DNA of 64,000 nucleotides from Adineta vaga (GCA_021613535.1 CP075497.1:248001-312000); one strand, 5' to 3'; counted from the first letter of the stretch, positions 1 to 64,000 are shown. Program-made: numbers and translations. Notes: generated by a model not told the origin, from the sequence alone.

Positions 1-187
1 TCTTCTTTCTTTCTATTCCTATTTTAATTTTATTGTCAATCATTGTTATTCTTATCAACATATATAATAAAGAAAGAAGATAAGAAGCTCGAACCGATTG
101 AAAGCATTCTTTATGCACTAAATAACTTTTTGATTTGATAGCATCTTATTCAAACTTCTAGATAGTACACAAACATTACTATTAGCA

Positions 188-2287
188 ATGGACATATCAG
201 AATCTAATAGAAAATTCTTGTTGAATATTTTCCAATATATTGCACCATCACATATAGCTTTATTCTTACGTCTTATTAGACTGTATCCAATGAATATTCT
301 CAACGATAATAGGAAGAGAGAACAAACGATTTTGACTATTGTTAATGAAGTTACTGGTAATAACTATCAAGCCGATATTTGGCCAAACATCATGTCGATT
401 AATCGTCTACCAGAGTTAGTTGAACAAGTTCTACTCAATGATGAACATCAACGATTATTATCGGCTATTGAAAAGTTACAAACAAGATTTGAATTACAAC
501 CACATCGTTTTCGAATCTATCAACTACTTCCAAAAATCAAAATATGTGTTATATGTGGAAATCAATTGGGAGAAGCCATTTTCGATGAAATATGCATTAT
601 TATAGGTCGTACTAATATAAATCATGGAGTACTTTATAAGAATGAATGCTGTAATATTGTTTATAAATATGGACATGCACGCAATCGACGAACACGTGAA
701 AGATTTGTTGTACCAAATGCAATATTCAAACAAGAATATATTCATTTATTCGATCATTTAATATATGAACGCTTATTGTTAATTGGATTTACTAATCTTA
801 TTCAACAAGCGGCATCGAACTTTCAAACATATACAAGTGCAACTAACGCTGATATTGATCAAAATCGACATTTTAATGAACAAGATTCTACTCAAGATAA
901 ACTGCAATCAAAATCGTTTGCATCAGTAAATATTGTTAAATGATTATCGATGAAAAAATTCTCATTTTTTTCGATTATTCTCATATTAGACTTGGATATG
1001 GTTTGAAATATCTCGATATCTATTGTTTATGACTAATTCACAGACCATTCAAATTCCAGATATTATCCAGCGCTTATCTCATGATTTATATTTCGAAGCA
1101 AACAGCCTTTATTTTTATGAACTTTTCGTTAAATTTTGGTCTCGACATGGGCAAGTCAAAGGATGTGAATGTCAAGCCAAAGACACATGTATGCTCAATT
1201 TTGTTTTTGACACACATATGAAGGCGCATCGATTAGTATGTGCATACACTGGATCATGTGATGAATCAATACCAGAATTAGGACCTGTAGCTATTGGCTG
1301 TCCTCGTCCACCACTTCGTTCATCATCAAGTATATTAAAAAATGAATTAGGTATGTACAGAGAAGATTGTTCATAATACAGTTGTTGATTCTATGTATTT
1401 TTTTCTTCGAAGTTAATGATAAGATGAAATGTAAATACTATTGTATAAATCATTACAATCAATCTTTAATTAAAAATGATTCACACGATCCTTTAGTTAC
1501 TGAAGCACTTGAACGAGATCGTATTGCAGATTTATTCGAAGCAAATGATGAATGTACCGTTCATCGTGATGAAGATGATAGAGAACATAAACGACGTACT
1601 GCTGGATTTATGGCTATAGTATCCAATTGTAACATTATCATAGGATGGAATGAAAGTGTTCGTTCTGAAGGAATGCGTCGTAATACTTATCATCTATTAA
1701 AATACCTTCATTTAGGTGGAATATTACCACCAGCTGCTGCATATGATTCAGCATGTACTTTTATTGCATATTTAAAAAATCAATATTGTTTATCAATTCA
1801 ACAATCACCTTATGTCGATGAGTTATTACAAAAAAAATACTGTATTGATAGATTTCATAGACGTAACCATACACGACCTGAATGTAAATCAACGTTATCA
1901 TGTTCACATCCTGATAATCGCCCATTTTTCGATAATGAAAATACACAAGTGTGTGAACAATTATTTTCTCATTTCACAAAACTCAAAGCTACTTTACGAT
2001 CAATTGCCTGGCCATACTCGAACATCTTCTATTGTATTATTTTCCACTTGCGAAACTGTTTTTATACAAATATTTTTCCAGATAATTTGTATTTATCTGT
2101 TGATTCAAATATTCCACCACCAACTATGAAATTGATTCCATGGAATCAAATTTTGGTAAGAATTAAATAAATTTATTCAACTATAGATACATAAATCAAA
2201 TATTTTCCTTCATAGACGCATAATGGTTATCAAAATGACAAAACAAAAGAAGAAAGTGATGAGGATGATTTGGATGATGCATATTGA
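188..2287 (+). CDS. KDZ (Kyakuja-Dileera-Zisupton) family transposase with Cys-cluster domain, intron-containing, apparently intact
   Basis: Exons 188-925, 990-1351, 1413-2155 and 2216-2287 splice in frame through GT-AG introns. Motifs: CVIC..CC cysteine cluster, FVFDTHMK (D), AYDSAC (D), IDRFHRRNH, NTQVCEQLFS (E), acidic tail. An extra upstream exon is possible. Confidence 0.8.
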
Positions 2288-3655
2288 ATATGAGTTAATC
2301 TAATAAACAACAGATAATGTTTATAATGATGAAAGTTGTCAATATCTATCCTCGTTATATCTCATGCTGTTAAAGCAATTGCTTAATATCCTCATTATTG
2401 TATATTTAATCTACATTATGCATTGTAATTCGAAAAAATATTTTGAATATGTGATCTCGTATTAAAATTATATGAAAAAATCGTCATCTTTCATTTAATA
2501 TATTTCTCAACATTCATAATCTTTTATTGTAAATTAACTAACGAAATCCATAGAACAAAAACCACATTTCCATTTTATCAATCATCGACATCATTGACAT
2601 ATGAATTGCTACATTTACTAGTCGTCACACAATTATCTTACGATATGTTTCCTTTGGATCATTTTTGTTGATTGTTGTCGAATTGCATATTTTCTATCTT
2701 TTCAATATGAAAATATAGAATTAAAGTACATAAGATATTGTTTATTTCTCTCTTAATCGAAACAATTAAAGACATAGAATCGATTGAGTACGATATTGCT
2801 ACAAGAATATAACTTTCAATTAGTATTGAGATTTCAATATTCATATACACATCAATGCTGTACTGTTCATAATAAAACAAAGAATTCTCTCTCTTCAATC
2901 AAGAATTACATGTGATGGCGGAAAAGATTTAGTATCTACAACATTACAGCTGATCTCATGAATTTCTCTATAAAATATGACTTCGTTTAAATCTCTCTCG
3001 TTGATGCTGGTACAAAACATAGCACTAGTTATAAATTTCATGAAAGTAATCTACCGGTAAATATGTTTGAAAATTTATGCCTCATGAGATTATCTATAAT
3101 GAAAATATCTTGTTGACTCGAATAAACGACGAATTGGAACTTCTAAATAAAGATTATTGTTTAGTATCAATCATGGCTTTCTTTCGCTCATATATTTGAC
3201 TTGTGCATGATATTTTATTATTTTATGATTTTTATGATAAAATTCTTTTTCAACTTATTCTCGTATTAATTAATTCACAAACAGTGACAGAAAATTAAAA
3301 AACAAACAATTCTTTCGAAATAAATTATCACATTTTTTTTGTTTATTTCTGTCGAATAGCATTGGACTATGAAAGAACAAATCAAAGAAATCAATAGATG
3401 GCATATTATTCATTTCACGTTTATTGTCCTCTAATCTCTTTATGAAAATCATATCTATCTATGTAGTAAAATTTGGACATAAAGGAAAACTACACATATA
3501 AATCAATAAATAAACACGATACTTAGGTATCTTTTCATATCTCAAGTGTCCAATTCTGATCGTTTATTCTGCGTAAATACCATCATTTCTACTGTTATTT
3601 TCATGTTGTTTTTTCAGATTCGTTTATTTTTGAAAGATCTTTTATTGAATTGAAT

Positions 3656-5595
3656 ATGTTTAATGAAACTGAAATCATTCTAGAAAACCTGAAATCGATT
3701 TCTTTCGAGTAAGTGCTTCAGATATGACTTTGTCAAGTAAATTTTACTCTTATCTCATGATAGAGAAAATCTTCTCGAGCGATATGAGATGAATATTTCA
3801 TCTTCAAATACAAATCATGGTAAATATTTTTGATATTGGTGTATTAAAACAACCTCTGTGATTTTATCTGTTTAAGATAAAACATCCGGTCGATTTTGTG
3901 CTCGTGGAAGAGCCGTTCGTGCATATACAAATATTTTGCGATTTGGTTTTGAAAAAAATTCGTTGTCGTCAACATATGAAAATATTTCAGACAGCGATAA
4001 AATTGTTACAGAACAACAATCATCAATATCACAGGCAGCACTACAAAATGAATATCAACAGAAGAATTTATCCTTGGATATGCAAAAGGATCCATCTTTG
4101 GATATGCCAAATAGTTCGTCTTTGAATATAGAAAACAAGTAAGTTTGGATGTTGAAATAAATTTCAATCAAAAAAACAATAACGCTTTAGATAATTTTGA
4201 CATAATAGATAGAGAGTGCAATGTTAATAGAAATAATGACTGAGTTTCCTGATTTATCGTTGAAAATCTGGAAGTATTCGGTTAAAAAAGATTAAGAGTG
4301 CTTATGAGTTGAAGTTTTTGATAGTTGATAGAAAGAAAACGTATAATTATTTTTGTCTTTGTTTAGAAATGAATCAGAAAAGATCTTCATTGATCGCCAT
4401 AGTTTGTCTCGTATCGAAATTGAAGAAGAAATTGGAAATATGGTCAGAAATGTGTTGCGATTTGAACGTGGAAAATCATCTGAACAATTATATATGGGTG
4501 ATTCTCATTGTCATTTCGATGTACTTTTCGAAAAGTAATATAATTCTTAATAATTTTTTTCTTTCTCAGCTTATCTATTACATAGATTAAATTGCCCTAA
4601 TCAATCAATATGGTCGTATATTAAATATAATTATAAAATATATGAATATGGTATCGACATGCAGTTGATTATTCAAGTATATTTTGCACCAAAGCATTTT
4701 AACCGTGGTAAATAGAAATTTATATAAATATACATATTCAGTATTGATAATATTATTTACCCTCTATCTTCAGATAATTGGCTTATGATATATTCTAAAT
4801 ATATGGACCATGATATTATATATGGGAAATGCGGTTTACATCCTGTATTTGCTCATCATTTCAATCTTCAAATGGAATTGAATATTCGCAAAGCAATCAA
4901 CCATCCTCGAGTGGTTGCCATTGGAGAAATCGGACTGGATTTCCGTAGGTATGATCATATAGGTTAGAAATGAGTTAAAAATTTATTCATGAATTTATTT
5001 ACTTTTAGTGCACTTCGACCATCTGAAGAATCTCAAATTTATGCGTTCGTTCAGCAGTTATCTATCGCTCGTGAGAAAAACCTTCCAGTAGTAATTCACT
5101 CACAGGAAAGCTTCATGGAAACATTGGAAATTCTATGTCAAGTAGGAACAGTTTCTAATGAAAACGATATATAACTGAACGTTCTATTATCATCTTAGGA
5201 ATTGCCAAAGAATTACCCGTTATGCTGGAGACACTTTGAATATTCCTTGGAAGAATTGGATATGTTGAAGTCGAGATTCACAAATGCATATTTCGCATGT
5301 AGCCCATGCATATTCATAAATCAAAATTTTAAAAATGTTATTCAACGATTGAATATCAATTGCTTACTTATCGAAAGTGTATCCCCACATTTAATGCTCA
5401 ATGAGGTAAGATATTTCATACCTTACTTTAATACGAAGGATGACTTTTTCGTTTTAGTGTCCTCATGTGTGGGACACTCATCCGATATTCGTTGCGAAAG
5501 TGCATGAATATGTTTCAGCAATATTTAATTTGTCTATTCATGAAACGGCACATCGAATTATTTCCAACATGAAAACGTTTTACAAGATAAACTAA
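3656..5595 (+). CDS. TatD-family TIM-barrel nuclease with N-terminal extension, atypical active site
   Basis: About 9 exons join in frame. Motifs DSHCHFD, GLHP, VVAIGEIGLDF, LPVVIHS, LLIESVSP (canonical ETD). Stop TAA at 5593-5595. Confidence 0.85.
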
Positions 5596-6250
5596 ACTTC
5601 GATGCCTTATAATGATATTGTTTGCATATTTTGTTATTAGTTATTTGTTTCTTTTTTTATTATTGTTTTCTTTTGAAAGCCCAACTATGAATGAACATCA
5701 TATTGTCTATTTGTTATTAACATCACAATTTTTGCATATTTGAATAAACAAATGCATAATAAAAAAAGAACAAGTCTAAATAAAATCAATCATCGCTATT
5801 GTTATTTATATTACACGAATTTCTCACTGAAACGATATCAATATCTTCCAATCTTGATTGAAAGTGAAAGTCTATTAACAGCTTATTCATGTATCTTACA
5901 CAGATAATGACAAAAATCAACAAATGATTTTTCATTTGACTTTATTTATTCTACGACATTGAGTTAGAATTCTATTAAATGATTGGCATTCCAGATCGAT
6001 CGCTATATGGCATGTATTCTTTCGAACTTCCACAGTTGAGTGAAACTTGAAACCTGAGTCTAATTCAAAGTTTCATCGATGTTTCCACTCAACATTAAAC
6101 GAATTGAATCTATTTGCTATACTTCCATAAAAACATTCCGGTTCAAAAGTATTAATTTTTCTGCGTATTATGAATGATCGATTACGTAACAACACATGGT
6201 TATGCTCTTTTTATTTCCCTTTTCAATGGCGGCAAATTCGATGACTCAAG

Positions 6251-6615
6251 TTAACATGGGTACGGTATATACATATCTATATATCTATATATAAATGAAA
6301 CTATATCTATTCCTATATTCCTAACTTAACATGGGTGGGGTATATATATCTATATATAAATGAAACTATATCTATTCCTATATTCCTAACATAACATGGG
6401 TGAGGTATATATATCTATATATAAATGAAACTATATCTATTCCTATATTCCTAACATAACATGGGTGAGGTATATACATCTATATATAAATGAAACTATA
6501 TCTATTCCTATATTCCTAACATAACATGGGTGAGGTATATATATCTATATATCTATATATAAATGAAACTATATCTATTCTTATATTCCTAACTTAACAT
6601 GGGTGAGGTATATAT
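6251..6615. repeat. Tandem array of about 5.3 copies of a 65-bp unit
   Basis: Unit WTAACATGGGTGAGGTATATATATCTATATATAAATGAAACTATATCTATTCCTATATTCCTAAC starts at 6251, 6326, 6391, 6456, 6521 and 6594. Confidence 0.95.
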
Positions 6616-6733
6616 GTATATATATATATATATATATTTATATTGATGTATATATATATTTATATTGATGTATATATATATTTATATTTATATGTACATA
6701 TTTATATTTATATATATATATATATATTTATAT
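6608..6733. repeat. Imperfect (TA)n microsatellite
   Basis: TA runs with repeated TTTATATTGATG interruptions. Confidence 0.9.
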
Positions 6734-6790
6734 TCGAATTGATATGATGCTTGTGAGTGTCCATTTATATTATAACTATAATTAGGCAGC

Positions 6791-7849
6791 TCATGGATTG
6801 ACTTTCATTATAAACAGAATTCCTACCTGATCAGGATTCCGCGCAGCTTTTTCAGCAAATCTGAGCGATATTTTACGCTTATAACTTGTTGATAAAAAAC
6901 TATTAAATGAAATGAGACCACCTTTGTTTTGTTGCAATTGTTCGAAGTCAATGGTGGAAAGACCTTCTCCACGAAACAATACTATCATAGTATGTAATGA
7001 TACAACACCAAACTGTTGTTGATAAAGTTGTTCAATATGTTGATGAAGATCTTTGATAAAGAAAGCCATTCGTATGATAATATCTCCATCCAACAATCGT
7101 AATGCTTGATTGAGCATTGGATGTAAAAAACAATGAAAAGTATAGCACCAGATGGGTGTATTCTCTACATATGCATTTTCTATTTTCTGAATGCTTTTCA
7201 TATCATCTAAATTGTTAGCAAAGACCTGTCGACAGTAGTTGATAAAATCTTGTCGATGAGTTTCATTAAAATGAATTGTAAATAAGACTTCTTTAATGAT
7301 TTGTGTGTACATGAAAGAAGGCGGAAGTTGATCTGCTCTCTTTCCAGATGCAACGATACTGATTGGTGTTGCATTTAGTTCTACTAGTTCGACTGTTTGT
7401 TTGAGTGCTTGACAAATTGGTTGAATATCTGTGAACACATCTTTGATCTTTGACCAATCTTTTGTCCATTGTTGATGACGTTTTTTGTCACCACAAAATA
7501 TAAAAATGGAGTCTATTTGAGCCATGTCATGTATACAAGGTACAATATGTTGTCCAAGAAAACCAGAAATAATCATACAAACCTTGTTATTGTGAATAGA
7601 TTCAATGAATTCAATACATTCATTACTATTTGTGAATGTATTAATATCACTAATAACGTTTTGTAATTGATGAATAGTATTTTGATAATCTTCACTATAT
7701 TCGTTGATGTTACTATCCAACCAAATGAGAAGAACATTTTGAAGTTTTTGCTTTCTTTCATGTCGACGACTAAGATTATCTTTGGAAATTACTGATGTAT
7801 TTCCCCTAGTATTAGTGTTGTTTGAAGCTGTCGAGTTGTTTTTACTCAT
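6791..7849 (-). pseudogene. 5' part of a receiver-like/ADP-ribosyltransferase(-TPR) gene, truncated within the ART domain
   Basis: Collinear with the N-terminal third of 41354-44524 (LIWLD, SFMYTQ, LFRGEG, FLSTS, GILF). It stops before the E-x-E motif and the TPRs. Confidence 0.85.
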
Positions 7850-8949
7850 TGTTTATCGCTATGGATCAAATTTTGTCGATGAAAGTATGAAGAAAAATAA
7901 TTTCTTTCTATAGATCTTTTCTTCCTTTCGGATGTAAAACAAATTTATTTAGCGACGTCAACTATTACTTTGTTATCAGCTTTCTTATCGGTTGTCAAGT
8001 GAAAGTTGGAAGAAATTCGTTTATTTGGTTATTATATTATATGGTTTTGTGTGCTCAAAAGGTGAGTACACGATAACTCCGCACATCTTGAGGGGTGGGT
8101 GAGATTGATTTGTAAATATGTTACCCTCATACTCGATATAGTTCTTCTCATATTAGTTCTAAGTAGTAAATTGGTGATTGTGAATGTTAATGTCGAGAAG
8201 AATAGGTAGACGTGTTTGATTGAAGCAATAAACAGAATTATTTTGTTTAATGAGAACAAAAGAAAAATATAACAAGTGTGATTGGAGTACTTATGATATA
8301 GAAATTACAAGAGCAGAAATCAACATGATTTTCATCGAAGTTATCGTATCATCAAATGATTATCCGTAATCAATATCTGCGTGTTAATATCCAATAAGAG
8401 TGTTTCTTCTAATAAATAAAAACGAAAAAACAGATCATTCACTTTTTGACAAAAATAACTAAAACACTTACGATTGACAAGAGTAACATAGTTCATGGAA
8501 ATATCCGATTCGTCTCTTAGCACTTGTGTCTCTGTATAAAAGCTAGTGTTGTTCTCCATACTCATGCTCGCGAATAAGCATATCCGGTCTTTTGTAAACA
8601 TATCCTATTATTCCCATTCGAATTATTTAAGAACGTTCCAACTGCTGGGTGTGGGTGTGGGTGTGGTATATTTTTCATAATACCACCCACACCCTTTCAA
8701 ATGTCTTTTCTTATTTTTTTGTTCCTTTTATTAAATATTGATGAATGAAGTAAATAACAAGCTAAAAGAATTCTTGAGAGTGAGAGTGTGAATGTGGGTA
8801 AGAGTAACACATCCTTCCCTCACCTTCATCGACATCCTCAAGACGGAAAAAGAGATAAAGCATAGAGAAGAATGAGTAGTTGATGAGTTATATTAAATTG
8901 TTTTATATGATAATTGAATAAAAAAAAATAAAGAATTTTTGTTCTTTGT

Positions 8950-10672
8950 TTAAATAAGTTGAAATCTTTGAATACGATTATTGAACCAATCAGTAACATA
9001 CATATATGTTTCATTAGCATTTAAGGCTAATCCTATCGGATAATTCAGCATAGTAGCATTGGTTCCTGGAATACCATTAGAATTTCCTGCAATAGTAACA
9101 CCTTCACTCGCTCCTTGTTCCCATCGTTGAATTCGATGATTATTACTATCTACGATATACATAGCTCCTGTTTTCTTCGATATTCTAATATAATTTGGAC
9201 GATTTAATTGATTATTTCCAATTCCAACTCCATAACCACCAGCTACAACGATTCCAATATAGGGTCGTGTACCATTAATTGTATATCGTATTATTCTATG
9301 ATTATTTGAATCGGCAACATATAACCATGATTTATATCTATCAAATTCTAATCCAAATGGTCCATCAAGACCTGTCAAAGTATTTTCTGGTATATCATGA
9401 CCAGCAATAGTTGTGGCATTAGTAGAATTTCGTGGCCAAACTACAACAATATTTCCCCAATAAGCAGCAGCAAATATATTCTTATTATTATCAATCTGTA
9501 TTCCAGCTGGTCCATCCAAATGATTCGCTCCCGATCCATCAATATATCCACTACTTATAACGACAATTGGTGATGGTAATTTAACATTTTGTATATTTGA
9601 ATATAATATAATTCGAGCATCACTATAATCACTAACATAAAGATCATATTCGCCATTTCTATCATCAATATATAAATCATAAGGAGATTGTAGTGAAGAA
9701 CCAGGAGCCCATTCAGTTGCCACTATTGAAATATTTCTATAGGTCGTACTAGCATCCCATATAGCTACAATACGATTATTATTTTGATCTACAATAACAA
9801 TTGAATCAATATCTATACCAAACACACCAATTCCTGAAAATCCACTAAGACCAATAGTTGAATTACTATCGACGATAGTTGTCCCATCCATAATTGTTGT
9901 AGCAGAAAGAATTGATAATGCTATAAATAGAAGAAAAAAAAAAGTATTTACTTTTTTAATTGAACGCATAAAGTTGAAGTATTCAAGTAATTTATATAAG
10001 ATCAAATATGAAAGTAGAAGGAGAATATTATTTCTATTTCTCAATTACTTTGTACTGTAAAATACTATCTGGAAGACAATGAAAAACAAAAACGAAATAT
10101 TTATAAAACTTACGACCACATTGATTAAATTGTAAACATATATAATTAAGATCTTCTCGACACATATTCATATCTTGTTGACAAGATGCACCTAAGATAG
10201 GTAATTGTGGAATACACATAGAAATCGATGAATTCCAATATGTATGTGGCATACATTCACATAATAAACTTGTACTACATTGTAAATATCGACTATGATG
10301 ACAAGTAGAAGAACATAAACTATTGTATTCAAGAAAAAGATCTGATGAAAATTGAATTGTACCAACTTTTGAATTCGATGATGATGATAAAACAATACTT
10401 CCTAATGTATTTGTATCACCTTCAAATAATCGACATTGTTTAGGTATATCTACTTCATAATCAAAGATACGACATTGAACATTATTAGTACATTGAATAA
10501 AACATTGCATGAATGAAGACATAAATGTTGTTGAAATTAATTGAGCAGATAAATTAACAGGAACAAATTTAGTACCTGGATTTGATATAATAATTAAGGC
10601 TGTATAAATTGTTTGAGAATAAATTAAATTAAATATTGAAAGAAAAAGATTCAATTGATATATCATCGACAT
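8950..10672 (-). CDS. Secreted PAN/apple-like plus Cys-rich plus NHL-repeat beta-propeller protein
   Basis: Exon 1 (about 10672-10114: signal peptide, CFIQC..CRIFDY..CRLFE, Cys-rich segment) splices to exon 2 (9920-8950: YVADSNNHRI, YIVDSNNHRI, YVTDWFNNRIQRF). Confidence 0.85.
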
Positions 10673-11019
10673 GTACGATGAATAACAGAGAAACATTATC
10701 AATGAAATGAAAGAATATTTATTGTATTAAAATATATTTCAAAATAAAATAATTCAATCTTTTCTCTAAACAATATACTTTTTTTTCTATAGAAAATGTA
10801 ATGAAATACTTCAATTAGAATACTTCAAATGAATATTTTAAACTAATGAATCTTTATTTTTCCTTTTTTGTTTGTTTTCTCTCTCGAAAGATAAATTAAA
10901 AAATAAAGATTGTTTTGTAAGAATATATTCGATTTATTATTTCAAATAGAAAAATAAAACTTTACTTTAATTCAATTTTTCAATTGAAATATAAATATTG
11001 TATATTTATACTATATAGA

Positions 11020-12415
11020 ATGGAATATAATATATGAACTAGAAATAGGTATTGACGGTAACCGTGGTATCAAATCATCATTGTTTTGATACAAAATGAT
11101 GAACTTATTAAGGGATGTGTGAATATTTTTGCTCAGACACATACCGATGAAAATAAAATCATCGTTGCTGATATTAATAAAGAAAGTATGATGACTGATG
11201 AATTAGAAATATTTTTTGACTTTAAATTATATTTTTGAAATTAATTTCATCATCAAAGATACGACAAGTAAACCATAATTATTATTCTATCAAATAATAT
11301 GACGAGAAAATAATCAATACTTATATACTTTTCATTAACGAGAATATATATAGAAGAATTTTTATATGATATGGGTGACGAATATAAAAAAAAAGCTAAG
11401 AAATACTTTGAAAATCATCTTTTAGAAGAAGATACATCTCAACATCGCTATAGTCTTAGTATATTATATCTATACTCTGAAAAGTGAATATCATTGACCA
11501 TTATCATATTTACATAGTACATACGATCAGTGCAAAACATTATTATCATCGATGATATTTATTCGCATCTAATAAAGAATTTGAAAATAATGAAGTTATC
11601 AGAATATATATTATTTCAATACAAATAATCCTGATGAAATATTGATTAATTATACGAAAGCTTTGAATATATATATATATTTCATATATAGGAATTTGTT
11701 TTCAAAATATTGAAATATATTCAAAAAAACATTACCCAATCATAATTGACACATAAAGAAAGTTTACTACTTAACATTGTTAATGTATACAAATTACAAG
11801 AAAATTATATAGGGATGTATTATAAACATGTTGAAAAAAATCTATTTTGTTAAATATTTGTCAATAATTCAATGTATAAATAATATTGATCTTATTGTTT
11901 ATAGGGCAAAACATATATATGAAGATACATTGAAATATTTCTTGGAATATTTAGAAAATAACGATGAATTCGAATTATCTATTACACAAGAGATATAATA
12001 TATGCGCATATTTATGGATATATTGCAAAAACTATTCGACTATTTAAAAGCTTTTGAATAAAGTAATATTATCTAAATATCTTGAAATTAAAAGAATATT
12101 ATTCAAATTTGTGATTATACTGATGATTTTATTCAACGAACTTAAATCTTCTATTACAAAAAGAAATATCAACATTCTGAATATTGATGATGAGAATAAT
12201 TATATTCGATATTAAATCTTTTACTTATATTTTACAAAAAGATAATATCAATGCTCTACAATGTTATGAAAAATCTTTGGAAATTTTCTGATGTATCGAG
12301 ACAGATGAAGATCAATCAATATAATTATAATGAAAGTTTATTAAATTATTCACAAACATTAAAAATAAAGAAAAAAAATTGAAGCAGATAATCATATTTT
12401 AATTAACAATATTAA
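11020..12415 (+). pseudogene. Heavily decayed ART-TPR gene, interrupted by piggyBac and probably continuing to about 14830
   Basis: Remnant IVADINKESMMTDELEIFF (ART E-x-E) at about 11160-11220, TPR remnants such as ALQCYEKSLEIF at about 12250, many stops and frameshifts. Confidence 0.6.
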
Positions 12416-14609
12416 CACTTGCAGTACCGGCCTCTTTTGACCGTTATTTTGATGACATGTGTTCTTTTTTAATAATCTTTTTACTTTTCAGTCAATATTT
12501 TGATAAGATCTAATGTTTTCTTGTCTCATCTTATAGAAAAAAATTAAGAACGATGTTCTTTATTTAGAACAATTAATACAAAAGACACGTTTTAGAGAAT
12601 GATCACTACAAACGAACGAAGAACAGTAAAACATTGAATTGATGTTTTTTTTTGTCCGTAGAACGTTCACATGTAGAGCACCTTTTTCGTTTTGTTGAGT
12701 AGAATTTTCATTCACTTCTGGCGAATCCTTCTTCAGCACAGGATAACCAACGATATGGCTAGAGCATTCAGAATGTCTGCGTTCAAAAATTTTGAATTCT
12801 TGGAACGAAAATCCAACAGATGCGACACCAGAGCTAATCCTAATTCTTCCAAAAATAATCGACGTCTATGCTTTATATTGTGATTCCAGTGAGGATTTTT
12901 TACGGTCCAGACGGCCAAAGCGTTTATGGCAGCAATGTCTATCATCCCGTAAAAAATACAAAGTGGCCATCGCTTTGTACCTCGCTGTGTCTGAAAGATA
13001 ACATAAAATAAAAGATACAAATATCAAAATATCTGTTACCGTGTATTTATGACACATTTGATCAACAGTATCGGCAGCCCCTTTTATTTTGTTGTAATCC
13101 GATATAATGATTGGTTTTCCAGTCTTATTGTCCACTTGATTGTCGTGATGTTTCGAGGAGAGCAATAAGACAGTTTTATTCAGCTTGGGGACAAATGAAA
13201 CTAAAGTTAAGCCATCATGGAAACCAAAAAGCGGAGAACCCACTTCGCGATTTTTGTTAGATTGAAACTGGATAGGTATTTCGGATTTGTTTTTTCGTAG
13301 TGTTCCTATAAGAGTCAGATTCTTTGATCGGAGTTCTTGGGCTAACGGAACACTTGTGAAAAAGTTATCCATTGTAACGTTTCTTTCGAAGCCGTAAAGT
13401 GGTTTGAGTAATTCTAAAACGACTTTCACACCTATCTGTGCTTGTCTTGGCTCATTTGGTTGTCGCCCAAGGTAAGGAAATGCATTGCATACATAATGTG
13501 AGTCAACATCAACGCATAGCCAAAATTTCAACCCGTATCTATCAGGTTTTTTTGACATGAATTGACGGAAGGAACATCTCCCTCTAAATCCTAGTAATTG
13601 TTCAACAATGGTAACATTAGATCCAGGTGTGTAACATGTTTGTAAGCAATGTTGGAAATATGACCAGATTTCACGAATTGCTGCAAATTTATCTGTTCGT
13701 TTTCTTTCTTCCCTTGTTCTTTTGTCGTCAAATCTCAAACAACAAAATAATATCTTGAAAACGAGTTCTTGACATAGTGGCTTTGAATATTGGAGGTTCT
13801 AATGGACTTCTTCTCCATAAGCATTTCAGATCGGTCTTCCATTTCCCCAAGATACCAGTAAGTAATAAAAGCCCAATAAATGCCATCAATTCTACGATTG
13901 ATATTTCTTCAATTTCTTTCTTAGAGGCATTCTTGTGGATATTCTGCACGTTTGAATATCCTAAAATTTTCTCCAGAATTTTGTTTGGCATAAAACTCAT
14001 AAATACATCTTCGACAGATGAAATATCCTCAGTGGTATTTGTAAGACCAGCTTTTTGGATAACGTCATTCGAAGAATTATTTTTCGTTGAATGCTGAGGA
14101 GTTGATGCCCATATCATTCCAGAAGTGGAAGTATAGGAGCCTTTCCATGCGGGATCATCATCTAATTTGAGATTTTCTAAATCTATTTCATCATCATAGT
14201 CAGATGTTTCACTTTCTCCATCCGCTGTTTCCGAGCCGCTGTTTGTATCATCGAAACAATCATTGTCACTATCGATCTCACTTGAACTGTCCCTAATCTT
14301 TATGAAAAATATTTCAATAGATTGAAAATATACAATCTTTTAGATCAAACGATGACTCATTGTATTAGACATTATACGTTTCGTTGTTTCTCCGTTCTGT
14401 AAAAAAACATATTACTAATATAATGTTTTATTAAGAGGTCGTATAGCAATATAGACAAAGAATGTATTGCGTTCTAGATTCCTCAACATATATCTCTTCA
14501 TAGAGGTTCCTAGTTGCTACTGAAAACTGGGAAACAACAAAACATATTTAGCATTTTTCGGACATTTTGACTATGGGATCAAAAATGACCCCGGTCGGTA
14601 CTCCAAGTG
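12416..14609 (-). mobile_element. piggyBac DNA transposon, full length, inactive
   Basis: TIRs CACTTGCAGTACCGGCC and CACTTGGAGTACCGACC (15/17 match). Flanked by TTAA on the left and TTAT on the right. Transposase on the minus strand. Confidence 0.9.
12600..14380 (-). pseudogene. piggyBac transposase pseudogene
   Basis: MSRTRF, MRFDD, KPDRYGLK, DNFFTS, YNKIKGAADTVDQ, RWPL, Cys-rich tail remnant. Frameshift near 13738. The first catalytic Asp reads Val (TIVEQL). Confidence 0.9.
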
Positions 14610-15541
14610 TTATTATGCAAATCAAGATATAAAAATTCCTTTTCAATTTTTATCAATCCATCGTATATCAACAAAACTTAAAATTCCGCATGAAAAATCT
14701 GAAATCATTGTAAATTTAAATCAAATGAAATTCAATTGAATTTTCAAACAAATCTTATTCCAACAATAATTTTTATACATATGATTATAGGATATAATGA
14801 TAAACCACAAGAATGAATAAGAATTATTAAAAATATTTCACATAATCAAAATTTTATGAAAATTATATTAGTATTATAAGAGAAAATTTGATTTCATCTA
14901 AAATTTTAACAATAAACATTAAAAATAATAATAAGCATAATCAATATTTAAATGTAAGTCAATTGTCGCTCTTCAATGTTATTGGAAATCAATGAAAATC
15001 AATTATTTCGAGAAAAAAAACTCATCAGAACTGATTTTCTTTTTTTCTCATTTAAGATAAAAATAATTACTATCAAATCGGTTTCACATTGTCTTTCTTT
15101 CATAAGAGTTTTTGTGAAAAAATTCTATCTGAAAATTTTACACAAAAACGTTGATTTCCATCAGATTTTGTTATGAAAATATCTGAACGAAAATAGTTAT
15201 TCAAGTTTTATCATTTTTATTTGTCGAATTTTTTATTTTATTAATAAATACGATAGTTCTAATGAACAATTAACAGGACATTTTTTTTAAAGAATTTTAT
15301 TGTAAATTTCAGAGAACTTAAAGAGATAATTTTGTCTATATTCATAGTTTTATATTAAAAGATAATTGACAACAAATACGAAGAAATATATTTCAAGAAT
15401 ATAGGATGACAAATTCAATCCTTTTTATTGTCTTCAAAAAGAAATATGATCTAACATGTACAGATAATTGAAATTGAAAAAGAAACAACAAAATTTAACT
15501 AATTATCATTTGAGTTTTTATAAGTAATTCGAAGATCATTT

Positions 15542-15967
15542 TTATATATGAACTAATTTGGTTTGTTCACCTTTATTTGTGCTAATGATAAATGTTCCAT
15601 TATCCATTTCAACTTGTTGCATATTTTCGATGAATTTTATAAAGTTATTTTCTTTCTTCTTTAATTCTTCATCCACATATTCCATTTGTGATGATGTACA
15701 TTCGGAATTTATCAATGGATCAGTGGAATTATCAAATTTAACAGAACATTTAATACTATTTACGATGATTGTATAAATATTAAAATTCTCGAGTGACTCG
15801 TCAGAATAAATTTGAATGTCAATACCATTTAACTCAGGATATTGTGGAGAGTCAACAATTGTCCAATTTCCATATAAATTCGTAAATGGTAATGATGAGA
15901 TGATATTTATTTTAATAAAACATAATAATAATAATAACGAAATAGCAATTGTTTTATTCGAATTCAT
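15542..15967 (-). CDS. Secreted META/HslJ-like domain protein, intronless
   Basis: Signal peptide, then LYGNW..., IVNSIKCSV and TSSQM..ELKKKENNFIKFIENMQQVEMDNGTFII, which follow the META-domain pattern. Confidence 0.55.
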   Translation of the reverse strand: MNSNKTIAISLLLLLCFIKINIISSLPFTNLYGNWTIVDSPQYPELNGIDIQIYSDESLENFNIYTIIVNSIKCSVKFDNSTDPLINSECTSSQMEYVDEELKKKENNFIKFIENMQQVEMDNGTFIISTNKGEQTKLVHI

Positions 15968-17499
15968 AATACGATTATTGTAATGATATGTATGGAGAGA
16001 TAATTATGAATGAAGAACACCAAACAGGACTCTTTTTATTATAGAAAAAGAACAAAGATTCATTGTTGAAAATCGATCAATCATAATATAGAATAATATT
16101 TAGATGGCGCTAGAAAACAAAGAAATAAAATAATATGAGAATATATTATCGATTCAAAGTTATTTTATAGATAATTAAAATGTACAAATATAAATCTTCA
16201 TCATTGAAAAAAGGAACGTTTATTTGTACAAAATATAATGTCATTAATAGTTGTTAAATGATATTCAAACCAAAGAAAACTTTTCATCGAAATCAAGTAT
16301 TAAAATCAATCATATCATTTGAAAATGCTTCTACATGAAAACCTAAATTTCTTTACATAACATAAATCATATTTTTTATCTTAAAGATTTTCACAATGCA
16401 TGTCAATAGATCGTGAACTTCATCTATCAAATTCAATAAGAATTTTACTTTCAATTTGACTCAATACAGAAACAATCAGCACACTGATATCTCTACCTTT
16501 GTCAATATAAGGTTAAAAAAAAATAGATATCATCAATAACAAGCACTATATTCGAGTATTTCTTATTCGAGTTCGCTCTATAATTTGTGCTGAACCTATA
16601 AATGGTTATGTTTAGATTCAGAATTCAATTCTCTATTGAATGGTATTCCTATCGAAGGAGATCCTTAAAAGAAAACAATAGATATTCTCATGTCTTCTCT
16701 GTCGAAGAATAAAATCTTTCAATATAGAGAATTAAATTCAACATATGGTTTTGATTTCGATCATCATATGTTATATAATTGTCAAGGATATAATCAATGT
16801 TAAAATAATCAAAATATGTATATGTAATAAATATTATTATGGTAATCGATGTCCAATTTAATACAAAAGGTATCATAGTTTATCACTTGATGTTATATTT
16901 GGTTATTATATAAAACCATATTTATCATTTTTGAAACAATCAAAATAAATTTATTTAATGATATTTATAACAATATTTATGTTAATATTTGATTATATAA
17001 GTGGATTATTAATCCATAATAAAATTTGAACAAAATCTTTCCAATGATATAGATTGTAAAACATATCTTTTATTATCATCATATTTTTCATTGATAACAA
17101 TAAAATATTTCCAATTAATATTTTTTTCAAATGAATTTAGTAAATAATCGTTCATTTATTAATATAAATTGTTTATTAACTGATTTATGATTAAAAGTTT
17201 TACTTGAATTAATTGATTATGGTTAAATGCATGTGTTGCTATCCAATCGTTACACAATAAAACAACGACATATTTAAAAATAGAACATTGCTCTTTATCT
17301 ATATCTCATTTTTATAATATATGATATGATTCAAAGACCTAATATGGCACTGTAATTAAAGACGTTTTCTATCAAGTTCACATTATATTATTTTATTTCA
17401 TAAATAATATTTCACAAATAAGTATTGGATATGATTCTATAGAAAAAAAGATATTTAAACCATTTCATCACTATAAGATGATGCTTGATCACGTTGTTG

Positions 17500-18063
17500 A
17501 ATAAATCGTCAAGGACAATTTCCCTTTCTAGAATTAAAAGCATGAATATTATTTAATAAAATTGTTGTATTACACTTACGACGGCGACATACGTTTCTTC
17601 TTCCATACTCCAATGGACTTTTTATTTTAAACCATGATTTCTGAAAAGTAAGTTACATTAATGATTTACGTTTTAAACAATAAATTCTTACTTTTACTCT
17701 GCAATTATTCTTATAAAATTTTATTACAAAAATTACGAAAGAATATATTGCTGCTATAGCACATAAAATTGCACTAGCAATTGTTATTGTATTAGTAACA
17801 TAATTTTCAATTTTTTCTTTAACTAATTCAGCTTGATGCACAATTGTATCGGTTTTATTTATGATTTTAGTTGAATAGATGATTGGTGTTGAGGTAGTTG
17901 AATATTTAATAAGATTTTTTTTAAAGTCAAGTAGTTTGAACAAATTATAATTCTAAAAAACAGAAATTAATAAGTAAAATCAATCAAGGGGAGCACTACT
18001 CACTTGAGCACTTATACTTATACATGTATTTACAAGAAAGAATAAAATAAGCACACTTGGCAT
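17500..18063 (-). CDS. Small single-pass membrane protein of unknown function; 3' end uncertain
   Basis: Exon 1 MPSVLILFFLVNTCISISAQ|gtgagt. Exon 2 carries a TM segment (IASAILCAIAAIYSFVIFVI) followed by a basic tail. Confidence 0.45.
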
Positions 18064-18212
18064 GATAGTTATGTCTGACATTAAAATAAGATACAGAATA
18101 TATATATATATATTCTTATGTTCTTTTATGTTGAAACTAATTGAATTACAATTCTTGTTTTCTTAGTCATAGAATTATAGAAAAAAAATCATCAAAGAAG
18201 CTAACTGATAAA

Positions 18213-21200
18213 CAGGGCTGCCATCTGTATCCTATTTGAAATATTTTCCTTTGCAAAAAATTAAAATCATATGATTTGTTCAAATCTATATATTTATTGG
18301 TTGTAGTCAACATATTCATTTATATGAAGGTACGAAGAGTCAATTTTATTGGCTTATTCAAGTCCAATATACGATATCATTATTCATAGCAATTAATTTT
18401 CTATTCTTTGATCATTTTTATCACATGATTGAAACTGAATGTTGTTTCTAATCAACTATAGTTTACTATTTAAAAAAATACCTATCGATTTATTTAAAAG
18501 TACTGAGGAATTATTGTAGATTTTGATTAGGTACTAAATGAACAACGACAATCCTGTTGCACTATATGATATTGAAGTTATTGAAGAAGAGGATCATTCT
18601 ACAGCACTCGAATTTGAAAAAACGACAACATTGGAAGAAACATCTAATTCTACTTCTAAATTATCTTTCAATGTTGAAAAAAAATCATCAAATTCTTTAT
18701 CAAACTCAAAAAGATATTGCAAGTTCAATAAAGAATGGATTAAAATCTCGAAATATGCATCATTTCTACAAGAATGTCGAACAGATTTATCATTTGCACA
18801 TTGTTCTCTTTGTAAATCAAATTTTTCAATTGCCAATGGTGGGAAATACTTGATCGATCGTCATCTCAAACAAGCTAATCATAAACGTCTAGCAGCAGCA
18901 GAAGCTACACATAAATGTATTTCAGTTCACCAGATGATCCAAAAGAAAATTCATCAGGTTGATTTATTGTCTTTTTTTAGCACATTCAATGTTCGATTTT
19001 ATTCCGCATTCGAGTGAACTAACAAAATCAGTTGCTGCTGAAATTACATTAGTTTATCATGGAATACGTCATGGACATAGCTATTCGAGTCAAGCATGCA
19101 CCGCCGATGTTTCAAAGAAACTGTTTCATGATTCAGCTAATATAAAGCATCTTACATGGGGACGAACTAAAGCTCGTGAAATTGCTGTTAATGTTTTAGG
19201 TAGGTAAAAGTTCTCTTTTAAAACAAAAGTTTAATAACGAATGAGAGAAGTGAAAGAGAGAGAGATCAATAGAAAAGTATTTCTCATCAATATTTCTTAT
19301 TTTCTACACTTTTTTTTTCTAGCTCCATATATGACGGATCAAATTACTAAAATGATTCATAAAGCTGGTTTTTACTCGCTATCATTTGATGCATCCAATA
19401 AAGGTCATACGAAAATATTTCCATATGTTGTTAATTATTTTACTATTGAACGTGGTATTGAACGCCGCAATTATTGAAGTAATTGAACTAGTTAATGAAT
19501 CAGCTGATTATATTGTTGCATCACTTCGAGAAGTGTTGCAAAATAATAATATTCATATGGAAAATTTGACATCAATTGGTGCTGATAATACGAATGTTAA
19601 TTATGGAAGAATTTATTCAGTTTTTTCTTTGTTGGAATCTGATTTTCCACATCTACAGAAAGGTGTTTTGCTATGAGAGAAAAATAAATATATTTCTAAC
19701 GATAATGTGTCTACTTCTAGGAAATTGCTTTTCACACGTTTTAAATAATTCAGTAAAAACTTCACATTCACATTTTGTCATTGATGTTGAATCAATTTTA
19801 TCAAAACTCTATAATCACTTCTCTTCGTCAACAAAACAAGTAGAAATTCTAAAAGAATATTTTGCTTTTGTCTAGCAGGATCATTTGGTAAAGTATATAA
19901 GATATATTAGCAGTAATTAATATTTTTCTCATTTAGTTATTATTGTAATACATCAATATTCGTTGGCTCAGCCTATATCCATCTATTGAACGATTACTCA
20001 AAGTTTTTGATCCATTATCTGCGTACTTTCTGAATTTGGGAGATGAGGATAATTTTTCATATCCACCAATGATTTCAATATTTTTCACTTCTACAGAAGC
20101 AAAATGCACAATGTATTTTTTACACAATGTTTTGTTTGATGTACAGAAAAAGAGTTTAGAGTTGCAACGACATTATATTTCTATTGTTGATTTGAAAAGA
20201 ATCATTACTAGTCTTCTTAACAAACTGAATGACCGATTGAAACAAAATTATTTTGGTTATCAAACGAGAATTCTGTTGAATTCATTGTCTGATTCGGATC
20301 GAAAAATATTGAATCAATCATTTGTAGATTATATTTCTAGTGTTATTAAATATATTGAGAAATATTATAGTGAACAATCTGATTTGGCTGAATTAACTGC
20401 TGTTTTTGGTATATATTTTATTATAATAATTATATAAGAGAACAGATTTAATTTTCTAGGAATATGTGATATCGATCAAATAAAATTTCATCAAATTCAA
20501 GACTGTGTTGCATTTCTTATGTTGGATGTTGATCATGATAAATTATTCGATGAATTGAATATTTTAGAATCTTTATTCAAAGAAATCAATTCATATCGTG
20601 AACCATTAAGTCATCAAATTCGAAAAAATATTGGTAATGATGTTTATCATGCTGCTGATGATATAACTAGTGATAAATATGACGAATGTGAATCAGATGA
20701 AGAAGATCTTTTTCATAAACCAACAGTTGATATTCATGAAAAAGACAATGAAATTCGTGCTGATCAATTATGGGCATTTCTTCTTGCAAAATCAACTACT
20801 TTATGCAGCGAAATGATAAAAGTTCTTACTTATGTTCATTCAATTCCTAGTTCTAATGCGTTTGTCGAAGGTGTTTTTAGTCATATGAAACACGCATGGA
20901 CACCAAATCGAAATTCAATGTCAACTGAAATAATTGCTGCTGAATTAAAGATTCGACTGAATAGCAAGATGAAATGTGAAGATTTTTCTTCTTTTGTACA
21001 AACTCAACCACAATTGATTAAATCTGCTAAAACCAAGCAGAAATACAGCTATGTAAAAAAACGTGTATTAGGTAATGCAAACAGAGAAGATTTAGTTTGA
21101 GTGTAGATTTTTTATTTGTTTTTGAACATATATATCGAAAAAAAATGTATTTGTGAACCACTTGCTACAAAATAAAACAGAATTTGAACTTTCCTACTAT

Positions 21201-21361
21201 CTTCGAAGCACAGAGAAAGATCTGAAATAATATTTTTAACGTTAAAAATACCTTTTAAAACTAATTTCTCATTGGCACCGTATGTTACTCGAAAAAAATG
21301 TGTACCTCATCAATGTACCTCATATGTACCCCATTCTACACCTCAGCAGATGGCAGCCCTG
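18213..21361 (+). mobile_element. hAT DNA transposon, full length, inactive
   Basis: Perfect 15-bp TIRs CAGGGCTGCCATCTG (18213-18227, 21347-21361). Subterminal TGTACCTCA repeats at 21301-21330. No matching 8-bp TSD. Confidence 0.92.
18538..21100 (+). pseudogene. hAT transposase pseudogene (BED-like Zn finger, DDE, dimerisation domain)
   Basis: HCSLC..HLKQANH, FDASNKG, GADN, CFSHVLNN, RWLS, SNAFVEGVFS across 5 introns. Frameshift near 19470 and in-frame TAG at 19873. Confidence 0.9.
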
Positions 21362-21899
21362 CTTCTCTATCTCATCCACACCCTTATGTGAATATGCTCT
21401 TTGACCATACTCGCTGTCTTTCCGATTTTATTGATTCAATACAATATAAACATCTGTGAATTAAAATCATATGATCGTGCTAACTAGATTCTTACACTAC
21501 TGAGACATTTGTTGTTTAATATGGGAAAAATTTGTTAACAGAAATAATCCTAAAAAGTAAATCAATTAAATAACGTTTGTTGAACACGAATTAAACATCT
21601 GGCATAGTCTTGTTCCAGGAGGAATGTTTTCATTGAATGGCCACATGGGATATAAGGAAACTACAAATCTAACTATATAAGTTTATACTAAAAATAAAGA
21701 TGATGTAATTTTCAATTAATAACACTTTAACTAATAATCAATCTCTTTAACTATCGTATTTAACGATTATCAACTATTAGTTTATTGAAAAAAGCACATA
21801 TTAAGCTAAAAGAATTTATATTTTATTCAATGTCTCTCTTTTTTCCTCTTCAAATATTGCAATAATTATCAAACTTCCGTCTGAAACATATCTTAACAA

Positions 21900-22810
21900 G
21901 TGGTGTCTGACTAAATTCATTCCTCTAATTTGCTAATGGTAAGATGAACAAAACAAAAGCCAAGACTTGCGGAGTATATGACATTGCCATTCATTTAATT
22001 CTGTACATGCTAGTTTAACTGTTAAAATAGCTTCAGGTAAAGCAGAAAGAATAATATGATTATAGGTGTAATATAATGCTCTTTGTGAAATTTGCATTTG
22101 TTTAATCAATATATGACCAAATTGTATTTTCTCTTCTATTGTTTTCATTCGATCATATGTAATAAGAATAATTAAAAGAGTAATAGTAATTATTTGAATT
22201 GAAAAAAGGAAGAAAATAATGAAGAGAATAATGATTGTTGTTATTATAATTATTCCAATAGATAAACAAGGCTTTTTCTAAATATATAATCTTGGAAAGA
22301 GAATTACTAATACACGATCAATAGTGATCCAACTTGTTAATCGATATGTTATCCGAGTAAATATCGAAAGAAAATAGAACATTATTTTACATGTTCGTAC
22401 ACTTGATAATTCTAAAGTCATTTGTACAAATCGAAGTAATAAATTAAGTAAAGCAATTTGATTAACACAAGGAACAGTAAAAAGATAATCTCCGACTCCA
22501 AATTGTCGATTTATCTTTTGCTTCAATGTAACAAAACAAGCAACATTATTAAAATAAGACAAACTACACTAACATATAGAATTTTTACTTGTTTAGTAAA
22601 ATCAATAAAAAGTGAACATAATATAATACCAAATGGTTGTATATTAAATTCAGCACAATACCCTTGATAACAGAATGGACAAAGACATATAAAATTATTG
22701 GAATCTTTTAAATCTCCTTAAATACATTTTTCATTAAAAAGACAATTATTTCAATTATCAAAATGTTTCTCATAATTGATACTAGATGCACGATAATGAT
22801 TTGTTTCACA
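21900..22810 (-). pseudogene. EGF-like plus 7TM (rhodopsin-like) receptor remnant
   Basis: CLCPFCYQG, NNVACFVT, SWITIDRVLVILFP and hydrophobic segments broken by frameshifts. Confidence 0.55.
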
Positions 22811-22812
22811 AA

Positions 22813-23000
22813 TCTATATATATCAAGAAGAAAGTTTGTCTGTTCGTTATGCATTCAGTCCCTGTAATAGCTGTCGTCACCAAACTTTTCACGATGCTTG
22901 CCTAGACCTATAGGGGAAGGTCGACGTCTACTTTGTTCCAAAAAAAAGATTGCTACGGTTGCTACAGGTAATCGATGAAACTGACCAATAGGATGACAGT
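22813..23000 (+). mobile_element. Possible Helitron-like 5' fragment
   Basis: A|TCTATATATATCAAGAAGAAAGTTTGTCTGTTCG start followed by a GC-richer block. It sits where the 7TM remnant breaks off. No 3' hairpin/CTRR end found. Confidence 0.3.
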
Positions 23001-23441
23001 ATTTCTAAAAAATTAAAATAAGTGAAAATAATATTATGTTCAAACAACTACAACAATAATATGTTTCTTGAATTGTTTTCAATTACATGTTGATCAAGAT
23101 ATTTATTTATGATACAACATGAAAATTAAGAAATATATCATGAAACTATATTTGATTGACGTGGCAGGAATCTTGTGTCATTCACATTTTATATATAAAA
23201 ACACATACAAAAATCTTGATATTTGCATTTTTTCTCTTTATCTTTTCTCGTCAATTAATCTTCTTGACTGTCTAACGGGTAAGAATATTATATTTATAAT
23301 TTCAATTTTAACTTCTTCAAAGCATAATCTATTCGAAAATTTGACATTTTATGCTCGGTATTTCTCTTTTATCAGAAGAGATTGCGATGAATTATTGGAT
23401 AATAATTCTTTTAATATAGGAAATCTCACAATCTTTTAGAT

Positions 23442-24468
23442 ATGTCGATATTATTCAAAATGCCAAGTAGATTGTGGATTTTAATACTCATCATTTTACA
23501 TGATGTAACAGGTATGAGCTTTCTTAATATGATAAAAAATATCAAATCACATAATTGCAATCATCTGTAGCTCTTTGGTACAGTCGACCAATGTTTGATT
23601 CATGTGCATCATGGAATCCAAATGGTGTTCCTTTCGCAAATAAAAATACACTTGGTGAATGCGCTCATGGACTTTTTATTGACAAAAACAATACTATCTA
23701 TGCAGGTAGTTGGGGTGGGAGTGTTATTAACATATAGTTCAGGAGTGATTCGTCTTTACTGAAAACTATTCAAGTTGGTATCCCTAACCCCTACGGTCTG
23801 TTTTTATCGAAGACTAGTAATATTTACATTGTTTATGGTAATGGCTATGGTCGAGTTGACAAGTGGACATGGATGCAACTAGTGGAATAACTGTCATGAA
23901 TACAAGTACACCATGTTATGGTCTTTTTATTGACACTAACAATTCACTTTATTGTAGTTTCTTTGATTTACATAAGGTAACTAGAATTGATCTGAACGAA
24001 AACTCTACAACACCAATTACAATCGCTGGTAATGACACTGATAGATCAACATCATCACTGCTTAATCATCCGTGTGGAATCTTTGTTGACATAGATTTCA
24101 CTTTATATGTAGCAGATTCGAGTAATCATCGCATTCAACGTTTAAATTATGGTGAGTTGAATGGAACAACTGTAGCAGGAGTGACAACAGCAAATACAAC
24201 AATATCACTCAATATTCCGACTGGAATAGTTCTTGATGGTAATGGATATTTATTTATTATGGATACTGATAATTTTCGTATTGTTGCCTCGAACTTTGCT
24301 GGATTTTGATGTATATAATTGGATGTTCAGGTCGTAGTGGTCCATTACCCAATCAGTTATATCATGCTCGCCATATGGCATTTGATCCGTATCGTAATAT
24401 ATATGTAAGCGATGATGACAATCATAGAATTCAAAAGTTTGATCTTTGCATTGAACTCATGTGTTGAG
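23442..24468 (+). pseudogene. NHL-repeat protein pseudogene
   Basis: Signal-peptide exon, CASWNPNG, YVADSSNHRIQR. Stops at 23735 and 24307, frameshift near 23862. Confidence 0.85.
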
Positions 24469-25539
24469 TATATATTCACATTATGTGGAAATTGTATTTT
24501 ACGTGCCAGCATGTCAAATATGAAGAAAAATGACAGCTGTACTTTTTAGCTAGAGATTACTCGAATAAGCAATACTTGTTCAAAGTAATATTCTAGGAAA
24601 CGAAAAGCTTGATTAATGATGTGTGTACATATGATCATATAAGTTGTTCTATCTGTTCTATAGGGTGAAAAGACAAATGATTAAAATTACTAACGTCGTA
24701 AATCTTCCTATTTCAAGTAATTCAAAGACCTTTTTAATTACAATATAAATTTATTATAAACTTTTATTGAAACATATATGTTCTTTTTCGATAACACTGG
24801 CAACAACAGTTATTACCAAAATATCCGCTCAAATGACTACCGATGGTACACGTAGTACAATGGACAACAATATAATCAAGTTCATATGTTATCAACTGTT
24901 TCTTCTTCCTTTTCTATTATTTGTCTTTTAATCGCTATCAAAAGTTTCTAATCATTCTTTTAACTTGCTTTGGTCAATCAAGCGATTCAGACGATAATTT
25001 ATTTATGAATTTGTTTATTATCTTGAGAGTATGTGCAACTGGAGAAAACACAGCCTCGCACCCTCAAGATAGAAAGAAAGCATATTCATTTTTCAACACA
25101 TTTTTATTTCTTAACAATATTGTCGCAGAATAAAGAGGCGTCACTCACTATCCATTTTTGGTGTTCTTTCGGAGATTTTGACATAGTGAAATTCCTTGTT
25201 GTTCCTCTTACAGATGTCATACTTGTCTTGTCTTGCCTCTATAGGAATATTCCTACGGGCATATTCCATTTTCTTAAGATATTTCCTTTCCTTATATATT
25301 CATATATATATATAGAGAGAGATGGTTTTTCCATCAGTAGTTGTTCTTCATATTTATTTCATAATAAATATATTTTACTACCGAACACAAGACGTGACAG
25401 AGATAAAAATCGATATGAATCATTATTTATCACTAAAATTTTGAAATATTCTTTTTTCTTATCTATAAAATGCCTTTTAATTCTTATTCAAAACTATACA
25501 AAACAGAAGAAAACGAATCTTTTTTCTACGTAAAAAAAC

Positions 25540-25998
25540 ATGACAAATCCACCTATTTATTTCTATCGTCCGTATGAACCATTTGGTGAATTTAGTAATT
25601 TTTATTCTGCTCCTATCGAACTGGACGGAACTATTTGGCCAACAACTGAACATTATTATCAAGCACAAAAATTCATTTGGGACAAAACACATTATGAAAA
25701 TATTCGACAATTAGAAACACCTCATGAAGCATTTTTATATGTTCGAGAACATGATTTTTCCCAACACACAAATTGGGAACAAGTTAAAGATGAAGTGATG
25801 TTCAAAGCATGTCTGGCGAAATTTCAACAACATTCCAACTTAAAAGAATTCTTATTATCAACTGGTGATCGAATATTAATTGAACATACAGAAAAAGATT
25901 CATATTGGGGTGATGGACCTGATGGCAAGGGAAGAAATCAATTAGGAATTACTTTAATGAAAATTCGAGAATATTTCAAAAAATCACTTGAAATGTAA
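25540..25998 (+). CDS. NADAR/YbiA-family N-glycosidase, intronless
   Basis: FSNFY, TEHYYQAQKF, W..VK..VM, KFQQH..L..LLSTG, E..D.YWG.G..G.N.LG..LM..R. Confidence 0.93.
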   Translation: MTNPPIYFYRPYEPFGEFSNFYSAPIELDGTIWPTTEHYYQAQKFIWDKTHYENIRQLETPHEAFLYVREHDFSQHTNWEQVKDEVMFKACLAKFQQHSNLKEFLLSTGDRILIEHTEKDSYWGDGPDGKGRNQLGITLMKIREYFKKSLEM

Positions 25999-26579
25999 AA
26001 ATGAATCAAAAAGAATAAAAATACTGACAATCTTTTTTTGCTAATAGATTGTTATTCAATTGACTTATTATAATAAAAAAATCTTTATAAAACAAAAGAT
26101 ATGCGAAGAAATACAAATACTCATCATAATTCTTTTATTTACACCGATATCTGTTCTCAACTATACACCTTCGTTCTCATTTTCAAATTGAATAGCATGA
26201 CATTTGAAAGTGAACGTTTTACCTATCAGTATTATTAGTACGATTTCTTGCCTTACGTTTTGCTCTTCAACAAGCGATTTACAGATTTCATCTGAAACAC
26301 GATTATGACGACAATATTTCAAACAAGATGTTTTTTGTTTATGGTAGTCATTTGAAATGTGATAAAGCGAAAAAAGAGTTCTGTAGGTATATAGTTGGAA
26401 AATTTTTTGAACAAAATAACAAAAGGGTTGTATTTAAATGATCAGTATTTTTTGCGAATAATCAGTTTGATTTGTTGATCAGTAGAAGATTTATTTTTGA
26501 TCAGTAGAACTTGAGTTTTGATCAGTATATTATTTTGTATTGAAAAACTGTTATATATACTTCTTATCTTAGCAATTTA

Positions 26580-27255
26580 AACAGGTTTTTACCAATCGTT
26601 AGTGCGTCATAAACGTCTCAGCCAATTCACGGAAATAACCCCTAGAGCTCAGGAACCACTTACCAACAAATCGATGGACGGTGACTCTATATAAGGTTCC
26701 ATAGATAGGCTGGTGGACTTAAAACAATGAGACAGCCTAAACAACACCCTCACCCACCCTCAAGTTTCAAAACACGACTGAAAACAAAAGTGAAAAATAA
26801 GGATCTCTGATTTTTTTAGTATAAAAAACAAAGGGAAGTCCAATATATTGTGTTGTTCTCTTTATTGTAGTGCAGTATAAAAAATGCAAGACAGGAGTGC
26901 CCCGACGATGGGAGGAAAGCCAGTTGGGGTAGCGAATCTTCACTCTAATCTCGCAGATTTTGTTCACAAATTGAAGAGTGACTTTCGAAGGTTTAGAGAG
27001 AATCTTAGAATCTATGAAAAAGTTTGCAAGACATCTTTGAATTTCTTATAAATTTACTAAGAATTAAAAATTTTTTTAAATTTCCTAAAAATGTGGGTTA
27101 ATTGCAAGCATTTTTCAAAAATATTTTAGATACATAGAATTTTGTAAAATACACTGTTATCTTAACTAATTAAAAACATGTATACAAGTTCTGACAAAGT
27201 AAAATTTCAATGGGCAATCGCCCATTTGCCCCCCCCCCCCTTGGATACGCCACTG
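26580..27255 (-). mobile_element. Non-autonomous DNA transposon fragment with a CAGTGGCG terminus
   Basis: The minus strand starts CAGTGGCGTATCCAAGGGGGGGGGGGCAAATGGGCGATTGCCC at 27255, exactly where a 7TM ORF is cut. The partner end was not found and the left boundary is approximate. Confidence 0.5.
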
Positions 27256-27398
27256 ACATGAGCTTGAACGTTGATTTTTTGTAAGAAGTAGAAAATACAA
27301 AATGCATTTCCAAGAGAACCAAGAACAATATATAAAGGAAAAACAATAGTTGTCATTCGTTCTCGAATTATATTAAATTTAATTGTTAAGTCTGACAT
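27256..27398 (-). pseudogene. N-terminus and TM1 of a rhodopsin-like GPCR, truncated
   Basis: MSDLT...FPLYIVLGSLGNAFCIFYFLQK (GN motif of TM1). Confidence 0.6.
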
Positions 27399-28599
27399 AT
27401 CTTCCGACGTGCTAATAGATTTGAAAGAAAATAAACTGAAATGACAGTGGCAAAATATTATTGGAGAAAATCTCTTTTTTTCTAGAAAAAGTAATGCAAA
27501 CACATAATTCTTCTTTGAACTAATAGATAATCTGTTTTTAATTAGCAAAATTGTCTGAAGGCATATATCTTATGTGGTTATATATTTATTTGCATGTTTA
27601 ATTGATCTAACCATCAGAAAGATGGATACACAGTAGAAGGCATTATTTATTGTTTCATATAGTTTTATATAAATCACCACGTTTTACTGACGAATATTTA
27701 CACAATAAATAATATTCATCGTTTTTTTTTATTAACACTTTTAAGCTTGTTAAAAACAAAGATAAAATAATTGTTCCTTTATATATATTTATATAAAGTT
27801 CCGAATTGTTCTTTTCCCTTGAGAACAGATTCAACTTTGACCGAGTTATTGCAAATCTTTCTGTAAAAACTTCTAAGTTTATCTTTAGTACCTTAAGAAG
27901 AAGAAAAAATTTGCCGTAAACATAAATATTTTTATATTAAAGCTCGTGGTGAATTTAAAAAAATGACTTTACCTTTTTTCAACTTGAATAATATGATTAA
28001 TAATGAGAACTTTTTTTACGATAAATAAGTAAAAGATATTTTTATATTTCTTCAATTCCTTCTATTAAATTTTGAAATCGCACTAATGATTTGATAATTT
28101 TTTCTTTTAAGTACCACTCATTACAACTGACGGTGAGGGTGAGAGTGAAACTAATTCTATGCGCATTTCACCAACAATTAGTGAAAATATTTCAATAACT
28201 GGATTTCGAGTTGGCGGTCATAAAACAGATTCTCTTTTCCAAACAACTTTAGAAAGGTTTTTATAATCTCATTTGTATTAATTTACTGAAATCTTTTTCA
28301 TTCTATACAAAATGTAAATCCATCATAAAACCGTATTTATGATGAATAAAATCCTTGCTCCTCATTTAAGTAGAAGAGAACAATTATTAATCAAAACATG
28401 TTGTGTACTGTCCATCATATGAATTCAAAAGCCAAATTTTATGGATATTAAATTTTCCAGTAGCTTTACAGAAAACAATTTTCTCTAAATTCATCATATC
28501 TTTATTTGTTTGTATTTGTAATTATAAAACTGTTAAAATACTGCTAAGTTGAATTCAGTTGTTTCATAAGATAAAATTTTCATGTTATTCGTTATCGCT

Positions 28600-29200
28600 G
28601 TAACAAATACAATAAGTAGGTATGAAATAACTATTGTTTTATATACAAAAATGCTCTACACATCTCTATAAGTTTAGTATGTTATGATAAACGAAAATTC
28701 CAAATATTCCCATTTGTAGTATTTGACATAAACCTGAAAAGATAATGTGACGATTTTTGATGGAGGAGATGCATACGATGATGGGACTACGCGTTTATTT
28801 ATTTCTTCCTCACATAAATCGCATCGATATGATACAAGACACACGCTTATATACTCATCCGTCAATAGAAGGAAAGGAAAAGTAATATCAAACTACAGCA
28901 AAATGTACCGAAGTGAGGACAAATAGCATGCGTACAGCGCATGTAAGCGAGAGCGTCACAGATAATAGTATATACTTGATTCATGATAAAATAAATTCCA
29001 AATGGATCGTATCGTTGATAATTGATTTTTGTTATAATAGGAATATGAATAGCAATAATATACCAAAACAAAATAATAAAACCGATAATTGATTGATGTA
29101 CAAATCAACTATATTCATTATTAATGATTAACAAAAGATCGATCAATCATATTCGATACATGATTGATGTAAATAATGACAAAGACATTATTATTCTACT
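28600..29200 (-). pseudogene. Decayed GPCR-like remnant
   Basis: Fragments IDR, FWYIIAIHIPI and hydrophobic helices with broken frames. Confidence 0.4.
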
Positions 29201-29927
29201 GGATAAATAAGAAAAAAAAACGAACGTCTTTTTATAATGATTTACTCCATATACGTAAATTTGAAAATTTCTAGAGTGTTATAAACATATTGCTTTCAGC
29301 TGTGAATGTTTTTTTATTCATAGAGTATGACGTCGATATTTATTGAAAAATGCACGTTATGAAAGCAACTATTAATAAAATCATTCGGAATCCTTATAAC
29401 TATTTTGTAGATAGGGATCGTTCTTATTCAAACTATGAAACATTCGAGGAGATTAACATAGATCGATTCAACAAATTTCTACGTGATCAATATCAGACTA
29501 CGACATATTCTTTATCAATAGAAACAATCTATATAAAATGTTGCATTTATTCTTATATCATGAACCTAACTTTTTTTACAAGTTGATTGTGAGAGCGTCG
29601 ATGAAGATGAAGTTGGAATTTTCCAATCGGCACTGACACTCTTATCCTTCAAGGTGCTTTGTCGACAACTCATCGATTCAAAATACAGAAATCGTAGATG
29701 CCTCTATCAAATTTAATTTGCATTTAGTATTTCAAAATTGCGTATAGTTTAATGCCATTTCTCTTAATGTAATCTTTCATCAACGTCGTAATAAAAAAAT
29801 AAATAGCGTGTTGGATTTTTCTTCTTTCTAGAGATAAATACGTATAAACACTAAGCGAATGTCAATATTGATCTATTCTTCATTTTAAATATGACGACAT
29901 CGACATTATCATATAATATTTTTTCAA

Positions 29928-30914
29928 ATGACACATTTCGTCGCCAACATGAGAACGAGCACTTCTGCAGCAGATTCTACTAAGCTACAAATCGAACAAT
30001 GTGAAAATTCTAACATAAACTCTGATACAAATAATACTGTTGAAGTTTGTTCTGCAATCAATTCAATAATCATTGTGTATTTCTTTTTTTATTTGTCTTA
30101 GGGTGCAGCAGAACTTTCATCTTACGATCTTGTTTGTTTGGGTGTTGGTAGAGGTTCTACTGCTGTTTATTCCAATCAAACTAGTAGTGCATTCGCACTT
30201 ATATGTCGGTCAACTGGCGAATGTATTCTGCTTATTGATATTGGTCTTGGTACAATATTTGCTTTCCAAAAATATCTCAAAACTACTGATATCAAAGCTC
30301 GACAAGTATTCGTTTCTCATAATCATACAGATCATAGTGGAGAACTACCAGTATATATAGGAAATGAAGCTGTAAAATCGATCGTTCGAATTTATTGTTA
30401 TGCTAGTGTTCAACCTCGTTTACGTCATCATCGTTGTGCTGAACTCAATTCATCAACTACAGATTTTTTTAAAAATGTCCAATGGATTATGTGTAATGAA
30501 TTACAAGATATTGAACTTGATTCTGGAGATTCCAAATCAAAATTGAAAATACGTGTTCAACAAAGTCAACATAGTGAACTATGTGCTGGCTTTATTCTTT
30601 ACGAAAATGATCAACCAATTCTTAGTTTTTCTGGGGATTCAGGTTTTAATGCCCCATTCTATACATTTCTTTGGTCAGCACCAACAATTCTAGTTGATGG
30701 ACGAATCACCACTAGTTATGAACATGCTAGTTTCAATGAAATTTTAGATTTTTATATAACAAGAGCTGATCAACGACGAGTTTTTGTATATCAATTTGGT
30801 GTAGAAAGTGAAAAACCAACATTTCCTGACAATACGATATCAGCTGTATCACCTGGTCAAGTTATACAACTATTGCTACCTACCGATACTTCGAAAGTCA
30901 TCAAATACGATTGA
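29928..30914 (+). CDS. Metallo-beta-lactamase-fold hydrolase (RNase Z/BN or phosphodiesterase-like)
   Basis: Exons 29928-30044 and 30102-30914. LGVG, LLIDIG, SHNHTDHSG (HxHxDH), QHS, FSGDS, EHAS. Confidence 0.88.
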
Positions 30915-31726
30915 TTATATAAATATTTAAAGTATTTGAAAATAAAAGAATGAGATTATGAATGTAACCATTAGAAACCAAATGTATTTTATGCTGTAGA
31001 ATCGATTTTCCAACCTTTAAGCCTTGCTCGATATAATCTTTTCTTATAATGACTCAAGTAATCAGTAATGTATATGATAGTCTATTTTGTCTTACGATTG
31101 CTTTTTTGTTTACTGAAGGAAGTAAAGAAAGAAAGAAGGAGAACGCAAAACTCGCATCTTGGTTTTTTCCAACTAACATATCAGTTTCGTTAGTAATATC
31201 CAAGAATAACTTAGATTAGTAAACTTATTTACTTAATGTTGCAGACCAGTAAGTATGTCAGGTCGAGAATGAAACGAATATGTGGTAAAATATTTCGTTT
31301 AGATGTATTTAGTAGTGCTGAGAATCATCGAAATCGATTTCAGCGTCAAAATAGTATCACACATTTACATGAAGCTATCTTAAAAACTTGTGAAAATAGC
31401 TCTTGAGAAGCTATTAATCGTGGTGTACCTATTGATCTTGCTGGTCAAACAGCACTCTATTATGCTAGTGAAAAAGGTTATCTTAATTTCGTATAACTTT
31501 TACTCGATAATCAAGCTCGCCGTCATGATTCAACTGATAGTAATAAAACATCTCTATTATGGATAGCCGCACGAGAAGGTCATGATCAGATTGTGCATAT
31601 TCTGTTGAAATATGGTGCTTGTCCTAATCAGAAAGATCAGGACCAAACTACTGCTCTCTATCAGCCTTGTTATGAAGGTTATCTCAAATGTGTTTATCAT
31701 TTAATTTGCAGCAAAGCTCATGTAAA

Positions 31727-32484
31727 GGACGGGGATCGATAAGACGTCAAATTTGCCCATTCTTGATTTTTTGAAATTGCATATATAAATTAGTTCAGAA
31801 CTAAGAGCTGAATCTTTTGGTAGTAATTTCAAGCTATTTCGAGTGTATATAGAGTCACCCACTCCATCAAATATCATACAACTTTATCATATATCATAAT
31901 GGAGCGGTATTTCGTTAATATCTCAGCATTGGAATGTCGTACCGATCTGCGGTTTGTTTCATCGGAAAGAGCATGAAATTCTGCGTCGATCTCTATAAGG
32001 ACAACTCTATAAAATAATTCTTTTAGAGTTTTTTAAATACGAATATATTCAATGGTATTACATAATATGACTCTCCATATAGGTTTCAAACCTGTAAAGA
32101 CCTATTAGAAGACTGTTGCAGTTGATCTGTCTATACCAATTGATAGCTTTCAACTAGGGCTATCAACTGATATAGTCGCCATCGTTTAAATTTTCTGGCC
32201 AATTTTTTCCAAGGACACACACACTATTATATTTTGACTCATTTTTTCACATTTTTCATCAAAAAGTAAGCCTTTTTTGATCTATATCAATTTGAATTTT
32301 GGTTTAAACTACCCATGGATATTTAGGATTAAGAACTACTTTTAACTATGTATTTTGTCATTAAGATTGATTATTTATATTTCTTCTTATTAACATTTAT
32401 AAATAATTTCATCTCTATGATATAGTATATTTCATACATTTTTTCCAATTCAACAAAAAATCGAGAATTATCTTTTTTTTTTTT
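31727..32484 (+). repeat. Left 758-bp terminal inverted repeat
   Basis: Reverse complement of 35281-36038; no mismatch seen in the stretches compared by eye. Confidence 0.95.
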
Positions 32485-32639
32485 GAAAGTGATTTATTTG
32501 TTGTTTTGAACACTTGAAGACGAGTCGACTATTTTCTTTTCCGTTCTGTACGACAAAACACGAGGGAGAGAAAGAAAAGAATATATATAGACACGTGAAC
32601 TGTCAAACGATTTTTGAACATTTCATTTTCAAACTTGTG

Positions 32640-35154
32640 ATGCCTCGTAACGAACGTTCTGTATGTGGTGGATGTGGAAAGTCATCTGATAGCTGTGTAG
32701 TACGACGGGCAAAGAATAATCTTTTACGATTATTTGTATCTGTTCGATCTTCTAAATATCTTCAACCTGAAGATCAAATCTGTAAAAACTGTTATTCAAA
32801 ATTTGTAATTTGATATAAGAAAACAAAAGGTGTTTATGGTAATCTATTAAATGACCATTTCTCTGTTGATGAAAACGAAGATGATGAACATGAAGAGCAG
32901 GTCAGATACTGGCTACGATTGAATTATTACAAGATGAATTACATATATCTTTTTGTGCATGTAGATTATCATCAAAACTACTACTTCAGATCGAGAAACA
33001 CAAACCGATGACGAACCTTTATCAATTGTCATTCCAATACGTCGAACTTCGAAATCGCACGGGTAGTCTGATTTGATATTGTTCTCTCGTATTTTTATAT
33101 ACTTTTTTGATATTGAATATGTAGAACGTGTATTGTTTGTTCGGCAAATGTTTCATCTTCATCTCATTTACTTTCTGAAGAACAGCGAAAAATTATTTTT
33201 TTCAAACGTGGTGTTTTTATTCCGAAAGGTGTACGGTGTTGTCGTGATCATATTGATAATAAACAATTAAAATATGAAGCTATCGAACAGATATCTGCTC
33301 CTCACTACGATGAACTCTCATTAGATACAGAAGGTGTGCAAAATATGATTTCCGACTTTAATTCGTTTATGACAAATGTCAAAATATTTGATTTTGACGA
33401 TCCTACAAGTTTATCGGATGAGTCTTATTTCAATTTTACTGGTCTTCAGAAAGGTATTTGTTTTTTTTATAAATAAAAAAGATTAAACATTTCGATTCAG
33501 ATCAATTTGAAAATCTTTTGGGCTACATTCACAAGATGCGGAACTCTCATAAACGTTCTGTTCGTACAGCGCTTGCTATTTTCCTTATGAAGATGAGACT
33601 TGGTATTAGTAATCGTGTGCTTGCCAGCTTTTTTCATTTGAAAAACAAAGGAATTGTTTCTCGTTTAATTCATTCGGTGCGACTGGTGCTGATGAACGAT
33701 TTTACTCCTCATCATCTCGGTTTGCAGCATATTGATCGGCAAACTGTTCTTGATCATCATCAAACAGCTATTGCTACTGAACTATTTACTACTAATCCTA
33801 ACCAGCTTTGCATTATCATGGACGGAACCTATATTTATATTCAGAAGTCGAATAATAAAGAAATGCAAAGACGAACATACAGTCTTCATAAACATCGGCA
33901 TTTAGTAAAACCTATGATAATTACAACGAGTGTAAGCTTTTTCTTATCCAGTTTAATTTATAAAGAGAAATTTTTGATACTAGACCGGATATATATTATG
34001 TGTTATTGGTCCGTTTCTTGCTGATGGCAAGAACAATGATGCCTCTATTGCTAAACATATACTTTACAGCAATGATCAAGGAATTCTATCATGGTTACAT
34101 GATGATGACATCATTATAATAGATAGAGGATTTCGTGATGCGGTAAAAACGATCGAAATGTTTGGTTTTCATGCAGCTATGCCTCATTTCCTAAACGGTA
34201 GCAAGCAGTTTTCTACAACTGATGCTAACTATAATCGTTGTGTAGCAAAAAGCCGTTGGGCTGTTGAAAGTGGTTAGTTTCAATACTTAATTGTTTCTTT
34301 TGAAAACTTATTGGAAAAAATCGTTTTTATAGCCAATGGAAAGATTAAACAGTTTAAATATTTCAATCAAACGATACAGAACTCATCCATTCCGTTTCTT
34401 AGTGATTATCTTCATATAGTATGTAGTATTATCAATGCTTATCAAACTCCAGCTATCAAAGATGCTCATGCAGGCAAAGAAATGGCAACTGAAATGCTTA
34501 ATCTTCTTGATTCAGAAAACACACTGCAAAAACATCTTTCATTAATGACTAACACTAGATGGAGAAAATACGATGCAAGAATGTGTATTTTTCCTACACT
34601 GACTATCGATGATATTCGTCGGTTCTGTTTCGGTATGAAATAATTTTGACTATATAGTCTTTTGATAAGAATGAAGCGAAATTGTAGGTAGCTACCAACT
34701 TAAGCAAGCCAAAGGCTACATACTTGAACACTTACAAACCTCACAAATTGTTCCTACTGATCTTGAATTTATTGTCGAACTATGCGAACAACATTCTGAT
34801 CTCATTAGAATTCGATTTTCATCTCGACATTCGACTCGAAAGCACTACATAGCTACCGTGCAATTTAACAACTATGAAGAAGAACCTATTCAAGGATGGT
34901 ACTGTATCTGTCCCAGAGGTGCTGGAGTACTAGGTTGTTGTTCTCATACAGCGGCACTTCTTTGGTACCTCGGCGTGTGTCGAGCAGAGTACGATGTCAC
35001 AGGACATCCTCTCTCAGCGCAATATCTTCTTGAAATTGTCGAGGATTGTATCCAGTATGCTGAGCCAACACAAACTGATGATGAAGACGACGAAGCAAGA
35101 TGCGAGCTTGCTAATGATCAAACCGATAGCGATTCAGACAGTTCAAATGACTAG
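32640..35154 (+). pseudogene. DDE_Tnp_4-type transposase with N-terminal Cys motifs and C-terminal SWIM finger; one premature stop
   Basis: About 8 exons. CGGC..CKNC, HTH region, MDGTYIY (D), IDRGFRD (D), RWAVES (E), GWYCICPRG..GCCSH. In-frame TGA at 32811-32813. Confidence 0.85.
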
Positions 35155-35280
35155 TTTTCAAACGTTCACATTTTTTTCGTTTTTCTTAATAGCGATTCGT
35201 TGATATTTATTCAAGATCATTGCGTAAAATAACTGAGATATATTTTGAACTACCAGCACATACACGAAAATACTGTTTGT

Positions 35281-36038
35281 AAAAAAAAAAAAGATAATTC
35301 TCGATTTTTTGTTGAATTGGAAAAAATGTATGAAATATACTATATCATAGAGATGAAATTATTTATAAATGTTAATAAGAAGAAATATAAATAATCAATC
35401 TTAATGACAAAATACATAGTTAAAAGTAGTTCTTAATCCTAAATATCCATGGGTAGTTTAAACCAAAATTCAAATTGATATAGATCAAAAAAGGCTTACT
35501 TTTTGATGAAAAATGTGAAAAAATGAGTCAAAATATAATAGTGTGTGTGTCCTTGGAAAAAATTGGCCAGAAAATTTAAACGATGGCGACTATATCAGTT
35601 GATAGCCCTAGTTGAAAGCTATCAATTGGTATAGACAGATCAACTGCAACAGTCTTCTAATAGGTCTTTACAGGTTTGAAACCTATATGGAGAGTCATAT
35701 TATGTAATACCATTGAATATATTCGTATTTAAAAAACTCTAAAAGAATTATTTTATAGAGTTGTCCTTATAGAGATCGACGCAGAATTTCATGCTCTTTC
35801 CGATGAAACAAACCGCAGATCGGTACGACATTCCAATGCTGAGATATTAACGAAATACCGCTCCATTATGATATATGATAAAGTTGTATGATATTTGATG
35901 GAGTGGGTGACTCTATATACACTCGAAATAGCTTGAAATTACTACCAAAAGATTCAGCTCTTAGTTCTGAACTAATTTATATATGCAATTTCAAAAAATC
36001 AAGAATGGGCAAATTTGACGTCTTATCGATCCCCGTCC
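35281..36038 (-). repeat. Right 758-bp terminal inverted repeat
   Basis: Reverse complement of 31727-32484. Confidence 0.95.
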
Positions 36039-36760
36039 TTTGGCGAAGACTAGTGGTACTTCACCATTGTTTGTCGCTTATCGTAATGGACATGATCGTA
36101 TCGTTAAACATCTATTGAAACATGGTGCAAACCCATTTCATTGTCAGACAGATTTACGTTCACCATTACATACTGCTTTACTGTACAATAAAAGTCGTTG
36201 TGCTCGATTACTCCTTCGTAATATGTTGAGTGTATCGATAGAACAAACGGATATTTATGGTTGGAGTCATTTACATTTCTTAGCGAAAAAAGGTAGTCTT
36301 CAAGCTTCAAAAGTTTATTTTCATCATTTAAAAATCAACGGTATTACATATGATGTGAAACAAATAGATCACTTTGGAAATACTGCATTACATATTCCAG
36401 CATTCAATAATCAAACAAAATTTATCAAATTTCTTCTTGAAAAAGGTTTCGATTCTGAACAAGAAAATCTTTCCGGTTGGAAACCAAGTGCAATCGTTGC
36501 AGATCATCAGCAGAAAAATAACAACAATGACGTAGTTCCGAACGACTATTTTCAATATCTTCTCTCGAATCATCATATTCGTTATACTTTAGAAGAAGAA
36601 AAAATGGGCGAAGAAGTAAAAACCTATGTAAAAATGTTGGTTTCACAATTAGAAAAACTTGATCCACTCTTTTCGAATACTATTATTTGTAGTGGTTCAT
36701 ATTATGAAAAAACTCGAGTTGATTCCTCGAATGAATTTGATTACATGATTAGTTTAACCA

Positions 36761-37270
36761 TCTTGAGGGTGTGGATTTGGGTATGGGTGTGGGTGAGGGT
36801 GTGAGGGTGGTGGGTGAAAGGTCAAAAAAACATTTTTTTCTGAAATTGACTAAAACGTCGAAAAAGTGATAATGGGGTGGGTGTAGGTCGAGTATGGGTT
36901 AGGGGGAGAGTATTGGGTTGCCGGGGTTGATGAGTGGAAGAACAAATAAACATTTTTTATGGAATATCCTTTCGCCCTCAAATCCTTTACGATGGGGGCG
37001 CCCAAGGGTTCGCAAGTCTTATATAGTAGGGCTGGGTATCCATGGGTCCTGAAGTCGGATACTATGAGGGTGTGGGTGAAACTGAAAGGTGTGGGGGTTA
37101 AGGGGCTAGTCGACGGATGAAACTGAACGATTAGTCAGAGCCTGAGTGATTGGCTAAGCGAATAAGGGAGTCGGGTGTCTTATTTGTTTGTTTGGGAAGA
37201 AAAAAAGCTGAAGCTTCTACGAAAAGAATATCTTTCCTTCACAGTCGAGGGTTAAGTGAGTGGGTACGAC
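36761..37270 (+). mobile_element. G-rich insertion starting with the TCTTGAGGGTGTGG telomere-like cap
   Basis: Abrupt switch from coding sequence to degenerate (TGTGGG/TGAGGG)n, then about 500 bp of G-skewed non-coding DNA. Confidence 0.55.
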
Positions 37271-37361
37271 GAGCGTTACTTGTAAATGATTTTATATATC
37301 CATTAAATGTCTTTTATATGATAATTCTTAGCCTAAGAAAACATTTCAAGCTGAAATTAGA

Positions 37362-37902
37362 TTAATAAAAGTGTTGGATAAGGAATACGATCCAAAGAAT
37401 CATTGGATAAATTTGAATTATATTGGGTAAAATAAGAGCATGAATATGAAATATTAACCAAAATATTGATGTTATAATAATACTTTTATAAGCAAGATGA
37501 GATGTACTACGTTGTCTTGTTAAAGCATTTTTTGATGTAAGAAACATTCGATCAATTGATGCCATAATTAAAAAATATGAATTTAAATTATCCGAAACAA
37601 ATGTTAAATAAAGACTTAAACGACAAAAAGTAAGATTGGATATAGTAAGATCATTATTATAACCAATTGAAGGTGTTGTTTCGAAGATTGATATATAAAT
37701 TGTGAAAATATTTGTAATATTTCATGCAATTAAATAAATTCCACATGGATTTTTTCTTAAAGCTTTTTTTACTGAAAACAAATAAACTAAGAATACAACT
37801 GATTGTACCTGCACATAAAAGAAATATTCCACCATATTTAAATAGATCTATTCGTATTGTTGATAGAGTTACAAAGAAAATAACATCTGAAGACATGATC
37901 AA
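37362..37902 (-). pseudogene. Rhodopsin-like GPCR pseudogene (TM1-TM4)
   Basis: YGGIFLLCAGTISCILSLFVF, FCR, MASIDR, IFWLIFHIH. Frameshifted and truncated at the 3' end. Confidence 0.7.
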
Positions 37903-39588
37903 TTGAATAAGTTAAGAATTTTCTTTGACCGTTATGAAATACTTGTCTGATATAGAGGCGGTTTAGTATAAAATCTCATAATTGCTTTTTTTTTAATTTA
38001 AAAAATGTGACAAAAGATTAAATAAAATGAATCGGATTATTATTCTTTAAATATCCAATAAGGCATGTGTTTTATCTTATCTAGGGGTGTCACTTTATCT
38101 TTATTTTAAAAAGAAATAAAGAAAATGCATATTCTTTATCTGTTTTTAAAGGGCTTGTATTTATTTGAGCAATTTTATAATATTAAATGAGCAATAAATA
38201 GTTTATTACATGACAATATTAATTTCATATTTAAGCAAGAAAAAAAGGAAAAATGGAATATATATAACTGATCATTGAATCATTTAAGTTTATTTTGCTT
38301 TCGATGGTCTACCTCTTTTTCTTTTTTGTACCAATTTCTACATTTTTTGCATCAGATAGAGGTTTGCAATATTTTAATCTATAGGACATACCAATATGGT
38401 GTACTTTCAAATATAGTTTTTCATGAATGATGGACACGTGCAGAGTGTGGGTGTCTGTATTATATTCAGACCCACACCTACACCCTCAAGATTTCCAGAA
38501 TCAGAAATATAGTCTGCTACACGTTTCGATTAAGCCATTTGTATTGAATGAATGAATTATTATTTCTCTTTTTATACACATATTGTTTTATTTAAAATAA
38601 TTATTGCTCAATCCATGTACTTATCCCTCATTCAGTATAATTATCGCTCATTCACTCGCCTACAGGGTCCATTTATCAAAAACCCGCAAGGACCCATAAT
38701 GCGCTCCTAAGGAGCTCTGGTACACTAGAAGGTCCACTATCCTCGAAAGCCCGATATTTTGAAGGTGTTCTTTCTCCATACCTGTATAAGCACAAGCTAA
38801 GCAATAGCTACCTGTGACGCGATTTCACTTGGACATTCGATTCTAACTAAAATTTTGCTATCACCAAAATTTTCCAAGCAATACTACTGGAAAAGCCTTA
38901 AACACAAAATATATTAGCATGTACGAAATCATACAAACGCATCCCATCATTCTGTATTTCTGTCTACATCTAAGTTTAGGCTGAGAATGCCCTTTTACGC
39001 TTCACATATTTTAACAGACACAATGAAACCAACTCCTAATATCTCAAATTTGATCTTCATTCTAAACTAGTTTCTCAATTAAAAGACGCTGTTGTTTACT
39101 CCCATATACACCATAACCCATGCTGGCGTTTTAATGTTAGTTATCGTATAGTCAGTGTATACAAAAAACTTTCATATACTGACTTTCACTTAAAACTTGA
39201 ACAACAACATTCCAATTCTTGAGGGTGTCAAACTTGACACTACTGTTATAAAATAAAGATAAAGTAACACCCCTAATCTTATCGTTATGATTTCTTGAGG
39301 GTGTGGGTGTTCTTCCTTCTATCATCCACAGCCACAGCCACATCCTTAAAATAGTTCTTTATTCAAATCAACATGAAAAAGTAATAAAAAAAGGAAGTTT
39401 TTTTTATTCTTCCAAGGTTTATCAGTGAAATGATTAATCATAAAAAGACTTTATTTCAAAGATAAAAATCAATCCAAATCCGTCTGAAATTAAACCAACG
39501 ATGTTATCGAGAATTGAAAAATATAGATGAGTATTATGTTGTATCTTTGTCCTTTATGAAAAACTATGCAATTAAACGATTGCATTTG

Positions 39589-39855
39589 TTAAGCAAATGT
39601 CCATTGAATTTCTTGAACTGACTTTCTTCCTCCTGTCGGAATGTGTGCCATCATTTCTTGATTAAGTGAATTAGAATCGATGCCTGATCCACGATGAATA
39701 CAGAGATAAAGGATATGGCCTGAATAAAAGCTTACGGGTTTGATTTCGAAATTATAACGATGCAGAATGGCTAGAAGTGTTGTAATTGTTTGTGTTGCAG
39801 CTCCAACACCCGCGCAGGTCAATTGACAAATGCTACTTGTATTCGTTTGAGCCAT
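39589..39855 (-). CDS. Small 88-aa intronless protein of unknown function
   Basis: ATG-initiated ORF, higher GC than its flanks, globular composition. Confidence 0.45.
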   Translation of the reverse strand: MAQTNTSSICQLTCAGVGAATQTITTLLAILHRYNFEIKPVSFYSGHILYLCIHRGSGIDSNSLNQEMMAHIPTGGRKSVQEIQWTFA

Positions 39856-40460
39856 GTATGTAGAAACAGTACGACAAAAGAAATGTTTGATGCAGTAGAA
39901 GTTGTGTATTTGCTAAATATTTATCAAAGTGAAATGATAAGAACATGTAATCACATAAATATACGATATAAAGAAAAAAATTTTGTCAATTATATTATAT
40001 TGAATTGTAAAAACAAAATGTCGACAACAAAAAATATCTAAATGTGGGTGAAACATATATTCATCACACCCACATTAATCCTCCATGTTCACCTTCAACA
40101 TACTGGAAGAAATGTTTCACTCTTTAATTTATCGTAAAACGCGTTGCATTTTAATTTAATGTAAAGATAGAAAAAAAAAGAATAGAACGCAAAACATATG
40201 AGTCATTGTGTGAGTATATATACTATATAAAGTCATAGAGAAAGAAGCAAATAAATTTCATCGTTTTCAACTTTCTCTATTATTGCACAATTTTTTGTAA
40301 TTTATTATAAATATCTCTTTTTACCTATAAAAGTTCAAACTGTGTTTGAGCTAAATCTATCTACACAAAAATGAAATTTTCATAGACACATTCGCCTATA
40401 TAATTACGTCTTTATCTGTAACATTTTTTTTTGAATTTTTAGAAAAATTTCAATATTAAG

Positions 40461-41072
40461 ATGAAAAGAAAAGTATGTGATGATAAAGAAGTCGAATACG
40501 ATGTAAACACTAAAAATGATAATATCAATAAGAAAAAAATATGTACAAATGAAATAGATGGATTACAACTTATTCAAAATTTTATTGATAAAGAACAACA
40601 AAAGTTACTATGGTCGAAGATATATAAAGAAAATTGGAGTAAAGAAATAACTCGAGATACTTTACATTATGGTCAACGATATGATTATAAAACAAGAACA
40701 TTAGTAAATGATGTACAAGAAATACCTGAATGGTTGAATGATATTAAAAAAGAAGTTGAAATACAAGCAAATTTTGAAAGTCCAATTGATCAAATTATAA
40801 TTAACAAATATAAAAAAGGACAAAGCATTAGTCCACACATAGATCATAAAGTACTATTTGGTCCAACTATTGCAACTCTCTCATTGGGAACTGAAGTAAA
40901 TATTCTATTTCAACAGAAATCAACAAAAAAAAGTATCAATGCTTCAGAATGTAGTCTGTTAGTGATGAAAAGAGATAGTAGATATCAATGGAAACATTCT
41001 TTAAAATTATCTAATGTTGGCGAAAGAATTTCTATTACTTTTCGAACAATAAATAAATCTGTTAAAACATAA
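40461..41072 (+). CDS. AlkB-family 2OG-Fe(II) dioxygenase, intronless
   Basis: HYGQRYDY, DQIIINKY..GQSISPHID (HxD), SRYQWKH, RISITFR. Confidence 0.93.
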   Translation: MKRKVCDDKEVEYDVNTKNDNINKKKICTNEIDGLQLIQNFIDKEQQKLLWSKIYKENWSKEITRDTLHYGQRYDYKTRTLVNDVQEIPEWLNDIKKEVEIQANFESPIDQIIINKYKKGQSISPHIDHKVLFGPTIATLSLGTEVNILFQQKSTKKSINASECSLLVMKRDSRYQWKHSLKLSNVGERISITFRTINKSVKT

Positions 41073-41353
41073 ATTTTTCTTATTTTCTTTTTATGCTCTC
41101 ATAATAAATGATCGTTTATTGTTGCTTTGATGCCGTTTTCTTTTTACCTATCGCCTTAAATTCATATTTGGACATCGTTTTAGTTTGTTTTTCATTTTCA
41201 TAGAACACCTAAATGACTGATAAGACTGACAAAGTGTATTTATTTTTAAAGAAAAAGAAAACTTCAATCTCCAAAAGCAAATGTTTCATTTGAAATTGTA
41301 ACTGAGAAAAGGTTAGTAGAGAAAAATAAGATATTAATATCAATAATTAGTAA

Positions 41354-44300
41354 ATGGGATCTCTTTGTTCAAAAGTATCTGTTACACCATCACTAACCGT
41401 AGTGAATAATTCAATGCAAATAACAACCGATTATGAAACTATTCAAGTAACAAATGAATCAACAACAAATGAATTTATTCCATTCGATGATCGAACATCT
41501 CATATTAGTGGTAATTTTATTCTGATTTGGTTGAATTTAAATATTGATTCATCTAATTCTAATATTCAAACTTATATTCCTCGTCTTCGAACTATTATTA
41601 ATTCCATTAAAATATTTCATAATCTTGATGAATGTATTGATTTTATAACTGATCTTATCGATGAAAAAATCTTCCTTATCATATCTGGTAGAATAACTCA
41701 ACAATTCGCATCTATTCTTCATGAATTAATTGAAATTGATTCTATTTATCTATTTTCTAATGAAAATTCCTCTTATAGACAATGGATAGAACAATATCAA
41801 AAAATCAAAGGAATATTTAATGAAATTGATATAATTTGTAAGATATTACGTCGTAATGTTCGTTATTTAAATTATAATTTAACACCAATCAGTATTATTT
41901 CGTCATCTACTTCATTTAATCCAAATGAACTTGATCAATCATTTATGTATTCACAATTATTAAAAGAAATTATTCTTGATATGTCATATTCAGATTCAGA
42001 TGATATCAAAACAGAATTGATTTCTTTTGCTCGTTCTCAATATATAGGAAATGATGCACAAATGAGAATAATTGATGAATTTGAACAAGAATATAAACCT
42101 TCAACAGCTAGTTGGTGGTATACAAGAGATTGTTTTTTACATTGGATGTTAAATAAAGCATTACGAACACAAAATAATGAAATAATAATTAAAATGGGTT
42201 TCTTTCTTCGTGATCTTCATGATCAAATTCAACATTTATATTTAACAGAAAATAATAATAATAATATTGAAGTTGTTTTTCGTGGACAAGGTGTAACACA
42301 AGAAGAATTTAATAAGATAAAACAAAGTAAAGGAGGTCTGTTATCCTTTAATAATTTTCTTTCAACAAGTTTTGATTCGGAAGTTGGTTATCTTTATGCT
42401 GATAGTGCTCGACAAAATTGTCAATTAATTGGAATTTTATTTTATATAACAATTGATCGTTCAATATCATCAACTCCTTTTGCTTCTATTCAAGATTTGA
42501 GTTATTTTGGTAATGCAGAAAGTGAAATACTTTTTTCTATGCATACAGTTTTTCGAATTGTTGAAGTAACAGAAATTCAAGATCGATTATGGCAAGTTAA
42601 CTTAACATTGACAAGTGATAACGATGCACTCTTGACATGTATCATGGAATCTATACAAAAAACAATTTCAGGAAATACACCATTATATCGTTTGGGTACT
42701 TTGATGTGGTACATTGGACAGTATAACGAAGCAGAAGTTATTTATGAAAGATTATTAAAAACTGATACGAACCTTAATCATCGAGAAATCTATTATATAA
42801 TCTCTCGATTATGTTGTATGAATATTGTGAAGGGTGATTACGAAAAAGTATTCTCATATTTCGAGAATGTGTGTCAACAATGCAAAGAAATTGATCCTTC
42901 CCTTTATGACATGTTAAGTCCAATGTGGTCAAACTTTGACGTCGTAGATGATTCAAAAGAAAAAAATTTAGCATTAGGATATAAAATACTTGAAATGGAA
43001 GAGAATGCGTCATCATCCAATCCTCCCAAACTAGCCATTGCGTACTGTAGTTTTGGTACAAATCTTCAATCCATGGGAGAATATTCGACAGCACTTTCTT
43101 TCTACGAAAAATCACTTGAAATTTTTCAAAAATATCTTCCAATCAATCATCCATCGCTAAGTATCATTTACAATAATATTGGTTCAATATATCACAAAGT
43201 TGAAGAATATTTAAGAGCACTTTCATATTACCAAAAGACAATTCAAATAGCACAAAGATCTCGCCCATCTGATCATCCTGATTGGGTTGTTTTCTATCAT
43301 AACATAGCACAATTGTATGATACAACAGGAAAACATTCCATGGCCCTTATCTACTATGAAAAAGAACTAAAAATTCATGAGAAAACGTTTCCATCCAATG
43401 CTCCTAAAGTGATCAATGCATATCGCAAAATCGGTTCTGTATATTACAATATGGAAGCATATTCTAGAGCAATATTATCTTTCAGCAAAGGACTTGAAAT
43501 AGCCCAGAAATTTCTATCACTTACTGATGCAATTGTGGGTACAATTTATAATGAAATGGGTTTAACATATCAAACTATAAAACAGTATCCAACAGCACTT
43601 TCATATTATGAAAAAGCACTCGAAATTTTGCAAAAATTATTATCATCAGATCATAACGATCTAGTTACTATCTATAGCAACATTGCTACAGTATATCAAA
43701 CTATGGAACAATACTCAACTTCACTTCTATACTATGAAAAGGCACTTGAAATTATGCATAAAGTACTTGTACCAAATCATATTGGACTAACTACTCTATA
43801 TAACAATATCGCTTTAGTGTATCAAGTCATGAAAAGATATTCAACTGCATTTTTATATTATGAAAAGACACTTGAAATCTGTCAGAAAACTCTTCCATCT
43901 AGTTATTCTGTCCTGTTTGTCACATACATCAATGTAGGTTTACTTCATATGAATACAGGAAAATATTCTCTAGCTCAATCATGTTTTAAAAATGGACTTG
44001 AAGTTGCACAAAATTCATTGTCACCAACTGATCCTAATCTAGCTATGATTTATCTTAATAATGGTGCCATGTTTCTCTTTATGAAACAGTATTCAACAGC
44101 ACTATCATACTGTGAAAGAGCACTTGAAATTTGTCAAAATTCTCGTTCATCTAATTATCCATTCTTACAAGAGATCTATGCGATCATGGGCATCTTATAT
44201 TATTTATCAGGAGAATATTCAAAATCACGTTTATATTTCGCAAAAACGATCGAAATGCATCATCTATCTATTTCTTCAAATCATCCATCGAGACATATCA

Positions 44301-44524
44301 ATTCTCAAGAATTAGTAGACAACTTTCAAGTATTACTTTCATTCAATAAACTACAAACATCGATTGGCAAGTTTTTAATTCGAACAAGTCTCTCGATTAT
44401 GAAAAACACCTACACTTTATCTAGTTTTATGCAGCCTCGAATCAATAGTTCAGCTATTCAAATAAATACCAAAATCAACGCTCCCATTCCTATTTCAATG
44501 CATCAGAGAGAATTAATTATATGA
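41354..44524 (+). CDS. Receiver-like plus R-S-E ADP-ribosyltransferase plus TPR-array protein, intronless
   Basis: MGSLCS N-terminus, VFRGQG, FLSTS, AESEILF, then about ten 42-aa TPR units (YSTALSFYEKSLEI). Confidence 0.92.
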   Translation: MGSLCSKVSVTPSLTVVNNSMQITTDYETIQVTNESTTNEFIPFDDRTSHISGNFILIWLNLNIDSSNSNIQTYIPRLRTIINSIKIFHNLDECIDFITDLIDEKIFLIISGRITQQFASILHELIEIDSIYLFSNENSSYRQWIEQYQKIKGIFNEIDIICKILRRNVRYLNYNLTPISIISSSTSFNPNELDQSFMYSQLLKEIILDMSYSDSDDIKTELISFARSQYIGNDAQMRIIDEFEQEYKPSTASWWYTRDCFLHWMLNKALRTQNNEIIIKMGFFLRDLHDQIQHLYLTENNNNNIEVVFRGQGVTQEEFNKIKQSKGGLLSFNNFLSTSFDSEVGYLYADSARQNCQLIGILFYITIDRSISSTPFASIQDLSYFGNAESEILFSMHTVFRIVEVTEIQDRLWQVNLTLTSDNDALLTCIMESIQKTISGNTPLYRLGTLMWYIGQYNEAEVIYERLLKTDTNLNHREIYYIISRLCCMNIVKGDYEKVFSYFENVCQQCKEIDPSLYDMLSPMWSNFDVVDDSKEKNLALGYKILEMEENASSSNPPKLAIAYCSFGTNLQSMGEYSTALSFYEKSLEIFQKYLPINHPSLSIIYNNIGSIYHKVEEYLRALSYYQKTIQIAQRSRPSDHPDWVVFYHNIAQLYDTTGKHSMALIYYEKELKIHEKTFPSNAPKVINAYRKIGSVYYNMEAYSRAILSFSKGLEIAQKFLSLTDAIVGTIYNEMGLTYQTIKQYPTALSYYEKALEILQKLLSSDHNDLVTIYSNIATVYQTMEQYSTSLLYYEKALEIMHKVLVPNHIGLTTLYNNIALVYQVMKRYSTAFLYYEKTLEICQKTLPSSYSVLFVTYINVGLLHMNTGKYSLAQSCFKNGLEVAQNSLSPTDPNLAMIYLNNGAMFLFMKQYSTALSYCERALEICQNSRSSNYPFLQEIYAIMGILYYLSGEYSKSRLYFAKTIEMHHLSISSNHPSRHINSQELVDNFQVLLSFNKLQTSIGKFLIRTSLSIMKNTYTLSSFMQPRINSSAIQINTKINAPIPISMHQRELII

Positions 44525-45170
44525 TGAAAATTTTACTTATATTAAATTCCATACTCTCATCCTCATAGCTGTTATAACAGAAAACATTATTTTTCTATAA
44601 TAATTACCAAATAAAAGAAAAAAAAAACATTCACGAATGTTAATTTATACATAATCAAATTAACAAAATCTTGAGGATGTAGTATATTTATTCATAATGC
44701 CACCCATACCCATATTCTCACTAACAATTAAAAAATTATAACGTTCGAATAGTCTTTATTTCATTACCTATTGAAATGACTGCTTTGTATTGATGAAAGA
44801 TGATCTTTAAAACAGAAAAGTGCATTTACACATTCACATGCTATATTTCAGATTTCAAACTTTTCTTTGAAAATTGTTCTATATAAATATTACTATAAAG
44901 TCATCTGGTGCATTTCTTTGAGTATGAGTCGAAATTTAGTGTGGATTTTTTTCCACAAACAGAACTTGTTGCTATTTCGTTCTTTGCAAACATATTTGAA
45001 TTATATGTTATTTTTTCTCTTCTTTTAATGTTGTTTAGAATAAAGTTATGAAAAGAATCAAGAAAAAAATCCCACTTTAATTGTTCTATTCTCTATTTCG
45101 CTCCCACAGTGGTGTCTTTCTTTTTTCATATTTAAACATTTACAATCATATTGTTTATTATAGATTTCAA

Positions 45171-46436
45171 ATGGTTTGGGATTACCGGTTTTGGATTATA
45201 TGCAGTGTTAGCATTAGTGTTGGCATTTTTCTTTTAACACTTATCATCTTATTAATTCTACTAGTGGAAAACAAAAGCATATTTTATGCTCTTGTCAGCC
45301 AACTTCTTAATATAGAACGTTGCTTCATTGATGCCCATCATAACATCATTTCCAAAAATGACAAACTTCATGTTTCTCCAGAGATGATTCAAGGCATGGT
45401 ATTGTCTGCAGCTTCACAATACTTAATGCCTACTCCAGATGTGTCCGATAGAAACCGTAATAGTCCAGATTCACAAATATCAGACAAAAAAAACGATCAG
45501 ACCAATGCTGTTGAAAATGCGAGCAGAAAAACATCGTTAGAAATGGAAGAAAAAGCATTTGAAATGCCTGAATCAGACTCTGAACACGTACGAGAAGTAC
45601 TGAATATTTATGGAAGATATATTTCTTTACACAAAAAAGAGACCTTATTTTTCTTAATAACCTTAACAACGATTATTATTTCTGGTGCTCTTATAGCTGC
45701 TTTCAACTCTCTTTTCTTAGCAACATCAAGTGTTTATCGAGATGGTCCATGTCCATCCATTGGTCCAATGGACTGTTTTTGTGGTGCCAATCATACATAT
45801 TTTTCATGTGATACGGGAGAAATTGCTGCTTTTCCATTCGATGTTCATTCTGGAGCATGTTTTCGTTGGATTGCTCGTGATATAACAACATCAGATGTTA
45901 CAACGCAACTTGGTGTTACAACAGGATTATTGGTTGCTTTCGGTAGTATCGCTCAAGCCATCATACGTATCTATCTGCTTGCATTTAACAAACGTTTGAG
46001 TATTGCTACTGGCATACATCGTATAGCTGCTAAGACAATTGGTATTAATAGAGATACTGCTCGAACTAGATTTTGTTGTTGTAATTTATGTTGGCATTGT
46101 AGTGCGTGTAATTTAAGTCTTTTCAAACATCCTTCAGCAGTAATAATAGTAACGGGAATTTATATTGCAACACCGATTTTAATGGTACCAGGTGTTATTT
46201 TACTGTACTATTATGAAATAAGCGTAACGTCATTAACGTTCGTTGTTCTCGTTGTTATAGCAACACTTTGCGTGCTATCAATAGTATGGATAATGACGCA
46301 GGAGAGTGAATCAAGTTCTAACATTCCAGGTGGATGGACAGACGCAAAAAACCTTTTACAAAATGCTACTATGAACTCTAAAAATATAGCCAACGGAAAA
46401 GTATCATCTGGCAAAGGATTCTCCATTCCTGTTTGA
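45171..46436 (+). CDS. Multi-pass membrane protein of unknown function
   Basis: Long ATG-initiated ORF with about 5 hydrophobic helices and Cys-rich loops. Confidence 0.7.
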   Translation: MVWDYRFWIICSVSISVGIFLLTLIILLILLVENKSIFYALVSQLLNIERCFIDAHHNIISKNDKLHVSPEMIQGMVLSAASQYLMPTPDVSDRNRNSPDSQISDKKNDQTNAVENASRKTSLEMEEKAFEMPESDSEHVREVLNIYGRYISLHKKETLFFLITLTTIIISGALIAAFNSLFLATSSVYRDGPCPSIGPMDCFCGANHTYFSCDTGEIAAFPFDVHSGACFRWIARDITTSDVTTQLGVTTGLLVAFGSIAQAIIRIYLLAFNKRLSIATGIHRIAAKTIGINRDTARTRFCCCNLCWHCSACNLSLFKHPSAVIIVTGIYIATPILMVPGVILLYYYEISVTSLTFVVLVVIATLCVLSIVWIMTQESESSSNIPGGWTDAKNLLQNATMNSKNIANGKVSSGKGFSIPV

Positions 46437-46520
46437 AACTTTTCTTTGTTTATCACTTTTTAATCCTTTATATGTCCTTTTAAAATACCTTTTTTTAAAT
46501 CTGTATTGTTTTTTCTAGAT

Positions 46521-47755
46521 ATGGGTAATAAAAAATCTACAATAAAGTTAAAAAAAGATTGTAAGTAATTTAAAAAGTATATTATAACTATATTTTATGT
46601 TTTATTTTATATATTTTTAGTAATTCAGAAGTATCAAACGATAACTAAACTTTCAGAAGATGGTAAGTTCTTTATTTTTATTTATTTATACCTATTTACT
46701 AAACTTGTTTTGTAGAAATACAAGAATGGTATCAGGTTAGTTGAAATCTGATCGTTTTTCAGGTTTTCATATGCATTTCTCAATGATAGGAGTTCTATAA
46801 AGAATGTCCCGATGGAAAATTAACTAAAACAAAATTTCGACGTATTTTTATAAAATATTTTCGTCGACGTCATGCAAAATCGTTTTGCGAGTATAAACTA
46901 ATTGCATAATATCTTAAATTACAAATCTATTTAATCATTTTTAGTGCTATTTTTAATCTGTATGATCGAGACACGGATGGTTCAATAGATTTCGAAGAAT
47001 TTCTCATCGCTCTTTCTCCTCCGAGTCAATTGAACATCAAAGATCATATTGGTCTCCTGTTTGACGTGTAAATTAATTATAAATTTCGATATAATATATC
47101 ATTTCTTCTTCTTTTTTCAAAGGTACGATAAATCGAGAGATCAACAACTCAATAGAAAAGAATTGAGAAGAATGATCCGTATTATGGTATTTTCCTAATG
47201 AATATCGTCAGATAAAATGTGATTTTATTTTTCTACTATTTTAGTATAATCTTGTCGATGCAGCTGAACCTTATGATGTAGAAACAGTGAGAGAGATTGT
47301 TGAAGAAATAATAAAAGAATCAGAAAAGAACCAAGGACTTAATCGAGATCAAATAATTGATAGGTATAATTCAATTCAATTCTTTTTTATTCAAAATTGT
47401 ATTTTAAATGATTTTAAGATGCTGCAATCATCCTGATATTCGACAGTTGCTTGCTCCTAATATGATCGATGATAGCGAGAATGAAAAGAAAAAGAATGAT
47501 ACATCTTCGACAAATACTCCATGTGAAGAACAAATTCCGAATAGAGTCAGTGCTTTACAGAAATATGCGAATATAAATCCAATCAATCCAAAACAGGAAA
47601 GAAATATAATCAAATCAAACAATATTGTACAGCCTCTTTCTGTTCTTCATTTATTAACCAATCAGAAACAAACACCTGTTTTTACTCAATATAAAACTGT
47701 GAACAAAAGATCATTTCATACTGGACAAGAACAAAAAACAAAATCTTTCAAATGA
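46521..47755 (+). CDS. Neuronal calcium sensor/recoverin-like EF-hand protein with C-terminal extension
   Basis: About 8 exons. MGNKKS myristoylation motif, IQEWYQEFYKECPDG, FNLYDRDTDGSIDFEEF, YDKSRDQQLNRKE. Confidence 0.85.
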
Positions 47756-49206
47756 CCTAAGTTTTTTTGTATTTCTATAAAAAAAAAAGAAAGAAAACGA
47801 TCTAATAAATAATTTGATATGAACATTAATTAAACAATTGATTTGAAATTATTTAATTAATGAACAAAATATAATAATAATTATAAACATTTCTTTAATT
47901 TCATAGATTTGTTCAAAACAAACTTTTGCTATTTGAATTCCGAGAAGATTCTTGTTAATTTATCTGATGTAACAGATCTTATGAAGATGAAAATTTTAAT
48001 GAATTAACTTGTGATAATAAATATTTAAATATTAATTCTTAAAACATTTCTGATGATTTATTAATCAAAATAATTTATTGAAATTTTGACAATTGTTTAT
48101 CATCTGTATTATATTATTGTTTTCTAAATAAAATAAATTCAATTATTTATATTTACTTATATGAATTAATAAAATAAATAATATTTCATTATAATTTACA
48201 ATTATTTATTGTTGTTCAAAGTAAAATCTTTTAAATCATATTCATTTTTAATATTTAAGAAAAATAAACGAAGTAAATCGATTAATTTAAAAAGAATTAA
48301 ATATATTGTATTTGATTTAATATAACGTAAAAGAAATTTCCTTATTATTAATTTATATACATAAATTTATTCAATAGATTTCATTTTTATTTAGAAGAAA
48401 TACTTTTTCTTTATATATATATAGAAATAGAAAGTGAAAGTTCTCGATAAATTATAGACTATTTCTTATCATATGATTTGATAAATATATTTTATCGATA
48501 TTCTTTCCTTCATAATGACTATTTGAAAACTATTCAATTAACTTTAAATATGATTTTATTTTATACTTTTCTTTAGGAAAATAATTATTTCTCTTCAGTT
48601 TAATCCGGTTTTTTTGAATGATGATCTTTAGTCGAATCTTATATTAAAATATTCTAAGTCATTTGGAACAGCATTTATGTCTATATTATTAAGTTAATAA
48701 TAATGTAAAATAATATTTTTTTTTTGTATTCAAGTTTAAACATATGGAGTGATAGATATGAATCAGTTAAATTTTTATTTGTAGTATTATGTCAATTATG
48801 TTTGTGAATGAAAAAAGAAATTCTATAATACATTGTCACATACTCATTAAATTTCATAACGTCTCGTTAACAATAATAATATCTCATAGTCTAATCGTCC
48901 GTTGAGGCCAGTTGCGGTTATTATTATAGTACGTTCCACATGGAAGAGAGTTCTTTTATCTTTTCTTTTTACGGACGGCGATATCTGCATCCTCTTCTAT
49001 CCAACGTACCAACTAAACATTTAGTCAGTACGAATGTGTCATGTTTTTAGACAACGCAGCCGGTACTGACTTGTTTAGGATTGAGGATGAGTGTTGTTGA
49101 GAGACTCTTTGTTTCGCACTCACCCACACCCTCAAGATGAAATTAAAATTATTTTGATAAGTTGAATTTATTTGAAAGAAAAGAATACATCCTTTTTCTT
49201 TAATTA

Positions 49207-49800
49207 TTAATATAAAATAAAAGAAATATTATCGATTGCACCGTTATTATACGTGATAACTGTACGTGTAAACTTAAAAATAATTTGAAAAGAACGAGTT
49301 CCAATTGGTATACGTCCATTTATTTGTCGAAAAAGAAGTGAAGTTATATTAGTACGATGTGAAGCTAATACTGGTCCAATAAAAGTAATATTTCCAATTA
49401 TTTGATGAAATTCAAGGAAAAACATCAATGAAACTTGCCCACTATTATTTTGATTATCACTACCACCAATCCAAGCTGACAAATTAAACCAAACTGTTTG
49501 ATTATCAATCAAAGAATGAAAAAAATTTGTAAAATTTCTTTTTCGTCACATTTTTGTCATGAGACTAGTGTGAGCATAGAAATGACAACTATACCACGAT
49601 CGCTATACAAAGAAAGAGACACAAAAATGAAATCAACTTTGAAGTTTTTTTTTCTTTCTTACTTTGGTCCAAAACTTGTTAATTCTTGAGTTATTATTCC
49701 ATTATATTCTCAATTAGTTGGACTTACAATATTATCATCTGATGTACATGAAACAATTTCTACATCACCATTAATTATCCAATATGAAAAAATAAAATTT
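49207..49800 (-). pseudogene. Decayed extracellular beta-sandwich domain gene
   Basis: IDNQTVWFNLSAWIGG..IPIGTRS..NNGAIDNISF; upstream frames are broken. Confidence 0.45.
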
Positions 49801-52303
49801 GATATTTATTCATTTGTAATACTTACAAGCTGATAATTGTTTTATATCAATTACACTCAGAGTAAAAATATTTGTTTCGTTTATCATCTAACCATATTAT
49901 CTGATAATATCAATAAAGATTTCACATTGATTAATTAATTCATTAAAAATAGCTATTCGACAATTTATATTATTCAAACAAAATATTTGACAAATTTTGA
50001 AATTTGATGAAGAATTAATTGTAAGTGGTGAACATTGTGGATCAACACATTGATATCGTATATTATTCATAAATAAGAAATGAATTGTACGTAGATTTTG
50101 TGATAATCATTGATTAAAAACAATTGAAAGAAATAAGAAAATTATCTTTAGTAACAAAAAACAAAAAGAAATATTTGAAAAGAAAAGAAAAAAGAAATTA
50201 ATAAATACTTTATGGAATGGACTTTAAAGTAAAAACTATTATCAAAGAACTTTAAAGTGATTTAATATATCAAAAAATAAAATTAACGTACATTATCAAT
50301 TATTTCATAGTTCTTCAACTAAACATACATTACAGAAATAAAAATGAACTTATCGAACGAATTAAGATACTCTAATTCAAACATTAGAATACAATGAAAC
50401 TCCGAACGATGATATCGAAGACAACTGAGATTGAATAGATATTATAAAGTCTTTAATCTGAACATCATTCGAATAAAATTGATTTGAGTAATAGTTTTAG
50501 TTCGAGTGATGAACGAAGGTAGCCATATTTACATATTAATCACATAGACTTATCCAAATCCTCAAGAATATGTAGGATAGTAAGATGAATTAAACTATAG
50601 GTATAATGTTGAGCACAGTCCATAGAAAATATTTATCGAAACAAGAGCATAACCGAGATTTAAGTGTTGAATAGATGCGAGTGTGAATGATATTTGTATT
50701 TTTGAAATATTTTCATGTTCTATGACAGTATGATGATAGTTACCTCCACATAACTCTAGAATTTGAACATTAATCTAGTTATATGATTGTAAGCGGTTGT
50801 CTTCCACCGAAAAATTAATGTTTTCATTTCTTAAAATATTAATGATTATCTTTATGATTCAAGTCTTTTCTTAAACTTCGATTTTCATTACAACTTAATA
50901 CTTTAAAATTCAATATTCGATGTTTGATATAATATCCGTAATCAAATGACGATGGAATATTGTTGTCAATAGACGAAAGTAATGCCTTTTTTAGGTGTAT
51001 AAAGTAGTATTGTTGGAAGTACATAAACACTACTCAATCAACTATTGATAATAAAATTAATTGATCTTTGTTAAAATTAAACTGAAAATATGATGAACTT
51101 GTTCTTATAGACATAAAACACTAGTATTGCTCGGTTTTGTAGAGATAAATTTTAGTTAGGCTAAAAATTCATCTGAGCTAAGCGCGTCAATGAGCAAAAA
51201 TGATATTAATACATTCATAATCACATTGAAACTCCTTGAGTAGATAGACTCACCGTAAATAAAACCTTCTTCAGTTCCACTGAGAACAACACACCGTCGT
51301 TTATCTTCGACCCAGAAGACGCTGCGAAATGATTCGATAATATTAATGATCAAACCATACAGACTATATATTTTTAATTTGAATTGAGAGTTATCAAGAT
51401 TGAGCAGGTATTTAATGAAACATTTTTCCATTGATTTCCGTCAGTCACTTTTTCACTGACATCTAATTTGAGATTTAAATATTTCAATTGAGTCAGACGA
51501 GTTAAATGATAGTTGACTTATAAGAAGTTGATTATACATTAAAATTTATTTGTTTTTATCTGTTATGAAAAAAAGGAACATAAAGAAGTCTTGTTTGATA
51601 GTAATTAGATAACTATGTAAGATTCGTGAGTGGATTTTCACAAACAAATGTCTTTCGTAACTTAAGATATACATGTGTATGTCATATTTCTAATGGGAGA
51701 AGCTTTTTTTTATCAATATGTGTTTTTCTTTTTAGTAAAATGTCAGAACTTCAAATATAAATTATCAATTTCTTGTCGACACAACGTTCTGTTGATATTT
51801 TCATTCTTTCTCATATATATTTGTGTCAATATACCACTTTTTCTACACAAACTTCTACATATCCATGAAGATGAAAAGAAATTCAAAAAGTATGGAATAA
51901 AACATATGATGTCATAGTAGGACATTGAGTTAGCTTCTCGTTTATTATATTAAAAATATGTGTTATCAACATTTTTCAACAAACAAAAGAAACAAAATGG
52001 TATGAAAGAAATCAATTATTGACTAATTGTATATGATCAATAGTAATCAGTATCGTTTTACAAACACTTATTTAAATACTCTCTAAAATTCAATCAATGT
52101 CAATTCAGTTTATTTTCAAAACAAGAAAGAAACTACACAAAATCTGTGTATTTACATATAAAGAAAGAATGTTATTGCAGATAACATATTTGAGATAAGA
52201 TATTTTCAAAAAAGATATGTAATAGAAAAGAAAGCGAGAAAAAAGTGCTCGCTCATCAGCAACGAATCAACCATTTTAAACAAATATATTGATTAGTAAA
52301 GAA

Positions 52304-52439
52304 TCTTGAGGGTGTGGGTGAGAAACAATATACACTCACACTCACACCCACACTCACACTCACACCCACACTCACACTCACATCCACACTCGCACCCACA
52401 TCCACACCCACATCCACACCCACACCCACACCCTCAAGA
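52304..52439. repeat. Best-preserved telomere-like hairpin element
   Basis: TCTTGAGGGTGTGGGTGAG, a short spacer, about 17 degenerate CACACC units, then CTCAAGA. Confidence 0.9.
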
Positions 52440-53385
52440 TCAGGCAGGCTGAAAACTTCACAGGCCTAGGGTGTAGGTCTGGGTATTTGCATCATCGTCC
52501 ACGACATCCATAAACATACCCACCCTCACCCACACCCTCAAAAGAGAATTTCCCACTTTGTCCTTGAATTCATTCTTTTGTTTCTAACAAACGCAGGACA
52601 TAAAGTGGGTTTTTAAAAAAATATTTATCTGTTGTGTAATTGTAGCTTGAAAAAAACCGAGATAAAACGTGTTTACTTATCTTCTGACAAGTATAAAAAG
52701 AGCTGCGCAAGGTAAACCACAGTATTTTCTTTTTCACTTTATCATCAAAAAGAAGTAAGTAAAGCTAACTCAACAATATAAGTGGTTTACTGTCACGAAA
52801 AAAAACCGCTGCGATTCGGTGGTTTTCAAAGCTGCGGTTTCTAACGTTTTTTCCTGAAATCGGGAGTCAGATCATTTATAAAGTCGCCCAATACCGCCGG
52901 AAACCGTGGTTTGAGACGGTATTTCGTGGCTCCATAGATGGGCTGACTACCACTACTTAAAGAAACCTCTGAAAACCACAATTGTTCACAGGCGACAGCA
53001 TTGCTCAGGTCGATCCAGCCACCCCCACCCACCCCCCTGAATATTTCAGCGGACTAGATTATCCTTTTAGGTTCTTTAGCGAAACTTGTGTAATAAATTC
53101 TTATGAAATAGTAGTGCACGACATCCTTTTTCTCCTCCCACATTCCAATTTTCGGTCAGGTTCGGCTTCGGTATTATAAATACCGTTAGTTTTTTTAAAT
53201 GTCTGTAGTCCTTCATTTTCTGGTTCATTTATTTTATTCTGCGTAAGCCTGTCATAGCCAACCCTGAAATCCCTTCTTCTACCAAATGAATACAAATGGT
53301 CGAACCCACACCCGTTGGATGTACACTTCTTGCCTAAATAAAGCTTTTTTTAAATTTAAGTATTGCATTGGACAAAGTCGAAACT

Positions 53386-54812
53386 ATGTCACTTAATGAT
53401 AATGACAACGCGTCGTCCGTTAGTGGAGATTATGTGAGCGATCGTATCCGTACAGATAGTGGTCAGAATTATGCATATGATCGTACATTGAATAGTACGG
53501 ATATTTTGAAAACTACTACCAATGCAACTTCTTTTTATCGAACTTCAGTAGTAGGTGGAAGTTCGACTGGTGACATAGTTCACACCACGAGCGCTTCAGA
53601 AACCGATAGATATCTGGACAGCCATGGTATCAGTCTTTGCAAAAGTCCAAATGTAATTCAGCGAACGGAATACGGCGCGTCAGCAGAATATGAACAACGT
53701 GTTTGTCTACGATACCTTCAGCCACCACCTCTGCCACCACCAGGAGTAATGAAATACTTTATCTAATATGAATGCTGATCAGTTTGTCATGATTTTAGCC
53801 ACTAACTATTGAAGAAATACGAAAACCAGGACCACCGGGATCAATATTAACCATACGTGAACAGCCAACAATTGTCGATGCTCCACCTCCACTTGTTTTA
53901 CGTGAACGACCACCGACACCACCGATAATTCCTGGACCTGAAAGAAGTTAGAATAAAAAACATTAAATAAAATATTATTGATTGATTTCTTTCCTTTATG
54001 CAGAGACTGTGTATATTTCTTCGGACTCTATCCAAGAACGGTCAATCGTTATCGAACGGTATCCAGCTATTCAAGAAAAACCACGTATAAAAATTGTTTT
54101 CTTTACTTTTTTTCTATGATTTCTCATTCTGACTGTCTACGGGTGGGACATTTACGTTTATTTACAATAAACGTTAACGGATTGCGTTAACGTTATTATT
54201 AACGTTAACGCAATCCGTTAATTAATTCGCGTTAAATTAAATGGTCCACCCCTACTGACTGTTGCTTGCTCGTTATTTAGGCGATATTATAATCGAACGA
54301 TGGTTACCATACGGGCCTCTACCTGAACGTGAAATCATTCGTAAAAGAATTGGTGGTCCACCAGAATCCAAAGGAACTTGTACGATTATCAACTACGAAA
54401 ATCCACATTCACATGTGAATCGCAGGTTTGCAGTAGTTGATGTTTACAATGCAGACCCGAGGGATTATACGGCTCGCTACAGAGACTCACTATTGGATTC
54501 AACAGAATTGCTTCAGCAGGTTCGTCGTCTGGGTGTTAACGAAGACATAGTTAAGTGTTTCTAAAGTTTGTATCAAGCATTAACATTTTTCGTTTGTTCT
54601 AGAGTTCTCCGTCAACAATATCAACTAGTACGCGTGTAGACAGAAAACGTGTTGATTATCTACAGTCACGAAATAGTTTATGTGACTGTTTCACATCGGA
54701 TGTTATTTCTACTGGTGCAGAATCGGGATACGGTAGAAAATCAAGATATCATGAGAATGGTAACGTGACCGAAATTTCCAGTACTACCAAATATCAACGT
54801 CGAAATGATTAA
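53386..54812 (+). CDS. Proline-rich protein (YLQPPPLPPPGPL..RERPP..DIIIERWLPY family)
   Basis: Five exons splice in frame. Stop TAA at 54810-54812. Confidence 0.8.
54138..54254. mobile_element. 117-bp palindromic MITE in an intron
   Basis: TIRs TACGGGTGGGACATTTA and TAGGGGTGGACCATTTA (14/17 match). Flanking duplication CTGACTGT at 54129 and 54255. Internal palindrome with 22-bp arms. Confidence 0.8.
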
Positions 54813-55050
54813 AGAAATTTTACGAATGCTTACAATCACCGTGACCAAGAACTCTACAAAATTGAATTTTAATCATATATCTTACACATATAACAAATAA
54901 CCCTCATCCTTCTGATTCGCTGACCCTTTTCTGAAAGAATTATACTTGATTAAAAATATAAAACGATTTTATTCTAAAAGAAATGACTGCTATATTATGA
55001 TCGATGTTGATTATCAATAGATGACTTCATCTATTCCTTTTAAAAGATTA

Positions 55051-56012
55051 TACAGTGTAACGAATTTTGGAACGATGTTTTTTGTATCGTTACTGACCAA
55101 TTGGGAGACACATCTGCTTTTTTCCCCATTATTGGCTTGATGTTTGTTTGACTGTGTACTACATCCATATCTAACTGTTTAACATACAACATAAACTTAT
55201 ATACCAGAGAGGAAAATAATAAAACTAATGTGTTTCATCCAAGGATAACTCTTTAGTACTACCTGATTATTGTTCTCTTACGTAACATTACACTAGTATG
55301 ACGCTGATCAAATAGTCCTATCATCTAATAATGATCGCCTGATTTTCTACCTGTCTAAAATAAGAACAAAGGGTTATCAAAAGAAGAGGAAACGTGAATA
55401 TATGAATTAGAAACTATGTTCATTCATTGTTGGCACACATGTCTTGTAGTAATTAATGGTTAACTTCGTGCATGAACAGGACGAAAACCAAATGATGACC
55501 GATAATTTCGAATTGTTCGAGGATTGATCAGCAATACTGCTTGAAGTATCTGTTGGATATCGATATAACAATTGTCGTAACGTATTAACTCGATCATTAT
55601 TCAATATTTGAAGACGACCCGGTCTATCACGTTCTGTAACATCATTAGCTTCTTGAAATAAATAAAGAATATTATAAACAGTTTGAATACTACAAGGTAT
55701 TCGACGAGCTATTTCATGTAAATTGTGTCCTTGGTCAAAATTCAATGAAATAATACGCCAACGATCATGAAGAGATAAATGACTACTAACCGTAGTAGAA
55801 CAACTAGCTTCGAAACAAAATTGAAAATAAACGGATAGGTGACCGATACATCTGTTATTAAGTACGACTAATAGGCTAACGGTCAAGTTGACTATATTGC
55901 CGAGAAAACAGTGAGAAACACAAACATTCAATGAACGACCGTTTGTCTAAGATATGAAAAGAAAGGAAAATTAGAGGAGTGTCCATTTGTTATTCTCAGT
56001 CATTTATTCTAT
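55051..56012 (-). mobile_element. Degenerate Tc1/IS630-like transposon remnant
   Basis: HTH segment HLSLHDRWRII..HEIARRIPCSIQTVYNIL..RPGR, TA|CAGTG at 55051, catalytic region decayed. Confidence 0.6.
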
Positions 56013-56414
56013 AGATAAAAACATGCTGATGTATGCTTCTTTTAAATATTTAAGAATTGCCTTTTGTAGTGGTACTTAGAGCATCAATTCAGTTGTTATT
56101 ATTGTTCAAAAAGAAATAGATTATGTTTGACTTAAAGATATGCAGTATATAAACAATGTACCTGTTCTTTGTCGACAAATAATATATAATATTGGGTATG
56201 ATAGTATGGAATGGTAGAGAATTTTACGGACATTCAGAATATGTATTTGGCTTTGGAATAGGTTATCTTTGTATTGAAAATTGATTTGAAAAACAAACAA
56301 TATTTAAATTACGCATGTCTGCTGTATCATTAGAGTATGGATAGTTTTCATTTTTTTTAGTAACGTTCTAATCTGAGTAGCCGTAAGATTGTATTTCCTT
56401 GATGATAAGAGACA

Positions 56415-57520
56415 ATGTCTGAAATTTGACTTTTTCTCCGTAGGTTGTCAGTGTTGTTGTGATCGATAGAAAATAACCGCAAGGAAACTTATCACATTTC
56501 TGCGTGACACTCTAGTTAATCTAAACATATTCCTTCTCCGCGATTTTGGAAATAATGCTGATCAAATGACAGCTAAACGTCTTGGCCAATAGGCTACTCG
56601 TCTCATCCTAGATACCATCGATTTTATCAACATATAATCGATTTGTTGAAATTGAACTATTATTTAACGAGGTAAGAAGAGACCATTCTAGACAGAATGA
56701 CGGTTGAGTGCAACTGCATGGTTGGTTTTTCCGACGCAGTATGAGGATCATAAACAGTGTGATTACAGTGAACAGAAGACTAACTGAAAGTAGTTATATC
56801 TTCACTGTTAGCTTTCACAAGTATAGGGATGATAGTGGAAGAGAGAGAATGAAAGAATTTATATTTTATTCTAGTTGTATCACAAAACTCTCAAACGATA
56901 ATCGAGAACAGAGTTTTCTATGTTCATCTTTTTCATTTATTATAGGTCTGCACGAGTTCATTCTCTTCGAATCAATGGCGTATTAATGTCACGTCTGGTC
57001 TGGTTTCTCTCTGCTCATCTACAATTTCTCAATAGATTATGTGAACTCTCGATCGAATCGGTAAACAATTCTGTCAATTAGTTTCATTCTTCGAATACAT
57101 TCAGAAATACTTAAGCAGTAACCCAAGCTCTCATATATGGCAATGGATGTTCATGTGGTTTGTATACAAATTGTACAGCTCAAACAAGTTTTATCAGAAC
57201 AAATACATTTGAAATCATTTCAATGAAAAGTTTGAAAACTGATGGCTGTACACCAAGTGAATCATTTTGTGCTTCGACTCTGAAATGTTTCTATGAACAA
57301 TCATGTATTAATCTTATTCAAAAATATACTAATTATACAAAGCATATTGCTCCTCTCTCTGTAAAGATGAATCGATCCTCGATCAATACTACTGTAGCTG
57401 AATTTATCAGTAATTTATTCGTGAAGCAATTGTTAACAACAATGAATTATTCATCTTATTTTGAGCAATGTTCACCATGGTTTTGTTCAACCTGTCTGTT
57501 CTCTCGAGATTATGTCTGAT
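56415..57520 (+). pseudogene. Decayed exon of the exon-repeat membrane protein family
   Basis: LNIF..TAKRLGQ*ATRL, GCTPSESF.ASTLKCFYEQSCI, YFEQCSP..C match the 60603-64000 repeats. Confidence 0.7.
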
Positions 57521-60500
57521 AAGACTGTTAACACAGAATCAACACTAAAGAATACAATATCTCAGTACACCATTTCTATTTTCATTTGATGCTTAATGTA
57601 AAGTTCTTGTTGGTAGATCTTAAGATATATTGTGCTGATGTTTGTGATGACAGTTCTCATTAGATATACCATTTATGTTGTTCGACAAGAAAAGAATCAA
57701 GTTACAGTAACATGTATGCTATTTTCCTATATATTTGCCTGAGAGTCATCGCACTTCTTTTGTACGATGTCGTGATTACATGCACCGTCAATGGCAAGGC
57801 TTTTTTTGTTAAATATAGAATAGAATATGAGCGTTACACTCGCAATGAATCGAAGTCAGTAAAACCAAGTTATTTTCAGTTTAAGTAAACATCTTGATCG
57901 ATGCAAAGTTATACGATAAGTCAGATTTCGACAAATTTTTACTGGTATAGCAAAAAGGTGTCTGTCTGGGTGTTTATATAATGCCTATTTCACAGAAATA
58001 CCTCGAAGTTTTTTTCTACGCTAATTAGTACCATTATGGACTCAACATCAAGTATGACAACGACAACCACAACAATACACTGTAAAGAAATTGAAAGTAT
58101 TTATTTTTTTTCTTTCTATAAATGTCGAAAGACAGAATTCTATAGTTTTCCATGATATTGTCTTTAGGATGAGTTCTTTTAGTTTGTGTATTTAGAAAAA
58201 CTGGATGATATATTCAACTTTATGAATTACACCATAGCGAAAAGATTGAGTTCTATCTAAGTATTAATATATACTTGAAAATTGATTTTCTAGATATTCC
58301 TACCATGTTTAATTGGATTTTCACTGTCTTGTTGTCTGTCAAAAATCAATGAACTATCTTGATTCAATAGTGTTTCATAATCTTCACCAAACTTAAGAAT
58401 AAAGAGTGTGTGAAAATGACTTTCGTTGAAGGTGTGAGTGAGAATGATACTTTTCTCCTCGCTCTCACACCCTTAGCATGACACCCACCCTCAATATATA
58501 GAAGTCAGATGTATTAATTATGCAGAATATAAATTCTATGATGTGTTGAATATTATCGTTAATAGTATTATACAACCAATTGTGATGTTAATATTTATTT
58601 TACTTATCGAACCATTCTTTTAGGTGGACAACGTACGGTAAATAAATCTCAAATTTATAATTCAATATATATATATTGTTTTATTTTAGAGTACAATAAG
58701 TTAAAGTAAATGCCAATCGAGCTTGTAATCAATTTATAGTTGTAACCATAATTCAAGTATTCAGGAACAGCAACATGTTCATTAATCTTTTTCACTGTGT
58801 GCTCATTGTAATGATATTTGAAGACTGATATGTAGTTTATTTCTGTTTAACATTTCCTATTGCTTTTTATCAAATCAACAATGTTGACATGAAAATCATG
58901 TTGAAAAGCATTTGTTAATTTTTAGAAAAAATGATTTATTCACCTTTGTCATCTTATTTACTTATATATAAATATTTTCTTTAATTAACAAATTTCTAAG
59001 CTTATGTTTTTGTCAATTAGATTAAAAGAATATATAAAACATCAATGATAACAAAACTGAACATTCGCATAGTCAAAGACAAAAGAAAACATTCAAACAT
59101 AAATTATATTCTCATTCTGTGTTTTCTCTGAAGTTCAATGTTTGTTTCTTATATTTTATGCTTTTATGGTTTTCTTTCTTTTTTCATTTGCAAAAATATT
59201 AACTAAAATAGAGATGGATGAACCTGGTTTAACTATTTATCTCTTCTTCATATGTTTCACTATGGTTATGCGTTGCATAAGAGAAAGTTTTCACTTTGAT
59301 TTTATTTATCTTGTACAAAAAAGATACGCTACTGCGAATCATTGAAATTAAAAAAAACTTTTTTCTATAATGAGATGAATGTAAATGTTGATGTTGTATG
59401 TATCTTATTAAAACCATACTATTATGGAGGATAAAACTGTTAAGTTTTTATCAAATCAAAACTCACAAAATATTTCGTTTGCAAATTGTTACATTGAGAT
59501 TCATTTGGAATTCTTTAAATAAAAGGTGTTGGCATTATAAATATAAAAAAAAAGAAAGCAAGAATGTTGAATATTGTAATACTCGGATAGATAAAAAAAA
59601 GCAATTTGAAAGTCATGTCTTTGAAAGGAAATGAGAATTTTAAAAAAATAGTTTCAAAATGTTGATATCATGCACAGAAAAAAAGTAAAAGTGTTAATAT
59701 ATTTAAAAGTTTTTTTTCAAAATGTGCACCATAAATCCATTTTTATGAATGTCTATATTGATGATGACAGGAGATGACGCATTTCATCAATAGAGCTAAC
59801 ATTCTTTCGAACTATTATACTAATTATCTTTGATTTGATTCTCTTGTGAATCATACATATCAATTTGGAATTTATATTGATGTTTTTAAAACAATGGAAT
59901 AAGAGAAATATAAGATGTTCTATTCGATCAATCATTCTACATGTTAATATCAATAAAAATTGTATTTTTCATCGATTATTATTAAAACGAGGCATCGAAA
60001 ATGAATATTTATAAAAGTATATGGAAATTAAGAAAAAAAAAAGAAATGATACTTAAAATGAAGTAGACTTGTTGAAAGAAAATATTGCAGTATACAATAC
60101 AACAAAGATTTTCTCTTTATATTCCAATTTTTTGTTAATCGACGGTGAGAGAGTATAACTATAAAATGTTAGTTTTTTCTCTTCTTTCGTAATATTTATT
60201 AGAAAGTAATTCTGTGTATGTTAGAATATAATATTCTTTTTCTATTCATATCTTTTACTATGCTCTCTTGTTCTCTATCGTACATATATGTATGTTATAT
60301 TGTACTTAGACACATACAGAACTTTATTACAGATATCAAAGAAAGATTTTTTTATAAATAAATCTCCGATTATTCGATACACAGTATGGAAGTGAAAGTA
60401 TTAGATAAACATATAGAATACTTACTCACAGCTCCAATGGATTAAATATTTTGATCTCATTTTTATTTAGATTCTTAATACAAATAAAAAACCAATCATC

Positions 60501-60602
60501 AATCAATTCTCTCTTTACTAAGAGAATGAATAGTATGTTATTTAATTTGTTTATCGTTTCTCCAGAATTGTTAAAACAGTTATGGTTTTATTTCTCTTTT
60601 AG

Positions 60603-63600
60603 TAACAAACATTTCTAACAAAGTTTCTCAATTTTGGCAGAAATTTAAAAAATTTTATAAAAATTTTAATTTATTTCCATCTGTACCACCTTCAACCGAT
60701 CAATATGAACTGCAAACTCAACACATATCAACAAGATTATTTCTTCTTCTATTGATTCTAGCATTATTTATTCTTCTCTTATATACTTCGTTACAAACTG
60801 CCACAAAAACATTCATTGTTCAAACACCAACTCTTGGACAATATTTACAATTATATTCTAAACATGAACAATTACTCACATGTCCATGTACTCAAATATC
60901 AATCTCTTATGAAAAAATTCTTTATATTAAATACACATTACATCAAATATGTCATAGCATGTTTGTGACGAACAAATGGATTTCATATCGTCTGGAGTTT
61001 TACGGATACGTCCTTATGTATAGTGACTTTCGAGTCGTAGGTCCCTATGCATTCCAAGCGTTGAAACTTTTTTGTCAGTTAACCGACAATACAATCTCTC
61101 ATGGTTTAACTCAATTAAATTCCAGTCAATATATCAGTGGATTTATCACATCAAGAGAGTTATTCGAAGCACAAACGCTTTCGTTCACTAATCAGTTTCT
61201 ATCATCTACAAGAAATAATTTCATTTTATCTCTGAATATAATCCGAAATACAACCCATGGAAATGCATTATTATCTGGATTAGGAACAAATGCCCGTTTC
61301 TTTCCACATCCTGGCTATTCTTCAATTGGCTTAAAAGTTGTTTATGACTGTAGTTGCGATACATCAAGTACGTGCATTGCTCAATCTTTGATCTATAATT
61401 ATTCTGATCCGTCAAGTTTCTGGATGGTGCCAGGTATATATACAGGATGCTACGTGATTCAGTCATTACTTCGATCCAATCTCCAATGCTTCTATGATCA
61501 AAACTGTGTAGATAATATACAGGTTCTTTTAGCACCAGATTTGGTAATGAATCTGACCGCTCTCAACCCATCAATACCTAGTGAATATTTTCCAAATTCC
61601 ACTATTATGGACATTCTCAACAATTTAATGATTGAAGAATGGAAATTAACACAAATGTATGACAAATATTATAATGAATGTCAACCTTCACAATGCAGCT
61701 ATACTATTGAAACAAGAAATGATATCCTTTATGTCATTACAACCTTGATTGGTATAGTTGGTGGTTTAACAACCGTTTTGAAATTTATGGTACCAAGACT
61801 GGTCAAGCTGATAAGAAAGAAAAGAATACAAACACAATCATTTTCAGGTAAGATGAAAGAGGGGATTTTTTTCCGTAGGGTTCGATAATGATATCATTTT
61901 TAGTACATGCTACTTAAAAAGGGCAAACGTGCCAGTTATATATTTGTGATCATCATCGTCTACTATTGTAGAAAAATTAAACGAACTAAAATGGTTCACA
62001 CCAAGTATCGCACCACAACCTATAATAATACTTTATTTTGTTATTTATAAGGAATTGTCACATAGTAGTACGTTGAGAAAGTAGTTGAACTTTGATCATT
62101 CATTGGGAACGAATTTAAGTCAAACTTTAACTTCGTGTTTATTTTTAAATATGTTATCTGATAGGAGTGGCCATGCATGACTACATCCGCCGTTCTTTTA
62201 CAAAACTGAAGGAATACCTACTAGCATTCAATTTATTTCCATCTGTACCATCTTCAACAGATCAATATGAGCTGCAAACTCAACATATATCAACAAGATT
62301 ATTTCTTCTACTATTGATTCTAGCATTATTTATTCTTCTCTTATATACTTCGTTACAAACTGTCACAAAAACATTCACTGTTCAAACACCAACTCTTGAA
62401 CAATATTTACAATTATATTCTGAACATGAACAAATACTCACATGTCCATGTACTCAAATATCAATCTCTTATGAAAAATTTCTGTATATTAAATACACAT
62501 TACATCAAATATGTCATAGTTTGTTTCTCGCCGATGAATGGATTTCACATATAGGCAAAGGAACTGGTTTTTTCTCAACCCTGGATTTTCGAGCGACGGG
62601 TGATTATACATTTCAAGCGTTGAGAGGATTTTGTCAATTAATCGAAGACATACTTTTTAATAGTTTGACTCAATTCAATTCGAGACAATATGTTAGTGGA
62701 TTTGTCACGCCCACACAGCTGTTTGGGGCACAAACTGAATCATTCAGTAATCAGTTACGGTCATCTACAACAAACAGTTTTATTCTATCTCTGAATATGA
62801 TCCGAAATACAACCCAAGCAAACGCACTATTTACCACAACTCAAAGTAGTTTTTACTTTTACGTACACCGAATTGGAATTGTAGCTGTGCTTCCGGAGAG
62901 TTATTCTGATTGCAGTTGTGTTGTATCAAGTGCCTGTACTACTCCATCTAGTATAAAGAATGCGGATAGTGTTGAAGTCTTTTTCAATGTAACCGGTATA
63001 TATACAGGATGCTACCTGATTGAGTCGTTATTTCAATCCAATCTCCAATGCCTCTATGATCAAAACTGTGTAGATAAACTAAATAGTTATATGGTAACAT
63101 TATCGATTAGTTCAGAAGCTTTAAACGCATCAATATCAAGTGAATATTTTCCAAATTCCACTATTATGGACATTCTCAACAATTTAATGATCGAAGAATG
63201 GAAATTAACTCAAATCTATGACAAATATTATAATGAATGTCAACCTTCACACTGCAGCTATACTATTGAAATAAGAAATGATGTTATTTACATCATCACA
63301 ACATTGATTGGTATAATTGGTGGTTTAACAACAGTTTTGAAATTTATTGTATCAAGACTAGTCAAGTTTATAAGAAAGAAGAAAAATGTTACACTGACCA
63401 ACGTCGGTAAGTTGCAATAGTCATATGAGACAATGCAAATAATAATATATTTCATATTCGTAATTCAACACTTTAAAGTCACAATAACTGATCACTGTAT
63501 ATTTTACTACGAGATTAACCTTATTAAGTATCATGAGCTTCATTCACTCGATTCATTTGATGTTTAACAACAAATTCAAACTCTATTCTGTGATTATTAA

Positions 63601-64000
63601 TATAATTAATATTTTGTTAACCCCTATTTTCGTTCCAAGATTCCTCGGCTGATGCTGTTTCAGAACATAAGAATTATTTTTTGTTTGAAAGAACCCATCA
63701 ACATGCAGGATAATATAGAGTTCTTTTCTTGATTAAAGTTTTTTGAAAGTTACATATACAGACGTTTCTATAACTTGACCCGAATTTTTCTAATGAAAAG
63801 AAAAGTTCCATGAAACTTCTACATAACCTATTTCTTCCTCACCTCTTTAAAGTTATAATGAATAAAGTATTCATTCCTTATACTCATTTGCTTTCAGTAA
63901 TGACAAAAAAGGAACGAGCAATAGTATTATGGCAAAAATACAAAGACTTCTTGCGAAATTTCAATTTATTTCCATCTGTACCACCTTCAACGGATCAATA
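60603..64000 (+). CDS. Membrane protein made of about 415-aa repeats (TM, Cys-rich ectodomain, TM), one repeat per exon; partial
   Basis: Open exons 60603-61847, 62165-63406 and 63898 onward, all bounded by phase-1 introns. Shared motifs FNLFPS, LTCPC, CFYDQNC, YYNECQP..CSY, TLIGI.GGL. Confidence 0.8.

Follow-up and report, generated by a model that had tools for sequence, protein, structure and literature searches.

The first 6795 positions of the window, the 64,000-nucleotide stretch of Adineta vaga DNA that was analysed (GCA_021613535.1 CP075497.1:248001-312000), in all likelihood make up the right arm of a KDZ-group DNA transposon that is present in full in this bdelloid rotifer and whose ends are nearest to those of Zisupton and Dileera. 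The whole element, referred to as copy A, spans C6:218731-254795 (36,065 bp; window -29269 to 6795), as delimited by terminal repeats, an 8-bp duplication and the three-way homology of its copies. From left to right it comprises a terminal repeat, a 65-bp array, a P-loop gene, the KDZ transposase gene, a TatD-like gene, an inverted 65-bp array, a TA tract and a terminal repeat (Table 1). The original prediction had seen here the right arm of a recently inserted large KDZ element; the arm was recovered as such, the whole proved to be 36 kb long with a P-loop gene and a 22.5-kb satellite, and recency holds in a relative sense only. Few eukaryotic DNA transposons are as poorly understood as KDZ elements, and the copy A family represents an animal KDZ element with exact ends, a proven 8-bp duplication and two conserved extra genes.

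Table 1. Features of copy A and of the interrupted host gene. Plain numbers are window positions; C6 coordinates lie left of the window.
Feature	Position	Strand	Remarks
Host ART-TPR gene, 3' part	C6:217719 to ~218730	-	TPR_12, E = 1.5e-52
Target site duplication, left copy	C6:218723-218730		GATTGACT; perfect 8/8 vs right copy
Left terminal repeat	C6:218731-218766
Left 65-bp satellite	C6:218850-241390		22.5 kb, ~347 units
P-loop gene	C6:243379-247740		~1,250 aa; N-terminal part is a P-loop NTPase
Copy A, right-hand 6.8 kb	1..6795	+	terminal repeats, 8-bp duplication, three-way homology of copies, contiguous flanks in paralogues
KDZ transposase gene	188..2290	+	exons 188-925, 990-1350, 1413-2155, 2216-2287 + stop; 637-aa predicted model
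Spacer, KDZ gene to TatD-like gene	2291..3655		poorly conserved; blastn to copy B only at 3373-3427, 3612-3713
TatD-like gene	3656..5595	+	putative start 3656; Pfam TatD_DNase; exon blocks kept in copies B, C, Rotaria
TatD-like gene, N-terminal part	3656 to ~4140	+	weakly conserved; 24-bp repeat at 4062-4129
TatD-like gene, conserved exons	~4353-4534, 4572-4710, 4755-4937, 4999-5148, 5199-5405, 5458-5592, then stop	+	six blocks without stops
Right subterminal 65-bp array	6278..6626	+	TRF: 5.2 copies, 91% matches; inverted vs left array (blastn)
TA-rich microsatellite	6609..6733		TRF; between right array and right terminus
Right terminal inverted repeat	6760..6795	-	element end ...AATTAGGCAGCTCATG; pairs with left terminus
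Target site duplication, right copy	6796..6803		8 bp, GATTGACT
Host ART-TPR gene, 5' part	6796..7849	-	352-aa ORF (6791-7849); no Pfam match; "ART" is a motif reading

Ends, insertion site and copies of the element

The terminal repeats of copy A are imperfect and about 36 bp long; the left terminus begins with GAGTAGCTGCCTAATT... and matches the right one at 28 of 32 core positions. At the left junction ...GATTGACT is followed directly by GAGTAGCTGCCTAATT..., and at the right junction ...AATTAGGCAGCTCATG by GATTGACT..., so that extension of the contig to the left, proposed as a check on the prediction, yielded both the matching inverted terminus and the 8-bp duplication. The 65-bp array, the TA tract and the sharp junction noted earlier all belong to this right end, the junction being the element end at 6795, well past the position (3600) before which the KDZ element might have stopped. 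Both end types recur in copies B and C and in short derivatives, and the duplication length of 8 bp is supported by copy A, copy B and seven short derivatives. Genome-wide, 107 occurrences of the terminal motif were counted vs 0 for the reversed control, and perfect 8/8 target duplications were observed at nine insertions; based on the motif count and these nine duplications, the features described for window 1-6795 are far beyond chance.

Copy A inserted by cut-and-paste into the ART-TPR gene, duplicating 8 bp of target. That an ART gene is cut mid-way was confirmed by its TPR-bearing 3' half, which lies on the minus strand 36 kb left of the 5' half, just past the left end of the element. The minus-strand frame of the 5' half crosses into the element and meets a stop codon at 6791-6793, within the terminal repeat. 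In paralogues of the gene (C1:14.369, C5:13.021, C3:1.098 and C2:0.870 Mb) the flanks abut exactly after removing one copy of the duplication. These paralogues are the only empty sites seen for copy A; neither an empty allele nor polymorphism or excision was observed in the organism. Both halves of the host gene are still open and the duplication is perfect, which makes the insertion recent in this relative sense.

The genome holds three full-length copies, namely A on C6 and two on chromosome 1, B (C1:16179025-16194518) and C (C1:18059899-18074523). The latter two carry the end types of copy A and are partly broken, B with a perfect 8-bp duplication and C without one; only in copy A are all three genes open. 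About 100 further termini are distributed over all six chromosomes, mostly in non-autonomous derivatives of 255-426 bp. Among 24 short derivatives, seven showed an 8/8 duplication, one a 7/8 duplication and 16 none, and most were 91-97% identical to the nearest copy; such derivatives could act as ready-made donors in a transposition assay. Copy B has a 65-bp array at either end and copy C has one at its TatD end, and in copy A this transposon subterminal repeat has expanded into the 22.5-kb satellite.

Gene content and selection

The prediction of an intact, spliced KDZ transposase with D-D-E motifs was upheld by profile match, splice sites and conserved columns. Plus-strand ORFs occur at 188-943, 1023-1376 and 1367-2170, and the third, corresponding to exon 3, matched Pfam KDZ (PF18758) with 30.5 bits (cut-off 26.6; E = 3.6e-07), while the gene of copy C scored 33.9 bits in the genome profile scan. 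The predicted introns (926-989, 1351-1412, 2156-2215) are canonical GT-AG and the four exons join without stops, giving a predicted protein of 637 aa; a 634-aa product is annotated at this place in Rotaria. In an alignment with 13 KDZ relatives, the Asp of FDTHMK (exon 2) and the exon 3 motifs YD..C, DRFH..NH and NTQ.CE..FS fall on conserved columns, the catalytic-core columns tested (DG..K..R, YD..C, DRFH..NH, NTQ.CE..FS) being occupied as expected. The nearly invariant columns D111, C114, D145, H148, H152 and C157 are all present in copy A, and the Glu of CEQLFS as well as the exon 2 Asp lie on consensus columns; the catalytic status of these residues is assigned from the general DDE pattern. 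In exon 1, CVIC and CC motifs occupy CxxC consensus columns, yet without a Pfam CxC match; the rotifer relative P0162 matches CxC5. The KDZ proteins of copies A and B share 77-92% amino acid identity and are free of stops. No conserved coding block was detected among the copies in the spacer downstream of this gene.

Three exons of the TatD-like gene matched Pfam TatD_DNase (PF01026; 39.1, 29.4 and 17.6 bits), and the six-frame score was 86.8 bits over profile positions 45-208; exon 5 had no relevant match in a PDB sequence search. The nearest host paralogues, at C2:7.37 and C5:10.96 Mb, are 47-48% identical in the best exon. Because six intron positions and phases are common to the TatD-like gene and the host TatD gene at C2:7.37 Mb, the gene was captured as DNA, that is, a rotifer TatD gene was taken up together with its introns. 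The order ATPase-KDZ-TatD on one strand is found in the three A. vaga copies and in contigs of Rotaria sp. Silwood2, where the left terminus is kept and the annotated products are of 398+706 aa (ATPase), 634 aa (KDZ) and 809 aa (TatD, PF01026). In a decayed Rotaria copy (L037) only the first TatD exon remains. TatD and the array thus travel with KDZ at two other loci in the genome and in Rotaria, as had been anticipated, and the gene is not a single-copy syntenic host gene. Its description as a passenger was right in that it resides inside the element, but it is no recent pick-up: Adineta and Rotaria share it as an old component that is under selection.

The P-loop gene has a Walker A motif, GTSGSGKS (GxxxxGK[ST]), created across a predicted GT-AG intron (L036, 2681 spliced to 2740) and kept in Rotaria as GTSG...GSGKS. 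The introns of the Rotaria gene contain stops, so there is no read-through exon pair towards the annotated 398-aa ATPase. Neither the exons (at E <= 1 for Pfam) nor the Rotaria protein P0002 gave a usable Pfam or PHROG match, exon d had no usable match in the ESM Atlas, and AlphaFold2 modelling of the largest exon (433 aa) with 12 sequences reached a pLDDT of only 36.8. Assignment to DUF3987 (PF13148) was not supported: no exon matched at E <= 1, the genome scan with PF13148 matched other loci only, BLASTP was not significant, and hhalign of the exon profiles against an alignment of 15 rotifer DUF3987 sequences gave a probability below 1%, with weak alignments that were collinear. A PrimPol or archaeo-eukaryotic primase likewise found no support, PF09250 having 0 matches genome-wide at E <= 1, and the per-exon Pfam and PHROG scans, which cover sequence profiles only, returned no primase family.

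Each of the three genes shows purifying selection. When A was compared with B and with C, dN/dS was 0.26 and 0.26 for the P-loop gene, 0.14 and 0.25 for the KDZ gene, and 0.23 and 0.25 for the TatD-like gene, both values of the TatD-like gene being near saturation. Between copies A and B the dS of the TatD-like gene (~1.5) is threefold that of the KDZ gene (~0.5), and therefore the full-length copies may be mosaics.

Possible roles of the TatD-like and P-loop proteins

In the amidohydrolase superfamily the Asp of strand beta-8 serves both as a metal ligand and as the general base. Reading the metal-ligand pattern as HxH / Glu / His / His / beta-8 Asp, the host TatD paralogue retains the complete set (HCH, GEIGLD, IHSR, HCF, ETD), whereas none of the element's genes does: the ligands are HxH, E, H, H and Val in copy A; HxY, E, H, Q and Val in copy B; YxH, E, I and N in copy C, with the beta-8 stretch unaligned; and YxH, E, I, N and Val in Rotaria. 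The beta-8 Asp is thus replaced by Val in every copy in which the stretch could be aligned (A, B, Rotaria), the HxH is whole only in A, and of the two later His residues B lacks one and C and Rotaria lack both. The gene had been described as an intact TatD nuclease; its exons are indeed free of stops and match the Pfam family, but nuclease activity is doubtful. Because the beta-8 Asp is Val and the other metal ligands vary, the protein is probably non-catalytic, and a nucleic-acid-binding TIM-barrel protein devoid of catalysis is the most likely reading of these sequences, held with roughly even confidence. The gene would then be a clean case of a host enzyme gene taken with its introns and kept under selection while its active site was lost.

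The P-loop and TatD-like proteins would be accessory factors in transposition or in maintenance of the element. The KDZ transposase would bind the element at its terminal repeats and, by analogy with the subterminal repeats of other transposons, probably at the 65-bp units as well. A more tentative and less likely proposal goes further, casting the transposase, a dedicated P-loop NTPase and a dead TatD-fold protein as obligatory partners in one animal transposition machine. In such a machine the P-loop NTPase would act as regulator or target selector, like the bacterial MuB, TnsC and IstB, and the dead TatD-fold protein, derived from a host nuclease, would recognise some structure of DNA or of RNA-DNA, either in the 65-bp subterminal repeats or at the target.

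Alternatively, the TatD-like gene could be functionless, decaying cargo, a host fragment picked up once, the KDZ transposase alone being needed. Consistent with this, the loss of metal ligands is patchy and differs from copy to copy, the gene evolves faster than the KDZ gene (34-67% vs 58-92% amino acid identity between copies), most of it is gone from the decayed Rotaria copy and more distant rotifer KDZ families have no TatD nearby. Decay is nevertheless hard to reconcile with a dN/dS of 0.23-0.25, with the absence of stops from all aligned exons of A, B and C, with the retention of six introns and the exon structure in Adineta and Rotaria despite saturated synonymous sites, and with the conservation of motifs beyond the active site (GEIGLD, NLPVV, THPIF), so that we consider cargo unlikely. 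Quite improbable, too, is that the TatD-like protein of copy A would be an active nuclease processing DNA ends or RNA-DNA hybrids during transposition. Copy A does retain HxH, Glu and both later His residues, and no canonical motif is missing from its host relative, but the beta-8 Asp has become Val in A, B and Rotaria, and B, C and Rotaria are each without two to four other ligands; given these losses across the copies, this active site cannot be what selection on the family maintains. A domesticated KDZ gene and a host TatD gene, segmentally duplicated into subtelomeres as a cluster of host genes with no mobile element involved, would fit the mere three full-length copies of 65-84% nucleotide identity, the position of two of them near chromosome ends and the purifying selection on all three genes, but this reading is very hard to credit when every copy loses homology exactly at its inverted termini, the 8-bp duplications of A and B are perfect, a gene is split precisely by copy A, and ~100 further termini on six chromosomes belong to short derivatives, several of them with 8-bp duplications.

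Relation to known systems

Before the survey of 2025 Zisupton stood alone as a well-characterised complete KDZ transposon, and the KDZ cargo described in that survey is the fungal TET/JBP dioxygenase (PMC12730594). No paper pairing TatD with KDZ or Zisupton, or describing this gene set, was found in the literature covered, Repbase and Dfam entries lying outside the search, and to that extent the earlier view of the pairing as undescribed holds.

Zisupton and Dileera possess inverted terminal repeats and 8-bp duplications, and Kyakuja has a 7-bp duplication and no inverted repeats (PMC12730594); Kyakuja-type ends do not fit copy A, with its terminal inverted repeats and 8-bp duplication. With Zisupton and Dileera (Bohne et al., 2012; Iyer et al., 2014; Kojima, 2025, PMC12730594) copy A shares a KDZ-type DDE transposase, the terminal inverted repeats, the 8-bp duplication and the capacity for extra genes. 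It differs from them in its host, a bdelloid rotifer, in its long inverted subterminal 65-bp arrays and in its extra genes, a P-loop NTPase and a TatD-like gene rather than a TET/JBP dioxygenase, the likeness within the KDZ group being drawn from the ends. In fungi, KDZ, Plavaka and other transposons that carry TET/JBP (PMC12730594) also have a host-type enzyme gene within complete ends, co-mobilised with the transposase; unlike in the fungal TET/JBP transposons, the gene captured by copy A encodes a TatD-fold hydrolase homologue with degenerate ligands, its host introns are kept and an ATPase gene stands alongside.

The host TatD paralogues resemble the TatD-like gene in their six intron positions and phases and in a similar N-terminal extension ahead of HxH, whereas the latter has Val for the Asp of ETD, shows variable loss of His, is multi-copy and lies inside transposon ends. 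A P-loop NTPase gene beside a DDE transposase gene is also seen in bacterial Mu (MuB), Tn7 (TnsC) and IS21 (IstB). This is purely a functional analogy, drawn from the company of the two genes; the rotifer protein is ~1,250 aa long, and to give it a part in choosing targets or in controlling the transpososome would be speculative.

No TatD gene was found near distant KDZ families in Rotaria magnacalcarata, Didymodactylos, a contig of a Sphagnum assembly and three A. vaga loci. A lead outside the rotifers is a squid "TATDN2" that lies next to transposon-like genes. Other A. vaga KDZ families (C1:17.43, C5:0.77 and C3:18.35 Mb) also have a P-loop ORF 2.5-6 kb from the KDZ gene, suggesting that KDZ elements of rotifers commonly have an ATPase partner; unlike the P-loop gene of copy A, these ORFs are bona fide Pfam DUF3987 (best 72 bits) and intronless, the KDZ core is 30-38% identical and TatD is absent nearby.

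A complete transposon within the ART-TPR gene

Near the beginning of C6 (0.22-0.25 Mb), one of the six contigs of the 100.8-Mb assembly, lies a real and complete KDZ/Zisupton-like transposon of 36 kb with three genes (copy A; Table), whose close protein relatives are all from bdelloid rotifers. The original prediction had recognized its right arm, together with a 65-bp array, a TA tract and a sharp junction cutting the ART gene, and all of these were found as described. Comparison with two loci on C1 (blastn, 20-kb regions) showed the homology to begin outside the window (C6:248001-312000), some 6.4 kb to its left, and 65-bp arrays, inverted to each other, border the unit at both sides (blastn of the copies). 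At the left junction, adjoining the left array, host DNA extends up to GATTGACT and the element starts with GAGTAGCTGCCTAATTCGAC...; at the right junction the element terminates in ...AATTAGGCAGCTCATG at window position 6795, followed by GATTGACT. The matching terminus and target site duplication sought for such an element were thus located, as imperfect inverted repeats of about 36 bp (28 of 32 core positions match) and a perfect 8-bp duplication. In both traits copy A resembles Zisupton and Dileera, for which inverted terminal repeats and duplications of 8 bp are reported; Kyakuja, with a 7-bp duplication, is devoid of inverted repeats (PMC12730594).

The ART-TPR ORF breaks off abruptly at the element, and its missing 3' part was found beyond the left end, where a minus-strand frame that is open and strongly matched by TPR profiles (TPR_12, E = 1.5e-52) continues the gene with its 5' part at window 6796-7849. 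The two parts were kept unjoined and each flank was searched on its own across the genome. In four paralogues the flank matches abut to the base if the 8-bp duplication is counted only once; judged by sequence, these paralogues stand in for an empty site, and their contiguity fixes the limits of the element. The reading frame is still open in both parts of the interrupted gene, suggesting that the insertion of copy A is not ancient. The next ORF beyond this gene (364 aa) is hydrophobic over a stretch at its N-terminus and has recurring motifs of NHL/six-bladed propeller type.

In the left subterminal 65-bp array of copy A, a repeat of the transposon is growing into a satellite. The array shows a 268-bp higher-order period, and the corresponding end of copy B contains about 17 units. 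Directly inside it, a G+C-rich stretch (surroundings with 30% G+C) lies at the left edge of a block conserved in copies A and B and includes a 67-aa ORF without a Pfam match.

Table. Coordinates of the element, its relatives and neighboring features (positions without a contig prefix refer to the window)
Feature	Location	Strand	Description
Copy A	C6:218731-254795		36,065 bp; from ends and paralogue flanks
Left 65-bp array, copy A	C6:218850-241390		~347 units, 22.5 kb
G+C-rich stretch	C6:241490-241700
Gene 1 (P-loop NTPase)	C6:243379-247740	+	left of window; at least nine conserved exon blocks
KDZ ORFs	188-943, 1023-1376, 1367-2170	+
KDZ introns	926-989, 1351-1412, 2156-2215		predicted; canonical GT-AG
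KDZ last exon	2216-2287		short, acidic
Right 65-bp array, copy A	6278-6626		5 units
TA tract	6609-6733
ART-TPR ORF	6791-7849	-	stops at element end
364-aa ORF	8950-10044	-
Paralogues with contiguous flanks	C1:14.369 Mb, C5:13.021 Mb, C3:1.098 Mb, C2:0.870 Mb
Copy B	C1:16179025-16194518		15,494 bp; same two end types, perfect 8-bp duplication
Copy C	C1:18059899-18074523		14,625 bp; both ends, without duplication
Other A. vaga KDZ loci (L066-L068)	C1:17431913-17437687, C5:775614-779358, C3:18351180-18358053
DUF3987 ORF	L066 3658-4884	-	408 aa

Genes, copies and relatives of the element

Translated comparison of the copies defined three plus-strand genes, encoding a P-loop NTPase (gene 1), a KDZ transposase and a TatD-like protein. 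The Walker A motif of gene 1, GTSGSGKS, arises by splicing over a predicted 58-nt GT-AG intron, and since coding conservation sets in exactly at the fifth block's acceptor, gene 1 is taken as one long gene of ~1,250 aa, which the Rotaria annotation divides into 398 and 706 aa. Searches of Pfam and PHROG gave no match for gene 1 and a PrimPol profile search no signal; for membership in DUF3987 there was no profile match and the hhalign probability was <1%, though the weak alignments were collinear. Fold prediction of its 433-aa exon yielded a pLDDT of 36.8. The KDZ transposase gene is predicted to be spliced, as had been proposed: its ORFs and last exon give a model of 637 aa in which exon 3 exceeds the Pfam KDZ cut-off and, when aligned with 13 relatives, the window exons show the conserved columns DG..K..R, YD..C, DRFH..NH and NTQ.CE..FS.

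The aligned exons of all three genes are free of stops only in copy A, which is probably still competent; gene 1 contains stops in both other copies, along with a frameshift in copy B, and copy C has further stops in KDZ exon 2. The dN/dS values (Nei-Gojobori, exons summed singly without joining) of copy A vs copies B and C were 0.26 and 0.26 for gene 1, 0.14 and 0.25 for KDZ, and 0.23 and 0.25 for the TatD-like gene, the latter near synonymous saturation. Between copies A and B, pS was 0.65 for the TatD-like gene vs 0.37 for KDZ, a wide gap suggesting that the elements are mosaics or that the rates differ greatly.

Across the genome there are 107 occurrences of the terminal motif vs 0 of the reversed control, and many are paired at a spacing of 255-430 bp. 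Among 24 of these short non-autonomous derivatives examined, seven (six of them independent) showed perfect 8/8 duplications and one more a 7/8 match; identity to the nearest copy was mostly 91-97%. Two 366-bp derivatives (C3:17503661-17504141 and C3:19521761-19522241) are 100% identical, share identical flanks and both display the duplication ACTAGGCT; they lie 2 Mb from each other on C3 and represent a recent segmental duplication, not two insertions.

The anticipated association of TatD and the array with KDZ at unrelated loci was observed in the copies on C1, and TatD also lies beside KDZ in Rotaria. Three contigs of Rotaria sp. Silwood2 encode on one strand, in order, proteins of 398, 706, 634 and 809 aa, the last with PF01026; every exon block of the three genes was recovered (tblastn), Rotaria proteins are ~50% identical to the large exon of gene 1, and the left terminus is kept as GAGTAGCTGCCTAATTCGAG.... 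The same genes in the same order indicate that the TatD-like gene is an old, retained component of the transposon family, so that the predicted recency applies to the insertion of copy A but not to this gene.

More distant KDZ families (30-38% core identity), represented by Rotaria magnacalcarata, Didymodactylos, a Sphagnum-assembly contig and three other A. vaga loci, had no TatD nearby. At these A. vaga loci, intronless P-loop ORFs matching Pfam DUF3987 lie 2.5-6 kb away from KDZ, with relatives widespread in Adineta and Rotaria. The KDZ gene on the 24-kb contig CAXANY010000059.1 of Sphagnum troendelagicum is 37-38% identical to the window core; as its nearest relatives are all from rotifers, the contig may be rotifer DNA in a moss sample.

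Origin and active site of the TatD-like gene

Three exons of the TatD-like gene match Pfam TatD_DNase. The nearest host genes are a pair at C2:7.37 and C5:10.96 Mb (47-48% identity in the best exon), and the host gene read beside that of the element shares with it six introns in the same places and phases: after HCHFD.(I/L)F(D/E), after Q(V)(F/Y)..P.H.., before NW, after GLDF.., after the block ending ..L(M/C)(K/Q) and after SP..M..E. Based on these common introns, the gene derives from a rotifer gene taken up in the form of genomic DNA, and an origin as a retrocopy or from a bacterial source is ruled out. Another host TatD gene (C2:8552801-8553595) is an intronless 304-aa ORF matching the whole Pfam profile (215.8 bits), unlike the remaining host paralogues, which carry introns.

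The host TatD gene retains all canonical motifs (HCH, GEIGLD, IHSR, HCF and ETD). Copies A and B and Rotaria have ESV in place of ETD, only copy A preserves HxH, and at the positions of the two later His residues copy A has H/H, copy B H/Q, and copy C and Rotaria I/N. A gene under purifying selection whose ligand set is degenerate and not conserved shows the pattern of a pseudo-enzyme, and from these sequences a non-catalytic binding role has about an even chance of being correct. Functionless cargo, which would accommodate the loss of ligands and is opposed by the purifying selection, seems unlikely; residual nuclease activity in copy A, which keeps HxH and both His residues together with ESV, is if anything slightly less likely. 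The predicted TatD nuclease passenger is retained as a TatD-like gene inside the element, but its label "nuclease" should give way to "TatD-like, probably non-catalytic".

The gene set of the element is unreported within the full-text literature searches, which returned no paper pairing TatD with KDZ or Zisupton. Transposons of other animals may likewise carry TatD-like genes; in the Hox cluster of the giant squid, "TATDN2" is reported beside POGK and ZMYM1, both of transposon-derived types (PMC6962438).
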